Made by a program: the position numbers and the translations under genes
Notes under the pieces: model-generated
The model's input: the letters and a program-made list of their open reading frames with translations, nothing else
What the model was told of the DNA's origin: nothing
Databases searched by the model: none
Source of the DNA: a virus
Lineage: Duplodnaviria > Heunggongvirae > Uroviricota > Caudoviricetes
Length of the DNA stretch: 22,920 nucleotides
Strand: one strand, 5' to 3'
Virus record (IMG/VR): IMGVR_UViG_2859777919_000008
Shown: one piece after another, positions 1 through 22,920 of the stretch
Position numbering within the stretch: position 1 is the first letter of the stretch
Layout: every line of letters begins with the position of its first letter

Positions 1-208
1 GAACACACCTCAAAAATGATAAATCCCTTATCTTTCATACACATAACAACACTTACTGGATAAAAAACAGACAACAAAACACGATAAAATACAATATCGC
101 ACATCAATTAAATCAATAAGTTAGCACTCCATTTCGAATGGCATATTACTAAAATATTAGTCACCGACACGAATTTGACAATGCCACAGATATTTTCGCG
201 ACTATTCA

Positions 209-236
209 GGGAGTATGACTCTCCCCGCTTTTGTTT
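209..236 (+). terminator. putative rho-independent terminator
   Basis: Hairpin gggag (209-213) / ctccc (221-225) with 7-nt loop followed by T-rich cgcttttgttt; would end a plus-strand transcript entering from the left edge of the window. Confidence 0.35.
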
Positions 237-258
237 ACCTGTATCAACGACCGTAAAC

Positions 259-391
259 ACTATGCCATAACAACTTCTGGCCAACTTCCCATTCGCTCAA
301 CAATCAACTCACTTCCGGCACAAATAAACGCATTACGTTGTAGATCGGTATTCTGGTCATTTGTTGATACGCGTACATAGCCAATAAGCAT
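259..391 (-). pseudogene. DNA invertase (Pin/Hin/Gin serine recombinase) N-terminal remnant
   Basis: Minus-strand ATG at 391 with SD-like aggggga 7 nt upstream; translation MLIGYVRVSTNDQNTDLQRNALICAGSELIVE matches the conserved N-terminus of Hin/Gin/Pin invertases (catalytic Ser in VRVST), then diverges and stops after 44 codons. Too short to be a functional recombinase. Confidence 0.5.
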
Positions 392-422
392 GGTAAATCC
401 CCCTGTTGGTAATGACTCCAAC

Positions 423-925
423 TTATTGATAGTGTTTTATGTTCAGATAATGCCCGATGACTTTGTCATGCAGCTCCACCGATTTTGAGAACGACAGCGA
501 CTTCCGTCCCAGCCGTGCCAGGTGCTGCCTCAGATTCAGGTTATGCCGCTCAATTCGCTGCGTATATCGCTTGCTGATTACGTGCAGCTTTCCCTTCAGG
601 CGGGATTCATACAGCGGCCAGCCATCCGTCATCCATATCACCACGTCAAAGGGTGACAGCAGGCTCATAAGACGCCCCAGCGTCGCCATAGTGCGTTCAC
701 CGAATACGTGCGCAACAACCGTCTTCCGGAGACTGTCATACGCGTAAACAGCCAGCGCTGGCGCGATTTAGCCCCGACATAGCCCCACTGTTCGTCCATT
801 TCCGCGCAGACGATGACGTCACTGCCCGGCTGTATGCGCGAGGTTACCGACTGCGGCCTGAGTTTTTTAAGTGACGTAAAATCGTGTTGAGGCCAACGCC
901 CATAATGCGTGCAGTTGCCCGGCAT
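423..925 (-). pseudogene. insB: IS1 InsB transposase, frameshifted
   Basis: InsB sequence is split over ORFs 665-925 and 423-689. The break follows ...AKSRQRWLF; the plus strand reads gtaaacag at 744-750 where canonical IS1 has gtaaaacag, a 1-nt deletion in a homopolymer run. This is distinct from the programmed insA-insB slip site. Confidence 0.8.
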
Positions 926-1119
926 CCAACGCCATTCATGGCCATATCAATGATTTTCTGGTGCGTACCGGGTTGAGAAGAGGTGTAAGTGAACTGCAGT
1001 TGCCATGTTTTACGGCAGTGAGAGCAGAGATAGCGCTGATGTCCGGCAGTGCTTTTGCCGTTACGCACCACCCCGTCAGTAGCTGAACAGGAGGGACAGC
1101 TGATAGAAACAGAAGCCAC
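844..1119 (-). CDS. insA: IS1 InsA
   Basis: 91 aa [46 protein letters not shown]..., recognisable as IS1 InsA with its zinc-finger/HTH N-terminus. Confidence 0.9.
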
Positions 1120-1189
1120 TGGAGCACCTCAAAAACACCATCATACACTAAATCAGTAAGTTGGCAGCATCACCTCATTCGTCTGTTCC

Positions 1190-1696
1190 TTAAATCTTCC
1201 AGGAAATTTCTGCATTGCCGTCAGCATCACCGGCACCTGTGAATTCAGCGTTGGTCAGCACCACGTTTTTGCCACTGACTGACGTGGACATGAATCCACC
1301 CAGCGGCACTTTGATGGATTCATCAGTGGAGACGACAACGTATACCGGATCGCCTTTTTTGATAGTGCTGGCATCAAAATCAGAACCGAGATTAACGGTC
1401 ACGTAGCCACGCTTCATGGCGTCGCCCGGGAAGTTCTTGCCTGTTCCCACCTGGCGAACCATGTCCGGCTGCGACGTGGTCGGATAAGGGCGCACGTAGA
1501 TCCCCTTCACCTTGTCTGCGGTATCACCATCTGCCAGCGGCACGAAAAAACCGTCATCATCGTATTTACCAGCCAGGCCATAGGCAGCGAAGGCGTTATC
1601 GGATTTAAGGACCACCGGTTCGACGGTTAAGTCCTGCGGGCGAGAGACAGCCCCGGCAATGCCAACAGGCATCCGGTACAGAAATACATTATTCAT
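1190..1696 (-). CDS. phage head-associated structural protein (function uncertain)
   Basis: 168 aa ORF immediately downstream of the head gene cluster, 3 nt after the preceding gene; its stop lies 15 bp from the IS1 end. Assignment is by gene context only. Confidence 0.5.
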   Translation of the reverse strand: MNNVFLYRMPVGIAGAVSRPQDLTVEPVVLKSDNAFAAYGLAGKYDDDGFFVPLADGDTADKVKGIYVRPYPTTSQPDMVRQVGTGKNFPGDAMKRGYVTVNLGSDFDASTIKKGDPVYVVVSTDESIKVPLGGFMSTSVSGKNVVLTNAEFTGAGDADGNAEISWKI

Positions 1697-1699
1697 TTT

Positions 1700-2920
1700 T
1701 TACCCTTTACGGTTTGCCCAGAATTCAGCGTTTTGTTTGTTCAGGGAAGCGATACTGGTCATGCCCATGTTTAGGCGCTGTGCATCGCCGGTGGTGGCGC
1801 GGGTGTTTCGCCCTTTGGCAACCTCAGACACGGCATTAAACGCCATGTCGACCGATTGTTTCGGTAATTTGCGGATATCCGCATCACCGACTATCTGGCG
1901 AACCAGCGTTTTGTCAGCAGAAGCCAGAACCTCGCGTTTGAACGCGGTCGGTTTCATCTTACGGCTCAGATCGATACCCGGAACGATAACTTCGGCACGC
2001 CAGGCTGAGTCACCAGTAATCGTGGTTTCCTCTTCATCGTCCTCGCCGTCACCGGTCGGATTATCGTCAGGCTTATTATCGTTATCGCCCGTGGCATTTC
2101 TTTCCAGCTTAGCCAGCAGGGCTTTCAGTAATGTTTTGAGGTCATCATCACTGTCGCCGGTTGGATCTCCGCCCATCTCTGGTGCTTTGTCCGGTAGTGG
2201 TTGCTGCGGGGACAGGTTGATGTTGAGATTAACGCCCTGCGGCAAATCCCCCTCATCTCCTGTAACCGATGCGGGAGCCGACTCCACCAGTTCGTTCATG
2301 GTGTCGGCATCTCCTGTCTTGATGGCCGCACGCATGCGGTTCCACCAGTTTTTCTTTTGATTTGCCATTGTGTCTCTGTCTCCAATTGCACAACGATTTC
2401 CGGCTCTGCCTTTAGGGACAAGAGCCACATGGTTTCCGGTAATATCGACCTGCTCGGCTTTACCTGGCTCGGTCTGCTCGTACTCCGCGTCATAGCCGCA
2501 CGACACTTCGCGCAGGCCATCTTCGATAAGCTGAATGGCGCTTTCGTCTTTGACGATAAGGTCAGCCAGCATCAAATCAGACTGCTCACCCGTCCCGCGC
2601 CGGACATTCTGGAGGTGCCCGACAGCAAGCTCTTTCCAGTTCTCGGGATTTACCAGCCGCACATTCCCGTTTTCATCTTCAGGATGCAGGATCGTGATGC
2701 TCATCCCTTCGAATGAGGCAAGCGTGGCCGGATGGAATACCTGCTCAGGAGAACGCGTGACGACTATTTCACCGAACTTATCGGGTTTCAGTTTTGGCAG
2801 GTCATCAGCACCATAGAGCTGCTTACCTGTTCGTCCTATCGGCACGTCTTTGCACAGCAACGAGCCGTCAGCCAGGCGGTATCGGGTTTCCCCGAGCCTG
2901 GTCTCAAAAAAGTATTTCAT
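1700..2920 (-). CDS. phage head protein, scaffold/maturation-like, with acidic Gly/Asp-rich linker
   Basis: 406 aa ORF tightly packed after the head morphogenesis gene; contains a long acidic low-complexity linker (TGDSDDD...GDGEDDEEE) typical of scaffold-type head proteins. Exact family not resolved. Confidence 0.5.
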   Translation of the reverse strand: MKYFFETRLGETRYRLADGSLLCKDVPIGRTGKQLYGADDLPKLKPDKFGEIVVTRSPEQVFHPATLASFEGMSITILHPEDENGNVRLVNPENWKELAVGHLQNVRRGTGEQSDLMLADLIVKDESAIQLIEDGLREVSCGYDAEYEQTEPGKAEQVDITGNHVALVPKGRAGNRCAIGDRDTMANQKKNWWNRMRAAIKTGDADTMNELVESAPASVTGDEGDLPQGVNLNINLSPQQPLPDKAPEMGGDPTGDSDDDLKTLLKALLAKLERNATGDNDNKPDDNPTGDGEDDEEETTITGDSAWRAEVIVPGIDLSRKMKPTAFKREVLASADKTLVRQIVGDADIRKLPKQSVDMAFNAVSEVAKGRNTRATTGDAQRLNMGMTSIASLNKQNAEFWANRKG

Positions 2921-2923
2921 GGG

Positions 2924-3706
2924 TTATGCTGCCCTTTTCATTGCGAATGGAACGCGAACAAACACGATCTCTTTATAGCAGCGGCAGTTTGGCAGCTCGC
3001 CCGCGTGGCCGGTCATGCCGTCCAAAGTTGGAGGTGAATCCCAGCGGACGAATTTACCTTTCATGTGATCGTGGGAATCTCGGACATCGCCATCATCGGC
3101 TGTACGCCAAATATAACCATCCGAGCCAATAGCTATCGCTCGGGCCATATCCAGCGCGCCCGTTGCTCTTCCCAGTTCCGTTCGGGCAATCAGATCGGCC
3201 CTAGACTTAGCAACATCGCCGGTAGATGCAATCTCTTTAGCAAACTGCTCCGCCCGACCACCGGTGACAACAGCCTCTATCGCTTTGTTCTGGATGTCGT
3301 ACACCCTGTCTGCGGCCTCGAGAGGCAGAGATTTGATGTACTTGACCTGTTCGGCGATGATGGATTGCATCACCTGGCCCACAGGAGCGCTTTCCACAAG
3401 ATTGCGGAGCTCGCGACTGATGTTCTTGCTGTGTTGCCGCCAAACTTTCTCGTTCTGCCGGGTTAGGTCCGCAGTAAAGTTTTCCGCGACCTTTGTCGCC
3501 CAGGGGGTGATGATTTCACTGTAACGCTCCAGCGCCGCAATAATTTCCGTGATACTGTCATTTGAACCATCGTAGCGACCATTTACGATGTCTCCGACCG
3601 CCCTCGCTATCCTGCGTAGGCTGGTTCGATACCGGATTTCCGCCTGACGGCTCCTGCGGTTCGTCATCAGGTTCGCCGATGCCGGGCGGCGCTTCATCTT
3701 CGGCAT
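2924..3706 (-). CDS. phage head morphogenesis (minor head) protein, SPP1 gp7 / Mu F-like
   Basis: 260 aa ORF following the portal gene, family-like C-terminal region (...IWRTADDGDVRDSHDHMKGKF...LPNCRCY). The annotated start overlaps the portal 3-prime end by about 149 nt, so the true start is uncertain. Confidence 0.65.
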   Translation of the reverse strand: MPKMKRRPASANLMTNRRSRQAEIRYRTSLRRIARAVGDIVNGRYDGSNDSITEIIAALERYSEIITPWATKVAENFTADLTRQNEKVWRQHSKNISRELRNLVESAPVGQVMQSIIAEQVKYIKSLPLEAADRVYDIQNKAIEAVVTGGRAEQFAKEIASTGDVAKSRADLIARTELGRATGALDMARAIAIGSDGYIWRTADDGDVRDSHDHMKGKFVRWDSPPTLDGMTGHAGELPNCRCYKEIVFVRVPFAMKRAA

Positions 3707-5024
3707 TCTCGATGTCCTCGTCGGTAATGGATGCCCCGATGCCGGTTACGTCAGAATTTTCTCGCAAATCAGTCATAGCGGCTTTCAGTGTCATCAGACC
3801 ATCACCCAGCGCCGTACTGATTGCGTTGGTGGTGTTTAACGCCACCGTTGAGCGATCGACATCAGACATTTGCCAGAGCGGGTTAAACTCAAACGTGAAA
3901 TCGTCCGGCAGCGGCTTGCCAAGTTCCGAACGATGCATGATGTCCAGTATCCGCCGCACCGGAAGACGTAAACGCCTCTCCTGCAACGAACTGATGCGAT
4001 CGTAATAGTTGGCAAGGTCTGCATCACCGGTAGAAAATCCTTTCGGGGACTGTCCGAACAACCGCACCAGTGGGATACCAACAGCGCCACTAATCTGTTC
4101 TACAAACTGCGAAAGGATGTCATCCAGACCACTGAAGCTGTACTGATGGGTTTCAAACTTATCCCGCGAGTCCATGAGCGTCATGCCTTCATTACTCTGG
4201 AACTGTCGAATCAGGTCGATATTCTTCAGCAACGCTTCATACGCAGGACCACCAAGTGCGATAAGCTCGCGTAGCTTCTCCACGCTGTAGGTACGCAAAT
4301 GCGCCTTGTAGACCAGCTGCGCCGCGCCGACAGTAGCGCTGTCGAACGCGGTAAGACGATCCCAGATACGCTCTACAACCGACATTCCCCATTCGTTCTC
4401 GGTCATCTTCTGCTGAAATGGCAACGTGACGCCATCAAAGCGAATCAGGCGACTGTGATGAATGCGCCAGGCAGGAATTCCCGTTGCTGTGGTCACCACA
4501 TCGTAAAACTCAGGTTTACCCAGGTCCGGCCCCATATCTTTAATGCGGCGGGTCAGTGCCGGGTCGACCATCCAGCGGTCGAGCGGGAGAATCCCCTTAA
4601 ACTTGCCCTTACCGATGGTTTCGGGTCGCAGCGGGGTCATTGGTGCCTACCCCTCAATCATGATGAAACCCACCGCGCCGCCGTAGAGGCGCGACCATTT
4701 CAGCACGTCATTCAGCGCATCCCAGATTTGCAACTCATCCAGTTGTGATTCGAGAATGCCACGATCTTTTGCATCAATTTCCGAAGTGATGCGAATGCCT
4801 TTGCGGGTCATATCATCCGGGATAGCATCGACTGCTTCGCCGATGATCTAGGATGAACGATAGGACCATTCCACCAGCATGCGGTTACGACTGGTGAAAT
4901 TAGCCCGGTAGGTGGATGCTGAGTGCTGGTTAGGTGTCTGCATCCCTACGCGGGCAATAAAATTCTCATAACCATCAGCTGTGGCCTGCACAGTTCGCCG
5001 CAGGGCTTGTTTGTTTCGTGCCAT
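3558..5024 (-). pseudogene. phage portal protein with two in-frame amber (TAG) codons
   Basis: ATG at 5024-5022 overlaps the large terminase stop (TGATG). One continuous frame runs to the stop at 3558 (488 sense codons) and is broken only by TAG at codon 59 (plus-strand cta 4848-4850) and TAG at codon 126 (cta 4647-4649). The 360 aa ORF 3558-4640 is the C-terminal part; the N-terminal part reads MARNKQALRRTVQATADGYENF... Confidence 0.7.
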
Positions 5025-6454
5025 CAGGCCTGTCTCCCCAGCTGTTCCCAGATATCCAGCGATGTATCGATTGGCGCGAAGGCCATAATGAATGCATCAG
5101 CAACGTTTGGTGACGGTATCTCGCGTTTTGCGAGGTCTTTTTTACTTTCGACCATCACACGTCCGTTACGGTCGAAATCACGATGAGGTGTTGTCAGTTC
5201 CAGTTTCAGCTTTTCAAGCAACGGACAACGAGAATCTATGCTGATCAGCTCATCCACAGGATACTGTTCTCCGTTGTTAATGGCGTTAAACGTATTTCTG
5301 AAACGGTCAGCCACCAGCCACCATGCCTGAGCCTTAAGATTTGCGAAAAAGTCTTTGTTGGGGATGCCGTTGTACTCGTCATCTGGCTCATGCACACCAG
5401 CACCGGCGTTAAACCTCTGGTAATTCACACGTCGCGCGTATGCGTTCTCGCTCTTCCGGTCAGCGTTAATTTCAGAGAATTTAGCACCGGCAGACGCACC
5501 AACACCGATAGAGTCGTAAACAATATCTGCTTCACGCTCCAGCGCCGCCTGATAAGTACGCTGGCAGCTCTTCAGTAATTCATCTTCTTTGGCCTTCCAT
5601 TCGTCGGCCCAGAAAACAACGGATCCGTGACGGTAAACGTTAGCGCACTTATCTGTACCACTGTCAGCCACGTCAAAGCCAATACGCTTTCTTCCACTGG
5701 GTTCGAAATTTAACGTTTTGTGCGCATCCACTGCGGCTTCTATCCAAGACAGTTTGATGATTGCCGCATCATCATCAGACTCCGGAACGCCCTCATACAC
5801 ATGTTTAAAACCATCCGGATCACGGCGTCGCGCCGCGTCGATAACCTTAAGCATGGTGTCAGACAGAAACGGATTTTCGTCATAGTTAATTTTGCGGATG
5901 AGAGTGCCTTCGGGCGGATCAACAACGAAGTTGCGCCAGACGAAATCAGTAACAAGTCCGGGGTTGAATATGAACCAGCATTCCGAACCCTCTTTACGGA
6001 TCGTTGGCTCCAGAATTTTCCACTGGTATTCCGTCAGTGCGTGGGCTTCTTCCAGCCACAACACATCGATCCCCTCCAGTGACTTAATTTCTTCGATGTT
6101 GCGCCATAATCCATAAAAAACAAATTCCGAGCCAGTAACCCGGTTAATGATTTTGTTGTTCAGAATACGGAAACGGTGCCGCAGACCAAACCTGTCTATC
6201 TGAATTTTGAGCAGGGTATACACCGACTCTTCGATTTTATTCTGGATCTGACGGGCACAACAAAAACGCAGGGTGTATTTATTCGACAGAAATATGGCAA
6301 TGCCAGCGGCATCCCATGATTTTGACGATGACCGACCACCATAAAGCACTTTGTTACGTGCCCGCATAGTCCAGAAACTACGTAAAGCCGGATTCAGCGT
6401 CGGTTTGGATGTCAGAGTAGAAGTCATTGAGGTCACGCTCTCCATTGCCATCAT
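5024..6454 (-). CDS. phage terminase large subunit
   Basis: ORF 5024-6535 carries a Walker A-like motif (YGGRSSSKSW) followed by a nuclease-type C-terminal region. A likely start near the internal Met cluster (MMAME, about 6454) overlaps the terS 3-prime end; start codon uncertain. Confidence 0.8.
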   Translation of the reverse strand: MMAMESVTSMTSTLTSKPTLNPALRSFWTMRARNKVLYGGRSSSKSWDAAGIAIFLSNKYTLRFCCARQIQNKIEESVYTLLKIQIDRFGLRHRFRILNNKIINRVTGSEFVFYGLWRNIEEIKSLEGIDVLWLEEAHALTEYQWKILEPTIRKEGSECWFIFNPGLVTDFVWRNFVVDPPEGTLIRKINYDENPFLSDTMLKVIDAARRRDPDGFKHVYEGVPESDDDAAIIKLSWIEAAVDAHKTLNFEPSGRKRIGFDVADSGTDKCANVYRHGSVVFWADEWKAKEDELLKSCQRTYQAALEREADIVYDSIGVGASAGAKFSEINADRKSENAYARRVNYQRFNAGAGVHEPDDEYNGIPNKDFFANLKAQAWWLVADRFRNTFNAINNGEQYPVDELISIDSRCPLLEKLKLELTTPHRDFDRNGRVMVESKKDLAKREIPSPNVADAFIMAFAPIDTSLDIWEQLGRQA

Positions 6455-7142
6455 CAATACCTGCATCACGGCGAAGACGATCAGCCTCCAGAGACACCTT
6501 ATCAGTGGCGGCCTTGCGGTAGGCTGTATCAGCAAATATTTTTCCTACCGTCGCAAGCGTGCCAACGATGGACTCAATACGAACTGTATTGCGCATCATT
6601 GCTTTCTCGGCGGCGCTGATATTTTCAATCAGCATCTTCCTTTCCTGGTCCCCATTAGCATCTTCCAGCGACACCAACCACCGACCAATATTCTCTGCAG
6701 CGACAAGGTTGTTAGCACGAAGGCGAAATAATTCGTCCTCGAGCGTCAACGCTTTAGCGTCCTCTATCACCTCATCTTTGAGCAGAAGGCGACGGGCATA
6801 ACCACCGTGTTTTAATGCCTGCTGGTTACCGGGTTGGAATGGGTTAGTCGGGGGATCGGTACGCATTCCGCGTATCGGTTTCGTATCCGGTGTAGATTCT
6901 GTTTTTAGTTGCGTACTTTTTTGTGTAAGGCCAGTAATGGCAGGCTTTCTGCTGGTACGCACTTTCCTTTTTTGCGTACCATTTTTGCAAACCTGCGTAC
7001 CGCCACTGCGTGCCCAACCAAGCTTTTTGGCCCTCTTCCTGATAGCCCCTTCTGTAACGCCGTATTTCTCGCCTATATCACGGAGGCTAAGGACTCCGGC
7101 CCGGTATGCCGATTCGATGGCCTCCCAGTCCGGTTTTGCCAT
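6378..7142 (-). CDS. phage terminase small subunit (HTH DNA-binding)
   Basis: 254 aa ORF directly upstream of and overlapping terL; N-terminal HTH-like segment (LSLRDIGEKYGVTEGAIRKRAKK). Confidence 0.7.
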   Translation of the reverse strand: MAKPDWEAIESAYRAGVLSLRDIGEKYGVTEGAIRKRAKKLGWARSGGTQVCKNGTQKRKVRTSRKPAITGLTQKSTQLKTESTPDTKPIRGMRTDPPTNPFQPGNQQALKHGGYARRLLLKDEVIEDAKALTLEDELFRLRANNLVAAENIGRWLVSLEDANGDQERKMLIENISAAEKAMMRNTVRIESIVGTLATVGKIFADTAYRKAATDKVSLEADRLRRDAGIDDGNGERDLNDFYSDIQTDAESGFT

Positions 7143-7336
7143 GATTATGCTTCCTGTGATTTACTGTTATCGCTGCCTGTCACAATAGGTTGCTTTAATT
7201 CTTCCTCATCACTCACTCCTGCGACGCTCCGTGGCAGGGCCCCCCACAGGAGTACCTTGTAAATGTAAGGTGTTTAAGCCTAAATTAAGTCGTATCACGG
7301 TTAAATAGCAAAGAAAAATTCACAGAAGGAAAGACA

Positions 7337-7849
7337 TTGATGGAGTGGATAAATGCTTTGATGAACTATTTTGTACTTCATCCATATCGCCTATGGGGGC
7401 TTCTTTTTATAATAGCGTTCACAAAATCCACTTTACTCATTTCGGCGATATTGCCACCAGCATCAATTATGATGGCCACTGTAATTACAGTCAGCAAGAC
7501 GACTCTTTCACCATGGGAAGCTGGAATCACGGTCATGAGTGGCGCATGGTGCGGTACTATCGTTAATTACCATCTTGGTATAATAATTGGGCATATCCCT
7601 CAACTTGCATGTATAATATCAAGCCGTTCCAATACAATAGAACGGGTTCGCCTTCAGTTGCAAAATAACTCTGTGTCAATACTTTTCACTTCGCGCTTTA
7701 TCGCCGTGCTGCGTTATATTGCTCCTTTGGTGGCAGGAATGTTGCAACTTCATCCAGTGAAAGTGTATACAGTGAGTCTGATTTCAGCTGCTAGCTGGTC
7801 AGCACTTTATGTTGGTAGTTTTAGCTTCGTGTTGCCTTTTTTTAGCTAA
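7337..7849 (+). CDS. DedA-family (VTT/SNARE-associated domain) inner membrane protein
   Basis: 170 aa hydrophobic ORF, AT-rich codon usage, opposite strand to the flanking phage genes. Motifs ILPPASIMMATV and SRFIAVLRYIAPLVAGM resemble DedA signatures (compare E. coli YqjA GRFIAFVRTLLPTIAG). Confidence 0.5.
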   Translation: MMEWINALMNYFVLHPYRLWGLLFIIAFTKSTLLISAILPPASIMMATVITVSKTTLSPWEAGITVMSGAWCGTIVNYHLGIIIGHIPQLACIISSRSNTIERVRLQLQNNSVSILFTSRFIAVLRYIAPLVAGMLQLHPVKVYTVSLISAASWSALYVGSFSFVLPFFS

Positions 7850-7937
7850 ACTGCCCATAAAAAGCTCTTGCGAATCCAGCTTCCCCCATTCCTCTGACAA
7901 CAGAATCTGATTTGAAGGATAATGAGTAAAATTACCG

Positions 7938-8408
7938 CTACCCCCCAAGGCATTGGATCCTGATGTACTCCTGAAGCATTCTCAATGCTGTCTGGTCGCT
8001 GATGATTCCGTCCCGGATACCGAGAACGTTTCGTCCAGCAACTGGAGAGAGTTCGACGGTGGCATCATTGCCCATGCCGGAGGCGCTGGAGGTTTCGGCT
8101 GAGGATGGCACAGGGCATTTTCCTTTGACGAGCACCCGACCACCATTATCAAGCTTGCGCCGAAGAGCATCATTTTCAGCTTTCGCATCAGCTAACTCCT
8201 TCGTGTATTTAGCATCGAGTGCATCAGCATCACGCTGGCGCTGCTGCATGTCAGTAATGGTTGCGTTCGCCAGCTTCAGTTCTCTTGCGTTTTTGTCGCG
8301 CTGCTCTTTGTAGGTAATGGCGTTATCACGGTAATGATTAACAGCCCATGACAGGCGGACGATGATGCAGATAACCAGAGCGGAGATAATCGCGGTGACT
8401 CTGCTCAT
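7938..8408 (-). CDS. Rz-like i-spanin (lysis)
   Basis: ORF 7938-8420; probable start [17 protein letters not shown]... at 8408 overlapping the endolysin stop. N-terminal TM segment plus coiled-coil region as in lambda Rz. Confidence 0.75.
7982..8188 (-). CDS. Rz1-like o-spanin lipoprotein, embedded in Rz
   Basis: ORF in an alternative frame wholly inside Rz: [22 protein letters not shown]... with lipobox (VVGC) and proline-rich region ([16 protein letters not shown]), the lambda Rz1 architecture. Exact start uncertain. Confidence 0.7.
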
Positions 8409-8902
8409 TGCTGCCCCCACAAACAGACTTCACGCTCAATCTCACGACGGGTCATCAGCCCTTTCCATTGCTTACCGCCAGCATATGTCCAGCGACATAG
8501 CTGGTCACATGCGCCTTTGATATAGCCCTGGTTTATTTTGCGAAGAAGCGTCGATGTTCTGAAATTGCCAGCGCCCACGTTGTAAACGAACGAGTAAAGA
8601 GCGCCGCGCGTTGTTTCCGGTATATCGACTTTGATGTACGGGTTAATTTGTCTGGCGACAGTGGCAAGGTCTTTATTCAGGAGAGCTTTGCATTCTGCTT
8701 CGGTATACGTTTTACCAGGCATGATGTCTTTTCCGGTGTGTCCGTGACATACAGTCCATACACCAATGATATCTTTGTATAGTATGTAGCTGACACCTTC
8801 CAGACCATCGTTACCACCTGGGCCAGTGATTAACACAGATGCTATAGCAACAGCCCCGCCACCAATAGCAACTGCAACAGCCTTGCGTAATGATGGCGAC
8901 AT
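8405..8902 (-). CDS. phage endolysin, lambda R / lysozyme family
   Basis: 165 aa [42 protein letters not shown]...[21 protein letters not shown], closely resembling lambdoid prophage lysozymes (RrrD/RrrQ type) with an N-terminal signal-anchor-like segment. Confidence 0.9.
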
Positions 8903-9015
8903 TATTCACCTCTCGCAGCCTTACTAGACTGGCCCCCTGAATCTCCAGACAACCAGTATCACTTAAATAAGTGATAGTCTTAATACTAGTTTTTAGACTA
9001 GTCATTGGAGTACAG

Positions 9016-9381
9016 ATGATTGATGTCTTAGGGCCGGAGAAACGCAGACGGCGTACCACACAGGAAAAGATCGCAATTGTTCAGCAGAGCTTTGAACCGG
9101 GGATGACGGTCTCCCTCGTTGCCCGGCAACATGGTGTAGCAGCCAGCCAGTTATTTCTCTGGCGTAAGCAATACCAGGAAGGAAGTCTTACTGCTGTCGC
9201 CGCCGGAGAACAGGTTGTTCCTGCCTCTGAACTTGCTGCCGCCATGAAGCAGATTAAAGAACTCCAGCGCCTGCTCGGCAAGAAAACGATGGAAAATGAA
9301 CTCCTCAAAGAAGCCGTTGAATATGGACGGGCAAAAAAGTGGATAGCGCACGCGCCCTTATTGCCCGGGGATGGGGAGTAA
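9016..9381 (+). CDS. insC: IS2 InsC (OrfA)
   Basis: [56 protein letters not shown]..., recognisable as IS2 OrfA; the ORF track starts 15 codons earlier. Confidence 0.9.
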
Positions 9382-10244
9382 GCTTAGTCAGCCGTTGTCT
9401 CCGGGTGTCGCGTGCGCAGTTGCACGTCATTCTCAGACGAACCGATGACTGGATGGATGGCCGCCGCAGTCGTCACACTGATGATACGGATGTGCTTCTC
9501 CGTATACACCATGTTATCGGAGAGCTGCCCACGTATGGTTATCGTCGGGTATGGGCGCTGCTTCGCAGACAGGCAGAACTTGATGGTATGCCTGCGATCA
9601 ATGCCAAACGTGTTTACCGGATCATGCGCCAGAATGCGCTGTTGCTTGAGCGAAAACCTGCTGTACCGCCATCGAAACGGGCACATACAGGCAGAGTGGC
9701 CGTGAAAGAAAGCAATCAGCGATGGTGCTCTGACGGGTTCGAGTTCTGCTGTGATAACGGAGAGAGACTGCGTGTCACGTTCGCGCTGGACTGCTGTGAT
9801 CGTGAGGCACTGCACTGGGCGGTGACTACCGGCGGCTTCAACAGTGAAACAGTACAGGACGTCATGCTGGGAGCGGTGGAACGCCGCTTCGGCAACGATC
9901 TTCCGTCGTCTCCAGTGGAGTGGCTGACGGATAATGGTTCATGCTACCGGGCTAATGAAACACGCCAGTTCGCCCGGATGTTGGGACTTGAACCGAAGAA
10001 CACGGCGGTGCGGAGTCCGGAGAGTAACGGAATAGCAGAGAGCTTCGTGAAAACGATAAAGCGTGACTACATCAGTATCATGCCCAAACCAGACGGGTTA
10101 ACGGCAGCAAAGAACCTTGCAGAGGCGTTCGAGCATTATAACGAATGGCATCCGCATAGTGCGCTGGGTTATCGCTCGCCACGGGAATATCTGCGGCAGC
10201 GGGCTTGTAATGGGTTAAGTGATAACAGATGTCTGGAAATATAG
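9339..10244 (+). CDS. insD: IS2 InsD (OrfB, DDE transposase domain)
   Basis: 301 aa ORF overlapping insC in the -1 frame, recognisable as IS2 OrfB. Confidence 0.9.
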
Positions 10245-18023: not shown

Positions 18024-18770
18024 ATGAAAAATATTGCGACAGGCGGCGTTCTGGAACGCATCCGCCGACTGACCCCGCCACATGTAACCGCCCCATTCAG
18101 AACGGTAGCGGAGTGGCGCGAGTGGCAACTTGCTGAAGGCCAGAAACGTAGCGAGGAGATCAACCGCCTGAATCGCCAGTTGCGGGTGGAAAAAATTCTG
18201 AATCGCTCAGGCATCCAGCCGTTGCACCGTAAATGCTCGTTTGCGAATTACCAGGTGCAGAACGACGGCCAGCGATACGCGTTAAGCCAGGCGAAATCCA
18301 TCGCCGATGAACTGATGACCGGGTGTACAAATTTTGCGTTCAGCGGAAAACCTGGTACCGGGAAGAATCACTTAGCGGCAGCTATCGGGAATCGCCTGCT
18401 GAAAGACGGTCAGACAGTGATTGTGGTTACCGTGGCTGATGTTATGAGCGCCCTGCACGCCAGCTATGACGACGGGCAGTCAGGCGAAAAATTTTTGCGG
18501 GAGCTGTGCGAAGTGGATCTGCTGGTTCTTGATGAAATTGGCATTCAGCGCGAGACGAAAAACGAGCAGGTGGTGCTGCACCAGATTGTTGATCGCCGGA
18601 CAGCGTCGATGCGCAGCGTGGGGATGCTGACAAACCTGAACTATGAGGTGATGAAAACATTGCTCGGCGAGCGGGTGATGGATCGCATGGTCATGAACGG
18701 CGGGCGCTGGGTGAATTTTAACTGGGAGAGCTGGCGTCCGAATGTTAGCCATTCGAGGGTTGTTAAGTAG
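18024..18770 (+). CDS. dnaC: DnaC-like replicative helicase loader (AAA+)
   Basis: 248 aa; ...SFANYQVQNDGQRYALSQAKS...NFAFSGKPGTGKNHLAAAIGNRLL...VDLLVLDEIGIQ...IVDRR...MLTNLNYEVMKTLLGERVMDRM... aligns along its length with E. coli DnaC (Walker A GKPGTGKNHLA, Walker B LLVLDE). Confidence 0.9.
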   Translation: MKNIATGGVLERIRRLTPPHVTAPFRTVAEWREWQLAEGQKRSEEINRLNRQLRVEKILNRSGIQPLHRKCSFANYQVQNDGQRYALSQAKSIADELMTGCTNFAFSGKPGTGKNHLAAAIGNRLLKDGQTVIVVTVADVMSALHASYDDGQSGEKFLRELCEVDLLVLDEIGIQRETKNEQVVLHQIVDRRTASMRSVGMLTNLNYEVMKTLLGERVMDRMVMNGGRWVNFNWESWRPNVSHSRVVK

Positions 18771-18784
18771 TTTCAGGAGGATTT

Positions 18785-19207
18785 ATGGCGAAACCTTTTA
18801 CTCCCGAACAGCGGGAAGAACTGAAGACGCGAATTGTGGAACTCGTGCATCAGGACGGTCGGGTCACGATTCGGCAGTTGTCAGATGAAACAGGTATCAG
18901 TCGTGCGTCTGTCGGTCGCTTATGCATAGAACTGGTCGCAAGTGGTGATGTATATAATTCTGGCTACGGCTTATTCCCGTCTGAACAGGCTCGCAAGGAC
19001 TGGCAAAGCGCCCGCAAAAAACTCTCGAGAGTAAAGGTGAGGAAACCGGTTGTTGTTGATCCGGACCTTATCTGGTCATTACCTGACGGAGAAATACGCC
19101 GCTACGACAGGCGCCTGAATATAATCTGTCGCGAGTGCCGGAAGAGCGAAGCTATGCAGCGTGTACTGGCTTTCTATCAGGGTAATTTTCAGGAGGCGAT
19201 ACTGTGA
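18785..19207 (+). CDS. hypothetical prophage protein with predicted winged-helix DNA-binding N-terminus
   Basis: 140 aa ORF with good coding character; N-terminal HTH-like segment (VTIRQLSDETGISRASVGRLCIELVASGDV). Confidence 0.45.
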   Translation: MAKPFTPEQREELKTRIVELVHQDGRVTIRQLSDETGISRASVGRLCIELVASGDVYNSGYGLFPSEQARKDWQSARKKLSRVKVRKPVVVDPDLIWSLPDGEIRRYDRRLNIICRECRKSEAMQRVLAFYQGNFQEAIL

Positions 19208-19264
19208 ATGAAATTAGCTATCAGGCTTCAATTACCGCTGGCATTCGCATCAAAGGAGAGGAGC

Positions 19265-19621
19265 ATGGAAATAAAACCAGAAGATGAGTTAAGCAATATC
19301 GTTTTATTTCCGGTAAAAGAGGATGACCCTCGTAATCAGGTTAATTTTCTTTATGAGCCATCGGAAAGACCATATTGCCATCACGCCTCTGTACGGGTTG
19401 ACGAAAAAGAGCGTCAGGTCCGCTGTAAAATCTGCGGTGCGGTTGTGGAGCCGTTTGACTGGATGCTCTCTGTGGCAAAAAGAGAAACCAGACTGGCAGA
19501 TGATGTAAGGCTATTGCGCCAGGAGGAACAGGAAAGGCGGAGAAATATAGAAAAGCTGATACAGATTGAGCGTAACGCGAAAGCGCGGATACGCAGGGCG
19601 ACAAAATCCAGAACTGAATAA
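19265..19621 (+). CDS. hypothetical prophage protein with zinc-ribbon-like Cys/His motif
   Basis: ORF 19208-19621; the internal start at 19265 (MEIKPEDEL...) has a strong SD (aaaggagaggagc). Contains CHH...CKIC and a basic/coiled C-terminus. Confidence 0.45.
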   Translation: MEIKPEDELSNIVLFPVKEDDPRNQVNFLYEPSERPYCHHASVRVDEKERQVRCKICGAVVEPFDWMLSVAKRETRLADDVRLLRQEEQERRRNIEKLIQIERNAKARIRRATKSRTE

Positions 19622-19768
19622 TTAAATTTAGCACTGTTAAAAATTTAATCCTTAACCGGAGGGATTTCTGCACCCTCAAATCATCAGGAGACCACCCGAA
19701 AGGGCGGGGAGCAGTCACACATCTGTTTCCGATAGCCCCGTTCTAATGCTACACTCTTTGATATTTTT

Positions 19769-20455
19769 ATGACCCCAATAAACATATTTATGACAGTTGC
19801 TGATTTCAAACGGCCCAAATTGGAGCTCCCAAACGGGGCAAACAAACTACTACTGCACTCTTGCTGTGCTCCATGTTCCGGTGAGGTGATGGAGGCGCTT
19901 CAGGCCTCGGGAATCGACTACACCATCTTTTTCTACAACCCGAACATTCATCCTCAGAAAGAGTATTTAATTCGTAAGGATGAGAATATTCGCTTTGCTG
20001 AACAACACGGCGTGCCGTTTATTGATGCTGATTACGACACAGACAACTGGTTTGAACGAGCCAAAGGAATGGAATGGGAGCCCGAACGAGGGATCCGTTG
20101 CACCATGTGTTTTGACATGCGTTTTGAGCGGACAGCGCTGTACGCCGCTGAAAATGGTTTCAGTGTGATCAGCAGTTCACTGGGCATTTCACGCTGGAAA
20201 AATATGCAGCAGGTTAACGACTGTGGGCGGCGAGCCGTCGCGCATTATCCGGGCATGGTGTACTGGGATTATAACTGGCGCAAGCAGGGCGGCTCGTCCC
20301 GTATGATTGAAATCAGCAAGCGCGAAAAATTCTATCAGCAGGAATATTGTGGCTGTGTGTATTCTCTGCGCGATACCAATCTACACCGCAAATCTCAGGG
20401 ACGCCCTCTTATCAAAATTGGTCAACTCCACTACGGTAAAGAAGAGAAGGAGTGA
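19769..20455 (+). CDS. queH: QueH-like epoxyqueuosine reductase (DUF208 family, Fe-S)
   Basis: 228 aa; family-like motifs [38 protein letters not shown] and [11 protein letters not shown] (QueH cluster-binding Cys signature). Start may be the internal Met at 19790. Confidence 0.7.
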
Positions 20456-20476
20456 TTTTATGGGGCACCTTTCTGA

Positions 20477-20506
20477 TTGATTTCATATTGGCGAGGTAAG
20501 TAGAAT
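20477..20506 (+). promoter_or_regulatory. putative sigma70 promoter of the hok mRNA
   Basis: -35 ttgatt (20477-20482), 18-bp spacer, -10 tagaat (20501-20506); the predicted start about 20511-20513 coincides with the 5-prime element that pairs with the mRNA 3-prime end. Confidence 0.4.
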
Positions 20507-20682
20507 GACTGCGGGTGCTTGAGGCTATCTGCTTCAGGCATGAACACCAAAAGGCAGATAGAGAAAAGCCCCAGTTAACATTACGCGTCCGGCAAGACGC
20601 TTAACATTAATCTGAGGCCAATTTCATGCTTTGCACATGTAGGTTAGCCTCTTACATGCCGAAAGGCAAGGAGAAGCAGGCT

Positions 20683-20838
20683 ATGAAGCAGCAAAAGGCG
20701 ATGTTAATCGCCCTGATCGTCATCTGTTTAACCGTCATAGTGACGGCACTGGTAACGAGGAAAGACCTCTGTGAGGTACGAATCCGAACCGGCCAGACGG
20801 AGGTCGCTGTCTTCGTAGACTACGAATCCAGGAAGTAA
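20683..20838 (+). CDS. hok: Hok/Gef-family type I toxin (membrane-depolarising peptide)
   Basis: MKQQKAMLIALIVICLTVIVTALVTRKDLCEVRIRTGQTEVAVFVDYESRK (51 aa) is nearly identical over most of its length to E. coli HokD/RelF and HokC/Gef; the ORF track starts 19 codons earlier in the same frame. Confidence 0.85.
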   Translation: MKQQKAMLIALIVICLTVIVTALVTRKDLCEVRIRTGQTEVAVFVDYESRK

Positions 20839-20915
20839 GAGTGACCGGGCGGGGAGCTGATCCCATCCCCGCCCACCTCTGATGTGTCAGGCATCCTCAA
20901 CGCACCCGCACTTAA

Positions 20916-20958
20916 CCCGCCCATCGCTGTGATCTCTCAGCGTTTCGGCGGGTTTTTT
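20916..20958 (+). terminator. rho-independent terminator of the hok transcript
   Basis: Stem cccgcc (20916-20921) / ggcggg (20947-20952) enclosing an inner hairpin cgctg/cagcg, followed by tttttt (20953-20958). Confidence 0.5.
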
Positions 20959-21087
20959 GTTGTTTATTTCCGGTGAATTTGATTCGCGCACCTTCGCAGA
21001 TAGAATCGACTCACTTAAGTAGCGCGCAGGGAGAAGAGGGATGGACCCCGAACAGGGGAGAGCTATTTATCTGGAAGGATTCTGAAG

Positions 21088-21375
21088 ATGAAAATCGAAG
21101 AATTGCGTGAAATTTTTAGTGAAAATGGCCTCTATGCTGTGCGCGTTGAGAATGGAGCGATTGTCAGCCATTGCCGCATTAGATGTTTGCAATCTCAACA
21201 AAGGAAGAGCGGTGCTGTGTTATTTTATTTTTGTAATGGACTTCTGACGGACGGTTTTATTTTGCGTGAGGACGAATTTGTCACATCATTACGGGTTTTG
21301 AAAGAGATTGGTTTTAAGGCTGGTTTTCTGCTTTTGCTGAAGAATAAACTCATCTACAATCTTGAGCAGGATTGA
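21088..21375 (+). CDS. hypothetical small prophage protein
   Basis: 95 aa ORF, AT-rich, overlapping the next ORF start by 4 nt (atga); no recognisable motif. Confidence 0.35.
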   Translation: MKIEELREIFSENGLYAVRVENGAIVSHCRIRCLQSQQRKSGAVLFYFCNGLLTDGFILREDEFVTSLRVLKEIGFKAGFLLLLKNKLIYNLEQD

Positions 21376-21720
21376 ACTCCTGCTGTGTAACACCGTGCCA
21401 CCGGAGAAAGCCGATGGCACATATACAACTGGTCAAACAAACCTCTTCCGGATTACTTCTCCCGGCGACGCCGGAGAGTTGCGATTTTCTGCATCAAATC
21501 AAAATAGGTGAGTGGATACACGCAGACTTTAAGCGTGTGTGTAACTACGCATTCCACAAGCGTTTTTTCAAACTCCTGCAACTGGGTTTCGATTACTGGA
21601 CTCCGGTCGGTGGGGCGATCACGCCTCGCGAACGAAAACTGGTGTCCGGTTTCGTTGATTACCTGTGTGAATCAGTAGGCCGGGAACATACGCCAGCTCT
21701 GAGCGAAGCCGCAGAGCAAT
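21372..21720 (+). pseudogene. hypothetical prophage protein, 3-prime end interrupted by IS600
   Basis: ORF 21372-21767; the native sequence (probable start MAHIQLVKQ... at 21414) ends at ...SEAAEQL where the IS600 end (tgaggtgtactggc, 21721) begins; the last residues of the called ORF are IS-derived. Confidence 0.45.
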
Positions 21721-21763
21721 TGAGGTGTACTGGCAATAGCGGACACTACCATTTGTTCTTTTT

Positions 21764-22582
21764 TTAAGCAGCCATCTGATGATATTTTTCCCTGAAGGCT
21801 GCCGGGGAGATATTCCCCAGACGAGAGTGACGACGCTGACGATTGTAGAAAATCTCAATGTATTCCCGTATTACTGAGATGGCTTCATCCCGGTTATTAA
21901 AACGATAGTGGCTCAGGCTCTCATTTTTCAGCGTTCCCCAGAAGCTTTCCATCGGAGCGTTGTCGTAACAGTTACCTTTACGCGACATTGATGTTTTCAG
22001 ACCAGACTGCTCCTGTATGACCCGGTAATCGTATGCGCAGTACTGTGAACCTCGATCAGAGTGGTGGATTAGCCCGGCAGGTGGGCGCTGGCTCCTGAGC
22101 GCCATAAACAGGGCTTTACCTGTCAGCTCTTTTGTCATGCGCTCTCCCATGGCGTAGCCGACAATTTCGCACGTATAAACATCTTTGATGCCAGCGAGGT
22201 ACAACCATCCCTCCTGTGTGGCAACATACGTCAGGTCCGCCACCCAGACCTGATTTGGTGCTGTAGGAGCGAACGTCTGGTTCAGCAGATTTGGCGCAAC
22301 TGGCAGATTGTGGTTCGAGTTCGTAGTCGCTCTGAACTTGCGTTTCTGCTTACAGCGTAGCCTTAGCTCCTTACGAAGACGTGCCAGTCGGTCACGACCA
22401 ACGATGATGCCATTCTCTGCCAGCTCCGTCTGGAGCCGCCGGGTTCCATATGTTTCGCGAGTGCGGATATGTGCCACCTTAATCTCCAGTTTTAGCCGCT
22501 CATCACTTTGTTTTCTGTCTGAGGGTTCATGCTGTACCCAGTTGTAATAACCGCTCCTGGATACACCAAATACCTGACACAT
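21764..22582 (-). CDS. IS600 OrfB (DDE transposase)
   Basis: 272 aa, identical in protein sequence to the OrfB of the copy at 16120-16938. Confidence 0.9.
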   Translation of the reverse strand: MCQVFGVSRSGYYNWVQHEPSDRKQSDERLKLEIKVAHIRTRETYGTRRLQTELAENGIIVGRDRLARLRKELRLRCKQKRKFRATTNSNHNLPVAPNLLNQTFAPTAPNQVWVADLTYVATQEGWLYLAGIKDVYTCEIVGYAMGERMTKELTGKALFMALRSQRPPAGLIHHSDRGSQYCAYDYRVIQEQSGLKTSMSRKGNCYDNAPMESFWGTLKNESLSHYRFNNRDEAISVIREYIEIFYNRQRRHSRLGNISPAAFREKYHQMAA

Positions 22583-22617
22583 CGCTTCAATGGGAAATTG
22601 TTGTCGCCATTGTTCGA

Positions 22618-22920
22618 TTAACGCGTATTTTTCAGCGACTCCTGTGCAAAATACGCTGTTGCTTTTTTTAATATATCTCGCTCAAGGCGAGCTTCATTTA
22701 ACGCCTTACGCAGTTGCAGAATTTCAGATTCCAGTTCAGCCACCGTGCGGGAACCAGGAGTACCGAGCCCTTTTCTGGCGGCGGTAACCCATTGTCCTAA
22801 AGTGCCTTCAGGAAGAGATAATCGGGAAGCGCCTTCACTGATCGAAAGTTGATTTTCAGGAACCGTTCTGACAGCTTCGGCTTTGAACTCTTTAGAGTAA
22901 CGTTGGGTTTTTCTGCTCAT
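22618..22920 (-). CDS. IS600 OrfA
   Basis: 100 aa; differs from the other two copies by one residue (VRTVPENQ vs VRTVLENQ; plus-strand cagg vs caag near 22857). Confidence 0.85.
   Translation of the reverse strand: MSRKTQRYSKEFKAEAVRTVPENQLSISEGASRLSLPEGTLGQWVTAARKGLGTPGSRTVAELESEILQLRKALNEARLERDILKKATAYFAQESLKNTR

Follow-up and report, generated by a model that had tools for sequence, protein, structure and literature searches.

Why would a prophage carry its early genes on one strand and its late genes on the other? The question is raised by the window, by which we mean the whole 22,920-nucleotide stretch of IMG/VR record IMGVR_UViG_2859777919_000008. The initial annotation read it as a non-inducible cryptic prophage shaped by inversion and deletion mediated by insertion sequences (IS). 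The best explanation, and a very probable one, is that the window is the remnant of a ~43-kb, ipaH-bearing lambdoid myovirus prophage at the pgl/ybhA site of Shigella sonnei, dismantled by insertion sequences and point mutations. The damage amounts to seven IS copies, three large deletions, one inversion of 6 kb, and several point mutations. Our main reference is a relative free of IS that occupies this site, between pgl and ybhA, in the chromosome of Escherichia coli FDAARGOS_944 (NZ_CP065613.1, locus L012); an equal map was obtained against locus L002. Gene functions were assigned with Pfam and PHROGs, and sok with Rfam, while the S. sonnei species and lineage labels are taken from PMC5447701 and PMC6456863. 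The features are as follows.

1..407, no strand: pgl-proximal prophage end, with the pgl upstream region and a DNA-invertase (pin) remnant at ~296-391; 99.8% identical to L012 519-925 and to FDAARGOS_943
408..1174, minus: IS1, 767 bp
1175..1178, minus: major capsid gene, last 4 nt (start codon plus 1)
1190-1696, minus: cement protein, intact
1700-2920, minus: DUF2213 head-protease-like protein, intact
2924-3706, minus: Mu-F-like head morphogenesis protein, intact
3558..5024, minus: portal pseudogene (Phage_portal_3), nonsense codons at positions 59 and 126 of the translation
5024-6427, minus: terminase large subunit (TerL; Terminase_3), intact
6378-7142, minus: terminase small subunit (TerS), intact
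7337-7849, plus: DedA/VTT-domain membrane protein (Pfam VTT_dom), a moron, intact; 100% amino acid identity to the relative
7938-8408, minus: Rz-like lysis protein, intact
8405-8902, minus: RrrD-type lysozyme, intact
8902..10453, minus: class II holin gene, split by IS2
8925-10255, plus: IS2
10464-11912, plus: ISEc20 (IS110 family), upstream of the holin gene
11913..12450, minus: phage intergenic DNA that lies upstream of the holin gene and closes the native-orientation late block (L012 27950-28488)
12451-13698, plus: IS911, both ends kept
13699-14404, minus: truncated IS600 (copy Z), end-proximal 706-712 bp
14420-14572, minus: ydfA-like gene
14776-15183, minus: DicA-like repressor
15260-15487, plus: DicC/Cro gene
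15471-15892, plus: ydaT pseudogene, frameshifted by a 1-bp deletion
15970-18017, plus: replication-initiator pseudogene, with an IS600 and two frameshifts
16077-17340, minus: full IS600 in the replication-initiator gene
18024-18770, plus: DnaC-like loader, ydaV
18785-19207, plus: DUF977 gene
19265-19621, plus: hypothetical gene
19790-20455, plus: QueH
20513-20688: sok (Rfam match)
20683-20838, plus: hokD
21088-21375, plus: Rem-like gene
21414-21720, plus: DUF1367 gene, truncated at codon 102
21721..22920, minus: terminal IS600, running 64 bp past the window end

The late block is largely as first described. Its head, packaging, and lysis genes (cement, DUF2213, Mu-F-like, portal, TerL, TerS, Rz-like, lysozyme, and holin) occupy the minus strand between 10453 and 1190; a further gene of the block, the DedA/VTT moron, is on the plus strand as in the intact relative. 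The head accessory genes (Pfam/PHROG) share 99.5-100% amino acid identity with the relative, and the terminase subunits (phrog_370) are 99.8% and 100% identical to those of relatives. The Rz-like and lysozyme genes were called by comparison with the relative and Pfam, and the split holin gene by the same comparison and IS mapping. The head cluster does end 15 bp from IS1, with the cement-protein ORF ending at 1190 and IS1 at 1174. Like the initial annotation, we find no major capsid or tail genes in the window, the sole remnant being 4 nt of the capsid gene: window position 1175 corresponds to L002 36731, and the start codon of the DUF2184 gene is L002 36728-36730. The DUF2184 protein of L002 matches Pfam Major_capside and phrog_264. 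The morphogenesis module is SEN34-like (or vB_EcoM-689R2-like) and incomplete; TerS, TerL, Mu-F-like, DUF2213, and cement are intact and the portal gene is not. Measured against the full SEN34-like set, which includes the PF09950 capsid and DUF3383 sheath, the neck, sheath, tube, and baseplate genes are all missing, as is the capsid gene beyond its 4 nt. The portal gene is called as the same three pieces (58, 54, and 360 aa) in other S. sonnei assemblies, including that of strain 53G.

The cro-side early genes occupy 15260-21720 on the plus strand, again as first described (DicC/Cro-like, ydaT, replication initiator, DnaC-like, DUF977, QueH, hokD, Rem-like, and truncated DUF1367). The DicA-like and DicC/Cro-like genes are divergent (Pfam HTH_3 and P22_Cro for the repressor pair) and ydfA sits beside dicA, the arrangement seen in Qin; the immunity region is of the DicA/DicC type. 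Searches of the window found no tRNA genes. Neither did we find a Q-like antiterminator, as already reported. Because the window ends inside IS600, this absence is not decidable from the window alone. In near-identical S. sonnei assemblies, however, a truncated int and then modC follow right past the terminal IS600, so Q is truly gone from the locus: the gene sits in a missing 1.8-kb stretch and not past the window edge. Its counterpart in the intact relative is a DUF1133 protein that matches Pfam Phage_antitermQ at 29.4 bits (cut-off 26) and phrog_753, "Q-like".

With capsid, tail, Q, xis, and half of int lost, and the portal, holin, and replication genes broken, gene content predicts that a productive cycle is impossible, in line with the description of a non-inducible cryptic prophage. 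Judged in this way, the element would have lost excision, replication, late antitermination, holin lysis, and particle building. Still intact in the window are the DicA/DicC-like regulators, hok/sok, QueH, the DedA-family protein, terminase, and lysozyme. We also observe that the inversion cuts off the early promoter from the genes for lysis and packaging, in an element that has lost its Q-like gene and kept the regulators, hok/sok, QueH, and the DedA-family gene intact.

Which of the two modules was turned around? The order in L012 is co-linear (int, DicA/DicC immunity, replication, hok, Q-like gene, tRNAs, lysis, terminase, head, tail, and ipaH), as the initial annotation had assumed for an intact lambdoid genome. 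Locus L002 and S. sonnei 53G are co-linear as well; the window splits its modules between strands (early plus, late minus). No relative with the gene order of the window was found outside S. sonnei. The FDAARGOS_944 prophage has the same integration site as the window and is 99.4-99.8% identical in nucleotide sequence across every retained segment. Unlike the window, it is co-linear and nearly complete (~43 kb), with few annotated pseudogenes, and it carries int, xis, RecE, Gam, Rha, the Q-like gene, four tRNAs, the major capsid gene, a full contractile tail, and ipaHb. FDAARGOS_943 holds an IS-bearing twin of this prophage, and a partial "DNA invertase" is annotated there beside pgl. No att core repeat of at least 11 bp was found between the two L012 prophage ends.

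The breakpoints can be placed exactly on L012. The late block and both chromosomal flanks of the window are in native orientation, with the late genes (1175-10463) on the minus strand as in L012, and it is the early block, 14405-21720, that is flipped in place (6.06 kb of phage DNA, L012 36313 to 30257). The deletion at IS1 removed 19.1 kb (L012 926-20000): it begins 4 nt into the major capsid gene, takes in the tail genes, and reaches ipaH. The one at IS911 took 1.8 kb with the four tRNAs, the Q-like gene, DUF1364, and the C terminus of DUF1367, and the third, at IS600 just beyond the window, 6.9 kb from Rha to the N-terminal part of int.

All of the large deletions thus adjoin IS1, IS911, or IS600, and at each edge of the inverted block lies an IS600 end that lacks a target duplication. 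IS1 (99.5% identical to annotated IS1A) has no target duplication and mismatched flanks (ccccctgtt / TCATTCGTC), with a private 1-bp deletion near 749. The IS2 in the holin gene is a simple insertion (99.85% identity, 5-bp target duplication CTTAC). The IS110-family, IS911, and truncated IS600 elements reported at the module junction are ISEc20, IS911, and a 706-bp IS600 fragment; that inventory is correct in what it lists, and it left out the IS2 and the full IS600 in the replication gene. ISEc20 and IS911 are 99.4-99.5% identical to RefSeq-annotated copies, and the IS600 copies 99.8% identical to annotated ones. These five elements were named on such near-identity, with a duplication where the insertion is simple. 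ISEc20, which 53G lacks, is a simple insertion; a 1-bp deletion near 11231, private to the window, breaks its transposase ORF. The rearrangement breakpoint is instead the junction of IS911 and the IS600 fragment: IS911 lacks a target duplication (CAA / GGT), shares an ancestral left junction with 53G, and meets an internal IS600 position at its right end. The intact end of that fragment, Z, borders the inverted block on its ydfA-like side. The full IS600 within the replication gene inserted simply (3-bp duplication GGT) and is absent from 53G. The terminal IS600 has DUF1367 on its left (AAT), the C-terminal half of int on its right (GTT), and no duplication.

The order of events can be approached through S. 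sonnei 53G, of lineage II, which is co-linear, keeps the Q-like gene, and has an intact DUF1367; the inversion therefore arose within S. sonnei. Strain 53G has the same IS911 left junction, the same Z junction beside ydfA (there with a 291-bp IS600 fragment), and an IS600, Y, that simply interrupts int with a GTT duplication and whose right junction is identical to that of the terminal IS600. As the comparison shows, the IS1 deletion, the portal nonsense codons, the IS2 in the holin gene, IS911, Y, and Z predate the inversion. Comparison with 53G also shows that Y and Z were mutually inverted in the pre-inversion state.

It is tempting to picture a single flip between the IS600 copies that now flank the block. 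These are direct repeats, however, as are all three copies in the window. They cannot be the pair that recombined, which excludes a one-step flip, and two recombination events are needed. The earlier proposal of IS mediation thus stands, though not by a single exchange between the flanking copies. We infer that an IS600, X, would first have inserted into DUF1367. In one route (A), X and Y, being inverted, would recombine homologously and flip L012 30257-43243, and the right end of IS911 would then anchor a deletion running into Z. In the other (H'), an IS911-anchored inversion into Z would come first, after which X, by then direct to Y, would recombine with Y and delete the DNA between them. 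The two routes are equally short. The mismatched AAT/GTT flanks of the terminal IS600 fit an exchange of X by Y, as inversion in route A or deletion in route H', with the partner junction deleted. The IS911-anchored step may have been transposase-mediated, or a second IS911 copy may have recombined homologously. ISEc20 came later, as did the IS600 that interrupts the replication gene. Among the loci returned, none had the inversion without the IS911-side deletion, and none an IS911-bounded inversion with intact DUF1367.

Could the early block instead have come from a paralogous prophage, as an IS600-flanked composite transposon or as a circle re-integrated into the int IS600? The block and its flanking IS600 copies are inverted as one unit, as such an event predicts, and Shigella genomes hold several related prophages (e.g., L001). 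Yet the identical block (100% identity over 4 kb) is found in 53G at this very locus, natively oriented and joined to Z in the same way, and the coordinates lost and those kept together account exactly for one single prophage. No genome has a native-orientation copy alongside the inverted one, the scaffolds hinting at mobility have N-gaps at IS600, and more steps are required than in routes A or H'; we consider a two-prophage chimera very unlikely. A composite transposon in another prophage (L006, L010) was rejected as a candidate, both scaffolds having N-runs at their IS600 borders.

An assembly artefact, with the early block mis-oriented or mis-joined at collapsed IS600 copies, is more improbable still. 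Within 9 kb there are three almost identical copies of IS600, the draft scaffolds L006 and L010 put part of the early block in other contexts across N-gaps, and the window has three private 1-bp deletions, each within an IS copy. However, CP022457.1, CP019689.1, CP049179.1, LR213449.1, JBEAAA010000004.1, and further assemblies match the window at ≥99.93% identity, and the recurrence of order and junction sequences in at least eight independent chromosome-scale S. sonnei assemblies from different projects argues against a mis-join. Some of these complete genomes may be reference-guided; for 75/02, scaffolding and gap closing were used. Unique flanks are consistent on both sides of every IS, and a population variant (L005) has an extra deletion that starts from the window arrangement. 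Among E. coli genomes in a collection without Shigella-labelled genomes, whole-window megablast returned no record covering ≥80%, and the three IS600 junctions were found in none of 5,426 complete E. coli genomes at ≥80% coverage. 

The least tenable history is the one-step inversion, to which we give next to no credence: the block does have IS600 ends without target duplications on both sides, but recombination between inverted repeats leaves inverted copies, recombination between direct repeats deletes, and pre-inversion 53G has no IS600 in DUF1367. An in-place flip by an inverted IS600 pair exactly at the block ends was likewise rejected, as the wrong IS600 end meets ydfA.

The IS-mediated dismantling of one prophage is supported by the alignment with the IS-free relative, the comparison with 53G, and recurrence in S. 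sonnei. It provides a stepwise record of how IS600, IS911, IS1, and IS2 took apart a prophage in one recent clone, of which lineage II is co-linear and lineage III has the inversion, and the junctions at 12451/13698/14404 and 21720/22984 could serve as lineage markers. Selection, rather than neutral decay, might have favoured the inversion, though we think this unlikely; if it did, this inversion and the independent flips of the prophage in other Shigella lineages could represent convergent disarming of a potentially lethal element with useful cargo retained.

How does the window compare with known systems? It corresponds to 75/02pp10 of S. sonnei 75/02 (CP019689, 3461614-3492646), falling at ~3462135-3485055 with 99.99% identity over the 11.5 kb compared. 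That prophage was called "Intact" by PHAST score, with Salmonella phage SEN34 as suggested homolog, and the inversion, deletions, and pseudogenes were not described (PMC5447701). Our phage search likewise points to SEN34; by gene content, contrary to the published call, 75/02pp10 is defective. The practical value is limited. For this region of a published S. sonnei genome, automatic annotation reported an "intact prophage", and wrongly so. The E. coli K-12 prophage Qin has an immunity and early region of the same type, with amino acid identities (tblastn of K-12 Qin proteins against the window) of 62% for DicA, 72% for DicC, 92% for YdfA, 90% for HokD, and 68% for Rem; its dicB/dicF region was not found in the window. 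Both are defective remnants, but Qin has another integration site, a Q of the YdfT type, and different late genes, and it has kept the co-linear order. In Shigella, many copies of IS1, IS2, IS600, and IS911 break genes and seed inversions and deletions, and IS-driven genome rearrangement and prophage decay are reportedly described in comparative Shigella genome papers (Yang et al. 2005; Hawkey et al. 2020). The same prophage has been rearranged otherwise, independently, in S. flexneri 5 str. 8401 and other Shigella-type genomes; in that S. flexneri strain and in CP049281.1, different IS pairs have flipped it. An S. sonnei prophage remnant is a well-known, ordinary kind of object that implies nothing biologically new; the window does not differ in kind from IS-driven Shigella decay, of which it is one worked example.

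By its sequence, the window belongs to the chromosome of Shigella sonnei. Look-ups of its ORFs by exact protein led to chromosome-scale S. sonnei assemblies that match it at 99.93-99.99% identity, among them CP019689.1 (S. sonnei 75/02, lineage IIIc) and CP022457.1 (S. sonnei 2015C-3566; names from PMC5447701 and PMC6456863). In CP019689, the window lies at ~3462135-3485055, inside prophage region 75/02pp10, a 31-kb region that PHAST labeled "Intact" and whose listed homolog is Salmonella phage SEN34 (PMC5447701, Table 3). The gene content contradicts this label: there are no capsid, tail, Q, or xis genes and no complete integrase. In an otherwise ordinary object, this mismatch with a published call is the sole mildly useful point. 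In a phage search, SEN34 and Escherichia phages vB_EcoM-689R2/611R5 came out as the closest deposited phages in the head and packaging genes.

An undamaged relative, ~43 kb and free of IS, occupies the same site, between pgl and ybhA, in E. coli FDAARGOS_944 (NZ_CP065613.1; locus L012, our coordinate reference). Read in the window's orientation, its leftward part comprises pgl, the pin remnant, ipaHb, tail fibres, baseplate, sheath and tube, neck, major capsid (PF09950), cement protein, DUF2213, Mu-F-like, and portal; next TerL, TerS, DedA (opposite strand), Rz-like, lysozyme, holin, four tRNAs, DUF1133, DUF1364, and DUF1367; and last Rem-like, hokD, QueH, DUF977, DnaC-like YdaV, replication initiator, YdaT, and Cro/DicC-like. 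Rightward are the DicA-like repressor, ydfA-like, Rha, YdaE, RecE, Gam, AAA ATPase, xis, and int, then ybhA. The early-right and late genes are all leftward and therefore co-linear, as is the rule for any lambdoid phage; the initial annotation had assumed this order for an intact genome, and L012 bears it out. On L012, the window maps as follows.

Features of the window and their L012 equivalents
1-407, pgl upstream region and pin remnant; L012 519-925
408-1174, IS1 without target duplication
1175-8924, minus strand, late genes; L012 20001-27750
8925-10255, IS2 within the holin gene, CTTAC duplication
10256-10463, remaining holin gene; L012 27746-27953
10464-11912, ISEc20, simple insertion
11913-12452, intergenic phage DNA; L012 27950-28488
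12451-13698, complete IS911 without duplication, its right end adjoining the IS600 fragment
13699-14404, 706-bp IS600 fragment, intact end toward the early block
14405-21720, early block, inverted; L012 36313 down to 30257
16077-17340, IS600 inside the early block, simple insertion, GGT duplication
21721-22920, terminal IS600, extending past the window end

The late block and both chromosomal flanks keep the native orientation, and only the 6.06-kb early block is flipped. The initial annotation had described early and late modules in opposite orientations and proposed alignment to an intact relative as a check; against the co-linear L012, the inversion of the block is confirmed. The IS elements it listed are present, though further copies went unlisted. 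It was also right that Q, major capsid, and tail genes are missing. At IS1, L012 926-20000 (19.1 kb) is gone, with ipaHb, all tail and neck genes, and the major capsid gene, and phage DNA restarts 4 nt inside the capsid ORF. Also missing is L012 28489-30256, with the four tRNAs (ARAGORN found none in the window), the Q-like gene, DUF1364, and the C-terminal half of DUF1367. The Q-like gene is DUF1133, which in L012 occupies the expected Q position, exceeds the Pfam Phage_antitermQ threshold, and has the PHROG match "anti-termination protein Q-like." S. sonnei assemblies nearly identical to the window show what lies beyond the last IS600: the element abuts the C-terminal half of int (L012 43241 onward), after which comes modC. 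Therefore, no Q lies just outside the window edge, and L012 36314-43240 (Rha, YdaE, RecE, Gam, xis, and the int N terminus) is lost too. Beyond the window, next to the int-side end, S. sonnei (lineage III and 53G) lacks 749 bp, most of ybhA (L012 43914-44662); no IS lies at this junction (12244/12245 in S. sonnei locus L004).

Could the arrangement be an assembly mis-join at IS copies, which the initial annotation named as grounds for refutation? The order recurs in independent S. sonnei assemblies, so it is not mis-joined: JBEAAA010000004.1 reproduces window 1-14641, and CP049179.1, CP022457.1, and LR213449.1 reproduce the order from ~4.8-5.6 kb to 22920, so that overlapping loci of independent projects recover all of it. 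S. sonnei GCA_965230885.1 has an additional deletion derived from this arrangement (window 13562-16076), which reaches as far as the left terminus of the IS600 in the replication gene. Lost with it are the 3' end of IS911, the IS600 fragment, ydaT, and the ydfA-like and DicA/DicC-like genes; in the S. sonnei population, the remnant is still decaying. Two draft scaffolds place part of the early block in another prophage (CXIN01000012.1, L006; CXFC01000008.1, L010). We discounted them because N-runs stand at the IS600 borders (gaps inside IS600 at L006 11436-11446 and L010 4637-4673 and 11446), and their joins are likely scaffolding mis-joins at IS copies.

IS-mediated inversion and deletion, the initial interpretation, is supported, with the refinement that the history took two steps, not one flip. 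All three IS600 copies in the window are direct repeats, which excludes a flip by recombination between two flanking copies. An intermediate genome is added by S. sonnei 53G (HE616528.1, lineage II), which preserves the earlier, pre-inversion state. Common to 53G and the window are the IS1-linked deletion, both portal stops, the holin-gene IS2, and the IS911 left junction, but 53G is co-linear, has intact DUF1367, DUF1364, and Q-like genes, and lacks both ISEc20 and the replication-gene IS600. One 53G copy, Y, is a simple IS600 insertion in int (GTT duplication) whose right junction is that of the window's terminal IS600; another, Z, is a fragment whose junction with the ydfA-like end is identical to the window's. 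The relative orientation of Y and Z is inverted in 53G and direct in the window. 53G also carries a tandem IS600 pair between the RecE and Rha remnants (L032 5665-8097), a full copy followed by one missing 97 bp at one end.

From a 53G-like state, the window would result precisely from three events, for which two orders are possible. In route A, a new IS600 (X) would enter DUF1367 inverted to Y, X-Y recombination would flip L012 30257-43243, and a deletion anchored at the IS911 right end would extend to an internal point of Z. In route H', an IS911-mediated inversion into Z would come first, X would then insert direct to Y, and X-Y recombination would delete the DNA between. Both routes are consistent with the flanks of the terminal IS600, AAT (DUF1367) and GTT (int), which do not match. 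The partner junctions are deleted. No intermediate of either route was found among the genomes examined, and none of the three IS600 junctions occurs at at least 80% coverage in 5,426 complete E. coli genomes. By comparison with 53G, the inversion evidently took place within S. sonnei.

Smaller lesions have accumulated as well. In-frame stops interrupt the portal gene at codons 59 and 126, ydaT (15471-15892) has a 1-bp deletion, and the replication-initiator gene has two frameshifts besides IS600; other S. sonnei assemblies have the same portal fragments and ydaT product. S. flexneri 5 str. 8401 (L036 10001-10306) has exactly the same 101-aa ydaT frameshift product, and this pseudogenization would be either older than the S. 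sonnei/S. flexneri split or exchanged between them. Three 1-bp deletions are private to the window against every other S. sonnei assembly compared, at ~749 (IS1), ~11231 (ISEc20), and ~13270 (IS911), the latter two disrupting transposase ORFs; these may be genuine inactivating mutations, or errors in the consensus of the source assembly where sequence is repeated. Intact genes remain on the late side (cement protein, DUF2213, Mu-F-like, TerL, TerS, DedA-family, Rz-like, lysozyme) and on the early side (DicA-like, DicC-like, YdaV, DUF977, QueH, hokD with sok, Rem-like). The hok/sok locus (20513-20838) is wholly intact, with HokD 100% identical to the relative and sok at 117 bits in Rfam (gathering score, 59); it may stabilize the remnant. 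Also intact are two cargo genes without an obvious phage role, both 99.5-100% identical to the relative. One (7337-7849), within the late operon on the other strand, encodes a DedA/VTT-domain membrane protein; the second (19790-20455), in the early operon, encodes epoxyqueuosine reductase QueH.

IS-driven rearrangement and prophage decay are hallmarks of Shigella genomes, and this prophage has been rearranged differently and independently elsewhere, again with IS at the boundaries. S. flexneri 5 str. 8401 (CP000266.1) has an inversion of L012 27241-38486 with respect to the pgl/ipaH end, at IS600, and CP049281.1 (locus L022) has one of the early region with respect to int and ybhA, at IS911. 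Qin of K-12 has the same type of immunity and early region (Qin/DicA), with amino acid identities to the window of 62% for DicA, 72% for DicC, 92% for YdfA, 90% for HokD, and 68% for Rem. However, the two are distinct prophages, at different sites and with different late genes.

Follow-up and report, generated by a model that had tools for sequence, protein, structure and literature searches.

Introduction

The closest described relative of the portal gene considered here is the intact allele encoding WP_000113499.1, found, for example, in FDAARGOS_944, VL40, and E. coli 53638. It is the same gene in the same place after the large terminase gene (TerL), and 1464 of its 1467 bases are identical; it differs in having TGG at codon 59, CAG at codon 126, GCA at codon 308, and an open frame of 488 amino acids. 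Portal proteins of the same family are found in the Salmonella phage SEN34 (Brunovirus; YP_009191609) and in phage vB_EcoM-606R2, with DNA identities of 85% and 98%, respectively. These two phages share the order of head genes: TerS, TerL, portal, Mu-F-like, DUF2213, cement, and capsid. Both genomes are complete and their portal gene is open, whereas the locus described here is an IS-riddled remnant. Structures have been solved for more distant portal proteins (roughly 25–30% identity) from cyanophage Pam3 (PDB 8hds; homology over residues 15–413, E 2e-37) and Pseudomonas phage E217 (gp19, 8fvh; homology over residues 58–367, E 1e-14).

There are precedents for amber codons in genes of this kind. 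The classical amber (“sus”) head-gene mutants likewise have an in-frame UAG in an otherwise intact head-gene frame. However, they are laboratory mutants of complete phages, used with suppressor hosts, whereas the phage described here is incomplete, and no suppressor was found in the window or in the tRNA arrays of its relatives. A second parallel comes from lacI, where deamination of 5-methylcytosine turns Dcm sites into tenfold hotspots for amber mutations (Coulondre, Miller, Farabaugh and Gilbert 1978, reviewed in PMC12606429). One of the two ambers described here, W59*, is alike in that a change at a putatively methylated C gives TAG; the other, Q126*, differs in that it lies outside a Dcm site. 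A third parallel is the decay of Shigella genomes by IS insertion and point mutation, with every Shigella reference genome containing at least 199 pseudogenes (Hawkey et al. 2020, PMC7373316). The portal gene is one more instance of this decay, fixed amid copies of IS1, IS2, and IS600.

The gene lies in a 22,920-nt stretch of viral DNA, IMG/VR record IMGVR_UViG_2859777919_000008, referred to here as the window. Judging by its match to the S. sonnei chromosomes CP022457 and CP019689 (14.6 kb with 1 mismatch), the window is a segment of Shigella sonnei chromosome. The gene is a pseudogene, and hence a non-working member, of the Phage_portal_3/DUF1073 family. We are highly confident that it is an ordinary pseudogene of a defective S. 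sonnei prophage (a SEN34-like lambdoid/myovirus remnant) that arose by two point mutations.

A portal frame with two internal amber codons

The portal pseudogene occupies positions 3558..5024 on the minus strand. Reading from 5024 to 3558 gives a single frame of 489 codons (stop included), which ends in its native TGA at 3560–3558 and is interrupted just twice, by a TAG each at codon 59 (4850–4848) and codon 126 (4649–4647). Alignment with intact 1467-nt homologues is gap-free. The first-pass annotation of this DNA had described a single portal frame with two TAGs and no frameshift, and both the translation and the ungapped alignment bear this out. When the two codons are repaired, the predicted protein matches Pfam PF06381 (Phage_portal_3) with 348 bits over residues 55–402 (cut-off 33.8), a span that contains both stops. 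It also matches TIGR01555 with 255 bits (cut-off 196) and PHROG 146 (“portal protein”) with an E value of 1e-174. These are full-length profile matches to the Phage_portal_3/DUF1073/HI1409 family. Chance comes nowhere near accounting for an open frame this long that also matches the family over its full length. The portal frame is therefore real, but with TAG at codons 59 and 126 it is not the uninterrupted frame needed for a full-length subunit.

The gene is directly downstream of the large terminase gene in a head-morphogenesis operon, with Mu-F-like, scaffold-like, and cement genes next. TerL (5024..6427, minus strand; 467 aa) is still open, and its stop codon shares one base, at 5024, with the portal ATG. 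The three downstream head genes (1190..3706, minus strand) are also still open: a Mu-F-like head morphogenesis gene (2924–3706), a DUF2213/Pa193_gp24-like gene (1700–2920), and a cement protein gene (1190–1696).

The portal frame now contains three shorter ORFs, all on the minus strand. The N-terminal remnant (4848..5024) has 58 aa and is annotated as “putative bacteriophage protein” in S. sonnei. Between the ambers is a separately annotated 54-aa ORF (4647..4811) that covers portal residues 72–125 and is equivalent to PHROG 28295. The C-terminal remnant (3558..4640) has 360 aa, covers portal residues 129–488, and appears in UniProt as Q3Z426_SHISS. The 54-aa and 360-aa ORFs are probably leftovers of the portal frame rather than genes.

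Both amber codons are derived and fixed in S. sonnei

The closest intact alleles (L003 and L004; WP_000113499.1) come from other Shigella and enteroinvasive E. coli, and are 99.8% identical to the portal gene in the window. The three differences are TGG>TAG (W59*), CAG>TAG (Q126*), and GCA>GTA (A308V), all of them GC>AT transitions on the minus-strand gene. The first amber (4848..4850) is due to G>A at window position 4849; the ancestral TCC TGG includes the Dcm site CCTGG (4852–4848). The second amber (4647..4649) is due to C>T at window position 4649, within GGCAGGC, and, like the codon 308 change (4101..4103), it lies outside a Dcm site. The first-pass annotation had suggested that intact homologues would reveal the original codons. 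Indeed, TGG and CAG are found at codons 59 and 126 in L001–L004 and in ten further complete genomes (L026–L035), as well as in the more distant phages vB_EcoM-606R2 and SEN34. Codon 126 is still CAG in S. dysenteriae Sd197, and the Pam3 portal shares both W59 and Q126 in the alignment. Because every intact relative carries TGG and CAG, both ambers are derived; derived stops at positions where the orthologues have sense codons are the mark of a pseudogene.

In 9 of 10 complete S. sonnei genomes, 53G among them, the portal gene is identical to that in the window and has both TAGs. TAG is also present at codon 126 of the tenth. Codons in these genomes were read at a fixed offset, and an upstream 1-base indel in the tenth genome shifts the position of codon 59, making it unreadable. 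Each of the 58-, 54-, and 360-aa fragments occurs on >1000 contigs, in 2576 blocks; Ss046 is among these contigs. The complete genomes and the contig fragments together show that both lesions truly exist and have become fixed in S. sonnei.

The surrounding prophage is defective

A copy of IS1 (408..1174) sits at a rearrangement junction and has no target-site duplication. This junction cuts the operon at the start codon of the major capsid gene and joins it to chromosome from the pgl side, leaving the capsid and tail genes detached. The holin gene is split by IS2 (8924..10255), with a 5-bp target duplication, and an IS110-family element (10464..11911) lies just upstream of the holin start. The early region (13699..22920) is rearranged and inverted between copies of IS600 (13699–14406, partial; 16076–17344; 21720–22920). 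Relative to an intact relative, it has frameshifts of +2 and −10 at 17546–17684 and of −1 at 15509. With the IS1 junction, the IS2 insertion, and the frameshifted early region, the element is non-viable irrespective of the portal gene, and the neighboring genes are under relaxed selection. The other eight late genes of the block are still open. An Rfam scan found sok RNA alone.

Mutation bias favors amber codons

The late block is collinear over 7750 bp between the window and L003/L004, and contains 15 changes: 4 synonymous, 9 missense, and 2 nonsense. Hence, 11 of the 15 are non-synonymous or nonsense, and 9 of the 15 are GC>AT, with outgroup polarisation covering only the three portal changes. 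This mix fits relaxed selection together with the usual spontaneous mutation spectrum. Local hypermutation of the portal gene was considered, given that all three of its changes are GC>AT, but it was rejected because the same is true of 9 of the 15 changes in the block.

Why are both stop codons TAG? The commonest codons in the portal gene that are one transition away from a stop are CAG (17 codons) and TGG (11 codons). The probability of a stop per substitution is ~0.05, and the probability of TAG given a stop is 0.50–0.57. Thus, mutation bias accounts for both stops being TAG. There is also a local effect for one of them. The portal gene has three Dcm sites, two of which can yield an amber, and in W59* (CCTGG>CCTAG) the G:C>A:T transition hits the second C of the CC(A/T)GG motif. 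This change likely arose by deamination of 5-methylcytosine, whereas Q126* and A308V do not have the Dcm hotspot signature. The dcm gene is normally part of the E. coli/Shigella core genome.

To put numbers on chance, 15 substitutions with the observed spectrum were placed on the 7750-bp block under neutrality. The probability of at least two nonsense changes was 0.13, the probability that both fall in one gene was 0.027, and the probability that both fall in one gene and are TAG was 0.007; these values are post hoc, being computed after the portal gene had been singled out. The first-pass annotation had called it notable that a decaying gene should have two identical stop codons and no indels. 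The post hoc values of 0.027 and 0.007 weakly favor that view, while mutation bias largely explains the pattern. Two TAG hits in the same gene among only three portal changes are nonetheless uncommon in the simulation, which counts against a neutral reading, as does the intact state of the eight other late genes.

Lesions in other Shigella lineages

The same module is damaged elsewhere in Shigella. In S. dysenteriae Sd197, IS1 has inserted in the portal gene. In S. flexneri, TerL has a 7-bp slippage deletion at a tandem 7-mer, the site being window positions 5317–5323. The 360-aa ORF is also annotated in S. dysenteriae, suggesting that Q126* might be shared with that species; this was rejected because the S. 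dysenteriae ORF results from the IS1 truncation, and its CAG is intact. Intact relatives of the prophage carry ipaH.

Intermediates of the three portal mutations were sought by exact look-up of hypothetical sequences. Each amber singly, and the form with V308 only, were found on just five short Logan (short-read) contigs, with an S. flexneri-type background for the single ambers. The order of the three mutations could not be established because there are four-gamete conflicts among the Logan contigs, at 4849/4649, 4849/4102, 4950/2772, and 4102/2772. Some of these conflicts are explained by mutations recurring at two places, the Dcm site and the TerL tandem 7-mer. The remainder call for recombination among nearly identical copies of the prophage, for mixed samples, or for chimeras of the de Bruijn graph. 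A simple one-lineage history leaves the single-amber contigs unexplained.

Possible explanations for the amber codons

The favored explanation is ordinary neutral decay. Two independent spontaneous G:C>A:T transitions created the in-frame ambers at codons 59 and 126, and both became fixed in the S. sonnei clone. In a prophage with no connected capsid and tail genes, a split holin gene, and a broken early region, selection probably no longer acts on the portal gene, and its nonsense codons are probably just the outcome of neutral decay so far. The gene is expected to yield nothing longer than an N-terminal peptide of 58 residues. Of the three options offered in the first-pass annotation, it is inactivation by point mutation within a defective prophage that is backed by the TGG/CAG homologues and by the wreckage from IS elements and frameshifts.

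Could the portal gene instead have been inactivated by selection, either because this locks in a useful prophage or because it removes a toxic or defence-triggering protein? This is unlikely, although several observations point toward it: the TerL–portal pair has independent lesions in three lineages (the S. sonnei ambers, the S. flexneri TerL deletion, and the S. dysenteriae portal IS1), two nonsense hits in one gene are an infrequent outcome of the neutral simulation (0.027), and each amber also occurs singly in rare S. flexneri-type contigs. On the other hand, a single hit kills the gene, such that the second amber brings no gain. Moreover, the lesions lie at mutation-prone sequences (the Dcm site and the tandem 7-mer), IS insertions are rampant in Shigella (PMC7373316), the mix of synonymous and non-synonymous changes around the portal gene looks neutral, and the p-values are post hoc. 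A broader version of the idea, which we also regard as improbable, is that the TerL–portal pair of this widespread Shigella/EIEC prophage family has been repeatedly disabled under selection, with the Dcm-site amber as a recurrent route. If so, knocking out packaging would immobilise a beneficial prophage or silence a harmful or defence-sensed protein.

The perfectly preserved frame and the use of the same codon for both stops would suit a functional portal made with a supE-type host, with a phage-encoded suppressor tRNA, or by recoding of TAG, and a Gln-inserting suppressor would restore Q126 exactly. This is highly improbable. The relatives have sense codons at both sites, meaning that the TAGs are recent lesions and not conserved recoding, and W59 is conserved as far as Pam3, so Gln at codon 59 would not be the wild-type residue. 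ARAGORN found no tRNA genes in the window, and the tRNA arrays of the intact relatives (Met/Ile, Arg, Thr, and Gly/Val) have no CUA anticodon. Stop-codon-recoded phages also make a poor match: in-frame TAGs are confined to the portal gene, with none in the other late genes, and TAG is the true stop of two neighbors, the 254-aa gene and Rz. Nor is the rest of the phage complete, as it is for sus mutants; a suppressed portal protein would be left without assembly partners, given the IS1-detached capsid and tail genes and the IS2-split holin gene. Suppression or recoding, another of the options in the first-pass annotation, is thus unsupported, and would not matter. Its remaining option, that the TAGs are sequencing or assembly errors in a gene that is really intact, has almost no chance of being correct. 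The window assembly is imperfect, as three homopolymers are 1 nt shorter than in other S. sonnei genomes, but these differences are indels within IS copies, and none of the assembly errors are substitutions. The identical double-TAG gene in independent complete genomes, and its exact fragments in Ss046 and on >1000 contigs, exclude sequencing error. We give equally little credence to the possibility that the region is naturally three genes, with the real protein starting at the ATG at 4640, downstream of a separate gene. Annotation pipelines do predict the three ORFs, a Shine-Dalgarno-like motif (GAGGGG) lies 9 nt upstream of that ATG, and the 360-aa ORF recurs in S. dysenteriae. However, the S. 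dysenteriae ORF is an IS1 truncation with codon 126 intact, portal HMMs cover all three pieces, and in E. coli, Salmonella, and Citrobacter phages the homologue is encoded by one gene of 488 aa, which excludes a natural start at 4640.

Implications

As a neutral pseudogene, the portal gene carries little biological weight, being one of hundreds that mark Shigella genome decay. It is, however, a clean natural example of a mutation bias under which nonsense codons are amber by default, with CAG and TGG abundant as precursors and a Dcm site (CCTGG) as a hotspot. It also shows that a head-gene block can look complete and yet contain a dead portal gene; a prophage score based on gene content would miss this. 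Lastly, it is a warning that pseudogene fragments are annotated as proteins, and even seed database “families” such as PHROG 28295. A literature search found no paper on this specific portal lesion; the fragments themselves are already known in reference annotations, as with Q3Z426_SHISS.

A fixed portal pseudogene

The portal gene is a fixed pseudogene in an IS-riddled prophage remnant of Shigella sonnei, and its two amber codons are real but ordinary. Window positions 5024 to 3558, on the minus strand, translate as a single 489-codon frame that ends in a natural TGA (3560-3558) and is interrupted just twice, by TAG at codon positions 59 (4850-4848) and 126 (4649-4647). When both stops are masked, profile searches match the protein to Pfam PF06381 Phage_portal_3 (348 bits, residues 55-402, spanning both stops; the family once named DUF1073), to TIGR01555, to PHROG 146 “portal protein” (E 1e-174), and to two solved portal structures, that of cyanophage Pam3 (8hds, E 2e-37) and that of gp19 from Pseudomonas phage E217 (8fvh). 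The gene start overlaps the stop of the large terminase gene by one base, and Mu-F-like, DUF2213 and then cement-protein genes lie downstream. Translation, portal models and gene neighbors all agree with the coordinates and description of the frame in the first-pass annotation. Some NCBI records call fragments of the protein “anti-CBASS protein Acb1 family protein”; this name looks like annotation drift, since Pfam, PHROGs, TIGR01555 and both solved structures say portal.

What did the two codons originally encode? Full-length DNA matches to the gene occur in 7 phage records, and 382 of 5426 complete E. coli genomes have a match, which covers 80% or more of the gene in 338 of these genomes. 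The best three matches in the E. coli collection (99.8%) come from ipaH- and IS600-bearing strains (Shigella-like or enteroinvasive); in their annotation the gene is intact and its 488-aa product is a “DUF1073 domain-containing protein” (WP_000113499.1). Compared codon by codon, the window differs from these alleles at exactly three places: TGG>TAG (W59*), CAG>TAG (Q126*) and GCA>GTA (A308V). The corresponding bases are G, C and C in another ten complete genomes that carry the intact allele. Two phages at a greater distance, vB_EcoM-606R2 (98%) and Salmonella phage SEN34 (85%), likewise have TGG and CAG, and both W59 and Q126 are conserved in the alignment with the Pam3 portal. Because all of these intact homologs have sense codons, a check that the first-pass annotation had proposed, both ambers are derived single transitions. 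The gene normally encodes one 488-aa protein.

Error, suppression or split genes?

Sequencing error, one of three explanations initially offered for the ambers, is excluded by independent S. sonnei genomes. Among ten complete S. sonnei chromosomes compared at the portal, including 53G (HE616528), nine have a gene identical to that of the window, both TAGs included; in the tenth, codon 126 is TAG, and an upstream one-base indel shifts the fixed-offset read at codon 59. The exact 360-aa residual ORF is present in 2576 collection blocks, and the 58-, 54- and 360-aa pieces of the frame are each found on >1000 contigs and are named S. sonnei proteins (for example, Q3Z426_SHISS of strain Ss046). Thus, the portal lesions are already in reference annotations, as fragment ORFs, and the ambers are fixed in the S. 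sonnei clone. Natural gene structure fares no better as an explanation: the homologs are single 488-aa proteins and the ambers are derived, which rules out both naturally split genes and the suggested start at 4640. Amber suppression or recoding is likewise unsupported. ARAGORN found no tRNA genes in the window, the tRNA arrays of intact relatives (Met/Ile, Arg, Thr, Gly or Val) have no CUA anticodon, and the window's other late genes have no in-frame TAG. TAG is the terminating codon of two neighbors, the 254-aa gene and Rz. The sense codons at both sites in relatives show that this is not conserved recoding, and, with an incomplete prophage, a suppressor would leave the conclusion as it is.

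Over 14.6 kb, CP022457 and CP019689 agree with the window except for one mismatch and three one-base homopolymer gaps, all within IS copies. These deletions relative to other S. sonnei genomes, at 746, 11230 and 13268 (A4>A3, C3>C2 and A4>A3), look like errors of long-read assembly in the genome from which the window comes; that at 11230 breaks an IS110-family transposase ORF (398 aa elsewhere) into 222 and 138 aa. Separately, the ORF between the ambers (4647-4811, minus strand) is exactly the stretch matched by phrog_28295 (PHROGs v4), whose 54 positions align over their whole length with portal residues 72-125. This database “family of unknown function” appears to have started from a pseudogene fragment.

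Origin of the ambers

The ancestral context of codon 59, TCC TGG, contains the Dcm site CCTGG, and Dcm is taken to be active in S. sonnei. The G>A change of W59* is the exact product of methylated-cytosine deamination on the opposite strand (CCAGG>CTAGG). The portal gene has only three CCWGG sites, two of which would yield an amber. Such sites are known from lacI as the classic tenfold hotspots for amber mutation (Coulondre et al. 1978, summarised in PMC12606429). The other two changes, Q126* (GGG CAG GCA) and A308V, are ordinary C>T substitutions that do not lie in Dcm sites. The pseudogene was thus created by two spontaneous G:C>A:T transitions, one of them at a Dcm hotspot.

A 7750-bp collinear block has 15 positions at which the window departs from both of its closest relatives, and no indels; of these changes, only the three in the portal are polarized by outgroups. 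Four are synonymous, nine missense and two nonsense, and G:C>A:T accounts for 9/15, a mix in keeping with relaxed selection and with the usual spectrum of spontaneous mutation. When all possible substitutions in the ancestral portal are enumerated, the probability of a stop is ~0.05 per substitution under the observed spectrum. TAG makes up ~50-57% of such stops, since the codons that a single transition turns into a stop are most often CAG (17 codons) or TGG (11 codons). When 15 substitutions were placed on the block 200,000 times, the simulated probability was 0.13 for two or more nonsense changes, 0.027 for both in one gene, and 0.007 for both in one gene and both TAG; these values are post hoc, the gene having been chosen because it looked odd. 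The lack of indels in the portal needs no explanation, since the gene has only three substitutions, and indels do exist elsewhere in the prophage. The pattern of same-type stops without indels, initially considered notable, is real, but it is at most weakly remarkable, since mutation bias largely explains it. Shigella reference genomes each have at least 199 pseudogenes (PMC7373316).

State of the prophage

Compared with the intact relative L003, the late operon is gap-free and collinear over the stretch that begins with the lysozyme gene and closes with that for the cement protein (8924-1175), where an IS1 (408-1174) placed on the major-capsid start codon terminates it. This IS1 links the head operon with the pgl side of the chromosome and lacks a 9-bp target duplication, which marks it as a rearrangement junction; the capsid, tail and ipaH end have been separated from the late operon. 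An IS2 (8924-10255) splits the holin gene with a clean 5-bp duplication and is therefore a simple insertion, and immediately upstream of the holin is an IS110-family element (10464-11911). Relatives have a tRNA array that the window's prophage lacks. IS600 copies flank the inverted early region, which carries indels of +2 and −10 in a replication-region ORF and −1 in a ydaT-like gene. Whether or not the two UAGs are read through, no version of the locus could yield a virion. The remaining initial explanation, inactivating point mutations in a defective prophage, is therefore borne out by two derived transitions in an IS-broken, frameshifted element. The early region also has a hok/sok-type toxin-antitoxin locus (20513-20838, plus strand), with a sok RNA at 20513-20688 (Rfam RF01794, 117 bits) and a Hok-like 70-aa ORF at 20626-20838.

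Decay in sister lineages

The same prophage in other Shigella, ~99.7-99.9% identical, decays in different ways. In S. dysenteriae Sd197, the portal is truncated by IS1 near codon 103 and CAG126 is intact; its “360-aa” ORF is a gene-caller artifact. S. flexneri (77-aa fragment Q7UDC3_SHIFL, strain 2457T) has an intact portal and a frameshifted TerL: S. flexneri-type copies have lost one unit of a tandem 7-mer, TGGTGGC TGGTGGC (5317-5323, minus strand), splitting TerL into 391 and 77 aa. This 7-mer is a slippage-prone site and may mutate recurrently.

An exact look-up of hypothetical intermediate alleles found other combinations in five short-read (Logan) contigs and in no NCBI assembly. Four of them carry versions of the S. 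sonnei-like allele with one amber or none: L021 has W at codon 59, a stop at 126 and V at 308; L023 has W and a stop, with codon 308 not covered; L024 has W, Q and V; and L025 has a stop, Q and A. The fifth, L022, has W at codon 59 and ends just before codon 126, with codon 308 not covered. Most of the five have the S. flexneri-type TerL deletion, and all four allele combinations occur at several pairs of sites (among 4950, 4849, 4649, 4102, 2772 and 2631). These odd combinations are the sole basis for proposing a repeated, possibly selected knock-out of packaging genes, which is unlikely. Recurrence at the Dcm site and the 7-mer can explain part of them, and the remainder would have to come from mixed samples, chimeric assembly or recombination between prophage copies that are nearly identical.

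The lysozyme and Rz genes (8138-8781, minus strand) hold 8 of the 15 differences from the closest relatives within ~650 bp, and seven of the eight alter an amino acid. Six are shared with L022, an S. flexneri-type contig, which suggests that the cluster is a recombined patch or an older shared allele rather than recent S. sonnei-specific mutation.

Follow-up and report, generated by a model that had tools for sequence, protein, structure and literature searches.

A probable QueH-type epoxyqueuosine reductase gene carried as a cargo cassette by lambdoid prophages of Escherichia coli and Shigella

The queH locus in a decayed lambdoid prophage

The stretch of DNA analysed here (hereafter the window, 22,920 nucleotides) is a decayed lambdoid prophage, rearranged beyond viability. 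E. coli FDAARGOS_944 has an intact version of this prophage, with 99.4-100% identity to the window in the segments common to both. Relative to it, the late-gene block at 1175-8924 is inverted, and an IS2-like element (about 8925-10255) and an IS110-family element (about 10464-11912) have been inserted. Two and a half copies of an element annotated as IS600 in E. coli genomes were also found: a partial copy at 13693-14405, a minus-strand copy at 16076-17341 in the O-like replication gene, located by self-BLAST and the FDAARGOS_944 comparison, and a copy from 21720 to the window end, which cuts the DUF1367 gene downstream of queH. Because of the IS600 at 16076-17341, the early-right operon is severed upstream of queH. 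An IMG/VR contig with the identical IS arrangement showed 99.985% identity to the window. A protein exactly matching the queH product is encoded by Shigella sonnei Ss046 (AAZ87471.1), and at least 1000 contigs carry it. From the IS pattern and the exact protein match, the host of the prophage was apparently S. sonnei.

Three genes on the plus strand precede queH: a DnaC/IstB-like ATPase gene (18024-18770), a DUF977 gene (18785-19207; Pfam DUF977, E = 1e-33) and an ORF of 137 aa (19208-19621). The latter two (18785-19621) belong to the early-right operon and lie directly upstream of queH. On the other side, a hok/sok type I toxin-antitoxin locus was identified on the plus strand at 20513-20838 (Rfam RF01794, 117 bits; Pfam HOK_GEF, E = 1e-22), with the mok/hok ORF at 20626-20838. 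The gene is thus placed between replication genes and hok, as the earlier note on this DNA had described. The 137-aa ORF occurs in only some queH prophages; a zinc ribbon of the TFIIB type matched it weakly and below the threshold (E = 2e-4), and it matched none of the PADLOC families.

An uninterrupted ORF of 228 aa runs from 19769 to 20455 on the plus strand, and its first ATG had previously been taken as the start of the gene. The ATG at 19790 (Met8) is kept in all chromosomal homologues, from which the ATG at 19769 is absent; the latter is also missing in 1 of 86 prophage copies. Codons 2-6 hold 5 of the 13 variable amino-acid positions among the prophage alleles, and RefSeq WP_012421537.1 begins at the position equivalent to 19790. 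On these three lines of evidence (start-codon conservation, variability of codons 2-6 and the RefSeq start), the true start codon is most likely 19790 and the protein is likely a 221-aa product. The queH coding sequence is accordingly placed at 19790-20455 on the plus strand (221 aa plus stop), in agreement with the PF02677, 7lc5 and Foldseek matches described below, and the seven-codon in-frame extension at 19769-19789 is probably a 5' leader rather than coding sequence. No Shine-Dalgarno sequence was found before either the ATG at 19769 or that at 19790.

Membership of the QueH family

The PF02677 (QueH) profile matched the ORF product over profile positions 1-174 of 175 with a score of 220.6 bits (E = 1.9e-65), where the curated cut-off lies at 23.5. 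T. maritima QueH, which provides the only solved relatives, matched the protein at E = 5e-22 (7lc5). All three motifs quoted in the earlier note as cysteine motifs of the DUF208/QueH family are present in the 228-aa ORF: the first cysteine motif (CCAPC) within residues 27-37, CTMCFDMR at residues 111-118 and YCGCVYS at residues 193-199. Proper alignment showed that six cysteines, numbered on the 228-aa ORF, are common to the protein and the crystallised T. maritima enzyme, and that every shared cysteine is kept. In the CCAPC motif (codons 19862-19876, plus strand), Cys32 and Cys33 align with T. maritima Cys9 and Cys10, and Cys36 aligns with Asp13; Cys111 and Cys114 of the CxxC motif (20099-20110, plus strand) align with the cysteines of CERC, and Cys194 and Cys196 of the CGC motif (20348-20356, plus strand) with those of YCGC. 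Each of the six common cysteines and Cys36 is found in at least 118 of the 120 closest homologues: Cys32, Cys33 and Cys36 are invariant, and Cys111 and Cys114, like Cys194 and Cys196, are kept in 119 and 120 of 120. All are also present in five homologues at 31-49% identity. According to Li et al. 2021, the cysteines of CCAP[C/D], CxxC and CGC reportedly bind a [4Fe-4S] cluster and an adjacent iron.

The residue aligned with Cys36 (19874-19876), T. maritima Asp13, is the one mutated in PDB 9DCO. The exchange was considered as a sign of a divergent active site and rejected, as cysteine is the state in every other member examined, namely in 120 of 120 close homologues and in the five distant relatives at 31-49% identity, one of which, filed under the label Staphylococcus phage, is apparently a Staphylococcus enzyme. 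CCAPC is thus the form usual in the family, T. maritima QueH being the atypical member at this position beside the metal site, and the cysteine of the prophage protein is the common state rather than a feature special to the phage copy.

An AlphaFold model of the protein (pLDDT 77, pTM 0.79) was compared with solved structures by Foldseek. The top five matches were all T. maritima QueH, with the queuosine complex 9deu among them (E about 1e-12, TM score of 0.84 as normalised to the target, rmsd 2.6 Å), and the next matches were adenine nucleotide alpha-hydrolase-like enzymes with TM scores below 0.5. The profile search and the structural modelling against a QueH structure, which the earlier note had proposed as checks, both support the assignment to QueH. 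When 37 sequences, chromosomal QueH proteins among them, were aligned, about 100 columns proved invariant; the protein from the window has the expected residue in each and so gives no sign of altered function. The chromosomal QueH proteins of other Enterobacterales also have the same length and the same C-terminal tail as the prophage protein.

Profile, residues and fold together support the assignment of the ORF product to the QueH family (DUF208, PF02677, COG1636; structures 7LC5, 7LC7 and 9DEU), with which it shares the full-length profile, the predicted fold and the cysteines, and its enzymatic identity as an epoxyqueuosine reductase is very likely. It differs from known QueH in its setting, as here the gene is a lone piece of prophage cargo, and its hosts possess QueG already. 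The name QueH is in use for the protein in RefSeq and UniRef, and the PGAP label 'epoxyqueuosine reductase QueH' is found in all E. coli records among the matches listed. A scan of the protein encoded at 19790-20452 with NCBIfam release 20 returned zero family matches, although about 1000 genomes have it as QueH in their PGAP annotation; the RefSeq name rests on something other than an HMM of that release.

Distribution, cassette structure and selection

Among 5426 complete E. coli genomes, 995 (about 18%) carry queH at 93-100% nucleotide identity. At least 80% of the gene is covered in 985 of these 995 copies, and about 99% are full length at the DNA level. queG was present in 5426 of 5426 genomes and hence beside every queH. 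When a 1.5-kb queH-hok segment was used as query, 4750 genomes were matched, mostly over the hok part, with queH in 995 only. The gene was also found in E. albertii, in S. flexneri, in 188 IMG/VR viral contigs and, at the same place, in one isolated lambdoid phage, HannyBb. The DUF977 gene precedes queH in nearly all of the 84 prophage-type loci, and hok follows in most. At least three prophage backbones and integration sites are involved, including a prophage beside ybhA, a Rac-type prophage at ttcA and an O157:H7 lambdoid prophage.

The prior statement that enterobacteria normally use QueG holds for E. coli, in which queG is universal, but it does not extend to many other Enterobacterales, which have a chromosomal QueH. 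The prophage protein shares 78-92% identity with proteins named QueH that are encoded on the chromosomes of Enterobacter, Kluyvera, Erwinia, Serratia, Proteus, Providencia and Photorhabdus. The closest non-prophage relatives are those of Enterobacter, Scandinavium and Kluyvera (86-92% protein and about 77-85% nucleotide identity), followed by those of Erwinia, Serratia, Proteus, Providencia and others at 77-87%. These chromosomal genes have no prophage neighbours; of the two loci inspected, both lie amid ordinary chromosomal genes, one of them beside an integrase fragment. In a neighbour-joining tree, all prophage copies group together within the Enterobacteriaceae, with Scandinavium and E. 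hormaechei as sister lineage. This single clade points to one capture from a chromosomal queH.

The extent of the transferred segment can be read from its mosaic boundaries. Similarity between the window and phage vB_EcoS-640R1, a related phage, ends at 19707 and resumes at 20494, and the phage has 1.1 kb of small, unrelated ORFs between these points. Other queH prophages and Enterobacter hormaechei match from 19719 or 19726 to about 20461. From these boundaries, the cargo cassette (19708-20493) consists of queH with about 45-80 nt upstream and less than 40 nt downstream. A promoter-like site was noted at 20477-20506, at the right-hand edge of the cassette and before hok/sok.

In lambdoid prophages, the cargo carried behind the DUF977 gene varies, and the slot is a hot spot for such genes. 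In an O157:H7 prophage (Z1832; locus L172, 20872-22882), queH is followed by a type II restriction-modification pair of the NgoMIV type, and in a Rac-type prophage (locus L171, 21286-21624) it is followed by a DUF1971 gene. In vB_EcoS-640R1 (locus L169, 3309-4400), three small ORFs occupy the slot instead of queH, so that queH is seen as a discrete insertion between conserved phage genes. The morons found between the replication genes and Q in lambdoid phages, such as hok/sok and restriction-modification genes, are likewise cassettes that are present or absent between conserved flanks. lom- and bor-type genes are further examples of lambdoid accessory cargo. queH shares with morons the variable-cargo slot, and it has a promoter-like element of its own. 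It differs from them in that no terminator was found and in that its product belongs to the housekeeping enzymes of tRNA modification, where morons encode surface, toxin or defence proteins.

The promoter-like element is an extended -10-like sequence, TGcTACACT, on the plus strand at 19747-19755, 43 nt before the conserved ATG, and a role in transcription is predicted for it. The sequence TGCTACACT was found, identical, at -43 in 85 of 86 prophage copies; the exception is one divergent Rac-type copy with TGCTACACA, which is without the final T of the -10 hexamer. The nearest chromosomal relatives, in Enterobacter, Scandinavium, Kluyvera and one Erwinia, have TGCTACA[AC]T at -40 to -44, and the sequence flanking this element does not align between the prophage and chromosomal genes. 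Such conservation suggests that queH may have been captured together with its native promoter. A scan of 19100-21100 for a two-hexamer consensus gave three promoter-like sites against 2.3 expected; TGcTACACT was not flagged, and none of the three explains queH expression. No terminator-like site was found in 19100-21100, nor was a recognisable -35 element found near TGcTACACT.

The queH gene is intact in 84 of 84 prophage copies, which comprise 21 nucleotide alleles and 8 protein variants. The Nei-Gojobori dN/dS among the prophage alleles was 0.047, with dS up to 0.31, in a non-random sample of the 80 closest IMG/VR matches and a few genomes that is biased to close relatives of the query. Third codon positions account for 47 of the 61 segregating sites. 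Judged from these alleles, queH appears to be under strong purifying selection, the signature of a working protein. The gene is retained across several prophage backbones and also in cryptic remnants such as the prophage in the window.

Proposed function and alternative explanations

Enzymes of the QueH family convert epoxyqueuosine (oQ) into queuosine (Q) at position 34 of the four tRNAs that have GUN anticodons, those for Asp, Asn, His and Tyr. De novo synthesis of B12 is beyond both E. coli and Shigella, and Frey et al. reported in 1988 that E. coli depends on cobamide supply to form Q. The other genes of the pathway, queA, tgt and queC-F, are carried by E. coli K-12. The resident enzyme QueG (YjeS), which depends on a [4Fe-4S] cluster as well, needs cobalamin (PMC4646009, PMC5175355), and QueH is a cobamide-independent alternative to it (PMC6461909). 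The two proteins are unrelated in sequence and fold, and they differ in the requirement for cobalamin, but the predicted reaction, oQ34 to Q34, is the same, and both are present together in all queH-positive E. coli.

It is likely that the gene encodes a genuine QueH-type reductase that was captured once, is carried as a cargo cassette and would convert oQ to Q in host tRNA independently of cobalamin. According to this model, queH and about 45-60 nt upstream of it, including the extended -10-type element, would have left an Enterobacteriaceae chromosome in a single event and would then have spread as a stand-alone cassette in the DUF977-hok/sok slot among prophages of E. coli, Shigella and E. 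albertii. A lysogen or an infected cell could then complete Q synthesis without cobalamin by means of QueH. Since all E. coli have the B12-dependent QueG and make no B12 de novo, B12-free Q synthesis is the likeliest effect of the gene. QueH may act in the lysogen, from its own promoter, during lytic growth, as part of the early-right operon, or in both; in the window, with the operon interrupted by IS600, transcription would have to come from the gene's own promoter. The suggestion in the earlier note that queH is a moron acting on host tRNA fits the cassette in a variable slot, the promoter-like element and the purifying selection, with the reductase activity predicted from the family.

A physiological benefit of queH beside QueG is a conjecture, as we know of no physiological difference between oQ and Q. 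A further-reaching proposal, which we regard as tentative and rather doubtful, is that prophage queH is a lysogenic-conversion gene that uncouples Q maturation from B12 in gut E. coli and Shigella, in which case its strong conservation beside an ever-present QueG would signify that oQ and Q are not equivalent in translation. If this were true, cells with queH would, under cobalamin shortage, decode NAU and NAC codons differently, with consequences for fitness or for the expression of virulence genes. In Shigella, Q status has been linked to VirF through tgt/vacC. A gene that is carried by temperate phages, occurs in about 18% of complete E. coli genomes beside a universal queG and appears to be under strong purifying selection makes these prophages a natural experiment on whether oQ and Q differ functionally, and on whether B12 limitation constrains tRNA modification in the gut.

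The alternative that survives best, although we consider it improbable, is that queH is a helper of the lytic cycle only, which would be unexpressed in the lysogen and, after induction, transcribed along with the replication genes from the early-right promoter, so as to complete Q on the host tRNAs used in making phage proteins. queH lies on the strand and in the operon of the O-like, DnaC-like and DUF977 genes, with no terminator-like site between them, and HannyBb, an isolated and presumably viable lambdoid phage, keeps queH at the same place. In the window, however, the operon is cut by IS600 and the prophage is beyond viability, yet its queH is identical to that of an intact prophage. The cassette also brings a conserved promoter-like element common to chromosomal queH, and the retention of the gene in many cryptic prophages fits a host-side benefit better than a role restricted to lytic growth. 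A purely lytic role can be seen as a possible variant of the main explanation, cobalamin-independent Q synthesis in host tRNA.

Whether queH is a neutral passenger of a recombination-prone slot, without effect on phage or host and perhaps unexpressed, bears on the same data. Such a reading would agree with the constant presence of queG in the host, with the failure to find a ribosome-binding site or a consensus promoter for queH, and with the neighbouring prophage genes in the window, which are likewise intact. The dN/dS of 0.047 at a dS of up to 0.31, the intactness of 84 of 84 copies, the full length of about 99% of the 995 E. coli copies at the DNA level and the maintenance of the gene on at least three backbones and integration sites all argue against it, and we regard it as quite unlikely.

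We give even less credence to the idea that the enzyme has been repurposed for conflict, in that conversion of oQ to Q would alter the susceptibility of tRNAs with GUN anticodons to anticodon nucleases of the colicin E5 type. The circumstantial point in its favour, the sharing of the slot with toxin-antitoxin and restriction-modification cargo, is set against three observations: the QueH protein gave zero family matches in PADLOC at E up to 0.01, it departs from housekeeping QueH at none of the invariant positions, and no conserved partner gene lies beside queH.

Phages do use preQ0-derived bases in their DNA (PMC6884629), and the cargo slot also hosts conflict genes such as hok/sok and a type II restriction-modification system. 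The phage 7-deazaguanine clusters, which likewise draw on the queuosine and deazapurine enzyme repertoire, combine DpdA with FolE, QueD, QueE, QueC and others (Hutinet et al. 2019, PMC6884629); they contain a transglycosylase and preQ0 genes and are without QueA, QueG or QueH (PMC6884629), whereas QueH stands alone here. The earlier note had proposed a survey of related prophages for co-occurring tgt and queC/D/E genes, and none were found: a tblastn search with E. coli QueA, Tgt and QueC-G against 1.27 Mb, comprising 87 queH-bearing loci and the window, gave a best E value of 0.26, although a very divergent DpdA could escape the E. coli Tgt query. No Q-pathway gene is annotated in the four prophages and phages inspected. 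To our knowledge, oQ, the epoxide substrate, is made only on tRNA, by QueA. A part for QueH in a phage nucleic-acid modification strategy, whether a DNA 7-deazaguanine pathway or the modification of a nucleic acid other than tRNA, is therefore left with no support from the 1.27 Mb, in which no homologue of Tgt, QueA or QueC-G was detected at E below 0.1, and is the least credible reading of all.

The window contains no tRNA genes, its sole Rfam match being sok, and so offers no phage tRNAs with GUN anticodons for QueH to serve. The intact prophage version (locus L001, 23645-23955) carries a cluster of tRNA-Ile, -Arg, -Thr and -Gly genes, none of them for queuosine-bearing tRNAs; the window lacks these genes.

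The enzyme family, its chemistry and the name of the protein are already public; the phage context is new with respect to the literature searched. In the literature searched, the family under its several names (QueH, DUF208, COG1636) and epoxyqueuosine are mentioned with phages or prophages only incidentally, the phage context is not described, and no report of activity, expression or phenotype of a prophage QueH was found. The genes specific to queuosine maturation on tRNA, queA, queG and queH, are treated there as absent from viruses, and a 2019 survey of phage deazaguanine genes states that viruses yielded no homologues of QueA, QueG or QueH (PMC6884629). The protein is contained in PHROG 3217 ('unknown function'), whose model matches it from residue 41 (residues 41-228, 19889-20452). 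The model begins after the first cysteine motif, so that many phage annotations use an internal Met and lose CCAPC; in phage HannyBb, queH is annotated as 'hypothetical protein'. The present analysis thus exposes an annotation gap, a family of 'unknown function' whose first metal-binding motif is missed, which probably hid QueH from earlier virus surveys. Two kinds of apparent phage carriers were set aside. 'Bacteriophage sp.' faecal contigs with QueH matches are unverified and were not counted as phage QueH. 'Acinetobacter phage MD-2021a' (CAKLQH020000001.1, 328 kb) was rejected as a mislabelled bacterial chromosome: its queH, 78% identical to the window protein, is surrounded by soxR, dadA and type VI secretion genes.

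Follow-up and report, generated by a model that had tools for sequence, protein, structure and literature searches.

A probable complete hok/mok/sok toxin-antitoxin module, closely allelic to hokW-mokW-sokW, in a rearranged lambdoid prophage

We analysed a stretch of viral DNA of 22,920 nucleotides (the window) and found that positions 20477-20958 very probably constitute a complete type I toxin-antitoxin module, hok/mok/sok, carried by a lambdoid prophage; it is a close allele of the hokW-mokW-sokW locus of Stx phages. The module is an ordinary copy of the well-known lambdoid-prophage hok/sok and a near-allele of one already characterised by experiment (PMC8621323); K-12 retains a 5'-truncated version as hokD (relF), of which this is the intact form. 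It lies inside an IS-disrupted, rearranged lambdoid prophage, downstream of queH. The late genes of this prophage are inverted relative to the early region, several IS elements are carried, and an IS3-family element truncates a DUF1367 gene ~900 bp downstream of the locus. Full-length relatives are found in ~70% of complete E. coli genomes. When the whole window was searched against complete E. coli genomes, at most 39% of it was covered at a single site. The locus comprises the following features.

20477-20506, plus strand: hok/mok mRNA promoter (-35 TTGATT at 20477-20482, 18-nt spacer, -10 TAGAAT at 20501-20506)
20513-20958, plus strand: predicted full-length mok-hok mRNA (5' end at ~G20513, +/- 2; 3' end at the T-run 20953-20958)
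20513-20524, plus strand: tac (translational activator element), GGGUGCUUGAGG; a longer version proposed earlier begins at 20511
20531-20541, plus strand: metastable-hairpin partner of tac (early hairpin 20515-20525 / 20531-20541)
20564-20574, plus strand: ucb / anti-SD box, AAAAGCCCCAG, from the full-length MFE and the Rfam consensus
20634-20564, minus strand: predicted Sok antisense RNA gene, 71 nt, coordinates transferred from the annotated sokW (L052 2571-2641)
20614-20617, plus strand: mok Shine-Dalgarno GAGG, 8 nt 5' of the mok ATG, invariant in 29 relatives
20626-20838, plus strand: mok-type leader ORF, 70 aa, with a 19-codon leader (MLCTCRLASYMPKGKEKQA) in the hok frame, from the list of open reading frames
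20647-20651, plus strand: dcb (downstream complementary box), GCCUC, from the Rfam consensus structure mapped onto the window
20669-20641, minus strand: sok promoter (-35 TTGCCT at 20669-20664, 17-nt spacer, -10 TAACCT at 20646-20641; read from the minus strand)
20668-20673, plus strand: hok Shine-Dalgarno AAGGAG, 9 nt 5' of the hok ATG, near-invariant in relatives
20683-20838, plus strand: hok CDS, 51 aa, MKQQKAMLIALIVICLTVIVTALVTRKDLCEVRIRTGQTEVAVFVDYESRK, from the list of open reading frames and Pfam PF01848
20847-20874, plus strand: stable GC-rich hairpin (GGGCGGGGA / UCCCCGCCC), predicted to protect the processed mRNA at its 3' end
20895-20909, plus strand: fbi (fold-back inhibitory element), CCUCAA-C-GCACCCGC, the complement of tac apart from the bulged C20901
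20915-20958, plus strand: Rho-independent terminator hairpin and U-tract, from the fold

The Hok product matched Pfam PF01848 HOK_GEF (E = 4.3e-23; 81 bits, cut-off 22); against the NCBIfam Hok subfamily it scored 55 bits, under the 73-bit cut-off. Shigella flexneri SFBU1023 and E. coli ECMA0423 encode the same protein at 100% identity, and PGAP names it hokD / HokD in identical genomes, where mok and sok are unmarked. The leader matched Rfam RF01794 as a full-length model over 20513-20688 (117 bits, gathering score 59, E = 2e-26). This match lies on the hok-sense strand, and therefore alone is no proof of an antisense transcript. A relaxed Rfam search of 20400-21050 returned nothing further, apart from a chance snoRNA match (E = 0.62). 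An initial annotation, made by eye, had proposed a complete hok-type locus with its Hok CDS at 20683-20838, not situated downstream of relBE. The open reading frame, the Pfam and Rfam matches and the conserved, covarying pairing of the mRNA ends bear out these proposals, and queH is the upstream gene.

The same annotation had recognised neither a separate mok frame nor an antisense gene, and on both points it needs correction. The mok frame is present at 20626-20838, in frame with hok and with a Shine-Dalgarno sequence of its own, which ucb masks in the full-length fold and dcb masks in the Rfam (open) structure. Its start at 20626 is the annotated mokW start in 933W (L052 2633), and the same start is annotated for mokC in K-12. 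Our comparative set comprised 29 aligned sequences, window included, with Escherichia and Photorhabdus among them. The aligned mok ATG is conserved in 27/29 of these; it stands 57 nt 5' of the hok ATG and in frame in 20, and 58 nt away, out of frame, in 4.

On the opposite strand, alignment of 933W sokW and K-12 sokC placed a predicted cis-encoded sok gene at 20634-20564, complementary to the mok translation-initiation region. The predicted Sok RNA has a single-stranded 5' tail (GCAAAGCAU), a long hairpin and the 3' end GGGGCUUUU; its fold (-30.2 kcal/mol, z = -4.9) leaves the 5' tail free and includes the hairpin and a U-tract. Its 5' end falls at mok ATG + 8, as for K-12 sokC. The minus strand reads TTGCCT-17-TAACCT as the sok promoter, and the gene has a terminator hairpin; the predicted transcription start, G20634, is 6 nt downstream of the -10, and the -35 overlaps the hok Shine-Dalgarno sequence of the opposite strand. 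TAACCT is a weak match to consensus, and a consensus scan of 20300-21150 called no minus-strand promoter, the sok promoter falling under the 9-of-12 threshold. The promoter was located by homology to sokW and sokC and from a published promoter mutant. This region is the same as in 933W save one spacer base, 20656, and its -10 is identical to the sokW -10 whose mutation in published work unmasked HokW toxicity. The 'pro-less' sokW mutant primer, YO-421, converts TAGGTTAG to CCGGCTCG; judging from the primer sequence, the changed bases would correspond to window positions 20640-20647.

The promoter-like sequence noted earlier at 20477-20506 is indeed present there. It has 9/12 consensus matches and is one of two sigma-70-like sites in the consensus scan of 20300-21150. 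All relatives carry a -10-like hexamer (TAGAAT, TATAAT, TACAAT, TATATT or similar) at a constant distance 5' of a conserved GCGGG, and further upstream of this hexamer their sequences are unrelated. The first position of the RF01794 model falls on 20513, and the predicted mok-hok mRNA can be aligned with the 933W hokW locus and with the K-12 hokC and hokD loci. At the 3' end, the fold agrees with the terminator proposed at 20916-20958: CCCGCC (20916-20921) pairs with GGCGGG (20947-20952) and is followed by TTTTTT (20953-20958). A terminator consensus scan of 20300-21150, which allows loops of up to 8 nt, found none; it missed the terminal hairpin seen in the fold because the loop is 25 nt long and contains an inner hairpin. 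That inner hairpin is formed by a lineage-specific 23-nt insertion (20921-20943). Where it sits, relatives read CCCGC-TTCG-GCGGG-TTTTT, without the insertion, and the inserted form occurs in just 2/5426 complete E. coli genomes. We considered an obvious repeat element as its origin and rejected this, as the window holds no second copy. The insertion makes the 3' tail to be removed longer, and could also retune the activation delay. Upstream of fbi, the GC-rich hairpin at 20847-20874 forms in every fold and is kept in relatives with GC/GU changes (helix 16). From its likeness to the last stem-loop of R1 Tr-hok (PMC9841398), we suggest that it protects the 3' end of the truncated mRNA, where it could stop exonucleases.

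The two ends of the predicted mRNA are complementary. The 3' element at 20895-20909 (CCTCAACGCACCCGC) is the reverse complement of the 5' element at 20511-20524 (GCGGGTGCTTGAGG) plus one extra C (20901), which bears out the 14-bp complementarity with one bulged base reported in the initial annotation. The outer two pairs, G20511-C20909 and C20512-G20908, may be absent from the RNA, because G20513 is where the Rfam model starts, as does the R1-type 5' end, and these pairs form in 12/29 and 10/29 relatives, respectively; the conserved tac/fbi core is 12 bp (20513-20524 with 20895-20907). The full-length mRNA has an MFE of -189.6 to -195.4 kcal/mol, and the MFE fold of 20511-20958 (-195.4 kcal/mol, compared with -139.3 +/- 6.8 for shuffles, z = -8.3) holds this end pairing.

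Such complementarity might be a coincidence of two GC-rich segments with no regulatory role, and shuffled GC-rich 3' UTRs do score strongly against the 5' 16-mer (mean -18.6 kcal/mol), with 4/2000 dinucleotide shuffles reaching the observed RNAduplex value of -27.3 kcal/mol. However, the 3' UTR site is the best plus-strand partner of the 5' 16-mer across the 22.9-kb window, the pairing belongs to the global MFE, and the same element has been experimentally defined in R1 (PMC9841398). Moreover, register-free duplex prediction gave a tac/fbi duplex of 12-14 bp in 29/29 aligned sequences (window included) and in 933W, kept by gain or loss of the bulge and by compensatory substitutions: GGGUGC/GCACCC versus GGGCGC/GCGCCC, GAGG/CCUC versus GAGA/UCUC versus GAAG/CUUC, and a UA/CG change at alignment column 6/405. 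In the MAFFT alignment the distal half of the helix appeared to be disrupted for Photorhabdus, with 11-13 cells unpaired at columns 10, 12 and 14. We rejected this break as a register artefact: Escherichia has the bulged C, Photorhabdus lacks it, and the register-free duplex there is 12-14 bp. The comparative data have effectively refuted a chance origin, to which we attach a negligible probability. The proposal that this is the hok-type 5'/3' pairing, in which the full-length transcript would be inert, is supported by the conservation and covariation of the pairing.

Three alternative partners of tac are predicted: fbi, the metastable partner and ucb, with the elements as defined in PMC9841398. 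U20516, the sole variable position of the tac core, covaries both with fbi (UA 16 / CG 11) and with the metastable partner (UA 16 / CG 12), and is bulged in tac/ucb. The metastable hairpin is the MFE structure for the first 48 nt as well as for the isolated leader; 95.9% of its cells are paired in 29 relatives, compared with 29-55% in slid controls, and compensatory changes occur at two pairs, UA/CG among them. In the full-length MFE, ucb covers the mok Shine-Dalgarno sequence (20568-20570 with 20616-20618, 20572-20574 with 20612-20614), and in the Rfam consensus it pairs with tac (20566-20572 with 20513-20520), while dcb pairs with the mok Shine-Dalgarno region (20614-20618) to give the Sok-target hairpin of the open form. 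All open-form pairs are canonical in the window. The pairs of ucb with either partner, like the five SD/dcb pairs, are invariant in 29 relatives; as tac/ucb and SD/dcb never vary, covariation is uninformative on either. The hairpin around ucb and the Shine-Dalgarno sequence covaries at four pairs (helix 5), a signal that is not assignable to one strand because the hairpin also complements the Sok terminator stem. Constrained energies were compared because the unconstrained fold of the truncated mRNA gave no textbook open form. Imposing the open form carries a penalty of 19.7 kcal/mol on the full-length RNA and of 1.9-2.7 kcal/mol on an RNA ending at 20880. Since the SD/ucb pairing and the metastable hairpin persist in the MFE of the truncated RNA computed without constraint, the switch is thermodynamically permitted rather than predicted outright.

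The sequence elements, the predicted pairings, and the conservation and covariation of those pairings were thus all observed at this locus. That both RNAs are transcribed, that 3' processing and translational coupling take place and that this copy is toxic we infer by analogy, and the mechanism that follows is built on homology with the R1 paradigm. A constitutive promoter would produce the ~446-nt mok-hok mRNA, during whose synthesis a local hairpin would hold the 5' tac. Once the 3' end had been transcribed, tac would pair with fbi and ucb would cover the mok Shine-Dalgarno sequence, so that the full-length RNA would be neither translated nor bound by Sok. Slow 3' exonucleolytic trimming would then shorten the mRNA as far as the GC hairpin (20847-20874), and the terminator and fbi would be lost. 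In the trimmed RNA, tac could switch to ucb and the mok Shine-Dalgarno sequence could move into the SD/dcb target hairpin, an open form that would permit translation of mok, with that of hok coupled to it. An abundant but unstable 71-nt Sok from the opposite strand would pair with the target region, and the duplex would be destroyed. Should Sok synthesis end, the stable mRNA pool would yield Hok and the inner membrane would be damaged.

Whether such a module still acts in this prophage, and to what end, can be read in more than one way. The locus could be structurally complete yet physiologically silent or decaying, killing and stabilising nothing in an IS-ridden, defective prophage. The rearranged and IS-cut surroundings, with the truncated DUF1367 gene nearby, the lineage-specific terminator insertion and the weak sok -10 are in keeping with silence, and a preprint summarises reports that the chromosomal hokA, hokB and hokC are unable to mediate post-segregational killing (bioRxiv 10.1101/2025.08.07.668861). 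Against this, we found no inactivating lesion: the hok and mok frames are open, and tac, ucb, the Shine-Dalgarno sequence, dcb and fbi of this copy match the conserved consensus. The sok promoter is the functional sokW promoter bar one spacer base, Hok is one C-terminal residue off the toxic HokW, and loss of sok would itself be lethal if Hok is still toxic. On balance we consider a silent locus improbable. The mechanism might instead be as described and serve chiefly as a lysis aid de-repressed on prophage induction, or as an abortive-infection defence, and not for maintenance or addiction. In Sp5, mitomycin C reduces sokW RNA and increases HokW, dependent on RecA, and deletion of hokW-sokW cuts the count of released phage by half (PMC8621323); hok genes are also ~4-fold enriched in prophages. 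However, the prophage in the window looks defective, with its inverted late genes and several IS elements, which makes phage release unlikely as a current selective benefit here. We hold a main role in lysis or defence to be possible but doubtful. Whatever its present role, a complete hok/mok/sok module remains our reading of the locus.

The segment 20616-20640 covers the mok start region, the loop of the target hairpin and the complement of the Sok 5' tail. Among three co-resident copies of hokD/W type found in a single Shigella flexneri genome, no two have the same version of it. We tentatively suggest, as a conjecture with the odds against it, that this Sok-recognition segment may evolve several-fold faster than the rest among prophage hok copies, through diversifying selection for mutually insulated antitoxin specificities. 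A genuinely fast-evolving recognition segment would be relevant to the coexistence of several hok copies in one genome without cross-talk, and insulation would let every prophage keep an addiction or lysis switch private to itself.

The significance of the locus beyond correct annotation is limited. The 933W locus (Stx2 phage; Sakai prophage Sp5; AF125520; Takada et al. 2021, PMC8621323), likewise prophage-borne, shares 92% nucleotide identity over ~20493-20917. Its HokW is identical to Hok at 50/51 residues, residue 50 being R here and E in 933W. Both loci have the in-frame mok start, the sok start at mok ATG + 8, the 71-nt Sok length and the 18-nt Sok hairpin extension, and share the sok -35 and -10, tac, ucb, the Shine-Dalgarno sequence, dcb and fbi. 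They differ at 7/25 bases in 20616-20640, where the complement of the Sok 5' tail lies, compared with 7% in the remaining mRNA. The -35 region and the upstream gene also differ (queH here, L0139 in 933W), as does the sequence past fbi, where 933W lacks this terminator and the window terminator carries the 23-nt insertion. HokW is toxic on induction and is neutralised by sokW expressed from its own promoter, an effect that depends partly on RNase III and Hfq; smaller hokW RNAs have been seen in Sp5 (PMC8621323).

The K-12 loci retain parts of this arrangement. In hokD (relF, Qin prophage), which shares its PGAP name with the window gene, the CDS hardly differs as far as residue 44, and the 3' UTR shares the GC hairpin and the fbi sequence (CATCCTCAACGCACCCGC) and has a CCCGC-TTCG-GCGGG terminator. 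Homology begins only at ~20668 (AGGAGAAGCAGGCTATG), with relE upstream; K-12 hokD therefore lacks the promoter, tac, ucb, mok start and sok, all of which are present in the window, and is left with an orphan fbi. The window locus thus displays the intact ancestor of K-12 hokD, which is useful where hokD serves as a model. In K-12 hokC (gef)/mokC/sokC, the elements follow the same order, mok is in frame with hok, and tac and ucb are identical to those of the window. Its Hok is ~80% identical, the 18-nt extension of the Sok region is missing, and the sokC -10 is CACTCT, compared with TAACCT here. Its 3' UTR has been replaced by IS186 soon after the stop codon, and fbi has consequently been lost.

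Plasmid R1 hok/sok (parB; PMC9841398) is a plasmid-borne locus with proven post-segregational killing, whereas the window locus is prophage-borne and its role is putative. The UTRs of the two are largely unalignable outside the conserved boxes, and HokW, one residue off this Hok, is only 44% identical to R1 Hok (PMC8621323). The R1-type plasmid locus nevertheless has the same layout, with its terminator hairpin directly after fbi. Its tac/fbi, ucb/SD and SD/dcb pairings and its metastable hairpin all have predicted counterparts in the window, as do the overlapping mok, the antisense Sok and the 3' hairpin protecting the truncated mRNA. Our comparative set provides clean in silico support, from outside plasmid R1, for the multi-state model of hok mRNA.

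The coordinates that the initial annotation gave for this hok locus were all exact against the sequence, including those of the hok CDS and of the terminator claimed at 20916-20958, whose hairpin and T6 run are present in both the sequence and its fold. The elements now placed in the region, with hok mRNA elements named by the definitions in PMC9841398, are as follows.

19769-20455, phage-borne queH (epoxyqueuosine reductase; Pfam QueH, E = 2e-65)
20477-20506, plus strand, predicted hok/mok mRNA promoter TTGATT-18-TAGAAT, one of the region's two sigma-70-like sites
20511-20524, plus strand, 5' element GCGGGTGCTTGAGG, of which 20513-20524 is tac
20515-25 / 20531-41, plus strand, metastable hairpin, the minimum free energy (MFE) fold of the nascent 48 nt
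20564-74, plus strand, ucb (anti-SD box) AAAAGCCCCAG, lying over the mok Shine-Dalgarno (SD) in the full-length MFE and partner of tac in the Rfam consensus
20614-17, plus strand, mok SD GAGG
20616-20640, Sok-recognition segment, between the mok SD and the sok -10
20626-20838, plus strand, mok ORF, sharing the hok frame after a 19-codon leader, transferred from 933W mokW
20634 to 20564, minus strand, predicted Sok antisense RNA gene, transferred from 933W sokW
20647-51, plus strand, dcb (downstream complementary box) GCCUC, partner of the SD region in the Rfam consensus
20669-64 and 20646-41, minus strand, predicted sok promoter TTGCCT, 17-nt spacer, TAACCT, before the G20634 start
20683-20838, plus strand, hok CDS, a 51-aa ORF (Pfam HOK_GEF, E = 4e-23)
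20895-20909, plus strand, 3' element (fbi) CCTCAACGCACCCGC, the reverse complement of the 5' element plus one extra C (20901)
20916-21 / 20947-52, plus strand, terminal hairpin CCCGCC/GGCGGG, then T6 (20953-58)

The MFE structure of 20511-20958 holds exactly the pairing of mRNA ends that had been proposed, at -195.4 kcal/mol versus -139.3 +/- 6.8 in shuffles (z = -8.3). A duplex search with the 5' 16-mer against the 3' UTR gave -27.3 kcal/mol, a value reached by only 4 of 2000 dinucleotide shuffles, and this partner was the best plus-strand site across the 22.9-kb window. The comparative data are stronger evidence for the pairing than these fold and shuffle statistics. From representative genomes we retrieved 47 related loci and aligned the 29 in which both mRNA ends are present, spanning Escherichia, Shigella, Kluyvera, Citrobacter, Pantoea and Photorhabdus. 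A tac/fbi duplex of 12-14 bp was kept in all 29 with differing letters: GGGUGC/GCACCC in Escherichia versus GGGCGC/GCGCCC in Photorhabdus (one pair being UA in 16 and CG in 11), and GAGG/CCUC versus GAGA/UCUC versus GAAG/CUUC. The bulged C was present in some relatives and absent in others. Conservation is poor at the outermost two pairs (20511, 20512), and Rfam's model begins at G20513; the real helix is therefore probably 12 bp.

Compared with RNA family models, the leader (20513-20688) scored 117 bits with Rfam RF01794 (gathering score 59), in an end-to-end match. This 157-position model is named 'sok antitoxin'; its match lies on the plus strand, in the hok sense, and extends over the full leader, tac through hok AUG; the 71-nt antisense strand is not matched. 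Read at face value, the match would mis-assign the antitoxin strand, and the antisense gene was therefore sought separately. Megablast against phage genomes returned 79 records, among them the Stx2 phage 933W at 92% identity, in which mokW, hokW and a 71-nt sokW are annotated. Coordinate transfer through this alignment placed both the mok frame and the Sok gene, neither of which had been identified by eye in the initial annotation. The 5' end of K-12 sokC, at the mokC ATG + 8, stands in the same relation as that of the window's Sok. On the minus strand, a predicted sok promoter, TTGCCT-17-TAACCT at 20669-20641, stands upstream of G20634 and is identical to that of 933W bar one spacer base; as mapped from the primer, the promoter-less sokW mutant of Takada et al. 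(PMC8621323) would alter exactly the bases at window 20640-47. Folded, the predicted Sok RNA leaves 9 nt unpaired as its 5' tail, followed by a long hairpin and GGGGCUUUU (-30.2 kcal/mol, z = -4.9). Relatives conserve the mok ATG: among the 29 aligned sequences (window included), 20 place it in frame at 57 nt from the hok ATG, and 4 place it out of frame at 58 nt.

The metastable hairpin was 95.9% paired in relatives, versus 29-55% for slid controls. The tac/ucb and SD/dcb pairs were invariant in 29/29 sequences, which fits elements with several obligatory partners; covariation is therefore uninformative for both. The sole variable position in the tac core, U20516, is bulged in tac/ucb and covaries with both its other partners. 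In folding models the forced open form cost 19.7 kcal/mol in full-length RNA versus 1.9-2.7 when the RNA ends after the 20847-74 GC hairpin, energetics that would agree with a switch; the truncated RNA's unconstrained MFE differs from the open form.

By homology, the module should operate as hok/sok of plasmid R1 does. The full-length mRNA would be closed and inert until slow trimming from its 3' end let it refold and permit mok/hok translation; were Sok to bind instead, the duplex would be degraded and neither frame translated. HokW, the nearest homologue, is toxic and is neutralised by sokW with its own promoter, in part through RNase III and Hfq; mitomycin C induction lowers sokW and raises HokW, and deletion of the hokW-sokW locus halves phage release (PMC8621323). 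The copy here, in a defective prophage, could act in addiction, as an aid to lysis or in defence against phages; in killing assays, several chromosomal hok loci are reported to be inactive (bioRxiv 10.1101/2025.08.07.668861). The motif CUACGAA (20820-20826) spans the hok Tyr47 codon (TAC, 20821-23), and TACGAA is invariant in 29/29 relatives, synonymous positions too. CUACGAA is the tRNA-Arg(ACG) anticodon-loop motif recognised by TadA, and Tyr-to-Cys recoding by A-to-I editing has been reported in hokB, C, D and E mRNAs. Hypothetical editing of A20822 would give Hok its second cysteine.

Within its lambdoid prophage, the locus has queH immediately upstream, in keeping with the earlier statement that it is not downstream of relBE, and a hypothetical gene then DUF1367 on the other side; queH-hok adjacency recurs in prophages of E. 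coli IHE3034 and FDAARGOS_944. Directly 3' of the hok terminator, ~80 nt upstream of ORF 21088-21375, a second promoter-like site (20979-21006, TTGATT-16-TAGAAT) shares both hexamers with the hok promoter; this hypothetical 95-aa ORF had no Pfam match. The prophage shows degradation, with DUF1367 interrupted by an IS3-family element at ~21720-21767. DUF1367 ends after ~117 of 198 profile positions; the element is on the minus strand (region 21372-22920), with a 272-aa orfB (rve and HTH_21 domains, 21764-22582) and orfA running from 22618 off the window end, and genomes matching the region name IS600 and IS2. Matched to other genomes, 1175-8924 and 8925-21720 have opposite orientations, the late genes (terminase, head morphogenesis) being inverted relative to the early region, and among complete E. 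coli genomes the share of the window covered at any single place is at most 39%. The prophage thus appears rearranged, probably via IS elements.

At least 80% of the 525-bp locus was covered by a match in 3799 of 5426 complete E. coli genomes. Two complete 'E. coli' genomes, FDAARGOS_943 and FDAARGOS_944, match the locus at 100% identity, as does Shigella flexneri SFBU1023 at the level of the Hok protein. Prophage enrichment of hok genes is already known, and the allele's nearest relative is annotated and studied. What is specific to this copy is a terminator-loop insertion and its own version of the Sok-recognition segment. The 23-nt insertion CCATCGCTGTGATCTCTCAGCGT (20921-20943) forms an inner hairpin, whereas the terminator of relatives is a simple CCCGC-TTCG-GCGGG; just 2 of the 5426 genomes have the inserted form, and no second copy of the insertion was found in the window. 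A simple terminator scan of the region did not pick up the terminal hairpin, because its loop is 25 nt long and folds into that inner hairpin. The segment at 20616-20640 takes in the start of mok, the loop of the target hairpin and the bases complementary to Sok's 5' tail. Chosen post hoc, it showed 28-48% substitutions against 7 of 9 close relatives, versus 7-15% across the remaining mRNA (in these seven, Fisher p = 0.0002-0.007; not significant for the related loci L007 and L012). Three hokD/W-type copies in S. flexneri SFBU1023 (L004, L009, L011) each carry a different version, and such differences might insulate Sok specificities between co-resident copies.

K-12 hokD differs from the window locus in lacking tac, ucb, mok and sok. 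Its intact fbi is an orphan, a 3' regulatory element without a 5' partner. Because its alignment to the window starts only at ~20668, with relE sequence upstream, and it keeps the same fbi and terminator as the window (3400-3620 of the K-12 Qin locus L051 versus 20839-20958), we infer that K-12 hokD is a 5'-truncated remnant of a window-type locus.
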